Source: Scyliorhinus canicula (taxonomy: Eukaryota). From it: a stretch of DNA of 64,000 nt. Under the pieces are notes generated by a model. It made no database searches, was not told the DNA's origin, and was given only the letters and a program-made list of their open reading frames with translations. Where the stretch lies: contig NC_052157.1 in assembly GCF_902713615.1 (NCBI RefSeq), positions 58,292,325 through 58,356,324 of the forward strand, given 5' to 3'. The position numbers were made by a program, and so were the translations under genes. Below, in pieces: positions 1 through 64,000 of this stretch (its first letter is position 1; each line of letters begins with the position of its first letter).

Positions 1-1069
1 GTGCTGTTAGGGAGGAAGTGCCAATATTTTGACCCAGCGACAGCGAAGGAATGGCCGATATGTTTCCAAGTCAGGATGGTGGGTGACTTGGAGTGTAACT
101 TCCAGGTTGCGGTGTTCACAGGGATCTGCTTGCTAATTTGGTGTTTGCATTCTTTCAACACAGAATTGGAGCTTATATCGAGAGTCCAGTAAAGCGCTGA
201 GGGAGAACACAGACCTCATACCTGTGAATGTGTGTGAGTGCATGTGGTGTGTATGTGATGGGCATTTGTGCATGTGCATGTTTGTGTGTGTTGAATTGTG
301 TGCCTGTGTAAGTGTGTTGTGGGCATGTGTATGTCTGCGTGTGGTGTGATGTGTTTGTTTAAGTGTGTGTGTTGTGTGGTCTGATGTGTGTGTGCGATTG
401 TATATGATCACATCGATAAGACATGGAAGAGATCATAAACTGTGTAAATCAAACTTCATCCTTTATACTTATTTAAAAATGCATTTTGCTGAAACAATCA
501 ATGCCTGGATTGGCCAGAGTTTTTTTGGAAATTTTCAACAATCTTTATAGGGACAAAGAGTTCTAAGTTGATCCTTGTGGAATCTCACACCTCATTGAAC
601 ACATTATAAACCATGGAACCAGAGGTCTAACAGTTGATATTCTCCATGAAGGAGCCCCTTGGTATTTGACTTTCCAGATCCGAGCAATCATGTGAACTTC
701 TAACCATTTCTGTGGTTCTTCTCACTGTTAATGTATTTATAATTGAACAAACCTCTTTCCCATCCCATACTGTATACCTGTGTGTAGGTGTGAAGTTGTA
801 ATCATTACATCCCCACCCACACCCCAGGTTTGAATGTGTGAATAAACAAAACTTTCGATTCAACCAAAAGAGAATTTGCTGTGAGTCACTTTAAAGATTG
901 ACAACATAAACAAAGGGTGTTTGTAACAAGGGCAACAGATAATTTTAAAGAAAGAAAAAAACACATCTGCTTACTGACAGACTGTGAGAGAATAAAGGAG
1001 TTCAGGTTTGCCTCTATCTCATGTCCATAATAGTACACATACTGTTCATACATACCTGCTTGTGCATGC

Positions 1070-1505
1070 CAGTGTATGTGAGTGTATTTCTGAGTCTGGT
1101 TGTGTGTGTTTGCCTGCCTGTGTATGTGAGTACATTTCTGAGTCTGGGTGTGTGTGTTTGCCTGCCTGTGTATGTGAGTACATTTCTGAGTCTGGGTGTG
1201 TGTGTTTGCGTGCCTGTGTATGTGAGTACATTTCTGAGTCTGTGTGTGTATGTTTGCCTGCCTGTGTATGTGAGTACATTTCTGAGTCTGGGTGTGTGTG
1301 TTTGCCTACCTGTGTATGTGAGTGTATTTCTGAGTCTGGGTGTGTGTGTTTGCCTACCTGTGTATGTGAGTGTATTTCTGAGTCTGGGTGTGTGTGTTTG
1401 CCTGCCTGTGTATGTGAGTACATTTCTGAGTCTGGGTGTGTGTGTTTGCCTGCCTGTGTATGTGAGTACATTTCAGAGAGTGGGTGTGTGTGTTTGCGTG
1501 CCTGT
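1070..1505. repeat. 48-bp tandem repeat (VNTR), ~9 copies, intronic
   Basis: Unit TGTATGTGAGTACATTTCTGAGTCTGGGTGTGTGTGTTTGCCTGCCTG repeats head to tail; overlapping ORFs show a 16-aa period (CVCEYISESGCVCLPA). Confidence 0.95.
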
Positions 1506-1678
1506 TTGTGTGTGTGTGATATTGAAGCCTGTGTATTCATAGGAGTAATAGAGATTCAGGGGTGCGTCTGAAAACAAATAAAGATAAGTTAATTTACGTT
1601 GACGACGAAGCACTTTCAGAGACCCTGTGAAAGGTGTGATCTAAATGTAGGATCCTTCACCATAAAGTATGCAATCCA

Positions 1679-1903
1679 AGGACGGTCCAGTGGTTAGCAC
1701 TGTGGCCTACGGCGCTGAGGACCCGGGTTTGAATCCCGGCTCTGGGTCACTGTCCATGTGGAGTTTGCACATTCTTCCCGTGTCTGTGGGGGTTTCACCC
1801 CGACAACCCAAAGATGTGCAGGGTAGGTGGATTGGCCACGCTAAATTGCCCCTTATTTGGAAAAAATTAATTGGGTACTCTAAGGTTAAAAAAATAAATA
1901 AAA
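1679..1903 (+). mobile_element. tRNA-derived SINE with 17-bp target-site duplication
   Basis: tRNA-like head (GTGGTTAGCAC...GGTTTGAATCCCGG) and A-rich tail; ATAAAGTATGCAATCCA duplicated at 1662-1678 and 1904-1920. Confidence 0.9.
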
Positions 1904-1934
1904 ATAAAGTATGCAATCCAGACAGACTCTTCTG

Positions 1935-2330
1935 TTCAGAGGGAGTGCTACACTTTCAAAGGGTCAGTACTGAGGGAATGCTGCACTGTCAGAGGGTCAG
2001 TACTGAGGGAGTGCTGCACTGTTAGAGGGTCAGTACTGAGGGAGTGCTGCACTGTCAGAGAGTCAGTACTGAGGGAGTGCTGCACTGTCAGTGGGTCAGT
2101 ACTGAGGGAATGCTGCACTGTCAGAGGGTCAGTACTGAGGGAGTGCTGCACTGTCAGTGGGTCAGTACTGAGGGAGTGCTGCACTGTCAGAGGGTCAGTA
2201 CTGAGGGAGTGCTGCACTGTTAGAGGGTCAGTACTGAGGGAGTGCTGCACTATCGGTAGTTCAGTACTGAGGGAATGCTACGCCGTCGGAAGATAAATAC
2301 TGAGGGAATGCTGCGCCATTGGATGGTCAG
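1935..2330 (+). repeat. 33-bp minisatellite array
   Basis: Unit GTCAGTACTGAGGGAGTGCTGCACTGTCAGAGG; 11-aa periodic ORFs (QHSLSTDPLTV). Confidence 0.95.
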
Positions 2331-2494
2331 CACAGAGAGATCGCTGCATTTAGAGATTGCTGTATTGTCAATGGTGATTCTTTATCAGTAAACGATAAAT
2401 GATCCTTTGCTGAGTAGAGTATTGTTTATGGTGTCTTGCTGTACACAATCTAGGCCATTAAGGATGATTTCGATTGAAAGATAACCTTACTTAC

Positions 2495-2788
2495 ATTGCA
2501 CAGTTAGTACGAGGGTCCGCTCCGATGAAACAGATGGATATCTCAGCCTACAGGTGAGAGTTTGTCTGTGATGTTTGAGTGATGGGGTCAGGCTGAGAAC
2601 AGAAGTATAGGTCAGAGTGATGCCATGCTGAATTACTGTGTTTGAGACTGATCCAGGTACGTCAGTGGGAGTGTCCCAGGTTAAGGCAGGTGTTGTTCCA
2701 CTGCACATTGTGTTGAAGGTGCACCTTATGTCCACAGGTTTTCCTGCAATAATTTCAGCAGGGAATATCGTGGGTTTGTCTGTGAAAT
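2495..2788 (-). CDS. Siglec-like receptor exon: C2-set Ig domain 2 (DFTDKPTIFP...RCTFNTMCSGTTPALTW...LTCRLRYP...LVLTVQ)
   Basis: Acceptor gtgtgctag| at 2789-2790 and donor |gtaagt at 2494; 294 nt, phase 1/1, open. Has canonical Ig C and W residues plus the extra Cys (CxxxxxC...P..W) typical of Siglec domain 2. Confidence 0.92.
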
Positions 2789-3802
2789 CTAGCACACACA
2801 TAATGGATCCTTTTAGATAAATATAATGTGAAGCATCAGTTCAAATAGAAATCACAATCCCACAGGAGAAAGCCCTTTTACAAGGATGATATCAAAACAT
2901 CACTGTTTTGTAAGGATCCTCCTGTTTAAACCCTGTTTGTTCTCTATTTTCCTTTTGCTTTTATTTCTTTTATTTTTATCATTATAGTCTTTGCCCATGG
3001 ACGATTAATGCACTGCTCCTTTAATGTGGACTTTGCCTTCAATTCATGCAGAAGCCTGTGTTGGTTTAAACTAAAGATTGACCTGTGAACCTTAGACAGA
3101 GCAGAGTGCATGAAACTGTCTGTAATTCCAGCCAGCAGATTCCAGAGCGATTTGCCTGACATCAGTGATGATTCAGAGTGATGGACTTGGCTGGCGGGCC
3201 AATGTGCTGGCTCAAAATGCTGGGCTTTACCGATACCTCGTGGTGATTGGTTCTGATTTCTCTGGCATGTTTACCTCACCCCAGTAAGGGTGGGTTGTTT
3301 CAGTTTCACTTTGAGTTCAGTAGCTGGAAGGAGCTTCTCTGATTCTCTCTGAGATGTTGAAATCTCTCAAAATTCCCTTTCGGAACTCTTTTCTCGTAAA
3401 ACTATGCGACATTTTGGTGAAATTGCGAAAGGAGTGAGATTATAAACACCGGCTAGGAGCTGGGTTTGAGGTGAGACTCTTCAGGAATACTTAATTAACC
3501 GTCTGTCACTCAGCTTAATGTACTTTCACTTCAAGACCATTGAATTGACAATCACTGGTGAGGAATCGTTATAAAGCTTTGACGACATAGATATGCTCAA
3601 ATAAAGAGCTTAGTGACCAGACAGATTCCCCCATGGAGAGATTGCAGCGCATCGCGTGTCAGTTCAGTGAGTGGGACAGTGCATCGATATGGCCGGTATT
3701 GTGTTAGCTCAGTCGGGAAGGGTGAGTGACCAGTGTGTGGCCGGATCAATAGCGACTCAGAGAGAGTTAAAAAAAACGAACAAAAAAATAACCAAAAGAT
3801 AT

Positions 3803-3980
3803 GGGACGGGATTTTCTGCCCTGCCACACCCGTTTTCTTGTGCAGCGCACCCCCACCGGCAGTGGGACCCTCCATCCCGCCAGCCGGCCAATGGGGTTTC
3901 CCATTGTGGGCATCCCTGCGCTGTTAGGAAATCCGTGGGCGTGAGGACGCTGCCGGCAAAACGGAGGACCATACCGATGT
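3803..3980. mobile_element. GC-rich non-autonomous element, probably PIF/Harbinger-related
   Basis: Shares GCCGGCCAATGGGG.TTCCCATTGTGG and its flanks with 35820-35940, the end of the Harbinger-like relic. Termini are degenerate. Confidence 0.45.
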
Positions 3981-4174
3981 AGCATGCAGCCCATGGATTA
4001 CATTAGAAGACCGACTGCAACATGACGTCACTCGGATGGAAATGTGTCATGCTGTTATCCCTTAAAGACATATTGCAACAGCCCACTTCAGTGACGGCAT
4101 GAATAGCTTCCTGGAACATATTGAACCAATATTGAACCATTTACTCGCTGCAAATACAGAAACAAAGCAATTTT

Positions 4175-4352
4175 GAAATGAAAATTGCTTATTGTCACGA
4201 GTAGGCTTCAAATGAAGTTACTGTGAAAAGCCCCTAGTCGCCACATTCCGGCACCTGTTCGGGGAGGCTGTTACGGGAATTGAACCGTGCTGCTGGCCTG
4301 CTTGGTCTGCTTTCAAAGCCAGCGATTTAGCCCAGTGTGCTAAACAGCCCAT
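4175..4352 (-). mobile_element. short tRNA-derived SINE
   Basis: Reverse complement of the family at 13141-13331 (GGGCTG.TTAGCAC..GGGCTAAATCGCTGGCTTT...GACAATAAGCAATTTTCATTTC). Confidence 0.85.
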
Positions 4353-4549
4353 GGTTTTCGTACCATTATTTTCTCTTTTCATGTTTGTCAGCCTGTTCAA
4401 TCTGTATTCACATTTCAAGGCATCTTTCCCCCGTATAAGTTCCCAATGTCAACATTTATAATGGGCACTGTGTATGTGTTTCTTTTTGCTGATTGATAGG
4501 GTGAATTCACAATGTGAATTGTTGAGGAATTATATAACACAGCACTTAC

Positions 4550-4915
4550 CAGAAACGTGAAGCTGGGTTACAGGATAATAGCTGTAGCGATTCCTGTTGT
4601 CAAATTCTATTCTGAAATAATAAGGTCCTGCATCTTGGCGTCTGATGTTGTTTATAATCAGGGAACAATCACCGTTGTGAAGATCTCCAGACAGGCGGGT
4701 CCGATGGCGGAACTGTGACAATTCTTGATTATGATCCTTGGAGTGAAATATGCTCGACTGTGTTCCCCATTCATCGTTATTATACCAGATTCCAACTCGG
4801 GGTTGGTTTTCCAAATGTGATGGATAACTGTAATGACATGGAATCTGTGCACACAAACCTTCCTGTGCTGTTACCTCCCGTGGAGTGTCACATTTCCACT
4901 CTTGTGACAGCACAA
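4550..4915 (-). CDS. Siglec-like receptor exon: V-set sialic-acid-binding Ig domain
   Basis: Acceptor tttgtctccacag| at 4916-4917 and donor |gtaagt at 4549; 366 nt, phase 1/1. LCAQIPCHYSYP, GDLHNGDCSLIINNIRRQDAGPYYFRIE and RYSY match Siglec V-set motifs, including the B-E strand cysteines and the F-strand Arg. Confidence 0.95.
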
Positions 4916-5326
4916 CTGTGGAGACAAACATCAATATTTAACACTGAATGGATTGCAGATCCACTAGACTCGATGTCCACCCCCTTCACCATTTGTGCCC
5001 AGTGGCTGCAGTGTGGACCATCTACAGGACACACAAGGAACTCTTTAATGTTTCACAACATATGAAAGAGAATCCTGGTCACAGGGCTGGACAAGTTCAT
5101 TCTACTCATGGTCATGGTCCTCAGGATGCTGTTTAGTGAAGCCAGTTTCACCCAAAACAGTGTCCACAAGACACACCAATTGAAATACATTCAGTGTGAT
5201 TTACAAAGCAGGAGAATGGATTAGGAGCACTCAGAACTCACATCATTATCACCATTGTGAATCACAGATTAGCCTCACCTTCCTGGATCCTCACTGTCTC
5301 AGATCGCAGTTCCTATTTTAATATAC

Positions 5327-5393
5327 CTTTCAGAGATAGCAGCACGACATCAATAGAGAGGAAGTGTGTCATGTAATCCAGTCTCAGTATCAT
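5327..5393 (-). CDS. Possible alternative leader exon (MILRLDYMTHFLSIDVVLLSLK), phase 1, in frame with the V exon
   Basis: Acceptor tgctcacag|GCCAAAATG (exon start 5399), ATG with A at -3, donor AAG|gtatat at 5326. A competing donor at 5278 would include an in-frame stop, so use is uncertain. Confidence 0.35.
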
Positions 5394-5843
5394 TTTGGCC
5401 TGTGAGCAGAACACAGTACACACAGCTCTGCTGCTGGTATCTTGAAGCTTTCTATCCATGTTCATCTGTTCTCATGTGCTCAGTCTGAATAGTTGAACTC
5501 ACAACATATTTACACAACCCCTTATGAGTGACTGTTGCATTTATATCATTATAAAAACTCAAAATTATGTTCAGCATTGGTCAAACATCTTGGCAACGAG
5601 ATTCAGTACAGGTAAGAAATGGTGAACAGCCTTTGGTCATGAGACCACCTTCGACACTTTGCTCAGACCACGACAGAGTCGTGTTGCAGAGTGTTGAAAC
5701 CGCAGCCTCTGAGAGCTCAGGAAATCATTGAAGACGAAAACACGGACATGAAGTGATTGACAAAACAAAACACGATGGCGATGTGCACACTACGCCGCAA
5801 GCATTTATTGATGTTTCTATTTACACACATACTGTTGATGGAA

Positions 5844-6195
5844 GGGCAGCAGGGTAGCACAGTGGTTAGCACAGTTGCTTCACGGCTCCAGGGTCCCAGG
5901 TTCGATTCCCGGCTTGGGACACTGTGCGGAGTCTGCACGTTCTCCCCGTGTGTGCGTGGGTTTCCTCCGGGTGCTCCGGTTTCCTCCCACAGTCCAAAGA
6001 TGTGCAGGTTAGGTGGATTGGCCATGCTAAATTTCCCGTAGTGTCCAAAAAAGGTTAGATGGGGTTGCTGGGTTACGGGGATAGGATGGAGATGTGGGCT
6101 TAGGTAGGGCGCTCTTTCCAAGGGCCGGTGCCGACTCGATGGGCCGAATGGCCTCCTTCTGCACTGTAAATTCTATGATCTATGATCTATGATCA
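5844..6195 (+). mobile_element. V-SINE-like SINE with CR1-type tail
   Basis: tRNA head, core GGGTTTCCTCCGGGTGCTCCGGTTTCCTCCC, and tail GGCCGAATGGCCTCCTTCTGCACTGTAAATTCTATGATCTATGA. Confidence 0.9.
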
Positions 6196-7269
6196 ATCAG
6201 ATCCCCAGCTCACATCCGGTGCAAACAGTTATTGGCCCAATCAGAATGAACAGCAATCTCACCCCATTTGTTTAACAGTCTCAAAGCAGTATTCAATCTT
6301 AATTTAAAGGAGGTAAGTTTGTTGAAACAGACGAGTTCCCCTTTTCATTGAGATAATGAAAGAGATCTCACACAAATGTGACAATCTCGGGAATATTTGA
6401 TGGACCTGTGTGAACTGCACCCAATTTCTCAGTGTGTTAGAGATTTACACGATTGTGAAATGGGGTAAGATTTCAGTCAGCCAAGATCATAAGAAATAGC
6501 AGCAGGAGCAGGCCATTAAGTCTATCGAACATGTTCTGCCATTCAATAAGCACATGGCTTCTATGATTGTGATTTCAACTCCATTGTCCTATCTGCACCC
6601 CCCCCGCCCCCCTCCCCCCAACCCCATAACCCTCAACCCTCCTGTTGATCAAAAATCTAACTCAGTGCTGTATATATTCAGTGAGCCGCAGCCTCCACTG
6701 CTGTCTGGGGATGGATTCCACAGACTAACCACCCTCTGAGAGAAGACATTCCTCCCCATCTCCCACCTAAATGGCAGATTTTAAAATATTTTCAAAACAT
6801 CATTTTCAAAATTTGCCCCTATAGTACGAGATAGTTCTCGGAGGGAAACATTCACTCAGTATTTACTCTGTCAAGTTGCAAACCGGCCCATTTCCAATGA
6901 TTAAGCCAGTGAGAGATTAACATCAACAGATGTTGGACCTGCTCAGCAGCTCAGGCAGAGCTGACAGTGTCCCGAGTCTACTGCATGTGTCCAAACTGAA
7001 TGTCCAGAGTATCAGAGCAGCAACCACCCACCACCCCCCTCCCCTCCCACTACAATTCAATCTGAGGCAGGCTACTGCTGCAAACCCTCATGGCTGAGGG
7101 GCCCGTCACCTCGGTGAAGCGCAAGCGTTTGGGGAGGGGGGGGAACCTTTTTTTCAGCTCCTGGTGTGTGGTTAACACTAACTCCCATTAATCTGTACAA
7201 GGTGAATGGTTTCTCATTTATTGCATTTTTCCTGTTTCTCCAGTATTTGTTGCCTTCTTGCCCGACAGG

Positions 7270-9005
7270 TTGATCCATACGATGATCAATTGGAAAGACG
7301 TGATCCCCAGTTTGAGAACCAACGGGATAAGGAATCTCTTTGGGTCCCCATTGTATAAGTAATCTCTTTGGATCCTCATTGAATGAGGAATCTTTTGGAT
7401 CCTCATTGTTGAAGGAATATCTTTGGATCCTCATTATATAAGGAATCTCTTTGGATCATCATTGAATGAGGAATCTCTTTGGTCCTCAATGTCTCAGGAA
7501 TCTCCTTGCATCCTTATTTTTTAAGGAATCTCTTTGGATCATCATTGCGTGAGGAATCTATTTTGATCCTCATTGAATGGGGAATCTCTTTGGATACTCA
7601 CATTCTAAGGAATATTTTTGCATCCTCAATATCAAATTAATCTCGTTGGATCCTCAATTTCTAAGGAATATCTTTGAATGAGAAATATCTTTGGATCCTC
7701 AATGTCCGATGAATCTCTTTGGATCCTCAGTGTCGAAGGAATATTTTTGGTCCCCATTGTCTGTGGAATATCGTTGGTCCTCATTGTCTGATGAATCTAT
7801 TTGGGTTGCCATTGTCAAAGGAATCTCTTTGTTCCTCATTGTCGATGGAATCTCTTTGGTCCTCACTGTCTGAGGATTCTATTTGGGTCAGTATTGTCTC
7901 AAAGATCTTCTTGAATCATCATTCAACAAGGAATCTAATTTTATCCTCTCTGTCTCAGGGCCTCTTTGAATCCTCATTGTCTGAGGAATATCTTTAGATC
8001 CTCATTTTCAATGTAATCTCTTTTGATCCCCATTGTATAAGAAATTTCTTTGGATCCTTGTTGTCAAAGGAATCTCATTGGATCCTCTTTAAATGAGGAA
8101 TATCTTTGGATTCTCATTGTATAACACTAATCTTTAATAATAATCTTTATTGTCACAGTAGGCTTACATTAACACTGCAATGAAGTTACTGTGGAATAAG
8201 GAATCTCTTCGGATCATTCTTGTCAGAAGAATCTCTTTGAATCATTTTGTCTAAGGAATCTGTCAGCACCTCATTGTCTGGGGAATTGCTTTGGCTGCTC
8301 ATTGCCTAAGAAATCTCTTTGGATCCTCATTGTTGAAGGAATCTCTTTGTATCCTCACTGTCTAAGGAACGTCATTGGATCCCGATTGTGTAAGGAATCT
8401 CTTTGGATCCTTGCTGTCTAAGGAATCTCTCTGGATCTTCATTGTTTGAGGAATCTCTTTTGATCCCCATTGTATAAGGAATCTCATTAGATCCTTGCTG
8501 TCAGAGGAATTTCATTGAATCCTCATTGCCTATGGAATCTCTTTGCATCCTCATTGAATGAGGAATCTATTTGGATTCTCATTGCCTGAGGAATAATAAT
8601 GATAATCTTTATTATTGTCACAAGGCTTACATTAACACTGCAATGAAGTTACTGTGAAAATCCCCTAATCGCCACACTCTGGCGCCTGTTCGAGTACACT
8701 GAGGGAGAATTCAGAATCTCCAAATTACCTAACAGCCCGTCTTTTGGGACTTGTGGGAGGAAACCGGAGCACCCGGAGCAAACCCACGCACACACGGGGT
8801 CAACGTGCAGACTCCACATAGACAGGGATCCAAGCCGAGAATCGAACTTGGGGACCCTAGCGCCGTGAAGCAACAGTGCTAACCACTGTGCTACAGTGCA
8901 GCTCACAATCTCATTAGATCCTTGCTGTCAAAGGAATTTCTTTGGATCCTCATTGTCTAAGGAATCTCTTTGGTTCCTCATTGTCTAAGGGATTATTTCT
9001 GATCC
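7270..9005. repeat. Degenerate 28-bp minisatellite, interrupted by SINEs
   Basis: Consensus AGGAATCTCTTTGGATCCTCATTGTCTA; e.g. GGATC at 8405 and 8433 (28-bp spacing). Confidence 0.9.
8595..8900 (-). mobile_element. V-SINE-like SINE inserted in the 28-bp array
   Basis: Reverse-complement SINE core (GGGAGGAAACCGGAGCACCCGGAG) and tRNA head. A tail-only fragment lies at ~8125-8192. Confidence 0.85.
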
Positions 9006-9097
9006 TCACCCCATATTGTATTGTTGATTCTGATGCAGCATTGTAGACTCACTTGTCTCCAAGCTCAGCAATGGCCCCACTCCAGCAGTCACTGACT

Positions 9098-10703
9098 GGT
9101 GGGGCAAAGTGAGCAAACAGCTGGTGTTTTGAGTTGTTTGTATCCTGTCCCTGCAATGATATTTCTCCTCAAAGGTGGACCTATATTGGAAAGGAGTTGT
9201 ACCATTGGTCAGAGAGTTTTACATCAACTCTTATCGCTGGTGCAGAAGGTCATGAGATACACAAACAAAGTGCCTCTAGCTTGAGCTGTGCATGTGGTGA
9301 AGGTGTCTCTGTGTTGGGTTCATGACCTTCACAGATGGTCTCACTGTGCTTTGGTTGAAATTGAACTGGGCCCCACACGAAATGCTGACACCAGAAACTT
9401 CTTGTTCCCTGTTCTTCTCAAACATCCATGACTTCCGCACAAATTTGAAGAGTTGCTGATCAAAAATTAAAAACACCAAATCATGTGATCGTACAGAGAG
9501 GGAGGCCAGTCGATCCATCGTGTCTGTGCTGGCTCTTTGAAAGATCTGTCTAATTATTCCCACATCCCCCAACTCCATAGCCTAGAAAATGTTTTGCCAA
9601 AAAATATTTAACAAATCCCCTTTTGAAAGTCCTGATTGAATCTGTTTCCAGCATTGTTTCTGGTAGAACCGATGTCAATCCTGCTGTCACTCAGGGAATC
9701 AGTGTACATCAGATGGCACAGGGGTGAGGGGTCAATGGGACTTGGTGTGGGTTTGTCCACTGGGTCACTGCTAAATTGGTTCCCAATCAGAGCACATTAA
9801 GAATGATCCTTTACAAAGACTATTAGTATCCATAAATATGTCTGAACTGACGATGGTATTACCTTGGAGAAGAGACAGGAGGAAGTAAGATTTCCCGATC
9901 ATTGTCCAATCTCTGATATTTCATCAGCTTCTCACTCTCAAGCTCTGAAAGAGAATGTAGTTAATGAGACCTCACTCTTGTCCGACAGCTCTCGAGAGAT
10001 CAGAACTGTTTTTAGACGATGACTTCACATACTAATTTGATTGTAAGTGGCATTCAGGAAGAAGAGCAATGAAGGACGACTTGCATTTAATAACAATAAT
10101 CGTTTATTGTCACAAGTAGGCTTCAATGACGTTACTGTGAAAAGCCCCCAGTCACCACATTCCACCACCTGTTCGGGGAGGCCCTTTCACCACCAAAGGA
10201 TATCCTAAATCTCATGTCTCAACATTTCCTTCGGCCCTTAAACAAGAAAGATGTTCTGTACGAAACACATGAAACTCACAACCAGTTCTCAATAATAAGT
10301 AAAAATCTTTCAAGGGATCAATCATTAGAATCTGTATTTATAAAGTCACGACATCAACAAATGACAATATTGATCATGGAAGTGAATTCCAATCATTATG
10401 TTACTTACCTGGGATTTATCTAACTGCTCGCCTGTGGATTAACTGCCGGTACGCTCTTCTTGGGCTGAACAAACTCTTCCTTGTGCTGCTTGCTCTGTGT
10501 ATTTAATTTTTAAATGTTGTTATGTCATTGTGAATCCAAATGGGGGTGGGGCAAAGTGAGCAAACAGCTGGTGTTTTGAGTTGTTTGTGTCCTGTCCCTG
10601 CAACGATATTTCTGCTCAAAGGTGGACCTATATTGGCAAGGAGCTTGTACCATTGGTCAGAGAGTTTTACATCCACTCTTATCGCTGATGCAGAAGGCCA
10701 TGG
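9098..10703. repeat. ~160-bp direct repeat pair (9098-9255 and 10545-10703) flanking the leader exon
   Basis: GGTGGGGCAAAGTGAGCAAACAGCTGGTGTTTTGAGTTGTTTGT...GCAGAAGG.CATG is present twice with few mismatches. Confidence 0.9.
9863..9902 (-). CDS. Siglec-like receptor leader (signal peptide) exon MIGKSYFLLSLLQ
   Basis: ATG at 9902-9900 (ACAATG context); donor CAAG|gtaata at 9862; upstream acceptor ctctttcag| gives exon start 9944. A phase-1 splice to 4915 yields MIGKSYFLLSLLQVVLS-QEW, a plausible signal peptide. Confidence 0.8.
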
Positions 10704-10764
10704 GACTGTGATACTACTCCAGAGATATAAAACTGTTCAACATCCTCAGTGACTTTGCTGAAGG

Positions 10765-11310
10765 AGCACAACACTGTCGGAAAGTCAATACTGAGGGCCC
10801 GCTGCGCTGTCGTAGGGTCAGTACTGAGGGAGTGCAGCACTGTCAGAGGGTCAGTACTGAGGGAGCGCTGCATTGTTGGAGGGTCAGTACTGAGGGAGTG
10901 CAGCACTGTCAGAGGGTCAGTACTGAGGGAGTGCTGCACTGTCAGAGGGTCAGTACTGAGGGAGTGCTGTACTGTCAGAGGGTCAGTACTGAGGGAGTGC
11001 TGCACTGTCGGAGGGTCAGTACTGAGGGAGTGCTGCATTGTAGGAGGGTCAGTACTGAGGGAGTGCAGCACTGTCAGAGGGTCAGTACTGAGGGAGTGCA
11101 GCACTGTCAGAGGGTCAGTACTATGGGAGTGCTGCACTGTCAGAGGGTCAGTACTGAGGGAGTGCTGCACTGTCAGAGGGTCAGTACTGAGGGAGTGCTG
11201 CACTGTCAGAGGGTCAGTACTGAGGGAGTGCTGCACTGTCAGAGAGTCAGTACTATGGGAGTGCTGCACTGTCGGTGGGTCAGTACTAAAGTAGTGCTGC
11301 ACCATTGGAG
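10765..11310 (+). repeat. 33-bp minisatellite array
   Basis: Same unit as 1935-2330, ~16 copies. Confidence 0.95.
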
Positions 11311-12882
11311 AATGTTATAGCTGAGGTACCAATTAGGCTTCCATAACCGTGGAAAAATTCTGAAAGTCACAATCCAAAGCTATCAGCACAGTGAAGAGTG
11401 AAATTTGATCATTATCAGAGCTTGACTATTTGAACAACTTGTGAAGAAAACTTTTCTTCTCAACTTCTCTTAACTAAATCCTGATTTAAATCAGCAGCTG
11501 TTATTCTGATGATCTTACTCACTGTGTCAGTGTGTCAGTGTGTGGTTAGTAACTGGAACCTATTTTCACTATTGTGCAGCCACAACAGTTTCAGTCTGGG
11601 TCACCTCACCTGCACATTCTGTTCCCTTCGAATTCTGCCCCAATATCTCCTTCTATCCCCTTCTCTCCTGCTCCCCTTACCTTCTCTCTCTGCACCACCT
11701 TCTCTCTGTTTCCCTCTCCCATCATCACCCATTCTCTCTGTCTCTCTTTTTTTCTCATTCTTCCTCAATATAAATCTCCGCTTCTCTCTGTATCATTCAC
11801 TCTCTCTCTCCTCCTCTCCTTCCTCCCTCTCTCTCTGAATCACTCCCTTTTTGCTCCTCCAAGAGTCAGTGTCTCTGTCACTCCTTCTCCCTCACTCCTC
11901 CTTGTTTTCTTATCTATCTCTCTCTGGCTCTATTTTTGCCCCCCTATTGTCTGTGTATCTTTCACTCTCTCTTTCCCAGTTTCCTGCTCGTCTTCTCCTG
12001 TCATTTTCTCTGTTCCACCCTCTCTCACTCCCTCCTACCCTATTTCTCTCTCTCTGGTTACCGAGACGCCTGCCACTGGAAACCCATTATTGACTCTATG
12101 CAAACCCCTCATCATTTTGAACGTCTCAATTCAATCTCCTCCCCAACATTCTCTGCTGTAAGGGAAACAATACCAGCTTCTCCCAGTCTCTCCTCATTAA
12201 CCGGGGTCCCGCATCCCTGGGAGCCATTCCAGTAAATCTCTTCCGTACCCTCTCCAAGGCCCTGACATCCTTCCTGTAGTGTGAAACGCCCAGAGTTGGA
12301 CACAGTTCTGCAGCTGGAACTGAACCATGGGGAGAAAGAGAAAGAGACAGTAAAGAAGAGATGGTGACAGAGGCACAATGGAAAGATGGAGAGAGATGGA
12401 AACAGAGACAGGCTGATAGACAGAGAGACAGAGAAGAAAACAGTAAAATGATTATCGGCAATATGAAGGGCCTATCTATTAATTCATAAAACCATAGAAT
12501 CTTACAGCACCAGAGAAGGCCATTCGGCCCATCTAACCAGTGCCAGCTCTTTGAAAGATCTATTCAGCAAGTCTCAACTCTCCCATTCCCACTCTTTCCC
12601 CCCATATTCCGGCTATATTTTCCTCTTCCAGTACCCCTTTTGAAAGTTCCTGCTGAATCTGCTTCCTCCGCCCTTTCAGGCAGCACCTTCCAGATCACAA
12701 CAACTCGCTGTGTGTGAAATAAAAATTCTCTTCATTTCCCCCCCCGGTTATTTTCCCGATTCTCTTCAATCTGTGCCCCCTCTGGTTACCGAGCCTCCTG
12801 ACGCTGGGAAGCACATTCTCCTTATCCACTCTATTTTGCACAATTGTATCAATTGAAGCTAAACTGTGGGTTTGTCACCTAC

Positions 12883-13041
12883 CCTGTCGACACTTTCGAG
12901 AGAGCGTTGGAACCATCAGCAACCCAACTCAGGATGATATAAAACAGTGACTTCACTGTGGGTTGTCCAAGTCTTGGCTGGAGCTGAACTTCTGTGAGTT
13001 CACTGGCGAGACGAGGAGGTGGGGAAGTGAGAGGAGGAAGT
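12883..13041 (-). promoter_or_regulatory. Putative TATA-less promoter with tandem ETS/PU.1-type sites and non-coding first exon of the Siglec-like gene
   Basis: GGGGAAGTGAGAGGAGGAAGT at 13021-13041 and donor AGG|gtaggt at 12882. Both are conserved in the paralogous copy and lie upstream of the 9944 acceptor. Function is inferred. Confidence 0.5.
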
Positions 13042-13140
13042 TACTGATTTTGATATCTCGGTAAGAGGTTGTTACATTCATCCATGTACAGGTGAGGTAA
13101 ACCTAAAGTAACGGTCACATTGAGAAGTTAACCACACTCA

Positions 13141-13331
13141 CAGGGGCTGGTTTAGCTCACTGGGCTAAATCGCTGGCTTTTAAAACAGACCAAGCAGACC
13201 AAGCAGGCCAGCAGCACGGTTCAATTCCCGTACCAGCCTCCCCGGACAGGCGCTGGAATGTGGCGACTAGGGGCTTTTCACAGTAACTTCATTGAAGCCT
13301 ACTCGTGACAATAAAGCGATTTTCATTTTCA
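13141..13331 (+). mobile_element. short tRNA-derived SINE, present only in duplication copy 1
   Basis: SINE head and tail; the empty site in copy 2 reads CTACACTCACATCACTG at ~57562. Confidence 0.88.
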
Positions 13332-13603
13332 TCACTGAGTTGTCAGAGACTCAAGTTTTACACAGCATCATTGAGTTTTAGATATTAATTAACAAGTTCT
13401 AAAAGTGTTTAAAGTCCAATTAACCTGCTCCACTCACAACCTGTCATTTGCTCTTTTGGAATTTTAGGAACAGCGAAGAGGCCATTCAGCTCCTCAGACA
13501 TGCCCCAGCATTTCAAACACCTCTCCAACCCCTGTCCCCTCTTCCATTCCCAGAACCTCCCTATCTCTGCAATGACCCCAAGCCGCAACAACCATCCCTA
13601 TGA

Positions 13604-14130
13604 TGGGCAGCACGGTGGCACAGTTTTTTTAATTTTAACTTTACAGTACCCAATTCATTTTTTCCATTTAAGGGGCAATTTAGCGTGGCTAATCCACCTA
13701 CCCTGCACAACTTTTGGTTGTGGGGGCGAAACCCACGCAAACACGGGGAGAATGTACAAGCTCCACACGGACAGTGACCCAGAGCCGGGATCGAACCTGG
13801 GACCTCAGCGCCGTGAGGCCGCAGGGCTAACCCAATGGGCCACCGTGCTGCCCTCACATGGTAGCATTGTGGTTTCACAGCGCCAGGATCCCAGATTTGA
13901 TTCCTGGCTGGGTTGCTGTCTGTGGGAGTCTGCACGTTCTCCCCGTTGGTTTGCTCCGGGTGCTCCGGTTTCCTCCCACAAATCCCAAAAGACGTGCTGT
14001 TAGGTAATTTGGACATTCTGAATTTTCTCTCTGTGTACCCAAACAGGCACTGGAATGTGGCGACTAGGGACTTTTCACAGTAACGTCATTGCAATGTAAG
14101 CCTACATGTGACAATAAAGAATATTATTAA
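13604..14130. mobile_element. Nested SINEs: a minus-strand SINE (~13624-13853) inside a plus-strand V-SINE
   Basis: Plus-strand head GGGCAGCACGGTGGCACAG is broken by a reverse-complement SINE; the plus-strand core resumes after ~13855. Confidence 0.75.
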
Positions 14131-14134
14131 ATTA

Positions 14135-14530
14135 TCTCTGTAACCTGCGCCAGCCGCCACTGTCCACCGTGCCTGGGCGCAGGTGGCAGAGATGGTCAGT
14201 GCCATCAGCAACACTCTCCAGACAGCCAGCAGTACCAGAAAAAACTGCATGACCTCCCCAGGGTGGCCAGTGTGAGTAGGCAGCACTGTGCCCCTGGCAC
14301 AACCCATGTCCCACACGTCCGTAATTCAACCTCCACCCCCAACAACCTGGAGGGCAGACAAACCCCCACCCTGCACCACATGCCAGCACGCATACCGGCC
14401 ACCATGGCCGGGTGCCCTGGCCACTGACGCCTCCAGCTACCCACCCCCTGGGCTCCAACCATCAGACTGTCTAACATTATCATTTTCTGTTTCCTCCCCC
14501 ATCCCATCACCCTCAGGAGAAGGCTGCATA
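14135..14530. mobile_element. Fragment of the same Harbinger-like element family as 32150-32400
   Basis: Shared CATGCCA.CAC.CATAC...CATGGCCGGGTGCCCTG...GGCCACT and CCCTC.CCAGGAGAAGGC.GC motifs. Confidence 0.55.
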
Positions 14531-14769
14531 TAAGGTCATAAGCTCATAAAATATAGGAGCAGTATTAGGCCATTCAGCCCATCTAGGCGTCTCCGCCATT
14601 CTATCATGGCTGGTATGTTCCTCATCTACTACCTACAATGTTACAGACAAGAGTTCGATTGTAAAATCAGCCAGAGCATCTCCTCCCCAGAACACATGAC
14701 CTATGAGCAGGAATTGCCAATTTAGCCTCCCGAGCCCAGCAGCCTCAATATGATCATGGCTGATCCCAT

Positions 14770-16860
14770 CCTGGCCTCAACTCTACCGTCCTGCCCGTTC
14801 TCCAAACCCTTCAACCCAGTGGACTGGTCCATATTTAAGAACTCAGCGACCAACTTAAATGAATATGCCACCACCGTCACAGACTTCATCAGCAAATGTG
14901 TGGACGACTGCGTGCCAAAGAAAGCAGTACGTATGTTCCCCAACCAGAAACCATGGCTCAATCGCGAGATTGACTCCCTACTGAAGGACAGATCTGAGGG
15001 GTTCAAGTCAGACAACCCTGACCTATGCAAGAAATCCAGGTAGACCTCCGCAAAGCCATCCAAGATGCCAAGGGAGAATATCAAACCAAGCTAGAGTAAC
15101 CTGGCAGACTCTCGGCGATTGTGGCAAGGACTAAACAACATAACGGGCTACAAAGCGAAGCCGAGCAGTATCTCCGGCAGCAGTGCACCCCACCCCAATG
15201 AACTCAATGCATTCTATGCTCGGTTCGAGCAGGTAACCAACAATCCGCTGTTGAGTGCCAAGCAGCCTATAACTCACCCATACCCACCATCACAGCTTCC
15301 AAATTCAGATCGGCCTTCCTGAAAGTGAACCCTCGGAAGGCGACGGGCCTGGACGGGATCCCTGGTCGTGCACTCAGAGCCTGCGCGGACCAGCTGGCAG
15401 AGGTGTTCGCAGACATCTTTAACCTGTCCCTACTCCACTCCGAGGTCCCCACCTGCTTCAAGAAGACCACCAACATGCTGGTGCCAAAGAAGAACCAGGC
15501 AACGTGCCTCAATGACTGCCGTCCGGAGGCCCTGACTTCAGACATAATGAAGTGCTTCGAGAGGTTGATCATGAAGTGCATCACCTCAATACTTCCAGAA
15601 TGCCTTGATCCACTGCAGATCGCATACCCCCGCAACCAGTCCACAGCAGACGAAAGTTCCCTGGCCTTACACTCATCCCTAGAGCATCTCGACAACAAGG
15701 ACTCCTACATCAGACACCTATTTATTGACTACAACACCATAATCCCAGCCAAGCTCATATCAAAGCTCCAAAACTTAGGACTTGGCTCCCCACTCTGCAA
15801 AAGGATCCTCGATTTTCTGACCAATAGACCACAATCAGTAAGAATGAACAACAACACCTCCTCCACAATAGTCCTCAACACCGGGGCCCCACGAGGCTGC
15901 GTACTTAGCCCCCTACTCTACTCCCTGTACACATATGACTGTGTGGCAAAATTTGGGTCCAACTTCATCTACAGGTTTGCTGACAATACGACCATAGTGG
16001 GCCGGAACTCGAGTAACGACGAGTAAGAATACAGGAGGGAGATTGAGAACCTAGTGGAGTGGCGCAGCGACAACAATCTCTCCCTTGATGCCAGCAAAAC
16101 TAAAGAGCTGGTCATTGACTTCAGGAAACAAAGTACTGGACACACCTCTGTCAGCATCAATGGGGTGAGGTGGAGATGTTTAGCAGTTTCAAATTCCTAG
16201 GGGTGCACATCTCCAAAAATGTGTCCTGGTCCACCCACGTCGACGCTACCACCAAGAAAGCACAACAGCGCCTATGCTTCCTCAGGAAACTAAGGAAATT
16301 CGGCATGTCCACATTAACCCTTACCAACTTTTACAGATGCACCATAGAAAGCATCCTATCTGGGTGCATCAAAGCGTGCTATGGCAAATGCTCAGCCCAG
16401 GACCGCAAGAAACTTCAGAGAGTCGTGAATACCGCCCGGTCCATCACACGCATCTGCCTCCCATCCACTGACTCCATTTACACCTCCCGCTGCTTGGGGA
16501 AAGCGGGCAGCATAATCAAAGACCCCTCCCACCCGGCTTACTCACTCTTCCAACTTCTTCCATCAGGCAGGAATTACAGAAATCTGAGAACACGCACAAA
16601 CAGATTCAAAAACAGCTTATTTCCCGCTGTTACCAGACTCCTAAATGACCCTCTTATGGACTGACCTCATTAACACTACACCCTGTCTGCTTCACCCAAT
16701 GCCGGTGCTTATGCAGTTACATTGTATATCTTGTGTTGCCCTATTATGTATTTTCTTTTATTCCCTTTTCTTCCCATGTACTTAATGATCTGTTGAGCTG
16801 CTCGCGGAAAAATGCTTTTCACTGTACCTCGGTACACGTGACAATAAATAAATCCTATAC
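14770..16860 (+). mobile_element. Rex1/Babar-like LINE, 5'-truncated, frameshifted RT
   Basis: FPNQKPW, KATGLDGIP, FADIFNLSL, TGAPRGCVLSPLLYSLYT.DC, RFADNT and FKFLGVHIS motifs; 3' end GTGACAATAAATAAATCC. Clade assigned from motif recognition. Confidence 0.78.
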
Positions 16861-17059
16861 AATCCATTACCAATTACAAATTTGCTCAACTCCTTAAATT
16901 TACTCACTGTTCCTGCATCCACCACACTTTCGGATAGCAAATTCCACAGATTCACAACACTTTGGGAGAAGTAGTTTTTCCACAAATCTGTTATAAATTT
17001 GCAATCTCTTATTCTAAGATTATGGCCTCCCATTTTAGAATGCACCACAAGAGAAAGCC

Positions 17060-17855
17060 CCAGCTACATGCGATGAGGACTGTCAGAGGATACAGCAGGA
17101 TTTAGATCGTTTGGAGACTTGGGCGGAGAGGTGGCAGATGGAGTTTAATCCTGACAAATGTGAGGTAATGCATTTTGGAAGGTCTAATGCAGGTAGGAAA
17201 TATACAGTGAATGGTAGAACTCTAAAGAGTATTGAAAGTCAGTGAGATCTAGGTGGACAGGTCCACAGGTCACTGAAAGGGGCAACACAGGTGGAGAAGG
17301 TAGTCAAGAAGGCATACGGCATGCTTGCCTTCATTGGCCGGGGCATTGAGTATAAGAATTGGCAAGTCATGTTGCAGCTGTATAGAACCTTAGTTAGGCC
17401 ACACTTGGAATACAGTGTTCAATTCTGGTCGCCACACTACCAGAAGGATGTGGAGGCTTTAGAGAGGGTGCAGAAGAGATTTACCAGGATATTGCCTGGT
17501 ATGGAGAGCAGTAGCTATGAGGAGCAGTTGAATAACTGCTTTCCCCAGCGTAGAGGGGTCAATTATGAGGGGGCAGAGGTTTAAGGTGCGAGGGGCAAGG
17601 TTTAGAGTGGATGTACGAGGCAAGTTTTTTACACAGAGGGTAGTTGGTGCCTGGAACTCGCTGTCAGAGGAGGTGGTGAAAGCAGGGGCGATAATGACAT
17701 TTAAGGGGCATCTTGACAAATACGTGAATAGGATGGGAATAGAGGGATACGGACCCAGGAAGTGTAGAAGATTGTAGTTTAGTTGGGCAGCATGATCGGC
17801 ACGGGCTTGGAGGGCTGAAGGGCCTGTTCCTGTGCTGTACTTTTCTTTGTTCTTG
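17060..17855 (+). mobile_element. CR1 LINE 3' portion
   Basis: LYRTLVRPHLEYSVQFWSPH, ERVQKRFTR, FFTQRVVGAWN; tail GGGCCTGTTCCTGTGCTGTAC(TTTGTTC)n. Confidence 0.9.
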
Positions 17856-17988
17856 TTCTTTGTTCATGTCTATGTTATCCATACCATTTAGCATCTTGTG
17901 TACCTCAATTAGAAAGCCCCTCATTCTTCCAAACGCTAGAGAGTATAGGCCTAAACTGTTCAATCTCTCCTCAGACGACAAACACCTC

Positions 17989-18714
17989 GGGCGAAATTCT
18001 CCGTCCCCCACGACGGGTGGGAGAATAGCGGGAGGGCCTTCCCGACATTTTTGCCGCCCTCCCGCTATTCTCCCCCCCCACCCCCGCCGAAGTCCCGACC
18101 CGAATCGCTGCCGCCGTTTTTTTACGGCCGGCAGCGATTCACAGCTGTTAGATGGGCCGAAGTCCCAGCCCTTTCCGCCATTTTCACGAACGGCAAACAC
18201 ACCTGGTCTTGCCGTTCGTAAAAACGGCGTCACCAACTCGCTTTTTATAACCATGGCACCGATTGGCACGGCAATACCACGGCCGTGCCAAGGGTGCCAT
18301 GGGCCCGCGATCGGTGGGCACCGATCGCGGGCAGCGGGCCCGATGCCCGCGCACTACTTGTCCTTCCGCCGCCCCGCAGTATCCATTCGCGGGGCGGCTG
18401 AGGGGCAACCCGGCCCGCGCATGCGCGGGTTTCGCGCAAAAACGCGATGACGTCACCCGCGCATGTGCGGGTTGGAGTCTTCCAAACTGCGCATGCGCGG
18501 CTGACGTCATATGACGCGTCAGCCGGTGCTAACTCTGGTAAGCGGGCTTAACGATTTTCGTTAAGCCCGTCTTGCCGGAGCCTACGGCGTCGGGCTGCTA
18601 GCCCCGACCGGGGACCAGAATCGGTCCCCCGTCGGGAAAGGGCGCGCTGCCGTAAAACCCGCCCGGGTTTTACGGCAGCTTTACGATTTCTCCCGTTTTG
18701 GGAGAATCTCGCCC
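17989..18714. mobile_element. PIF/Harbinger-like MITE with TIRs and 3-bp TSD (CTC)
   Basis: Termini GGGCGAAATTCTCC / GGAGAATCTCGCCC; CTC at 17986-17988 and 18715-18717; it splits a minus-strand CR1 fragment. Confidence 0.85.
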
Positions 18715-18761
18715 CTCATCTCTGGAATCAATCTAATGAACCTCCTCTGAACTGCATCTAA

Positions 18762-21700
18762 TGTAGCCATCTAAGATGACCACCTGCAAAGGACCATGGG
18801 AATTATGGCCAACCCAGGCCTCAGACAGATACATAGCCTATGTATATCTAAAACGCAGGTAACCAGATCTGACAGAAACCCCCGCTTGTTTACATTTCAA
18901 TGGCCCATTTTCCCAGGACAATAGAACTCCAATCAAGCAACCGGTACAGCCACAGACTGATCGGCTCCACTCCCTGATGCACTATCAATTACGAGGAGAC
19001 GAGAGTAGAATGTAATCGAAGCTTTAATACACAGAGATGTGTGGCCTCCTACAGCAGCTGATGAAATGGCTGCTGTTCAGAGAGCCAACACATTTATACT
19101 CCGCCTACTGGGTGGAACCAGCAGGTAGGGATCTACCCCATACCTGTAGTACAGGGGCCTTACCGTAAAACCCATATATACAGTATAATGCAACAGTGGT
19201 GACGACCACATTCACTCCCTGTTAGCAATGAGTCCAGCGGGGATGGTGCAAAACTATATACATACAGAATGGTGTTAAAATTACAGAGAAAGTTACAAAT
19301 GTAGGCGATCGGGCGCCTTGATCTGTTGTTGAGAGCGCCGCAGTGCTGGTGGTGACTCAGGCGTCGGCTTGGTCTTCGGTGACTCCGGGAGCGTGTCGAA
19401 ATCCTTTTCTTTCCCGGGTGGGAGCAAGGGAAGGACGGATTGTCCTGGAGCGGGGGCTGCGGTGGTGTGCGCCGGGGGAAGGGAGGGTGCGCCGGGGCAG
19501 AGGGGGGTGGTGTGTGGGGACCCAGCTGGTGCCAGGTCCCTGATGGAGACTGTATCTAGGCGTACTGCGGGTTTGCGTGGAGTAGCTGTACCCTCTCAAC
19601 CAACGGGTCCGCCTTGTGGAGTCGCACGTGTTTACGGAGGAGAATGGGTCCTGGAGCTGCCAGCCACGTTGGGAGTGAAACCCCTTAGGTGGACTTCCTG
19701 GGGAAGGCAAAGAGACGTTCATGGGGGGTTTCGTTAGACGCGGTGAACAGGAGCGGCCGAATGCAGTGAAGTGCGTCGGAGACGACCTCCTGCCAGCAGG
19801 AGGCCGGGAGATTTCTGGACCGTAGGGCCAGCTGGACGGCCCTCCAGACCGTCCCATTCTCCCGCTCTACTTGACCGTTTCCCCGGGGGTTGGAGCTGGT
19901 CGTCCTGCTCGAGGCAATACCCCTGTTGAGTAGGTACTGGCGCAGCTCATCGCTCATAAATGAGGATCCCCGGTCGTTATGGACGTAGGCGGGGAAGACA
20001 AACAGAGTTAAGATGGTGTTGAGGGCTTTGATGATGGTGGCAGACGTCATATCGGGGCATGGGGCAATGAAGGTCAATCGGGAATACTCGTCGACCACAT
20101 TAAGAAACTACATATTACAGTCGGTGGAGGGGAGGGTCCCTTTGAAGTTCACGCTGAGGCATTCAAAGGGGCGGGAGGCCTTCACCAGGCGCGCACGGTC
20201 TGGCTGGTAGAAGTGCGGTTTACACTCCGAGCAGACCTGGCAGTCTCTGGTGATAGCCCTGACTTCCTCGATGGAGTAGTACAGATTGCGGGCCTTAATG
20301 AAGTGTTAAAGCGGGTGACTCCTGGGTGACAGAGATTGTCGTGCAGGGTCCGGAGTCAGTCCACTCGTGTGCTGGCACATGTACCTCGGGTCAGGGCTTC
20401 AGGGGACTCATTGAGCTTGCCGGGGTGATACAAAATCTCTTAATTGTAGGTGGAGACCTCGATCCTCCACCTCAAGATTTTATCATTTTTGATCTTGCCC
20501 CGCTGTCTGTTGTTAAACATGAAGGCTACCGACCGTTGGTCAGTGAGGAGAAGGAATCTCCTGCCGGCCAGGTGATGCCTCCAATGTCGCACAGCTTCAA
20601 CGATCGCTTGGGCCTCCTTTTCGACGGAGGAGTGCCGAATCTGGGAGGCATGGAGGGTGTGGGAACAGAGTGACACGGGCTTGCCTGGTTGAGGGTGGCA
20701 GCCAGAGCGACGTCTGATGCATCGCTCCCGACTTGGAAGGGGAGCATCTCGTTGACCGCGTGCATCGCGGCCTTGGTGATGTCGGCCTTGATACGGTCGA
20801 AGGCCTAATGAGCCTTGGCCATCAGTGGGAAAACGGTGGATTGAATGAGTGAGCGGGCCTTGTCCGCATAGTTTGGAACCCACTGGGAGTAATAGGAAAA
20901 GAACCCCATGCATCGTTTGAGGGCCTAGGGGCAGTTGGGGAGGGAAAGCTCCATGAGGGGGCGCATGTGGTCGGGGTCGGGCCCTGGAACTCCGTTCTGA
21001 ACCACATAGCCGAGGATGGCTAATCGGTTTGTGCTGAACATGCACTTCTCCTTGTTGTAAGTTAGGTTGAGGAGAGTGGCGGTGTCGAGAAATTTGGAAA
21101 GGTTAGCGCCGTGGTCCTGCTGGTCGTGGCCGCAGATTTGACATTAACCAGGTACGGGAAACAGGCCCGCAGTCCGTTGCGGTCAACCATTCGGTCCATC
21201 TCCCGTTGGTGACACCGAAGGGAACCCTAAGGAAATGGTAAAGGCGGCCGTCTACTTCAAACGCACTGTATGGGCAGTCCACCTTACAGATGGGGAGCTG
21301 GTGGTAGGCAGATTTCAGATCCACTGTCGAGAAGACCCGGTACTGTGCAATCTGATTGACCATATCAGATATGCGTGGGAGGGAGTATGCGTCGAGCTGC
21401 GTGCACCGGTTGATGGTCTGACTGTAGTCAACGACCATCCTGTTTTTTACCCCGGTTTTCACCACGACCACTTGGGCTCTCCAGGGGCTGTTGCTGGCCT
21501 CGATAATACCTTCCCGCAGCAGCTGCTGGACCTCAGACCTGATGAAGCTGCTGTCCTGGGCGCTATACCGTCTGCTCCTGGTGGCGACAGGTTTGCAATC
21601 CGGGGTTAGGTTTGCAAAAAGGGAAGGCGGGTCGACCTTAAGGGTCGCGAGGCCGTAAACAGTGAGGGGTGTTAGGGGCCCGCCAAATTTCAGGATTAGG

Positions 21701-23915
21701 CTCTGGAGGTTGCACTGGAAGTCCAGGCCGAGTAGCAAGGCAGCGCAGAGGTTGGGGAGGATGTAGAGCCGGAAGCCGCTGAACTCTACACCCTGGACGG
21801 TGAGGGGGGCGATGCAGTACCCCTGGATCGCCATGGAGTCCGGAGGCCAGGGAGATTCTTTGGCTAGCAGGGTGTACCGCGAGGGAGCAGCGCCTTACCA
21901 TATCGGGGTGGATGAAGCTCTCAGTGCTCCCGGAGTCAAGAAGGCAGGATATCTCGTGCCCGTCGACCTTCACCTTTGTCGAAGCGGTCGCGAGGTTGTG
22001 CGGTCGAGATTGGTCGATTGTGACCGAGGCGAGAAGCGAGTGGTCGTCGGTGGTTGCAGGCGATGAGCCTGCCCGATGGGCAGGTCCTGAGTGGCGTAAG
22101 ATGGCAGCGCCCACGAGCCGCACGTGTCCTGGGGCAGGCAAGATGGTGGCGTTCTCAGGCCGCACTTGTCCTGGGGCAGGCAAGATGGCAGCGCCCATTG
22201 GTTCTGAGGCAAACAAGATGGCGGCGCACAGGGGCCGCACGTGGCATGAAGCGAGGAAGATGGCGGTGCCCACTGGTTTCACGTGGGGGGTGCCGGGACA
22301 ATAGCGCCGATTGAGCGGCCTGGCACACTGCAGCGAAATGTCCCTTCCTGCCACAGGCCTTGCAGAGCGCAACGCTGCCGGGGGTATTTTGTCTGTCCGC
22401 AAAAGTAGCATTTGGGTCCCCCAGGGTTGGTTGGCTGGCGCGCGGTGCAGGCGTGGGGTTGGCTGAGGGCGGTTGCTGATGGGGTCCACGATGGGGTGGC
22501 CGGCAGCGGGGTCCATGATCCATGATGCATGAGGGGGGGGGGGGCCATGCGGTTGGGGGATAAGCCTGTACGTTGCGTGAGGTGACCGTGAGCGAGAGCG
22601 CTAGTTTCTTGGTTGCCACGAGGTCAGGCATGGCCCCTTATAAGAGGCGCTGCCGGATGTCATCAGACCATATGACCGTAACGAACGTGTCTCTCATGAG
22701 CAGGTTCGAATGGTCAGTGGCCAAAACGGTCTGGCAGTCACAGTCACTCACCAGGGCAAGCAGGGCACGCCAGAAATCTTCCACAGACTCACCGTGAAGT
22801 TGGTGCCGCGTGGACAGGAGGTGCCTGGCGTAGATCTTGTTGGTCCACTGAGCATAATTCTCCTTCATAGCACCATGGCCTCTGCGTAGGTCGGCGTGTC
22901 CTGGATGAGGGGAAAAACGTTGGAGCTCAGTCGCGTGTACAGAATCTGGAGCTTCTGTGCTTCTGCGATTGGGCCTGGCGCAGACCCGTTGTACGCTTCA
23001 AAACAGGCTAGCCAATGTTCAAAGTCTTTTTTGGCGTTGTCTGCTTGAGGATGCAGCTGCAGGCGATCCGGCTTGATGCGGAGGTCCATCCCTGAAAAAC
23101 CTCAGTGTAATAAATTGATGTACTATCAATTATGACGAGACGAGAGTAGAATGTAATTGAGGCTTTATTACACAGAGATGTGTGGCCTCCTACAGCAGCT
23201 GATGAAATGGCTGCTGTTCGGAGAGAACACATGTTTATACTCCGCCTACTGGACAGAGCCAGCAGGCAGGGATCGACCCCCGTACCTGTAGTACAGGGGC
23301 CTTACCGTAAAACCCATATGTACAGTATAATACAACAGTGGTGACTACCACACTCCCCTTACTCAGAAAGCACAACTGCCAAGGTCAATGACCACTAAGG
23401 ACCCGCCCAGCTACCAAGGCACCCGCCCCTTTATTGGCCGAAATCGAAGAGAGTAATCAGAGCCCAGTCAAACTATTGGGTCCAAGGTTAGGACTGCCCC
23501 AAAGAGTGCGAAATCCCAGGGGGATGAAAGAGAGCGCAGCCATGTGTTCTGTCTCTCTTGGATCTGGCCTGTGCCACCCAATTGCAGCAGGAACAGCCAG
23601 CTAAGCTACAGACCAACGATCGCTACCTGGTGGATGAGCCCAGCAGAGACAGAGCCACTTTCTTCGAACCAGCCAAGTGAAATCCAGATAAAGGCCTTTA
23701 TCCATTTGCACAGTACCGGTCACCCTGAAGTTAAGTATAGGTTATTGTAGCTGATAGGTGTAGTTTAACTCGTAGTGGATATTGTGTTTGCATGTTGAGA
23801 TAACTCTTGTGTATGTAAATAAACCATCTTTTGAACTAACTAACTGATTGTGTGGTCATTTGATTGATATAAGGGAAAGGCTTGTGGTTGACTGAGATAA
23901 ATAAATAGAGCAACA
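18762..23915. mobile_element. Solo LTR (18762-18974 + 23353-23915) split by the Gypsy insertion
   Basis: Begins TGTAG and ends CAACA, with AATAAA in the 3' part. The CR1 sequence on either side is continuous. Confidence 0.6.
18975..23352 (-). mobile_element. Ty3/Gypsy LTR retrotransposon with two LTRs (18975-19210, 23116-23352), 5-bp TSD CTCCC and frameshifted gag-pol
   Basis: TG..CA LTRs; TSD at 18970-18974 and 23353-23357; PPT AGGGAGTGAA next to the 3' LTR. Domains: gag MDLRIKP with zinc knuckle CKACGRKGHFAAVC, protease LLDSGS, RT VDLKSAYHQ/VPFG, RNase H SDASD, integrase VDEYSR/NDRGSSF/GNGQVEREN. Confidence 0.95.
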
Positions 23916-24245
23916 TATGCCATTAAGTCTTTCCTCAAGTACTGTGCTCATTACTCCAGGTGCAGTCTTACCAATGGCTTGTATAGTTTCAACAACTCTT
24001 CCTTACATTTGTACTCAATTCCTTTTACTATAAATGCCAACATTCCATTTGCTTTCCTTATAATCTGCTGCACCTGCATGCTCATTTTCTGGGACTCTTG
24101 CAGATCCCTCTGCATCGGAGCACCCCAAAGTCCCTCCCCATTTTGATAATAAGTTGCCTTTCCATTTTTGCGGCCAAAATGCATGACCTCACACCATGTT
24201 ACCATCTGCCACATTTTGACCTACTCTCGTAACCTCTCCAAATAT

Positions 24246-27200
24246 AAGAACATAACAACATAAGAACTAGGATCAGAAGTAGACCGTCCGGCCCTTCGAG
24301 CCTGCTCCGCCATTCTATAAGATCATGGCTGATCTTTTCGTGGTCTCAGAACCACTTACCCGCATTCTCGCCATATCCCGTAATTCCTTTATTTTCAAAA
24401 AAACATCTACCCTATCTTTAAATATATTCAATGAAGTAGCGTCTACTACTCCTTTCGGTAGGGAATTCCATACTTTAACCACCCTCTGAGTGAAGAAGTT
24501 CCTCCTTGATTCAGTCCTAAATCTGCTCTCCCTAATCTTGAGGCTATGCCCTCTTGTCCTACTTTCACCTACCAGTGGAAACATCCTTTCTACTTCTATC
24601 TTATCCATTCCCTTCAAAATTTTATATGTTTCTGTTAGATCCCCCCTCAACCTTCTGAATTCCAGTGAATATAATCCCAATCTACTCAGCCTCTCCTCAT
24701 ACGATAACCCCCTCAACTCCGGAATCAGCCTAGTGAACCTCCTCTGCACCCCCTCTAGTGCTAGCACATCCTTTCTCAAGTGTGGAGACCAAAACTGCAC
24801 ACAGTACTCCAGGTGTGGCCTCACCAGCACCTTGTACAACTGCAACATTACCTCTCTACTTTTAAACTCAATCCCCTTTGCAATGAAGGACAAAATTCCA
24901 TTTGCCTTCCTAATTACTTATTGCACGTGCAGACCAACCTTCTGTGACTAATGCACAAGTACACCCAGGTCCCTCTGCATAGCAGCATGCTGCAGTTTTT
25001 TACCATTTAAGTAATAATCCGTTCTATTGTTACTCCTACCAAAATGCATGACTTCACACTTATTGACATTATACTTCATCTGCCAGACCTTTGCCCACTC
25101 ACTCAATGTGTCAATGTGCCTCTGTAAGGTTTTACAGTCCTCAGTACACTTTGCTCTGCCACACACCTTCGTGTCATCTGCAAACTTGGATACCTTACAC
25201 CCAACATCGATCTCTGAGGCACACCACTCGTCACTGATTGCCAGCCAGAATAGCACTCATTTATTCCCACTCTTTGTTTCCTGTTAGACAACCAATCCTC
25301 TATCCATGCTAGTACTCTACCGTTAACACCATGCATCCTTATCTTATGCAGCAGCCTCTTGTGCGGTACCTTGTCAAAAGCCTTTTGGAAATCTAGGTAC
25401 ACCACATCCACTGGGTCCCCATTTGTCTACCTTGCTCGAAATGTCTTCATAGAATTCCAAGAGATTCGTCAAGCATGACCTGCCCTTCATGAATCCATGC
25501 CGCGTCCGTTCAATGGGACAATTTCTATCGAGGTGCCCTCCTATTTCTTTCTTGATAATAGACTCAAGCATCTTCCCCACGACAGAGGTTAAGCTAACCG
25601 GTCTATAATTCTCCATCTTTTGTCTACTTCCCTTTTTAAACAGTGGCGTCACATTTGCTGTTTTCCAATCCTCTGGGACTGCCCCAGTGTTCAGCGAATT
25701 TTGGAAAATTACCGCCAGTGCATCTGCTATTACTCCAGCCATCTCTTTCAGTACCCTGGGATGCATTCCATCAGGGCCAGGAGACTTATCTATCCTGAGC
25801 TCCATTAGCTTGCCCAACACTTGCTCTTTCATTATAGTAATGGTTTCCAGGTCCTCACCTACCTTCTTCTCTCGGTTAATTGCTGGCATGTTATTAGTGT
25901 CCTCCACTGTGAAGACCGATACAAAATATTTGTTCAATGCCTCCGCCATTTCATCATATCCCATAACTAAATGACCACTCTCATCCTCTAATGGACCAAT
26001 GTTTACTTTAGCCACTCTTTTTAGTTTTATATAATTATAAAAACTTTTGCTATCTGTGCTTATATTCTGTGCCAGTTTTTTTCGTGTTCTATCTTACTTT
26101 TCTTTATGGCTCTTTTCGTGGCTTTCTGCTGACCTTTAAAGTTTCCCCAATCTTCTAGTTTCCCGCTGATCTTGGCCACTTTGTAAGCCTTCTCTTTCAA
26201 TTTGACAGCCTCGTGTATCTCCTTAGACAGCCATGGTAGATTATCTCTTTTTTACAATTCTTCCTTCTCACTGGAATATACTTTTGTTGAGCACTATGAA
26301 AGATTTCTTTGAAAGTACTCCACTGCTCCTCAACTGTCCTACCATAAAATATTTGTTTCCAGTCTACTTTAGCGAGGTCCTTCCTCATTCTATCGTAGTC
26401 CCCTTTGTTCAAGCATAGGACCCTGGTATTGAATTCTATCATCACACTCTCCATCTGTATACTAAGTTCAACCATGCTGTGATCACTCCTCCCAAGAGGA
26501 TCCCTAACGATGAGGTCATTAATTATTCCTGCGTCATTACACAGGACCAGATCTAGGATAGCTTGTTCTCTCGTCGGTTCCATTACATATTGTTCCAGAA
26601 AACTATCTCCATTTGTGTCATCTTCAAATTTGGCTATAGATCCTTCTATCCCTGTATCCAAGTTGTTAATATAGATTGTAAATAGCTGGGGCCCAAAGAC
26701 CTGTGGCAACCCACTAGTTACATCTTGCCATCCAGAAAAAAAAAACATTTATCCCGGCTCTCTGTCTCCTGTCCATCAGCCAGTCTTTTATCCAAGCTAA
26801 TAAAATACCCCTAATCCCATGTGATCTCACCTTGTGAATTAACTTTCTGTGCAGCACTTTATCAAAAGCCTTCCAGAAGTCCAGATATACTACATCTACA
26901 GATCCCCATTATCCACTTTGCTTGTCACATCTTCAAATAATTCAAGCAAATTAGTCAAACATGATTTGCCCTTCATAAAACCATGCTGACTCTGATGGAA
27001 ACCACTTTGGCTTTCCAAATGTCCTGATATTACGTCCTTGATCATTGACTCTGACAATTTTTCAACAACTGATGTTAAATTAACTGGTCTGTAATTTGCT
27101 ACATTCTGCCTCCCTCTGTTTTTGAATAAGGGCATTACATTAGCATTTTTCCAATCCACTGGAGCCTTTCCTGTGTCCATGGAATTTTGGAATATTATAA

Positions 27201-27530
27201 CCAATGGATCCACAATCTCTGCTGCTACTTCCTTTAACACCCTAGGATGTAGGCCAGCAGGCCCTGGGGACTTGTCTGCACTCAATTCCAAGAGTCTGTT
27301 GAGTACTGTTTCCTTACTGATGCTGATTATTCCAAGTTCCACCCTTTCTATTACCTCAGAATTGCCCGTTCCCATTGGGATGGTACTAGTGTCCTCCACC
27401 GTGAAAACTAAGGTAAAGTATTGATTCAGCATCTCCGCCATTTCTGTGTTCCACACTATTAACTCACCAGTTTCATCTTCCAAGGGGTCAACATTCACCT
27501 CAGCGACTCTTTTCCCTTTCATGCAACAGT
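24246..27530 (-). mobile_element. CR1 LINE fragments (ORF2 EN-RT, degenerate)
   Basis: [48 protein letters not shown] and VRPHLEYCVQFWSP motifs; tail (ATAAGAAC)n at 24246. Confidence 0.9.
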
Positions 27531-27574
27531 GCAGACTTCTGCACGATTGGAGAGTTGGTACACCGAGAGTGTGA

Positions 27575-28858
27575 CCTTATTCCGCTGGTCAGTACTGAAG
27601 GTGCACTCCATTTTCAAAGGGTCCATGCTGAGGGAGCACCACTCATTCAGAAGATCAATACTGAGGCAATGCCGCTTTTACAGAGGGACAGTACTGAGGG
27701 ACCGCTCAACTATCAGAGGGTTAGCACTGAGGGAGTGCTGCACTGTCAGATGGTTAGTACTAAGACAGTGATGCACTGTCAGAGTATCTACTGAGGGAGT
27801 GCTGTACTGTCAGAGGGTCAGTACTGAGGGAGTGCTGTACTGTCAGAGGGTCAGTACTGAGGGAGTGCTGCACTGTCAGTGGGTCAGTACTGAGGGAGTG
27901 CTGTACTGTCAGAGGGTCAGTACTGAGGGAGTGCTGCACTGTCAGAGTGGCAGTACTGAGGGAGTGCTGCACTGTCGAAGGGTCAGTACTGAGGGAGTGC
28001 TGCAGTGTCAGAGAGTCAGTACTGAGGGAATGCTGCACTGTCAGAGGGTCAGTACTGAGGGAGTGCTGCACTGTCAGAGGGTCAGTACTGAGGGAGTGCT
28101 GCACTGTCAGAGGGTCAGTACTGAGGGAGTGCTGCACTGTCAGAGGGTCAGTAATGAATGAGTGCTGCACTGTCAGAGGGTCAGTACTGAGGGAGTGCTG
28201 CACTGTCAGAGGGTCAGTACTGAGTGAGTGCTGCACTGTCAGAGGGTCAGTACTGAGGGGGTGCTGCACTGTCAGAGGGTCAGTACTGAGGGAGCACAGC
28301 TGTTTTATCACTGGGCTAATCGCTGGCTTTGAAGGAAGACCAAGGCAAGCTGGCAGCACGGTTCGATTCCCGTAACAGCCTCCCCGAACAGGCGCCAGAA
28401 TGTGGCAACGAGCGACTTTTCACAGTAACTTCATTTGAAGCCTACTCGTGACAATAAGCGATTTTCATTTCCTTTCAGCAATGTCGGTAAGTCAGTGTTG
28501 ATGGCAAACTGCATAATTGGAGGGTCAGTATTAAGAGAGCGCTGTACTGTCAGAGGGTCAGTACTGAGGGAGTGCTGCACTGTCAGCGGGTCGGTACTGA
28601 GGGAGTGCTGCACTGTCGGAGGGTCAGTATTGAGGGAGTGCTGCACTGTCAGAGGGTCAGTACTGAGGGAGTGCTGCACTGTCGGATGGTCAGTATTGAG
28701 AAGTGCTGCACTGTCAGAGGGTCAGTACTGAGGGAGTGCTGCATTGTCAGAGGGTCAGCACTGAGGGAGTGCTGCACTGTCAGAGGGTCAGTACTGAGGG
28801 AGTGCTGCACTGTCGGATGGTCAGTATTGAGAAGTGCTGCACTGTTAGAAGATCAGTA
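27575..28858 (+). repeat. 33-bp minisatellite arrays (27575-28285, 28505-28858) separated by a short SINE (~28297-28470)
   Basis: Same 33-bp unit; the SINE matches the 13141 family. Confidence 0.93.
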
Positions 28859-28859
28859 C

Positions 28860-30165
28860 TATAAGACATAGGAGCAGAATTAGGCAACTCGGCCCATCGA
28901 GCCTGCTCCGCCATTCAATCATGGCTGATATTTTCTTATCCCCATTCTCCTGCCTTCACCCCATAACTCCTGATCCCCTTATTAATCAAGAACCTATCTA
29001 TCTCAGTCTTAAAGACACTTAGTGAATTAGCCTCCACAGCCTTCTGCGGCAAAGAGTTCCACAGATTCACCACCCTCTTGGCTGAACAAATTCCTCCTCA
29101 TCTCTGTTTTAAAGGATCATCCCTTTAGTCTGGGATGGTGTCTTCTGGTTCTAGTTTTTCCTACAAGTGGAAACATCACATCCACTCTATCTAGGCCTTG
29201 CAGTATCTTGTAAGTTTCAATAAGATGCCCTCTCATCCTTCTAAACTCCAACGAGTACAGACCCAGAGTCCTGAAACGTTCCTCATATGACAAGTTCTTC
29301 ATTCCAGGGATCATTCTTCTGAACCTCCTCTGGACCCTTTCCAAGGCATGCACATCCTTCCTTAGATACGGTGCCCAAAACTGCTCACAATAGTCCACAT
29401 GTGGTCTGACCAGAACTTTATACAGCCTCAGAAGTACATCCCTGGTCTTTTATTCTAGCCCTCTTGACATGAATGCTAACATTCCATTTGCCTTCTTAAC
29501 TGCCAACTGAACCTACACATTAACCTTAAGAGAATCGTGAACAAGGACTCTCAAGTCCCTTTGTGCTTCTGATCTCCAAAGCATTTCCTCATTTAGAAAA
29601 TAGTCTATACCTAAATTCCTCCTTCCAAAATACATAACCTCACACTTTTCCAAATTGTATTTAATTTGCCACTTCATCACCCACTCTCTTAGCTTGTCCA
29701 CGTCCTTCTGCAGCTCCCTTGCTTCCTCAATACTACCTGTCCCTCTACAGACCCTTGTATCATCTGCAAATTTAGCAACAGTGCCTTCAGTACCTTCTTC
29801 CAGATCATTAATGTATATTGTGAAAAGTTATGGTCCCAGCACAGACCCCTGAGGCACATCACTAGTCATCGGCTGCCATCCTGAAAAAGACCCCTTTATT
29901 CCCACTCTCTGCCTTCTGCCAGTCAGCCAATCCTCTATCCATGCCAGGATCTTACCCTTAATACCATTGACTTTTAACTTATTTAACAGTCTCCTATGCG
30001 GCACCTTGTCAAAGGCCTTCTGGAAATCTAAATAAATCACGTCCACTGGTTCTCCTTTGTCTAACTTCCTTGTTGCCTCCTCAAAGAACTCAAACAGATT
30101 TTCAGACACAACCTCCCTTTGACAAAGCCGTGCTGACTCAGTCCTATTTTACCATGCACTTCCAA
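28860..30165 (-). mobile_element. CR1 LINE 3' portion
   Basis: [22 protein letters not shown] and EQFWAPYLRKD motifs; tail ATAAGACATAGGAGCAGAATTAGG. Confidence 0.9.
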
Positions 30166-30385
30166 GTACTGGGGGAGTGCTGCACTGTCAGAGGGTCAGT
30201 ACTGAGGGAGACCTGTGCTTTCAGAGGGTCAGTATTGAGGAAGTGTTGCACTCTCGAAGGATCAGTATTGAGGGATTTCTGCACTGTCAGAGATTCAGTA
30301 TTGACGGAGTGCTGCACTGTCAGAGGGTCAGTCCTGAGCGAGTGCTGCACTGTCAGAGGGTCAGTACTGAGGGAGTGCTGCACTC
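30165..30385 (+). repeat. 33-bp minisatellite array (degenerate)
   Basis: Same unit. Confidence 0.9.
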
Positions 30386-31059
30386 TCTTATAAACATAGT
30401 ATGCACACACAAGATGGCACCTGCCTCCAGTATCTTCACAACATCATGTCCACACGTAGAATACCTCTTCCTGTATCAGAATGGGAAGGCTGTGGTGACA
30501 TAGCACCACCACTGTCAGGAAGGTGTAACAACAACGTGACATGTTAACATGGGACATTTCCATTGTCAAGGTTTGCACTGGAATTGATATCATGGGGAAA
30601 ATATGACAACAGCAATATTTGAGCCAAGAGCTTTGCATCAAAATAAGAAGTTTAACATGTAAGTATCCAGAGAACAGCCTGAGCATTTCAATCAATTGTG
30701 TAAATAAATGTAATATTGTTCATAACCCAAATGCTTCATGAAAAATGTGCAGCATTCAGAAAGCACATTCTGATTTGATTACAAAGTTCGGTGACGTCAC
30801 ATTTCTGTTCATTGCTATTCGACCCTGTTGGCTGCACACAGTGAGACAATGCCTTGGTTATGATGTTTCCACACAGCGGGACTGGGGAGCACCAGGGACC
30901 AGGAATAGTTTCAGCTTGCTGAGGAGGAGAAGGAGAATCTCTGGTTCCAGGTTCCTCTCCGTACATTAAGAAGCAGCATGCCGATGTTTCACTGCCCTCT
31001 GTCTGCTGATGATGCTCTGCTTGTAAATTGCTATTTATGCTGATAGAAACAATAAGCTT

Positions 31060-31690
31060 TTCAGAAACAGACGGACAGTATTAAAACAGGGAGGTTATGC
31101 TGAACATTTACAAAGCTCTGGTTAGGTCACAGCTAGAGTATTCTGTCCAATTCTGGTCACCACACATTCAGAAGGATGTGAGCATCCTCGAGAGGGGGCA
31201 GAGGAAGATTTACCAGAGTGGTTCCAAGGATGAGGGATTTTAGCTCCAAGGCTTGAGTTGGAGAAACTGGGGTTGGTTTTCGTGGAGAAAAGAAGATTGA
31301 GGGGCGATTTGATCGAGGTGGACAAGATGATGACAGGTTTAGATAGATAAAGACGGCTGTTGCCCTTAGCTCATGGCAGAAGTACTGGGGGGGGGGGGGG
31401 GGGGGGCACAGAGTTAATGTTTTGGGCGAAGGGGTGTGTGAGATTGAACTTTTTTTACACAGCGTGTGGTAATGACATGGAATCTGCTGCCCACGATGGG
31501 GGTGGAAGTGGAGACGATGAACGATATCAAAAGGAATTTGGACAGAGACTTGAGGGAAATTAACTTGTCGAGATATGTGGATAGAGCAGGGGGCATGGGA
31601 CTGACTGGATTCATCTACACAAAGAGATAGCATGGACTGGATGGGCTGAATGGCCACCTTCGGTGCCGGAATGACTCGATGACACTAAAG
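31060..31690 (+). mobile_element. CR1 LINE 3' fragment
   Basis: YKALVR..LEY..QFWSPH-like segment; tail GGGCTGAATGGCCACCTTCGGTGCCG. Confidence 0.8.
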
Positions 31691-31811
31691 TAATTCTAAC
31701 CATGAACATTGACTGGTTTCATTGTAACTTAACCCAACACCACACGGTATTTGGCTGCACTGACAGATGAGATTGTTACTGCACAAAGCTTTAAACAGAC
31801 TGAGGACTTCC

Positions 31812-31930
31812 TTAAACTGTTCGTCTCTCCCAGACACAAATCCCAGCGACAGTGATAACGACAACTACAATGAATATCACAGCTCGTATTCCCAGGATCA
31901 GGATCACGTCCAGATTCTCTCCTCCACTGT
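31812..31930 (-). CDS. Transmembrane + stop exon of an Ig-type receptor: (x)SGGENLDVILILGIRAVIFIVVVVITVAGICVWERRTV*; Arg in TM, 5-aa tail
   Basis: Acceptor tttctgtgtgttttctag| at 31931-31932; phase 1; 26-residue hydrophobic run followed by ERR; TAA at 31814-31812. It lies in non-repeat sequence. The link to a Siglec-like gene is inferred from strand, phase and neighbourhood. Confidence 0.75.
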
Positions 31931-32149
31931 CTAGAAAACACACAGAAATAAATCATCATTTACTCTCTGCTTTCAATCTCTCACTCTGGCTGAACAATCC
32001 AACTGAATATCACTGCGACATTTGCTGTAATGTCGATCCATCCACTGGGATTAAATGGATCCTGAATGTTTTCAATGTAAACACTCTCAGAGTGGACAAT
32101 CTGAACTTTCACCTTAGTGTGGAACATTGTGAGAATGGTTCATTGTCCA

Positions 32150-35100
32150 CAAGTAGAATACCTCCAAACCACACACGCCGGCAGTCTGCTCGCGCCATAC
32201 CCTGCAGCACATGCCAACACCCATACCCCCCCCCCCCCCCCCCCCATGGCCGGGTGCCCTGCATACCCAGGCCACTAGCTGCCCATCCCCTGTGTTGCCT
32301 GTGCCTGATTGCCTCAGAGTGCGCATTTCCTGTAGCCTCTTCCCCCCCCCCCCCCCCCCACCCCTCTCCAGGAGAAGGCAGCGCAAAACTGCAGAGGGAG
32401 GGAGAGCAGACGGAGGGAGTCCGCCGGACCTGCGGCCCTTCACCACTGTGGAACGACGGGCATTGGTCCTGGTTGGTGGGCCTGGAGAGTGGGCAGTCAC
32501 CGAGGCGGAGGTCAGCATCGGGGAACCAAGTAAGCCCCAGCTGAGTTGTGGTGTCCCTACGGCACACGTGGCATCACCCGCACACTGCTTCCCCCCACCC
32601 CAGCACCCCATACTTCCACATCACCCCTCTAGCACGCAACCCCAGCACCCCACATCTCCACACCATTCCTCCACCACCCCACCCAGCACCCCACATCTCC
32701 ACACCATTCCTCCACCACCCCACCCAGCACCCCACACCTCCACCCCACCCAGCACCCCACCCCACACCTCCACACCATTCCTCCACCACCCCTCCCAGCA
32801 CCCCACACCTCCACCCCACCCAGCACCCCACCCCGCATCTCCACACCATTCCTCCACCACCCCACCCAGGACCCCACACCTCCACACCATTCCTCCACCA
32901 CCCCTCCCAGCACCCCACATCTCCACACCATTCCTCCACCACCCCACCCCCGCACCCCACAGCTCCACCCCACTCCTAGCCCCACTCCTTTCCCACCCCC
33001 ACACCCCACACCTCCACCTCCTCCACACCACCCCTCCACCACCCCACCCCACACCCCACACCTCCACCCCACCTCCTCCACACCACCCCTCCACCTCCCT
33101 ACCCCCACACCGCACACCTCCACCCCGCTCCTCTCCCACCCCCGCACCCCACACCTCCACCCACCTCCTCCACACCACCCCTCCACCACCCCACGCCAGC
33201 ACCCCACCTCCTCCACACCACCCCTCCACCTCCCCACCCCCGCACCCCACCTCCTCCACACCACCCCTCCACCACCCCACGCCAGCACCCCACCTCCTCC
33301 ACCCCACTCCTCCACCCCACTCCTCCACCACCCCACCCCCACACCTCCACCCCACCTCCTCCACACCACCCCTCCACCTCCCTACCCCCACACCCCACCA
33401 CCTCCACCCAACTCCTCCACCTCCCCACCCCAGCACCCGACTACCTCCACACCATCCCTCCACCTCCCTACCCCCGCACCCGACTACCTCCACACCACCC
33501 CTCCACCTCCCTACCCCTGCACCCCACCTCCTCCACCCCAATCCTCCACCTCCCTACCCCCGCGCCCCACACCTCCACCCCACTCCTCCACCTCCCTACC
33601 CCAGCACCCCACCTCCTCCACACCACCCCTCCACCTGCCTACCCCCACACTCCACCTCCTCCACACCACCCCTCCACCTCCCCACCCCAGCACCCCACAC
33701 CTCCATCCCACTCCTCCACCTCCCCACCCCTCCACCCTACCTCCTCCACCCCACACCTCCACCTCCCTACCCCCGCGCCCCACACCTCCACCCCACTCCT
33801 CCACCTCCCTACCCCCGCACCTCACCTCCTCCACCCCACTCCTCCACCTCCCTACCCCAGCACCCCACCTCCTCCACACCACCCCTCCACCTGCCTGCTC
33901 CCACACCCCACTTCCTCCATACCACCCCTCCACATCCCTACCCCCACACCCCACAGCTCCACCCCACCCCTCCACCTCCCCACCCCAGCACCCCACACAT
34001 CCACCCCACTCCTCCACCTCCCCACCCCAGCACCCCACAGCTCCACCCCACCCCTCCACCTCCCTACCCCCGCACCCCACCTCCTCCACCCCACCCCTCC
34101 ACCTCCCTACCCCCACACCCGACTACCTCCACACCACCCCTCCACCTCCCTACCCCCGCACCCCACCCCCTCCACCCCACTCCTCCACCTCCCTACCCCC
34201 GACACTCCACCTCCTCCACACCACCCCTCCACCTCCCTACCCCCACATCCCACACCTCCATCCCACTCTTCCACATCCCTACCCCCACACCCGACTACCT
34301 CCACACCACACCTCCACCTCCCTACCCCCGCACCCCCCCTCCACCCCACCCCTCCACCACCCCACCCCAGCACCCCATACTTCCACATCACTCCTCCAGC
34401 AAGCAACCCCAGCCCCCCACCTCCTCCACACCACCTCTCCACCTCCCCACCCCCGCACCCCACCTCCTCTACACCACCCCTCCACCTCCCTACCCCCACA
34501 CCCCACCTCCTCCACACCACCCCTCCCCCTCCCCACCCCAACAGCCCACCACCTCCACACGTGCAACGGTATGTCAGGTGGAGGTGGGAACCCCCGAAGG
34601 AGCAGATGGTAAGAGGGCGGGTCGACCCTAGGGACTAGCTGCCGTCCAGACCCGTCTCGTGCTTCTGGAGACAGCGGTCATATCGATGCTGGAGCTGTAG
34701 TCACAGAGCCAATGACTCCATGACTATTCAGTGCCTGCAGGGACAGGAGGTGGTGCCAACAATGCAATGCCACCCAGGACAACACTAAATGGGGGGCGTC
34801 CCCGGTGGAGGTCTTGGGGGTGAAAGCATCGGCTATGGGACAGGATGCCTGGGCCACTCTGTGCGGGTGGCGGGCAAGGCACATACCAGAGCAGCCCTGT
34901 CACATGCAGCCATGTACCAGGGCCACCTGGACATTGCAGCGGCGCTCCAGAGCTTGGAGCAGTCACAGCAGGTCATGGCTGTGGGTGTTGATGGCATTGC
35001 TCGGGCACTGGCTGACCTGAGCCATTCACAGAGGGATGTGGCACTCGTATTGTGCTCTAAGGCCCGGAGCATTGAGACTCTGTTTGAGACAAGTGCGGCC

Positions 35101-35950
35101 TCGAGAAATGGTAGTGCCAGGTGGCGGGAAAGCCCCCGGAGCTCGCTCTGGCTGCACCCTGTCCCATGGAGTAGCCTGGGGGGGCCATTCGGATCCCTGA
35201 GGGAGGAGGAGGTGATGGGGTCTGTGCCGGTGAACCCCGCAGGAGAGGTGCCAGAATACCGCAGCATCTCTGAATCCCCCCCCCCCCCCCCACATGTCCC
35301 TGGTGCATCTGAGGGGCAGCAGGCAGGACAAGGTGGCACCACGCCACCTGGGACACCTGAGAGACTACAGGGACCATCCAGGCCCTGTGCTCCGGAGGAC
35401 GGTTGCCAAAGGGAGCCCAGGTCACATGGTGGGAATCGCAGCAGGCTGCCTCTACTCCTGATGTACCACCTGTGTAACCGCCCAGATGTAGCGTTAGGGC
35501 CCGTAAGGCCAGAAAGTTAGACACTAACTAAATTGGCACAGGTGTAGCACACAGGGTAGCGTTAGGGGCTACGGCACAAACCTGTAGAAACTAATTCACC
35601 TGTTCAAAATAAACACCTGGCCACAAACATTCCAACCTGCCTTGGCATTATGTCAGATGGCCATGAGGGCTGGGCTGGACTGGCTGCCCATAGGGGAGGT
35701 CGGATGGTGGGGCTTTGGGTGGTTGTTGGAGAGCCCCACGATAATCTACCACACATTGCCCAGGTCCCCCGGTACCCCTCCCTCTCCACCCTCCACCAGA
35801 CCCTGTCCCCACCTCCACCACACCGGCAGCGGGATTCCCCATTCACCCGGCCGGCCAATGGGGCTTCCCATTGTGGACTACCGCACGCTGTTGGGAAACG
35901 CACGGGCGTGGGTGCACTGCTGGAGCGGCGAAGGATCCCACAGCATAGCT
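32150..35950 (+). mobile_element. Decayed PIF/Harbinger-like element with Myb/SANT-like ORF remnants
   Basis: GGSPPDLRPFTTVERRALVLVG resembles the C-terminal motif of Harbinger Myb-like proteins; a coiled-coil-like segment (IAAALQSLEQSQQVMAVGVDGIARALADLSHSQ) lies at 34.9-35.1 kb; the right end resembles the 3.8 kb MITE. Confidence 0.5.
32580..34560. repeat. ~2 kb low-complexity C/A-rich expansion (CCACC/CACCCC/CCTCC units)
   Basis: Almost G-free plus strand; yields Pro/His-rich and Gly/Trp-rich artefact ORFs. Confidence 0.95.
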
Positions 35951-35999
35951 TTTATAATTATGAAAATAATATTAACATTTGATTATTAATACGGACTCT

Positions 36000-37031
36000 T
36001 AAAGTGCTGTGGGAATAAGAATCTTGCATGGAGTAATACAGTACAGAAGAGGCCCTTCAGTCCGAGTCTGCACTGACACAACTACACCAGTCCCACTTTC
36101 TAGCACTTGGCGCATAACCCCGGATATTACGACATTTCAGGTGTCCATCCAAGTACTTTGTAACGGTTGTGAGGTTTCCCGACTCTACTACCCTCCCGGG
36201 CAGTGCATTCCAGACTCCCACCACCAAAAAATGTTTCCTCAAATCTCGAAACTTCCTGCCTCTCACTTTAAAATTATATTCCCTTGTTGCTGACCCTTCA
36301 ACTGAAGGGAACAGCTGCTGCAATCCTCCCTGTCCATACCCATATAATCTAAGACTCCTCAATCCGGTCCCCCTCTCAGTCTCCCCTGCTCTAAAGAAAT
36401 CAACCAGAGCTTATCCAGCTTCACTTCAAACCTAAAATGCTCCAGCCTAGGCAACATCCTGGTGAATCTCCTCTGCATGCTCTCCAGTGCAATTACTTCC
36501 TTCCTGTAGTAAGGCATCCAGAACTTCCCACAGTTTTTACAGCTGTGGCCTCCCCAAAGTTTTGTGCAGCTCCATCATAACCTCCCTGTTCTTATAATCC
36601 ATGCCACAACTGATAACCGCAAACGTCATGTATGCCTTCTGAACTACCCCATTAACCTGCCTTCAGGGATTTGTGGACAAGCACCCCAAATCCCCCTGTT
36701 CCTCTGAGCTTCTGAGTGTCCTGCCATTCATTGAGTACTCCCTTATCGTGTCCCTCCTGCCAAAGTACATCAACTCAAACTTTTTCAGGGTTAAATTCCA
36801 CCTGCAACTGATCTGTCTACCTGACTAAACTGTCTATATCTTGCTGCAAACTAAGACCTTCTTCCTCACTGTTATGTTCCAGTACTCTGACAATAATTGA
36901 GTCGGCACACCAAAGAACATCTCGTTCTAGACTAGTCAAATGTATTATTGCATAACAAACTGTGGGTTGGAAACCAATCTTAAGAAACTGGAACAATCAC
37001 AAATACAACTATCCATGACAACTTCTCCCAC

Positions 37032-37065
<34 letters not shown>

Positions 37066-38820
37066 AGGTTACAGTGTCACATGATATAACTTGCCTGCCA
37101 CCCAGCGGTCAAACATATTTACATGTACAATTGCTTATGCATATCACTAAACTCACTATTAACCACCCTGCCAATCTTCGTGTCATCTGCAAACTTATTC
37201 ATTATCCCACCCACATTCTTATCTATATGGTTCATATATATCATGAACAATAAGGGATATAGCACGGATCCTGTGGTATGCCACTGGATACTGGCGTCCA
37301 GTCACTCAAACAGCCTTCTTCCTCCACTCTCAGTCTCCCACCCACAGCTGAGCCAATTTTGGATCCACCTTATCAAGTTACCTTGTATCACATCTGCTTT
37401 TATCATTTTTAGCAGTCTCCCATGTGGGACCTTGTGAAAGGCTTTGCTAAAATCCATATAAACTACATTACCTGCACTACACTCATCTACACACCCGATC
37501 GCCTTGAAATATTCAGTCAAATTTATTAGGCATGACCTCCCTCTGACAAAGCCATGCTGATGGTCCCTGATCAAACCTTGCCTCTCCAAGTGGAGATCAA
37601 TTCTCTCCTTCAGAATTTTCTCCATAGTTTCCCGACCACTGATGTGAGACTCACTGGTCTTTAATTCCCTGATTTATCTCTACCACCCTTTTGAAAAGTG
37701 GAACCACATTAACTGTCCTCCAATCCTCTGCCACCTCTCCTTTGGCCAGAGAAAAATTAAAAGTTTGGGTCAGAGCCCCTGTACTTTACTCCCTTGTCTC
37801 CCACAGCAGTCTGGGATACAACTCATCCGGACCTGGGGATTCGTTCATTTTAAGCAGGCCAAAACATCCAATACCACCTCACGCCCTCTGTCAAACTGTT
37901 CAAGAACATCACAGTCCCTCTCACTGCATTCTTTACCGACATCCTCCTGCTCCTGATTGAAGAGAGGTGTGAAGTATTCCTTCAACCCTGACAAATGTTC
38001 AATGGCTCCACACACAGATTGCCTCCCTTGATCCTTCCTGGGCCCTACTCATTCTCTGGATATCCACTTTCCCTGGATATACTTACAGAATATGGTGGAA
38101 TTCTCCCGAATCTAATTCAAGCGCTTTCTCAATTCCCCTCTTTGCTCTCCTAATTACTTTCTTCAGTTCCCCACTGTACTTTCTGTTCTCCACGCAGACA
38201 TCCATTGATTTGTTCCCTTTGTATCTGCTAAAAGCCTCTCTTTTCTTTCTTATCCTGTCCTAAATATTTGTAGGCATCCACAGTTCCCTGGGCTTATCGG
38301 TCCTACATTTCACTCCAAAGGGAGCATGTTGGGCCTGTATGCTCTCTATTTCCTTTTTCAGTGCCCCCCACTGCTTTGCTGTGATTTCCCCCAAGAAGCT
38401 GCTCCCAGTCTTCCTTAGCCAGATTCTGCATTATCTTTATAAAATCTGCCTTCACCAGTTCAAAACCATTTTTTGCAGACCAGCTTTTTCCTTTTCCATA
38501 ACAAACTTAATTTGTACTGTCTTGTGGTCGCTATCGCTGAAATGCTCCCTCATTGCCATACCCACTTTGTTCCGCAGAATTAGAACCAGCACTGTGTCGC
38601 CCCTTGTTGGACCTTCTACATATCTCTCCAATGTGGGGAAACATCCTCTCAGTATTTTCTGTGTCAATCCCCTTAAGAATCCTGTATGTTTCAATGAGAT
38701 CACCTCTCATTCTTCTAAATTCCAGCGAGTAGAATCCCAACCTCTTTAACTTTTGCTCATAAGACAATCCCTCCATAGCCAGGATCATCCCGGTGAACCT
38801 TTTCAGGACATCCTCCAATC
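36000..38820 (-). mobile_element. CR1 LINE fragments (interrupted by a solo LTR)
   Basis: GFVRGRSCLINL, YMDFSKAFHKVPH, GFYSLEFRRMRGDLIETY motifs. Confidence 0.85.
36870..37151. mobile_element. Solo LTR with 5-bp TSD CTCAC
   Basis: TSD at 36865-36869 and 37152-37156; starts TGTTA, right end decayed (CACTAAA); contains a long poly-C run. Confidence 0.7.
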
Positions 38821-38828
38821 AAATAGTC

Positions 38829-39617
38829 GGTGCGATCTACTGCTGTGTTGCACCAGAAAGGCAGTGCCGCGTTGCCGGTAGATGCTGGGAGACTCCTCTT
38901 CCGGGATCCATCTGACTTACAACACCTGGTAAGATCTAATGTGATCTCGCGAGATGTTGCAATCTAAATCCCACCCATTATGGATAGGATCAGTATTTTG
39001 CAAATTACCATATTAGAATGAAACAGCTGGTCTCACTCTAATATGCACTTCACTGATCTACCCGAGGCGTTGGGATCTAAGCCCTTCAACTCTGAGACCT
39101 CAAGCAAGATCTGTACAGTGCTGGTCCCCACATGGAGGGACCAGATGAATGGTACTTCAGAGGTCTCCCAGGGGATTGAAGGGCCTCAGGTGCTGGTCCA
39201 CTGTGCAGGGTGGCACCCTGCACTGATGGTGCAACCTGGGTACCTTGGCACTGCCAGGGTGCCGGGTTGGCATTTTTCCTGTGCCGGGTTCTGGCCCTGG
39301 GGTGCCCTGCGCATGTAAGGTAGGATGTAGGGGGCCCCTAGGACCCCACTGCAAGTGAGTTGGGGCTTTGTGAGAAGGTTCGGGGGTCAAGTTGGGGGGG
39401 GTCAAGAGATTGAGACGACTGACTCTCGGTGAACAGAGTTCCTCAGTGCAGGAAACCAGACAACATGCAGCCTCGGTAGGGCATTCCCCGCTGAGGTCCC
39501 GAATTGCAACAGCGTCCTAATCGATAGTGGGGTGTTTCTCAGTGTTGCGAACGCCAAGAAACATCCAACTAAACACACTCATCACGGGACCCTGTTGCAC
39601 TTTGGTTCGATTGCGCC
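38829..39617. mobile_element. GC-rich non-autonomous DNA element, Harbinger-like
   Basis: Imperfect TIR GGTGCGATC / GATTGCGCC; interrupts CR1 sequence. Confidence 0.4.
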
Positions 39618-40003
39618 AATACCTTTCCCTAAATAAGGGGATCAAAACTGTTCACAATACTCCAAGTGTGGCCTTTCCAGTACCTTGGACAGTTGCAGCA
39701 AGACATCCCGACTCTTATACTCCAGCCCCCTTGAAATAAGGGCCAACATTCCATTAACCGTCCTGATTACCTGCTGCACCTGTGTGCTAGCTTTCTGTGT
39801 TTCGTGCACAAGTATCCCCCAAGTCCCTTTGTGCTGCAGCTTTTCTCCATTTCAATAAAACACTGCTCTTTTCTTCCCCCTTCCAAAACAAACAACTTCA
39901 CATTTTCCCGCATTCTAATCCATCTGCCAACTTTCTGTTCACTTACTTAACCTATCAATATCTCTTTGCAACACTGTTTGTATCCCTATCACAAGTTGCC
40001 TTT

Positions 40004-41826
40004 TGTTATTACGCCCTGGGTGAGTGCAAAGGCAATTCCAGCCCCACAGATCCAGGAGTCACAACACAAGTGAATTGACCAATAATTTGTATGAAGTTTC
40101 TGAGATCTTTGGACCTTCGCTATTCCCATTAACTACAGGCACCAGATTTGTAAGTTAAACACAACTGTTTATTTATAACAGACATAAAGATGAAATATGC
40201 AATGATATCATGGAATAACGGCCTGCTAATCTGCTACCCCCTTTTCTGTCCTACCCTCTATCCAAGCACACACAATACAGACTATCACAGAGGGAGGGGA
40301 AGGGGTAAAATAATAGGAATTGAAAGGAAATGAAAGAGGAGTGTCCTTGCTTCCGATGGCAAGGTCATTTTTGCAGCAGGCTATCCTCCTAGGATATGGA
40401 GTGATTGAAACCAAAGGTGTATAGTTACAGATGATCTCTTGGCAGGTGCATTCAGTCAATATTCTCCGCTGTAGGATTCCCTCTGGGGAGTCACTTTAAT
40501 TTGAATTAACCTGGGACTTCACACAGAAGATCCTCCTTGGGCTTGTTTAATTCTTACTTGTTTCCAACTCCACCAGAATTACCAACGGTCCTTCTGACTA
40601 ATAAGAACAGTGTTCCTCACATGAGATTTTTAACAGTGTTTTTAAATAGCTGACCCTGCCTTCAGCTGCTGCTGGCGTGGATTTTCCTGCACTTCAATCT
40701 GGTTGTGCAGAGAGGAAGCCCTTGGGCGAGATTCTCCGCAAATGCGGAGAATCGTAAAGGCTGCCGTGGGACTGGCCGTGACCCACGCCAGCCTTTACGG
40801 CTACTTCCGGGGCCGATTCTCCCCCCTGGGCGGGGCTAGGAGCGCGGCCCCGTGCATCACGGCGGTGCGGCCTTTACGACGGTCGTCAAGGCTGCACGTC
40901 AATCGTCATGGCGGCTGATGCGGCCGATGACGTCAGCCGCGCATGCGCAGGTTGGACAACGCCAACCCGCGCATGCACAGTTGCCGTCTTTCTCCTCAGC
41001 CACCCGGCAAGATATGGCGGCTTGATCTTGCTGGGCGGCGGAGGGGAAAGAGTACGTCTGTTTTGGACGCTGACCCGACGATCGGTGGGCACCGATCGCA
41101 GGCCTGTCCCCTCCCGAGCACAGTTGTGGTGCTCCTGTGCCAATCGGGCCTCTAGATGCCCCAAACGGGCATCTGGCGCCCGTTTCACGACGACAGCAAG
41201 CAGGTGTGTTTGCTGCCGTGTTGAAACGGGCGTGAAGGCCCGGCCGCTCGGCCCATCGGCCTCGGAGAATCGCCGCTCGCCATAAAAAACGGCGAGCGGT
41301 GATTCGTGGCGTAGGGGGGGTGTAATAGCGGGAGGGCGTGAAAAATGTCGGGAGGCCCTCCCGCTATTCTCCCACTTGGCGTGGGGGCGGAGAATCGCAC
41401 CCCTTTACTTTGGATCTTTCGACAGAATCCATCAGATGAGAGAGAGAGGGAGGGAGACAGAGAGAGATGAGGGCTGTGACCCTCCAGCTTCTGACAAAAA
41501 TGAAAACTAAAAGCTAAAACAGTCTTGCAGAGGAAGGAACATTCCAGGGAAAACCTTCACCAATCACTGCCTGTCCTTGAGAAGAACCTGGCTTATGGGA
41601 CAGCTCATTGGCCACCAGTCAAGTCCATCAAGATGTATCATCACTTATGTCAGACCAAACCGCACATCCTGCTGGAAATTCCTGTTTTAAATTAAAGGTA
41701 AGCTGCTTGGCTTTAAAGCCATTAACCAGCCATGGACCCAGACCAAGAGCAAAATAGCTTGACAGAAATTAAAAGGAGGAAAGGGAAACAGACAGGGGTT
41801 CTGTGTTGTCTGTAAATTTGGCTACA
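40004..41826. mobile_element. LTR-like element split by a MITE
   Basis: TGTTA...GCTACA termini; no clear TSD found. Confidence 0.45.
40724..41402. mobile_element. PIF/Harbinger-like MITE, same family as 17989-18714 in opposite orientation, TSD CTT
   Basis: Termini GGGCGAGATTCTCC / GGAGAATCGCACCC; CTT at 40721-40723 and 41403-41405; shared internal palindrome CGATCGGTGGGCACCGATCG. Confidence 0.85.
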
Positions 41827-41829
41827 GTG

Positions 41830-44800
41830 TATTCGCTTCCTTCCTCCAAGTCATTCATACATATACATAAAAAAACAGTTTAGAAAATAAATAATTAGGG
41901 TTTAAAAACCAAATTAAAAACTAATTAAATAAAATAGACATCATGAGAGCAGGTGATGTGTTTCTGCAAGATTTGGGAGCTGGTGGATCCCATTGTGGTT
42001 CTGTAGTAAGTGTTGGTTGCTTGAGGAACTCCAAATCAAAGTTGATGAGCTGGAGTCTGAGCTTCGGACACTATGACAGGGGGAGGGAGAGAGTTACCTG
42101 GACATGTATTCCAGGAAACAGTCACACCCCTGAGAATAGCTAACTTAAATTCAGCCAGTGATCAAGGACAGGAGGGTGTGGCTGCGAGTGAGGCAGGTAG
42201 AGGGATCCAGGAGGTAGGGTTGCAGGAGACTCAGACTTTATCCCTGTCCAACAGGTTTAAGCATCTTTCTCCCTTCTCTGTGAACAGGGTTCAGAATCCT
42301 GAAGGTTGTGTTGCGTACGTGGTGCTCGGGTTCAGGATATCTGATCTGGGCTGCAGAGGAACTTGGAGTGGGAGGGTTTAGATCCAGTTTCCGTGGTCCA
42401 TGTTGGTACCAACGATATAGGTAGAACAAGGACAGAGGCTCTGCTAAGCGGGTATGAACAGCTAGGAGCTAAATTAAAAAGCAGAACCAAAAAGATAATA
42501 ATCTCTGGATTACTACCTGAGTCACGAGCTAATTAGCACAGGTTCAATACGATTAAGGAGGTAAATGCGTGGCTCAAAGATTGGTGTGAAATTAGCACCA
42601 GTACGGAGGAAGGGGGGCCTGTTCCGAAGGGACGGTTTTATCTGAATCACGCTGGGACCAGAGTCCTAGAGAATTGCGTAACTAAGGTTGTAGATATGAC
42701 TTTGAACTAAATATAGGGTGGGCGGGGGGAGGGTTCAGTTGTCGGGGAAAGAGGAAAACCCAATTTAAAGGATAAGAGAAGAGTGCAGGTTAGCAATGTG
42801 GTGGATGGTGACCAGAAAATAAAAGTGAGGGATAGAATAGGTGAATGTCTTTATGCACCAAGAAATGAAAGAAGAGTAGGGAAATCTAACATAAAACAAA
42901 TTTTAAAGCTTTGTACCTAAATGCAATAAGCATTCGTAACAAACTTAATGTACTAATGGCGCAAGTAGAAACAAAAGGTTATGACTTGGTGGGTTTACTG
43001 AAACATGGTTACAAGGAGACCAGGGCTGGGAATTGAATATCCAAGGGTACGCACCATTTCGGAAAGATAGGTTTAAAGGAAAAGGAGGTGGCGTAGCCCT
43101 GCTGGTGAGGAAAGTCCATGATGTGGAGATGCCGGTGTTGGACTGGGGTGAGCACAGTAAGAAGCCTTCAGTTTCTTCAGGCTTCACTAGCTTTCGGAGT
43201 ACTGCTCCTTCCTCAGGTGAATCATTTACCTGAGTAAGGAGCAGTGCTCCGAAAGCGAATGATTCGAAACAAACCTGTTGGACTTTAACCTGGTGTTGTA
43301 AGGCTTCTTATGGTGAGGAAAGGGATCAGCGATGTAATGAGAAATGACATTAGCACTGGAAATCAAGCTGTCGAATCAGTCTGGGTAGATATAAGGAATA
43401 ACAAAGGGAAGAAGTCCTTGCTATGAGTAATCTATAGGTCCCCAAACAGCAGTTCTACAGTGGGGCACAGTATAAACCAGAAAAGTCTGGGGGCTTGCAA
43501 GAAAGATACGGCAATAATAATGGGTGATTTTGATGTGCACATAGACTGGAGGAATCAAACTGGCAAGGGTAGCCTGGGGGCAGAGTTCATTGAATGCATC
43601 AGAGATTGTTTCCTGGAGCAATATGTTGGGGAACCAACCAAGGAGGAGGCAACTCTCGATTTGGTATTCTGTAATGAAGAGGGATTAATTAATGACCTCA
43701 TAGTTAATGATCCACTGGGGAATAGTGACCATAGTATGGTAGAATTCAAGATTCATTTTGGGGGTAAGAGTCCCACACTTGCATTCTGGAATTAAAAAAA
43801 GGAAATGACATAGGCTTGAGGACAGATTTGGTCCATATAGACTGGGCAGGAAGGCTACAAGGTCGGACAACTGATGATCAGTGGCAGTTGTTCAAGGAGA
43901 TACTCAATTCCTCACAACTAAAATATATCCCAGTGAGGAAGAAAGATGGGAAGAGGGGTAAAAACATCCATGGCTAAACAAGGAGGTCAAGGACATTATA
44001 AAGACTAAAACTAAGTTATATCATATTGCAAAGGACAGTGGCAGGCTGGAAGATTGGGAAACGATTATAAATAAACAGCATGGTAGCATGGTGGTTAGCA
44101 TAAATGCTTCACAGCTCCAGGGTCCCAGGTTCGACTCCCGGCTGGGTCACTGTCTGTGTGGAGTCTACACGTCCTCCCCGTATGTGCGTGGGTTTCCTCC
44201 GGGTGCTCCGGTTTCCTCCCACAGTCCAAAGATGTGCGGGTTAGGTGAATTGGCCATGCTAAATTGCCCGTAGTGTCCTAAAAAGTAAGGTTAAGGGGCG
44301 GTTGTTGGGTTACGGGTATAGGGTGGATACGTGGGTTTGAGTAGGGTGATCATTGCTCGGCACAACATTGAGGGCCGAAGGGCCTGTTCTGTGCTGTACT
44401 GTTCTATGTTCTATGTTCTAAAAAGGATACTAAAAAAGTAATTAAAAGAGCAAAGGTAAATATGAAAAAAAACCTTGCACAGAATATCAAAAAGGATGCC
44501 AACGTTTCTACAGGTACATAAAAGAGAGTCACTAAGGTGAATGTTGGCTCCTTGAAAGATGAAACTAGTGAGTTAATAGTGTGGAACACAGAAATGGCAG
44601 AGATGCTAAATCAATACTTTGCCTCAGTTTTCATGGTGGAGGACAGCACAGTGGCACAGTTGTTAGTGCTGCTCCTTCACAGCGGCAAGGTCCCAGGTTC
44701 CATCCTGGCTCTGGTTCACTGTCCGTGTGGAGTTTGCACATCTTCCTTGTGTTTGCATGGGTTTCGCCCTACCACCCAAAGATGTGCAGGGTATGTGGGT

Positions 44801-45430
44801 TGGCTACGCTAAATTGCCCCGTAATTGGAAAAAATGACTTGGGTACTCTAAATTTATTTTTAAAAAGTTTTCACGATACATTAGTACCATTCCTGTAGGA
44901 GCAGGCAATTCTGAGGTAATAGAAAGGGTGGAATTTGGAATAATCAGCATCAATAGGGAAACGGTGCTCAACAGACTCTTGGGATTGAGGGCAGATAGGT
45001 CCCCAGGGCCTTCTGGCCTACATCCTAGGGCGTTAAAGGAAGTGGCAGCAGAGATAGTGGATCCATTGGTAATGATATTCCAAAATGTCATGGATACGGG
45101 AAAGGTTCCAGTGGATTGGAAAAATGTTAACGTAATGTCCTTATTCAAAAAGGGAGGGAGGCAGAATGTGGAAAATTACAGACCAGTTAGTTTAACATCT
45201 GTTGTTGGAAAATTGTTAGAATCAACAATCAAGAACGTAATATCAGGATATTTGGAAAGCGAAAACACTATCCATCAGAGTCAGCATGGTTTTATGAGTG
45301 ACAAATCAGGTTTGACTAATTTGCTTGAGTTTTTTGAAGGTGTAACAAGCAAAGTGGATAATGGGGATCCTGTAGATATAGTGTACCTGGACCTCTGGAA
45401 GGCATTCAATAAGGTTCCGCACAGAAGGGT
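41830..45430 (+). mobile_element. CR1 LINE with 5' end retained: ORF1 (SGNH-esterase-like) and ORF2 (EN, RT N-terminal half), decayed, with SINE insertions
   Basis: ORF1 from ATG 41943, VHVGTNDIGR at ~42394; EN motifs IYRSP, MGDFD, LGNSDH; RT motifs [25 protein letters not shown]. Confidence 0.85.
44074..44865 (+). mobile_element. Two SINEs (~44074-44420 V-SINE with (TGTTCTA)n tail; ~44641-44865) within the CR1
   Basis: tRNA heads and family cores match the 5844 and 1679 copies. Confidence 0.85.
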
Positions 45431-45737
45431 GAGATCATATGGGATTAGTCTCGATGGGTCGAATGGGCTAAATCTGCTCCTATATCTTCTGAACTTACTG
45501 GAAACAGTTGCGGACCCTGTGGAATCCCATTGGTTACAGTTCCCTGAAAAAGAATCCCTTATACCCAGTTGCTATTTCCTGCCCATTAGCCAATTCCTTA
45601 TCCATGCAAACACCCTGAGCCCTTATCTTATGACTTATCTTTTTTTGTGACGTGCCTTGTTGATCACTTTCTGGAAGTCTAAATACAACACATCTATTGG
45701 TTCCACTTGTGATAAATGGACGATTTTAGGAATATTG

Positions 45738-46142
45738 TGTCATAATATATACACATGTATATGATGGTGCACAGACAGGCATTGATTGACACACAGGATG
45801 ACTAGTGAGCACACAGAACACAGCAGCCAATCACCAGACAGGACACGGCCACTATAAAGCCAGAGGGCACTAGTTTTCCCACTCTCTTGAGATCCAGCCT
45901 CTGAGACAGTCAGAGCCCATTAACAACAACTAGAACATCCACCATGTGGTAGTAAGATAATCTGGTCAGGTTAGCCTCAGGTCTCCAGTCAACTCAGCAT
46001 AGTGTCAACCCACAGTTAAAGTATGTATGATAGTTATGAGTTCAATAAAATTGAGTTGCATTTCTTTGAGTGTTGGAAGCCTGTCTCTCTCACTGCTGCA
46101 GTAAATGCAGTCCTTGCAAACCCAGTTTACCCATCACATCAC
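45738..46142 (+). mobile_element. Solo LTR
   Basis: TGTCATA start; CCAAT, TATAAA and AATAAA in order; ends CATCACA. Related in layout to the LTR at 52147. Confidence 0.7.
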
Positions 46143-46202
46143 ATTGGATTCTAGATTAGGAGCAATTTAAGGGCTAAAAGCTTGGCTTATAGTGTGTTTA
46201 AA

Positions 46203-46957
46203 TGTAGTGGTCATATTTTTGAAAAAAAAATTGTTTTTGCAGGACCTGGAAGCTTTTAGGAGCCAGAAGGTGAAATTAACAAAAGAAATGGTGTTTGTCA
46301 TTCTGCGCTAAGGCACTGATTTGACTGTGGAAAGTCCCTGGGGAGTTAATGTGCCTCAGGCTGCAGAGTTGATTTGTCTTTCAGCTTGGGGAGATGAGGT
46401 CATTGCTGAGTGGAGCTAAGCAATACAGAGAGACATTTTGGAAAAAAAGCTTTGGAAGGAAGGGTTGAAGTCTGATCTGTCCACAATTCTCTCACAGCAG
46501 GATAGTTATAAAAGAGTAATAATATTTAAAGCAGAGCAGTCTTGTCTGAGGGCGAGGAAGTAGCCGAAACAAGCCAGGTGAACAAGCTTTTTGAAGATAT
46601 TCAGCCAGTGTCTGAAGAGGTTCTAACAGGAGTCCAAATCTGTTTTGTAAAGCAAGTATTAGTCTCAGCAATGCTGATTTTAAGATGGGTTGAAAGCTTT
46701 ATGTTTCTTTTGTCGTTGTTTCATGTGAAATTGAGTAGTAGTATTGAGGGACAATTATAAGCTGTTCTTTTCAGGTGTGAAGTTAAAGAGTTTAATATTG
46801 TATTTCTATTACAGTTATGTTTTTAATATATAAAATCCATATTTCGTCATGCGATCACCTCTGCAACAAATCATTCCTTCTGCATAGTCTTACAAATAAA
46901 CTAGAATATTGGGGTTTTGGTCCAGCGTCCTGGCCTCTGTTGGGGTCTGGTCTTACA
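46203..46957 (+). mobile_element. Solo LTR-like element
   Basis: TGTAG...TTACA termini with internal ATAAAA/AATAAA-like signals; TSD not found. Confidence 0.5.
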
Positions 46958-47262
46958 TCACAATACTCTCTATCCACTCTGGTGAGACTTTTTCAAAAAA
47001 ATTAGTCAGACCACAATTTCCCTTTCATAAAGCCATGCTGACTCTGCTTACTTAGATTATGATTTTCCAAATGTGCCACTATTAGTTCCTTAATAATTGA
47101 TTTCAGCATTTTTCCAAAAATAGTATGAGGCTAATTGGCCGATAGCTATAGTTTTTGCCTCCCCTCATCCATAGGGGAGTCATATTGGCAGTTTTCCAAT
47201 CCTCCAGTACTTCTCCAGAATCCAAGGATTTTTAGAAAAGTACAACCAATGCATTCACTATC

Positions 47263-47443
47263 TGAAATGAAATGAAAATCGCTTATTGTCACAAGTAGGC
47301 TTCAAATGAACTTACTGTGAAAAGCCCCTAGTCACCACATTCCGGCGCCTGTTCAGGGAGGCTGTTACGGGAATTGAACCGTGCTGCTGGCCTGCCTTGG
47401 TCTGCTTTCAAAGCCAGCGATTTAGCCCTGTGCTAAACAGCCC
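47263..47443 (-). mobile_element. short SINE within a minus-strand CR1 fragment (46960-47870)
   Basis: Same family as 4175-4352. Confidence 0.85.
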
Positions 47444-47869
47444 CTCTGTATCTCTGTAGCTGCTTCTTTTAGGATCCTAGGCTGCAAGTCATCAGAGCCA
47501 GAGGACCTATCAGCTTTTGTCCCATTAGTTTATCTAAAACTACTTGTCTAGTTATGGTGATGGTATTTCATTCTTCCCCCATGTTCTTTGGTTTTAATGG
47601 GATGTTCAAAGTATCTTCCACCGTAAAGACTGATGCAAAATATCTGTTTAATTCCGCTGCCATTTCCTTGTTCCCCATAACTATCTCCCAAGCTCATTTT
47701 CTAAGGTGTCAATCTTCATTTTCACCTCTCTCATCCTTTTTATATATTTAAAAAAGCTCTTGTCAGTTTTTATTTTCCTCGTGGGTTTGCCCTCATAGTT
47801 TTCTTCCGCTCTTTATTATCATTTTAGTCCCAAATGCTGGATTCAGAATTTTTTGCAGCCTTCAGGGAG

Positions 47870-50800
47870 ATTACTGGTCAGTATTGAGGGAGTGATGCAC
47901 AGTCTGAGGGTCAATGCTGAGGGGAGGCTGTACTGTGGGATGTTAAGTTCTGGGCGGCGCTGCAGTGTCAGATGGCCAGAACTGAGGGAGTGCTACACTG
48001 TTTGAGGGTCAGCACTCAGAGAGCATTGCACCGTTTGAGGGTCAGTACAGAGGAAGTGCTTTACTGTTGAAGAGTCAGCAATGAGGGAGCACTGCACTGT
48101 CAGAGTTTCAGAACTGAGGGAGTGTTGAACTGTTGGAGGGTCAGTACTGAGGAAGTGCTGAATTGTTTGATGATCAGCACTGAGAGAGTGCTGCACTGTT
48201 GGAGGGTCAGTACTAGCTGGTGCTGCACTTTCGGAGGATCAGTACTGAGGGAGTGCAACACTGTCAGAGGTGTAACAATATATACATTGTATGGGAGAGA
48301 AAGTGTTATCAGTTTAATGTTATTACTTCTTACCATTAGAGGTTGATCAAGTGAAGTCACATATATATCACGTGATGACCCTTGTTTCTGGGAGAAGGTG
48401 TTTAGGTGTGAGATAGAGTAGTTCTGTATTCGAAATTTCTGCCATTAGAGTTTAACATAGTTCATTTTAGCAACCTTACACTTAGGAATACGTTTGAATC
48501 TTTAGAAATGTTCCTAAATCAACTTTGTTAATTTACTTAACTTGATGTTCTTCGTTCAACACTATGCATTCAAGACATCCAGACAAACAAAACAGAGAAC
48601 ATCACATGCTGCCAGGTTGTGGTTCCTAAAGTACAATAGTAAGGTTGAGATAGAAAGAAAAATTCTCCGTTCGAAAAAAAACCTGTGAAGATCAAAATAA
48701 AAAAATCTCAACCAGACTCCGATCGGAACAACTTTGTGGAAGCCAGCAGCGTCAAAAAAGAAACTGCCAGGTTGCAGCTTCATGTCAGGTTTGCAGACTC
48801 CAAAGCAATTCAAGACATCAGTCAAACTAATTATAAATTGGCAAAATTTGAAACAACAGTTTGAACTTTATATCTTAGTCTCAGACCTCAAAGTGGCCAG
48901 TGATCACTGTCGGAGGGTCAGTGCTGAGTGAGTGCTATACAGTCAGAGGGTCAGTACTGAAGGAGTGCTGCACTGTCGGAGGGTCAGTACTGAGGGAGAG
49001 CTGCACTGTCAGAGGGTCAGTACTGAGGGTGTGCTGCACTGTCAGAGGGTCAGTACTGAGGCAGTGCTGCACTGTCAGAGGGTCAGTACTGAGGGAGTGC
49101 TGCACTGTCAGAGGGTCAGTACTGAGTGAGTGCTACACAGTCAGAGGGTCAGTACTGAGGGAGAGCTGCACTGTCAGAGGGTCAGTACTGAGTGAGTGCT
49201 GCACTGTCAGAGGGTCAGTACTGAGGGAGTGCTGCACTCTCGGACGGTCAGTACTGAGGGTGTGTTGCACTCTCAGAGGATATGTACTGAGGAGTGCTGC
49301 TCTGTAAAGGAGTCAAAATTGAAGGAGTGCTGCACTGTTCGAGGGTCTTAACTCGGTAAGTGCTGCAATGTCAGAGGGTCAGTCCTGAGGAAGTGTTGCA
49401 CTGTTGGAGGGCCATTACTGAGGGAGTGCTACACTGTCAGGTGCTCAGTGATGGGAGAGCTCTGCTATATCGGAGGGTCAGTCCTGAGGAAGTGTTGCAC
49501 TCTCAGAGGGTCAGTACTGAGGAAGCGCTGGACTGTCGGAAAGTCAGTACTGAGGGAGTGCTGAACTGACAGAGAGTCAGTCATAAAGAAATGCTACCAT
49601 CTCGGAGGTTTAGTACTGAGGGAGCGCTGCACTGTCCGAGAGTCAGTACTCAGAAAGTGCTCTACTGTCAGAGGATATATACAAAGGGAGTGCTGCACTG
49701 CCAGAGGTTGAGCATTGGGGAGCACTGCACATTTGGAGGGTCAGTACTGAGAGAGCGCTGCACTGTCAAGGATCAATACTGAGGGATTGCTGCATTATCA
49801 GAGTGTCAGAACTGAGGGAGTGCTACACTGTTGGAGAGTCAGCACTGAGGGAGTGCTGCACTGTTGGAGGGTCAGCACTGAGGGAGTGCTGCACTGTTGG
49901 AGGGTTGGTAGTGATTTAGCATTGCACTGTTATGGGGTTAGTACTGATGGAGCGTTGCATTGTCAGAGAGTCAGTTCTGAGGGAGTGTTGCACTGTGAGA
50001 TGATCAGTTTTAAGGGGGTGCTGCACTGTCAGAGGGTCAGTACTGAGGGAGTGCTGTACTCTTGGAGGGTCTGTCCTGAAGTTGTACTGAGCTGCGGTAT
50101 GGTCAGTGCTGAGGGAGTATTGAACTCTCAGAGGGTCAGCACTGATGGAACACTCACCTGGCTGAGGGTCAGTAACTGAGTGAATGCTGCTCCAGCAGAG
50201 TGTCACTGAGGGAGTGATGCACTGCCAGAGAGTCAGTGCTGTGGGAGTACTGTATTGTGATGTTCAGTACTGAAGGTGGGCTGCACTGGGCTGTGGTCAA
50301 TACTGCATGAACGATGCACTGTTGGAGGGTCAGTACTCAGGGAGTGCTACACTGCCAGAGGGTCAGTACTGAGGGAATGCTACACTGCCAGAGGGTCAGT
50401 ACTGAGGGAATGCTGCACTGTCAGAGGGTCAGTACTGAGGGAGTGCTACACTGCCAGAGGGTCAGTACTGAGGGAGTGCAACACTGCCAGAGGGTCAGTA
50501 CTGAGGGAGTGCTGCACTGTTAGAGGGTCAGTACTGAGGGAGTTCTACACTGCCAGAGGGTCAGTACTGAGGGAGTGCTGCACTGTCAGAGGGTCAGTAC
50601 TGAGGGAGTGCTGCACTGTCAGAGGGTCAGTACTGAGGGAGTGCTGCACTGTCAGAGGGTCAGTACTGAGAGAGTGCTGCACTGTCAGAGGGTCAGTACT
50701 GAGGGCGTGCTGCACTGTCAGAGGGTCAGTACTGAGGGAATGCTGCACTGTCAGAGGGTCAGTACTGAGGGAGTGCTGCACTGTCAGAGGGTCAGTACTG

Positions 50801-51160
50801 AGGGAGTGCAACACTGCCAGAGGGTCAGTACTGAGGGAGTGCTGCACTGTTAGAGGGTCAGTACTGAGGGAGTTCTACACTGCCAGAGGGTCAGTACTGA
50901 GGGAGTGCTGCACTGTCAGAGGGTCAGTACAGAGGGAGTGCTGCACTGTCAGAGAGTCAGTACTGAGGGAGTGCTACACTGCCAGAGGGTCAGTGTTGAG
51001 GGAGTGCTGCACTGTCAGAGGGTCAGTGCTGAGGGAGCAGTACATTGTCAGAGGGTCGGTACTGAGGGAGTGCTGCACTGTCAGAGAGTCAGTGCTGAGG
51101 GAGTGCCGCACTGCCAGAGGGTCAGTGCTGAGGGAGCAGTACATTGTCAGAGGGTCAGCG
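47870..51160 (+). repeat. 33-bp minisatellite arrays (47870-48270; 48903-51160, with a degenerate middle)
   Basis: Same unit; the largest array in the window. Confidence 0.95.
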
Positions 51161-51630
51161 TACACCATGAACTTATTGATGCTTCTGAAACTATGACTCA
51201 GCCTCCAGCATTGGCAGCAGGATGAGCAGCATCAAGCTTTGCAGCTGGTGTTGTGCAACCTCCAACTAAAATAAAATCCAGAAAACAAAGAACCCCGTCT
51301 CTCGTTTGGGAAATGAAACGTAGCAGACAGCTGCAAGAAAATATAAAGAGGACCTAGATTGGGACGGATGAAACCTCTCTGAACAATTTGACAGAACGAA
51401 ACTGTAAATGAGCGCAGTTGCTAAATTTGATCTTCTTTGTTACAGCTATCTGAATTACTGACAAAATGAAATTGAAAATACGACTGGGAATATATAATCT
51501 GATAGCCATTATCAATACCTAGTCGATCCATCAAAGTGATACCTTCAATCAAGAAGGGAGATTGCGGTATACTCCAAAAGATGTAGGAAACTGTGACCAG
51601 GGACAACTGAACTTGACTATAGGAATGTTT

Positions 51631-51853
51631 TTTAAAATAAATTTAGAGTACCCAATTCATTTTTTCCAATTAAGGGACAATTCAGCGTGGCCAATCCACC
51701 TCGCCTGCACACCTTTGGGTTGTGCGGGTGAAACCCACACAAACACGGTGAGAATATGCAAACTCCACATGGACAGTGACCCAGAGCCGGGATCGAACTT
51801 GGGATCTCAGTGCTGTGAGACTGCAGTGCTACCACTGTGCCACCGTGCTGCCC
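51631..51853 (-). mobile_element. SINE with 16-bp TSD
   Basis: GACTATAGGAATGTTT at 51615-51630 and 51854-51869. Confidence 0.92.
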
Positions 51854-52146
51854 GACTATAGGAATGTTTGCAATATTCGGATGTACGAGTGGACAGATAG
51901 GAAGTGTGAGAGGGAACATAACAGTGAGGTGGTTCAACACTAATAGAAAGAATAATAAAGACTTCCAGCTTGACATAAATGGAAAGTGGCTGTGTGGAGA
52001 ATTCAGTGTCTTTCCGGCTGATGATGATGATTCCCCCAGCACTGAGCACCTGATAGTGTTGCGCTCCCTCAGTATAGGCCCTCTGACAGTGTAGCACTCT
52101 CTCAGTAATGACCCTCCAACAGTGCAACACTTCCTCAGTACTGACC

Positions 52147-55100
52147 TGTCATGATATGCAGACATGCAGATAATAATATACAGACAGGCACAGACAGGCA
52201 GCTAATGACACAGAGAACAGGACATGACCAATGAGCAGGCAGGGCACTCAGGGTCGGTATCTCACTATAAAAGGCACGAGGCACTCACACTCCACCTCTT
52301 TGAGGCCTCTTGAAGTAAAGTTTCAAAGTTGCAGGAGTGTACCGGCAGGAAGGAAGGTGGTCTAATGTGTGTCTACTTCAATGCTAGGAGCATCCGGAAT
52401 AAGGTGGGTGAGCTTGCGGCATGGGTTAGTACCTGGGACTTCGATGTTGTGGCCATTTTGGAGACATGGATAGAGCAGGGCGAGGAATGGTTGTTGCAGG
52501 TGCCGGGGTTTAGATATTTCAGTAAGCTTAGGGAAGGTGATAAGAGAGGGGGAGGGGTGGCATTGTTAGTCAAGGACAGTATTACGGTGGCTGAGAGGAC
52601 ATTTGATGAGGACTTGAATACTGAGGTAGTATGGGCTGAGTTAAGAAACAGGAAAGGAGAGGTCACCCTGTTAGGGCTTTTCTATAGGCCTCCGAAAAGT
52701 TCCAGAGATGTAGAGGAAAGGATTGCAAAGATGATTCTGGATAGGAGCGAAAATAACAGGGTAGTTGTTATGGGGGACTTTAACTTTCCAAATATTGACT
52801 GGAAACACTATAGTTCGAGTACTTTAGATGGATCCGTTTTTGTCCAATGTGTGCAGCAGGGTTTCCTGATGCAGTATGTAGATAGACCAACGAGAGGCGA
52901 GGCCTTATTGGATTTGGTACTGGGTAATGAACCAGGACAGGTGTTAGATTTGGAGGTAGGTGAGCATTTTGGTGATAGTGACCACAATTCGATTACGTTT
53001 ACTTTAGCGATGGAAAGGGATAGGTATAAACCGCAGGGCAAGAGTTATTGCTGGGGGAAAGGCAATTATGATGCGATGAGGCAAGACTTAGGATGCTTTG
53101 CCTGGAGAGGAAAACTTCAGGGGATGGATACAATGGAAATGGGGAGCATGTTCAAGGAACAGCTACTGTGTGTCCTTGATAAGTATGTACCTGTTAGGCA
53201 GGGAGGAAGTGGTTGAGTGAGGGAACCATGGGTTACTAAAGCAGTTGAAACACTTGTCAAGAGGAAGAAGGAGACTTGTGTGAAGATGAGACGTGATGGT
53301 TCAGTTGGGTCGCTTGAGAGTCACAAGTTAGCTAGGAAGGCTCTAAAGAGAGAGCTAAGAAGAGCCAAGCGAGGACATGAGAAGTCTTTGGCAGGTAGGA
53401 TCAAGGATAACCCTAAAGCTTTCTATAGGTATGTCAGGAATAAAAGAATGACTAAGGTAAGAGTAGGGCCAGTCAAGGACAGTAGTGGGAAGTTGTGCGT
53501 AGAGCCCGAGGAGATAGGAGAAGTGCTAAATGAATATTTTTCGTCAGTATTCACACAGGAAAAAGACAAAGTTGTCGAGGAGAATACTGAGATATAGGCT
53601 ACTGGACTAGAAGGGCTTGAGGTTCATAAGGAGGAGGTGTTAGCGATTCTGGAAAGTGTGAAAATAGATAAGTCCCCTGGGCCGGATGGGATTTATCCTA
53701 GGATTCTCTGGGAAGCTAGGGAGGAGATTGCTGAGCCTTTGGCTTTGATCATTAAGTCATCTTTGTCTACAGGAATAGTGCCAGAGGACTGGAGGATAGC
53801 AAATGTTGTCCCCTTGTACAAGAAGGGGAGTAGAGATAACCCCGGTAACTATAGACCAGTGAGCCTTACTTCTGTTGTGGGAAAAGTCTTGGAAAGGTTT
53901 TTCAGAGATAGGATGTATAATCATCTGGAAAGGAATAATTTGATTAGAGATAGTCAATATGGTTTTGTGAAGGGTAGGTCGTGCCTCACAAACCTCATTG
54001 AGTTCTTCGAGAAGGTGACCAAACAGGTGGATGGGGGTAAAGCAGTTGATGTGGTGTGTATGGATTTCAGTAAAGCGTTTGATAAGGTTCCCCACGGTAG
54101 GCTATTGCAGAAAATACAGAAGCATGGGATTCAGGGTGATTTAGCAGTTTGGATCAGAAATTGGCTAGCTGATAGAAGACAAAGAGTGGTGGTAGATGGG
54201 AAATGCTCTGACTGGTGTCCAGTTATTAGTGGTGTGCCACAAGGATCTGTTTTGGGGCCGTTGCTGTTTGTCATTTCTATAAATGACCTGGAGGAGTGAG
54301 TAGAAGGATGGGTGAGTAGATTTGCAGATGACATTAAAGTCGGGGAGTTGTGGACAGTGCAGAAGGATGTTACAAGTTACAGAGGGACATAGATAAGTGC
54401 AGAGCTGGGCTGACAGGTGGCAAATGGAGTTTAATGCAGAAAAGTGTGAGGTGATTCATTTTGGAAGGAATAACAGGAAGGCAGAGTACTGGGCTAATGG
54501 TAAGATTCTTGGTAGTGTGGACGAGCAGAGAGATCTCGGTGTCCATGTCCATAGATCCCTGAAAGTTGCCACCCAGGTTGAGTGGGTTGTTAAGAAGGCG
54601 TACGGTGTGTTAGCTTTTATTGGTAGAGGAATTGAGTTTCGGAGCCATGAGGTCATGTTGCAGTTGTACAAAACTCTGGTGCGTCCGCATTTGGAGTATT
54701 GTGTGCAGTTCTGGTCGCCACATTATAGGAAGGATGTGGAAGCATTGGAAAGGGTACAGAGGAGATTTACAAGAATGTTGCCTGGTATGGAGGGAAGATC
54801 ATATGAGGAAAGGCTGAAGGACTTGAGGCTGTTTTCATTAGAGAGAAGAAGGTTAAGAGGGGACTTAATTGAGGCATACAAGATGATCAAAGGATTAAAT
54901 AGGGTGGACATCGAGAGCCTTTTTCCTCGGATGGTGATGTCCAGCACGAGGGGACATAGCTTTAAATTGAGGGGAGATAGATATCAGACAGATGTCAGAG
55001 GTAGGTTCTTTACTCAGAGAGTAGTAAGGGCGTGGAATGCCCTGCCTGCAACAGTAGTCAACTCGCCAACACTAAACGCATTCAAATGGTCATTGGATAG

Positions 55101-55476
55101 GCATCTGGACGATAAGGGAATAGTGTAGAGGGACTTTAGAAGGGTTTCACAGGACGGTGCAACATCATGGGCCGAAGGGCCTGTACTGCGCTGTAATGTT
55201 CTATGTTCTATGTTCTTTCCACTGATGAACATCTGCAGAGTGAGCCAGGGTGTATGTACCGTATCACACCTCCAGCACGTGGCTAAGAGCTAGTCTGGTT
55301 CAGTCAGACAGAGTAACCACACTTAGGTTAGCAGAGAGTCAAACTCATAGAGAATTGTGCTAACTGTGCTACTAGTTCAATAAATCAGATTGAACTAACT
55401 TCAAGGTCTGGAGTATCTTTTGGTTAAAGCTGCATCCAGTTGCAGCCTGTGTTATCCCAGAGTACATAACATGACA
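52147..55476 (+). mobile_element. Solo LTR (52147-~52300 + ~55216-55476) split by a CR1 LINE
   Basis: Inverted termini TGTCATG / CATGACA; CCAAT and TATAAAA before the insertion, AATAAA after it. Confidence 0.8.
52300..55215 (+). mobile_element. CR1 LINE ORF2 (EN-RT to 3' tail), few disablements
   Basis: YFNARSIRNK, ETW, FYRPP, GDFNFP, SDHN (EN); [23 protein letters not shown] (RT); tail (TGTTCTA)n. Confidence 0.95.
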
Positions 55477-55635
55477 CTGGGGAAGTGCTGCATTGTTGGA
55501 GGGCCAGGACTGAAAGTGCTGCACCGATGCAGGATCTTTTGGCAGTGGTTCAAGGTAACTTTCAGTAACCAGGGAAACAGACTCAAGTCACAATCTAAAG
55601 CTATCAGCACAGTAAGGAATGAAATATTTGAACAG

Positions 55636-55921
55636 TGTGGTGGTATGATTTGCATAGCTGTCTGCCATTGGAGCAGAACACCGGCTTACCATTGGCCTTG
55701 GTCAGTCATGTGCCCCTCGACCGATTGGTTGAGACCAGTCATGTGACGGCTCTCCGACTGGTCGAGAGGCTGAGTTAACCACGCCTCCATACCAAGGTAT
55801 AAATAGTCAGAACGCCTGGCGGTCGTCCATTTACTGTAGTCGACCGCAGGGCTAACTTCTAGCTTATTAAAGCCTAACCTTTGTACAGCAACTCGTCTCG
55901 CGTTCGATTGATGGCTCATCA
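55636..55921 (+). mobile_element. Solo LTR with 5-bp TSD AACAG, related to the LTRs of the 18975-23352 Gypsy
   Basis: TGTGGT...CATCA termini, TATAAA and ATTAAA; TSD at 55631-55635 and 55922-55926; empty site in copy 1 (~11430). Confidence 0.9.
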
Positions 55922-57278
55922 AACAGTTTGTTAAAAAAACGTTTCTGTGATTAGCTCATCCTCTCAATTTCCCTTAACTAAATCCTAATTTAAATCATCA
56001 GCTGTTATTCTGATGATCTTACTCACTGTGTCAGTGTGTCAGTGTGTGGTTAGTAACTGAAACCTATTTTCACTATTGTGCAGCCACAACAGTTTCAGTC
56101 TTGGTCACCTCATCTGCACATTCTGTTCCCTTCAAATTCTGCCCCAATATCTCCTTCTATCCCCTTCTCTCCTGCTCTCCTTACCTTCTCTCTCTGCACC
56201 ACCTTCTCTCTGTTCCCTCTCCCATCATCACCCATTCTCTCTGTCTCTCTTTTTTTCTCATTCTTCCTCAATATAAATCTCTGCTTCTCTCTGTATCATT
56301 CACTCTCTCTCTCCTTCTCCCCTTCCTCCCTCTCTCTCTGAATCACTCCCTTTTTGCTCCTCCAAGAGTCAGTGTCTCTGTCACTCCTTCTCCCTCACTC
56401 CTCATTGTTTTCTTATCTATCTCTCTCTGACTCTCTTTTTGCTCCCCTATTGTCTGTGTATCTTTCACTCTCTCTTTCCCAGTCTCCTGCTCGTCACCTC
56501 CAGTCATTTTCTCTGTTCCACCCTCTCTCACTCCCTCCTTCCCTATTTCTATCTCTCTGGTTACCGAGATGCCTGCCACTGGAAACTCGTTATTGACTCT
56601 ATCCAAACCCTTCATCATTTTGAACGTCTCAATTCAATCTCCTCCTGAACATTCTCTGCTGTAAGGGAAACAATCTCAGCTTCTTCCAGTCTCTCCACAT
56701 GAACTAAGGTCTCTCATCCCTGGCAGCCATTCCAGTAAATCTCTTCCGTACCCTCTCCAAGGCCCTGACATCCTTCCTATAGTGTGAAACGCCCAGAGTT
56801 CGACACAGTTCTCCAGCTGGTATTGAACCATGGGGAGAAAGAGAAAGAGACAGTAAAGAAGAGATGGTGACAGAGACATGAGAGAAAGATGGAGAGAGAT
56901 GGAAACAGAGACAGGCTGAGGGACAGAGAGGTAGAGAAGAAAACAGTGAAATGATTATCGGCAATATGAAGGGCCTATCTATCAGTTCATAAAACCATAG
57001 AATCTTACAGCACCAGAGAAGGCCATTCGGCCCATCTAACCAGTGGCAGCTCTTTGAAAGATCTATCCAATTAGTCCCAACACCTTCTAGATCATAACAA
57101 CTCGCTGTGTGTAAAATAAAAATTCACATCTCCCTCCCTCTGGTTCTTTTCTCGATTCTCTTCAATCTGTGTCCCCTCTGGTTACCCAGCCTCCTGCTGC
57201 TGGGAAACACTTTCTTCTTATCGACTCCATCCTGCACGATCGTATCAACTGTACATAAAATGTGAATCTGTCACTTAC

Positions 57279-57471
57279 CTGTGTTCGGAGCAATGGGGCT
57301 GCCCTCACTGTCGAGAGGGCGTTGGAAACATCAACAACCCAAACTCAGGATGATATAAAACAGCGCGGAGATATGGGTGCACTTTGGGATGTCTAAGTCC
57401 TGCCTGGAGCTGAACTTCAGGCTGTGCGTTCCGTGGCAATGGGAGATGGGGGGGAAGTGAGAAGTGGAAGT
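57279..57471 (-). promoter_or_regulatory. Paralogous putative promoter / non-coding first exon
   Basis: GGGGAAGTGAGAAGTGGAAGT at 57451-57471; consensus donor CAG|gtaagt at 57278. Confidence 0.45.
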
Positions 57472-57769
57472 TACTGATTTAAATATCTCGGAAGAAGCTG
57501 TCACTTTTATCGAAGTACAGATGAGGTACATTGACAGTAACGGTCACATTGAGAAGCTAACTACACTCACATCACTGTGTAGTCAGAGACTAATGTTTTC
57601 CACAAGATCATTGAGTTTTAGATATTAATTAACAAGTTGTGAAAGTATTTAATGTCTAACTTACCTACTCCACCCCTTACCTATCATTGGCTTTATTGGA
57701 CAAATAGGAAAATCAAGATAGACCATTCAGCCCCGAAGCCCTACGACCCTCCCTATTTTCTAGCCCATT

Positions 57770-58160
57770 CAGTGCTCTCTATCTCTGTTACCTCTTCCAG
57801 CCTCTACAACCCTCCCTATCTCTGCTGTCTCATCCAGCCCCATTCAATACTCTCCATCTCTGTAACCTCTTCCAGCAATTACAACCACCCCTATCTCTGT
57901 AACATCCCCAGGACCTACAACTATCACTATCTCTGTAACCTCTTCCAACATCTATAACCATCCCTATCTCTGTAACCTCTTGCAGCATCTACAACCATTC
58001 CTATCTCTATAGCATCTCCAGGACCTACAACCATCACTATCTTTAACGTCTTCCAAACAATATTACCCTTCCAATCTCTGTATGTTCTTCCAGACCCTGC
58101 AACCAACCCTATCTCATTTACGTCTTCGAGCCCCTACAACCCTCCGAGATCTCTGCACTC
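57770..58160. repeat. Degenerate ~37-bp tandem repeat
   Basis: ATCTCTGTAACCTCTTCCAGC.TCTACAACC..CCCT recurring at 36-38 bp spacing (57781, 57818, 57856, 57893, 57929). Confidence 0.8.
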
Positions 58161-58794
58161 CTCAATTCCGGTCTCTTGAGAATCGCCCAACTCCCATCAC
58201 TCCACTATTGGTGGCCGTGCCTTCAGCTGTCTGGGGTCCCGAGCTCCAGAATTCCCTCCTTAAACCTCTCCACCTCACTCGACATCCACATCAATCTTGG
58301 ACAGAGTTTCAGTATGTTCAGAGGAGGAATCTGCGACATTGTGAAGTGATGTGAACAGTGCAGATAATATCGACAGGGAAGAGGTTGCGTTGAATATTAG
58401 ATCTTAAGGAGGCCATTCAGCCCTTTCCTTCTTTTAACATTTCATTTACATGTTTGCTGATGTGTATCTTGACACAATGTCCCCACCTTCATCCCATATC
58501 TCTTAATATCATGATCCAACAAAACTCCATGCATCCCAGATTTAATATGAACAATTTGGCAGAGTCTCGATTTCCGTTTGGGAAGAATGCCCCAGATATC
58601 TCTCATCCTTTGAGTTTTGAAATGTTTCCTAATTTCACCCCGGAAGGGTCCACCTCTCATTTTTAGACTCTGTCCCCAAGTCCGAGATTCCCTCAATCAG
58701 CGGAATACTTTATCTCTGTTGACCGTATCTGTTGGAGCAATAGAAACTGACATAAGATATTGCACAGGGAGACCATTCAGCTCATCGTGTAAAT

Positions 58795-59660
58795 GTTGGG
58801 AGGGAGTGCTGCACTGCCGGAGGGTCAGCACTGAGGGAGTGCTGCACTGTCAGAGGGTCAGTACTGAGGGAGTGCTGCATTGTCAGAGGGTCAGCACTGA
58901 GGGAGTGCTGCACTGTCAGAGGGTCAGTACTGAGGGAGTGCTGCACTGTCGGAGGGTCAGTACTGAGGGAGTACTGCACTGTCAGAGTGTCAGTACTGAG
59001 GCAGTGCTGCACTTTCAGAGGGTCAGTACTGAGGGAGTGCTGCACTGTCAGAGGGTCAGTACTGAGGGAGTGCTGCATTGTCAGAGGGTCAGTACTGAGG
59101 GAGTGCAGCACTGTCAGAGGGTCAGTACTGAGGAAGTGCTGCACTGTCAGAGGGTCTGTACTGAGGGAGTGCTGCACTGTCAGAGGGTCAGTACTGAGGG
59201 AGTGCTGCACTGCCAGAGGATCAGTACTGAGGGAGTGCTGCACTGTCAGAGGGTCAGTACTGAGGGAGTGCTGCACTGTCAGAGGGTCAGTACTGAGGGA
59301 GTACTGCACTGTCAGAGGGTCAGTACTGAGGGAGTGCGGCACTGTCAGAGGGTCAGTACTGAGGGAGTGCGGCACTGTCAGAGGGTTAGTACTGAGGGAG
59401 CGCTGCACTGTCAGAGAGTCAGTATTGAGGGAGTGCTGTACTGTCAGAGGGTCAGTACTGAGTGAGTGCTGCACTGTCAGAGGGTCAGTACTGAGGGAGT
59501 GCTGCACTGTCTGAGGGCCAGTACTGAGGGAGCGTTGCATTGTCAGTGGGTCAGTACTGAGGGAACGTTGCATGGTTGGAGGGTCAGTACTGAGGGAGTA
59601 CTGCACTGTCAGAGGGTCAATACTGAGGGAGTGCTGCACTGTTGGAGGGTCAGTGCTGTT
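58795..59660 (+). repeat. 33-bp minisatellite array, ~26 copies
   Basis: Same unit. Confidence 0.95.
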
Positions 59661-60208
59661 ATGTTCTTGTACAGAGACATTACTGACTCGCCGTACTAAA
59701 TAACACCTCGTTCAAGACTAGCAAAGGAACCGATAGAAATAGGTGAAATTGTGTCAGTTCCTTGGCAAAAGGTTGGGATAATCTTATTCTACCTTGATGG
59801 TAAAGAATATTTGGTAGTGGTAGGTTATTACTCAAATTATCCAGAGATAGCACAATGAGCACATTGTGTAATCATGCAGACCTGAGGTAGTAATGTTTGG
59901 TAATGGAATGTGCTCCAACAATAAAGAATGGCAGGAATTTGTGCAGCACTATGACTTTAGACAAGTAACATCAAGTCCATTATACTCGCAATCAAATAGC
60001 AAAGGAGAAAAAGGGGTTCAGATAGTCAAGCAATTACTGAAGAAGGCTGTGGACAAATCGAACATCTTTAATATGTGGTTTATCGCCAGCAGAAATGTTG
60101 AGGAATCGGAAACTACGAACAACTCAGCCATGCCGTACCAAGCAAAGGCTGAATGAGAAGATAACAAATAGAATCTCAGGAGAAACAAAAGGAATATTAT
60201 GACAAGTC

Positions 60209-60600
60209 TATTATATTACGTGATCGTAATATGTTGTAACTCTTTGCTTTACTTCCAGAATGGTCTGATGGTTAGGTTTCAATGAAACTACCAATCTTCA
60301 ATTTAAAGCAAATTAGATTTAATGAATAACGAATATAAATATTAATGAGTTTTTTCACTCTACAGAACTATAACTGATGATAAAGTAAATCAGAAGAAGT
60401 AATAACTATGTTTAACTACACGTGCCAACTAAGCTATATCTCTCTCACACTCTGCTCTCGAGTCACTCCTGGTTCGAAGAGGCCCAAGATCCTCTGAGTT
60501 CACTAACATACCTGAATCGAGTGCCGCCATCTAGTGGTTGTCTAACACTATGATGTAGTTGTTAACCCTTTACATACCAGCAGACATACAAATCACTATA
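60209..60600 (-). mobile_element. Solo-LTR-like insertion with TA..TA termini and 5-bp TSD AAGTC
   Basis: AAGTC at 60204-60208 and 60601-60605; it interrupts the integrase-tail coding sequence. Confidence 0.65.
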
Positions 60601-60829
60601 AAGTCTAGCAGGAGTCTGAAACTTTGAAACCAGGTGACATGGTGAAAGTGGATAATGCTGATGGCTGGTCAAAACGTGCAACGTATTGCAGAAAACAGGT
60701 CCAAGATCCTAGACTGAGATAACTGAGTGTGGACAGGTTTTAAGGAGGAATAAACAAGCACTCATAAAAGTGAAACAACCTGTTGCTGAACAGCAAGACG
60801 AGGATGTATAAGTTTACATTCATCGAAAC

Positions 60830-63800
60830 CACTGAAAGGCTCAGAGTAATTTTGATAGGTGGATAAGGGCTTTGAAAATAGGCCAAATGTATGAAGCTCT
60901 CAGAGAAATTATACTTTTGGAGGAGTTTAAAAATTCAATTCCTGATGTAGTGAGAATTCACGTGGAAGAGCAGAGGGTTAAAACTGCGAGATTAGCAGCA
61001 GAAATGGCAGATGATTATGAATTAGTTCATAAATCAAACATTGGTTTCTGACATCAGTTTCAGCCGGTGAGGGATAGCAACTGGGGACATGAGAAATACT
61101 CAAGTGGTAAAGGTAAAGGTGATCTGATGGGAGACAATAAAGAGAGTGTACCTCAGATTAAAAAAAAGAAATCCAGAAGGGTGGAAAAGAGGTGAAAAGT
61201 TTCAAATGTTTTCACTGTAATAAACTAAGCCATGTAAAGTCACAGTGTTGGTGGTTGAAGAAAAGCACTGGGAAGCCTGATGTGGTAAAATAGGATAAGA
61301 CAGTGGGATTTGTTAGAGTGGTAAAGGAAAGCCTAAGTGAAGCGAAGGAGGTGCAAACGATTGTACAGCCTGTTCAAGAAGTAATTGTAAAGAAAGTGCC
61401 AGATGTCTTTAAAGAATTTACTTGTGTGGGTAAAGTTTACTCATGTGTATCAGGCGGAGCAGGTAAAGAAGTCACAATTTTAAGAGATACAGGGGCTGGC
61501 CAATATTTAATGGTAAGAGATGAGGAATTACGTAGTTTGGGAAGAATGTTGCCAGAAAAGGTGGTGATATTCAGGGTGAGAGGAGTAGCGTTCCATTATT
61601 TAAGGTAAGGTTGGAAAGTCCAGTGAAGAGTGGTGAAGTGGTAGTAGGAGTAATAAACTATCTTGTCCAGGAATACAGTTTATCTTGGTTAATGATATAG
61701 CTGGATCACAGGTGGGAGTGATGCCTACTGTGGTTGATAAGCCAGTGGAAAATCAGACAACTGAAGGACTGAAGAACGAATATCCTGGGATTTTTCCGGA
61801 TTGTGTAGTAACCCGGTTGCAAATAGATATGGACTACCCACAGAAATTCAATCAGATCAAGGATCGAATTTTACTTCAAAGTTATTCATAGAAGTTATGG
61901 AGAGCTTAGGAATAAAACAATTTAAATCAACTGCATACCATCCAGAATCGCAGGGAAAGTTAGAAAGGTGGCATCAGACATTAAAAACAATGTTGAGGGT
62001 GTATTGTCAAGATTATCCAGAGGTTTGGGATATAGGAATTCCATTCATATTGTTTGGAATTAGGGATGCACCTAATGAGTCTACCAAATTTAGTCCTTTT
62101 GAACTAATTTTTGTTCATGAGGTAAGAGGACCACTTAAATTGATTAAGGACAAATTGGTGGGTGAGAAATCGGAAATTACACTATTGGATTGTATGTCAA
62201 ATTTTAGGGAATGATTAAATAGAGCAGGTGAATTGGCTAGACAACATTTGAAAGTTGTACAAAACGTGATGAAACGGGTAGAGGACAAGAAATCCAAAGT
62301 TCGTGGTTTTGTCAGTGGGGATAAAGTTTTAATGTTGTTACCAGTGGTAGGTGAGCCTTTAAAAGCTAGGTTTTGTGGACCGTATCAGATTGAAAGGAAA
62401 TTAAGTGAGGTGAATTATGTGGTAAAAACACCAGATAGAAGGAAGACTCACCGAGTGTGTCATGTGAATATGCTTAAAAGGTACTTTGAAAGGGAAGGGG
62501 AGAAAAAGGAGGTTTTGATGATTCTAACTCAAAATGATGAACCAAATCTAGATGACGGTGAATTTGACAAACCTCAAATTAAATTGGAAATGTGGATGTT
62601 CTTAAAAAATGGGATGAATTGTTAAGTTAACTTCTAGAGGAAAAACAAACTGACTTGAAAGAGTTATTGATATCACATGGGCAAGTTTGTAGAGATAAAT
62701 TGGGAAGTACTAAAATGGCTATACATGATGTAGATGTGGGAAATGCTGTTCCGATCAAACAACATCCATATAGACTTAATCCTTTAAAATTGGCACAGGT
62801 TAACAGAGAGATTGAGAGTATGCTGAAAAATGGCATAATTGAAGTGGGTTGCAGCCAATGGAGCTCATAGTGATGGTACCTAAACCAGACGGTACCCAAC
62901 GGTTGTGTGTGGACTATCGAAAGGTGAATGCAGTTACAAGAACGGACTCTTACCCAATCCCACGTTTGAAGGATTGCATTGAGAAAGTGGGACAATCTGC
63001 TTTTATTTCCAATTTCCAGACCTGGAAAGGACATTTAAAACACCATATGAAGTTCTTCAAACAATTTCAGGAGGCGGGTTTGGTGATGAACCTAGCCGAA
63101 AGTGAATTTGGAGAAGCCCGAATCACTTTCCTTGAGTAGTTTCCGATACCCTCAAGATGAAGGGAAATAATGCGATTTCTTAGCATGAGTGGATTTGATC
63201 GAATCTTTGTGCAAAGGTTTTGTGGCGTGATTACTCCACTGATGAACTTGCTGAAGGAATGTCAAAAATTTCAATGGACAGCGGACTTTCAACAGGCATG
63301 TGACTGCCTGAAAGCTGTGATAACCGATGCTCCTGTATTGGAGAATTGCAAGGGACTCTGTGATCAGATTGAACTGAAGTATCTAACTTTAAAGAGAATT
63401 GCTGAGGCGTAGAGGAATGGATGGATCATGCATTGACTTTCTTGATCAAAGAGGCTGTCAATCGAGAAGGATTTTGGATGGAGGAAGAAGAACCGGAAAG
63501 ATGGACTTTATTATTATGCCTGTTTGTGTGTGTTGGGTTTTTTTGTGAAACAATAAAGTATATTTACTGTCTACATTTCTTACTGGATGGTGCAAAACTG
63601 AAAAATGAAACCATCTTGAAGTTGATGGTTTATTTATTTTTTCTTGGGGGGAGGTGTCCTGTGAGAGTGCCTTTAAGAAATGGATGTTTAAGCAATGTAC
63701 CTTTAAGAAATAGAGCACCTCATATTACTAAAGTGATGTCAAAGGGGGAGGGGGCAGCTGAGCTGAGCTCACTTCTGGTTTTGGTTTCAGTTTTGAAGAA

Positions 63801-64000
63801 AAGAGCTTGGGTGTGTCTGGGTTTGCAGTGAGACGGATGCGCTGTGATCTCTGCCATGAAAGACTATCTCTGAATCATTTGGGCGATTTAAACTCATAAT
63901 AGTAATGTCTTTAACCTGATGTGTTTCTGTTTAAAGGTGTTAAGTCTCTTGGATGTCTAAAGGAACATTTTGAGGGATTATTTAGTGTTGTATTATTTTC
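60830..64000 (+). mobile_element. Gmr1-like Gypsy relic: gag, protease, integrase, RT fragment, then 3' LTR from ~63655 to the window edge
   Basis: LREIILLEEFKNSIP and CFHCNKLSHVKSQC (gag); LRDTGA (PR); IQSDQGSNF, AYHPESQGKLERWH, FCGPY (IN); PIKQHPYRLN, RLCVDYRKVN (RT); PPT GGGGGGAGG then TGT. Confidence 0.85.

Follow-up and report, generated by a model that had tools for sequence, protein, structure and literature searches.

Positions 31812-31930 on the minus strand of the window (the whole 64-kb stretch of Scyliorhinus canicula DNA that was analysed) are confirmed, from their sequence, to be a real exon, the last one in a gene of this shark's Siglec family. There is a good probability that this is the last coding exon (stalk, transmembrane (TM) segment, 5-residue tail and 3′UTR) of a Siglec gene of the CD33-related type, the gene most likely being one of 73 kb that ends, in one of its alternative forms, with this distal exon. 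The exon is already present in the public automatic annotation, where RefSeq models carry the exact peptide, and it adds one member to an already known receptor type, with no new principle.

Read in phase 1, the exon gives (x)AC, then SGGENLDVILILGIRAVIFIVVVVITVAGICVWERRTV, then TAA at 31814-31812. It is composed of a short stalk, SGGENLD, a 26-residue TM helix, and the tail ERRTV with its stop. The hydrophobic stretch VILILGIRAVIFIVVVVITVAGICVW, 26 residues long, contains one Arg only, at position 8, and the 5 residues of the tail include no ITIM, ITSM or ITAM. An Arg in the membrane followed by a short tail devoid of ITIM had been claimed in the first-pass annotation; both are seen in the sequence, and the Arg is invariant in nine out of nine sequences compared, from four species. 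The splice acceptor (31931-31955, minus strand) is strong, with a 22-nt polypyrimidine tract, TTTATTTCTGTGTGTTTTCTAG, and a TAG placed directly before the exon start at 31930 (AG at 31932-31931). The region 31450-32200 is single-copy within the 64 kb. The tblastn search for paralogous TM exons, which had been named earlier as a check, returned none within the window, and tblastn and blastn across the window gave no second TM exon of the Arg type.

The protein family was recovered by a full HMMER scan with the V exon of the window, and two of its members had the TM peptide; further relatives were retrieved by word searches limited to the TM region. The peptide that follows the splice, 38 residues long, is identical, stop included, to the C-termini of two S. 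canicula RefSeq models: Siglec-14 isoform X2 (XP_038669862.1, 273 aa, V-C2-TM) and Siglec-13 (XP_038668956.1, 272 aa). Because of this 100% identity, the peptide is not a chance open reading frame. The earlier proposal of a phase-1 TM exon on the minus strand at this place is borne out by the sequence, the acceptor and the exact RefSeq C-terminus, and an RNA junction falls at 31930/31931 (see below). The codon that had been predicted across the splice (CAA T|AC = Tyr) also agrees with XP_038669862.1, which reads ...ERTLILTVQ-Y-SGGEN.

XP_038669862.1 is made of a leader, a V-set domain with the sialic-acid Arg, a C2-set domain and the TM segment. It matched V-set (3e-14), Ig_CD22 (1.5e-9) and C2-set_2 in Pfam, and its best PDB relatives were human Siglec-5 (E 3e-28), CD33, MAG, Siglec-10 and Siglec-8. 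Its YFFRIE aligned to YFFRVE of human Siglec-5, so that the strand-F sialic-acid Arg is kept. Judging from these alignments, the annotated protein has a Siglec-type V-set with the lectin Arg, and we infer that the exon of the window is tied to the exons encoding them. The RefSeq label “Siglec-14” is an automatic best-hit name and no demonstration of orthology.

The window has a Siglec gene of its own on the minus strand, with a leader at 9864-9902, a V exon containing YYFRIE at 4551-4916 and a C2-set exon at 2496-2795; the rest of the gene lies outside, past the first position of the window. Among the retrieved proteins, matches reached at most about 77% for its V exon and 85% for its C2 exon. 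The first-pass annotation had presented the TM exon as lying beside this Arg-intact Siglec. The two are indeed on the same strand, but the TM exon is 22 kb upstream of the leader and is therefore not an exon of that gene; as an anchor for the Siglec gene at 2.5-9.9 kb, it is ruled out by order and strand. Neither strand showed a V or a C2 exon between 31.9 and 64 kb in a hallmark scan, in a search of stop-free frames or when 158 proteins of the family were used as tblastn queries, and the partner exons should therefore lie beyond the high-coordinate end of the window. Besides a candidate terminal exon described below, this half of the window contains only LINE fragments, a Gypsy remnant, 33-bp minisatellites and a 1.9-kb C-rich array. 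The latter (32641-34560) is a minisatellite with periods of 13 and 43 and a GC content of 0.66, from which arises, on the plus strand, an 806-codon Pro/His/Thr-rich open frame that is almost certainly non-coding. The 33-bp minisatellite, CAGAGGGTCAGTACTGAGGGAGTGCTGCACTGT, translates as LSTDPLTVQHS repeats and forms arrays at 1951-2277, 10682-11314, 27681-28860, 30165-30384, 50548-50874 and 58785-59711.

Two annotated genes can be considered as owners of the exon. The Siglec-14 gene (XP_038669859.1/XP_038669862.1) spans 73,235 bp, and no other gene is listed inside it or within 10 kb. The Siglec-13 gene (XP_038668956.1) spans only 17,156 bp; a different, identical copy of the exon therefore belongs to Siglec-13. 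At 42332-42468, on the same strand as the TM exon and 10.5 kb upstream of it, lies a candidate alternative terminal exon without TM, which reads SPSCSYPLSRASVLVLPISLVPTWTTETGSKPSHSKFLCSPDQIS-stop behind a good acceptor, with its AG at 42470-42469. It is present once in the window, and its amino acids are 87% identical to those of the terminal exon of isoform X2 of S. torazame Siglec-14 (XP_072325009.1); of the V domains compared with that of S. canicula Siglec-14, the one of this S. torazame protein came closest (83%). On the resemblance of the terminal exons, the one at 42332-42468 is a candidate for the end of a soluble isoform of the same gene as the TM exon. Because of the 73-kb span, compared to the 17 kb of Siglec-13, and of this S. 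torazame-type terminal exon and V match, the TM exon probably belongs, as its distal 3′ exon, to Siglec-14 of S. canicula, an assignment that is indirect. Siglec-14 isoform X1 (XP_038669859.1/61.1) ends with ERRTVQGSPQSV, and therefore a second, near-identical TM exon exists somewhere. If the exon studied here is the distal 3′ exon of Siglec-14, the CAA-type TM exon of isoform X1 would sit upstream, outside the window. The exon may also be a third, unannotated copy.

RNA was mapped on positions 30390-32630, using two contig sets and two raw oligo-dT runs (X23, X24, X16, X28). In transcripts from close paralogues of the exon, this acceptor is joined to V or C2 exons of Siglec type, and no ITIM exon follows. 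In two runs, raw depth was 25-56 over 31665-31931 and zero over the intron side (31965-32189), and the first mate was almost always on the plus strand, as a stranded library should give when the RNA comes from the minus strand. From 31931, 38 and 79 raw reads, together with two contigs, continued as loose ends into sequence absent from the window. Their reverse complement reads ...YHPVTRLQVS followed by G|AC (Asp), i.e. the end of a Siglec V exon, comparable to the YYPVTQLHVS of the window's own V exon; the RNA V-end sequence itself was searched for in the window and is absent from it. Contigs of run X16 led from 31930 to the sequence that closes a C2-set exon, ...ERTLILTVE-T|AC (Tyr), which is 3 mismatches away from the C2 exon end of the window and has no other match there. 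The RNA junctions that had been suggested as a way to find the upstream exon thus break exactly at 31930/31931, onto Siglec V or C2 ends, in the RNA of close paralogues. Just upstream of the TM exon, a stop-free stretch on the minus strand (31984-32127) reads MFHTKVKVQIVHSESVYIENIQDPFNPSGWIDITANVAVIFSWIVQPE; its product is 81% identical to residues 638-685 of a merged S. torazame model, XP_072326181.1, and it matched no Pfam family and had no RNA depth in the mapped runs.

On the other side of the exon, RNA was collinear down to 31664 and matched again at 30737-31071. No canonical splice joint leaving the 3′ side of the exon was found in the mapped RNA. The only joint, 31071/31664, has non-canonical ends (CG..GG) and 96 letters replacing the interval, and is a difference of the paralogue, not an intron. 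Onward splicing to an ITIM tail, which would have contradicted the reading given in the first-pass annotation, was looked for and not found in this RNA, that of the paralogue, which continues into the 3′UTR. The probable 3′UTR of the terminal exon, 30737-31811 on the minus strand, is deduced from the expressed paralogue, the RNA of which matches 31664-31811 and 30737-31071. Within it, the segment of ~592 nt at 31072-31663 includes pieces of dispersed repeats similar to 17393-17487 and 36432-36596, and a G20 run on the plus strand (31387-31406) which is the inverted complement of a C20 run at 32226-32245.

The RNA is not demonstrably that of the window copy. Every read and contig differed from the window at 31703, 31706, 31709, 31712, 31807, 31814, 31822 and 31824, among other sites, and at the last four of these, the diagnostic sites, the letters were those of a paralogue in all reads and contigs of the four runs. 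All those covering 31814 carried a T on the plus strand, giving AAA (Lys) in place of TAA. RNA and window diverge by ~5% close to the exon and by ~12% in the far part of the UTR. Because of the consistent differences at the diagnostic sites, we assigned the RNA to a paralogue ~95% identical to the window copy. The tail of this expressed paralogue, ERQTVKGNPQSV, has 12 residues, none of them Tyr, and a Lys where the window copy stops; with the listed changes (at least those being in the exon), its C-terminus reads ...CVWERQTVKGNPQSV-stop. No S. canicula protein with the tail ERQTVKGNPQSV was retrieved among proteins of 136-1132 aa; the nearest relative is S. torazame XP_072326180.1. In the dominant RNA form of the paralogue, the end of the V exon is joined directly to the TM exon.

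As for the window copy itself, each of ~19 RNA-like runs contained half or fewer of the words sampled from 31700-31935. Run X16 includes a contig of 53 nt that agrees with 31878-31930 letter for letter, at a depth of 17; the C2-end loose ends of the same run abut 31930 but are not linked to it. This contig is possibly a trace of RNA from the window copy, which may be weakly expressed or silent.

We aligned nine TM exon sequences from four sharks of two orders, S. canicula, S. torazame, Chiloscyllium punctatum and Rhincodon typus. Homologous terminal TM exons are found in S. torazame (XP_072326180.1, XP_072325011.1, XP_072326181.1), C. punctatum (XP_072409577.1) and R. typus (XP_048476508.1), and those of the other sharks are 74-95% identical to the exon of the window. 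Residues E4, L6, VILILGIRA (8-16, including the Arg, R15), IF, TVAG, CV and E34 are invariant in the nine exons. The conservation of the Arg, one of the conditions listed earlier, holds without change across the four species and both orders. The V domains of these proteins share only 57-83% identity. In the models of the other sharks the tail reads ER(R/Q)xVKG(S/N), which is the ancestral form. The residue at the position of the window TAA is K in S. torazame, bamboo shark and whale shark and Q in isoform X1, encoded by AAA or CAA. The TAA of the window copy is, by this comparison, a derived truncation, with a loss of 7 tail residues, none of them in a known motif.

The V-only TM architecture seen in the dominant RNA form is absent from the retrieved S. 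canicula proteins and present in one whale shark model (XP_048476508.1). We tentatively propose, as a reading that is possible but falls short of probable, that the Arg TM exon is an ancient and strongly constrained adaptor-docking cassette of galeomorph sharks (two orders), placed on quite different Siglec-type V domains, and used in catshark tissues mainly by direct V-to-TM splicing, which would give a V-only, TREM-like “mini-Siglec”.

The features expected of an adaptor-coupled activating receptor can be recognized in the sequence and in the RNA of the paralogue: a single conserved TM Arg, a short motif-free tail, and the absence of any later coding exon. Buried in the outer third of the TM helix, the Arg would pair with the Asp pair of a dimeric adaptor bearing ITAM or YxxM motifs, either of the FcR-gamma/zeta or of the DAP12/DAP10 type. 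If this pairing holds, binding of sialoglycans by the V domain would result in an activating rather than an inhibitory signal, and by analogy with known receptors we consider adaptor-coupled activation upon sialoglycan binding as the likeliest function. Every characterised receptor that combines a single basic TM residue with a short tail assembles with a dimeric adaptor through the Asp pair of the latter, and the Ig receptors CD89, NKp46 and NKp30, which are coupled to FcR-gamma/zeta, have their Arg near the top of the TM segment (Chem Rev 2026, PMC13107469). With these three, the catshark receptor would share a type I Ig-superfamily organisation, a single Arg in the outer TM and a short tail. 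In CD89 and NKp46, in contrast, the Arg is nearer the TM top and the ectodomain is of the Fc/NCR type, compared to a Siglec lectin here; since seven hydrophobic residues precede the Arg of the catshark exon, it lies deeper than that of CD89. The polar residues found one to two turns above the Arg are QNLIR in CD89 and ENLD in the catshark exon. An Arg at position 8 of 26 does not separate FcR-gamma/zeta from DAP12/DAP10.

The activating CD33-related Siglecs of mammals, i.e. human Siglec-14, as well as Siglec-16 and mouse Siglec-H, are coupled to DAP12. Features common to human Siglec-14 and its catshark counterpart are a V-set with the sialic-acid Arg followed by a C2-set, a single basic TM residue, a very short tail without ITIM, and a gene cluster also holding ITIM-bearing Siglecs. 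They differ in that the sequence of the catshark TM exon is shark-specific, with its Arg at residue 8 of 26. The RefSeq models of the other sharks share the TM exon and the invariant Arg behind V or C2 domains of Siglec type, but continue for 7 codons past the stop of the window copy; the whale shark model XP_048476508.1, made of V and TM only, resembles the dominant RNA form of the paralogue.

The copy in the window could itself be a silent or decaying duplicate, a relic of tandem duplication that gene prediction would have taken in only for its resemblance to expressed paralogues, the functional receptors being elsewhere in the cluster. We regard this as rather unlikely, though it deserves serious consideration: the window letters at 31807, 31814, 31822 and 31824 occur in no read or contig, at most half of the sampled words are found in RNA-like runs, the TAA is derived, ~592 nt of partly repetitive DNA occupy the 3′UTR where the expressed form has 96 nt, and upstream there is no Ig exon within 32 kb. 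Decay is, however, not apparent in the exon, whose reading frame and acceptor are undamaged, as are the TM and its Arg, and the early stop costs only 7 tail residues without known motif. Moreover, the 53-nt contig of run X16 corresponds to 31878-31930 at a depth of 17, the form ending in ERRTV-stop is found in two RefSeq models, and the read evidence comes from four runs of unknown tissue.

Another possibility concerns the function rather than the expression of the exon. The Arg-TM form might not signal through an adaptor, and be a decoy, a shed receptor or one controlled by retention, which would merely compete with inhibitory Siglecs for ligand. The very short tail would suit such a role, and the TM-less alternative terminal exon nearby suggests that non-signalling isoforms are made. 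Nevertheless we find it improbable, as the outer TM half, VILILGIRA-IF, does not vary from one shark order to the other, whereas identity between V domains falls to 57-66% or less, which points to a specific intramembrane partner, and as the characterised receptors with a single basic TM residue and a short tail all assemble with Asp-bearing dimers (PMC13107469). Finally, the exon lies among LINE fragments and minisatellites, far from the Ig exons of the window, as might a chance open frame in intergenic, repeat-rich DNA. This last explanation has practically no credit left: it is refuted by exact or near-exact matches to annotated proteins in four species and by RNA junctions at the predicted acceptor. 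Of these explanations, we prefer that of the last coding exon of a CD33-related-type Siglec gene, at the good probability given at the outset.

The first-pass annotation had further suggested that activating receptors of this type might be paired with inhibitory ones. Members of the family with a neutral TM segment, WT(I/L/V)GL(L/V/I)(T/M)AGI..., have tails of 87-109 residues, most of which contain an ITIM (e.g. LLYASI, LLYINV). One of them, S. canicula XP_038670873.1, has a neutral TM and an ITIM tail, and is on the same chromosome record. The idea therefore stands in so far as ITIM-bearing relatives exist in the family and on this record, but not in the sense of a near-identical twin among the proteins compared: the best values among retrieved proteins, between XP_038669862.1 and XP_038670873.1, are ~72% for V and 87% for C2. 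The catshark comparison is in this respect without the near-identical inhibitory partner of the Siglec-5/14 gene-conversion kind. A closer partner for the ligand-binding domain may exist.

A search for shark or cartilaginous-fish Siglecs and their adaptors found no dedicated paper in the literature searched. The practical gain from the window is modest, since the exon was already in the automatic annotation. More worthy of attention are the dominant V-to-TM transcript of the paralogue and the invariant outer TM half, which predicts a specific adaptor. Activating-type Siglecs, in which a lectin head is combined with a charged membrane anchor, are not limited to mammals: sharks have a conserved, multi-copy set of them, near ITIM-bearing relatives. 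The origin of activating and inhibitory Siglec signalling thereby becomes testable in cartilaginous fish.
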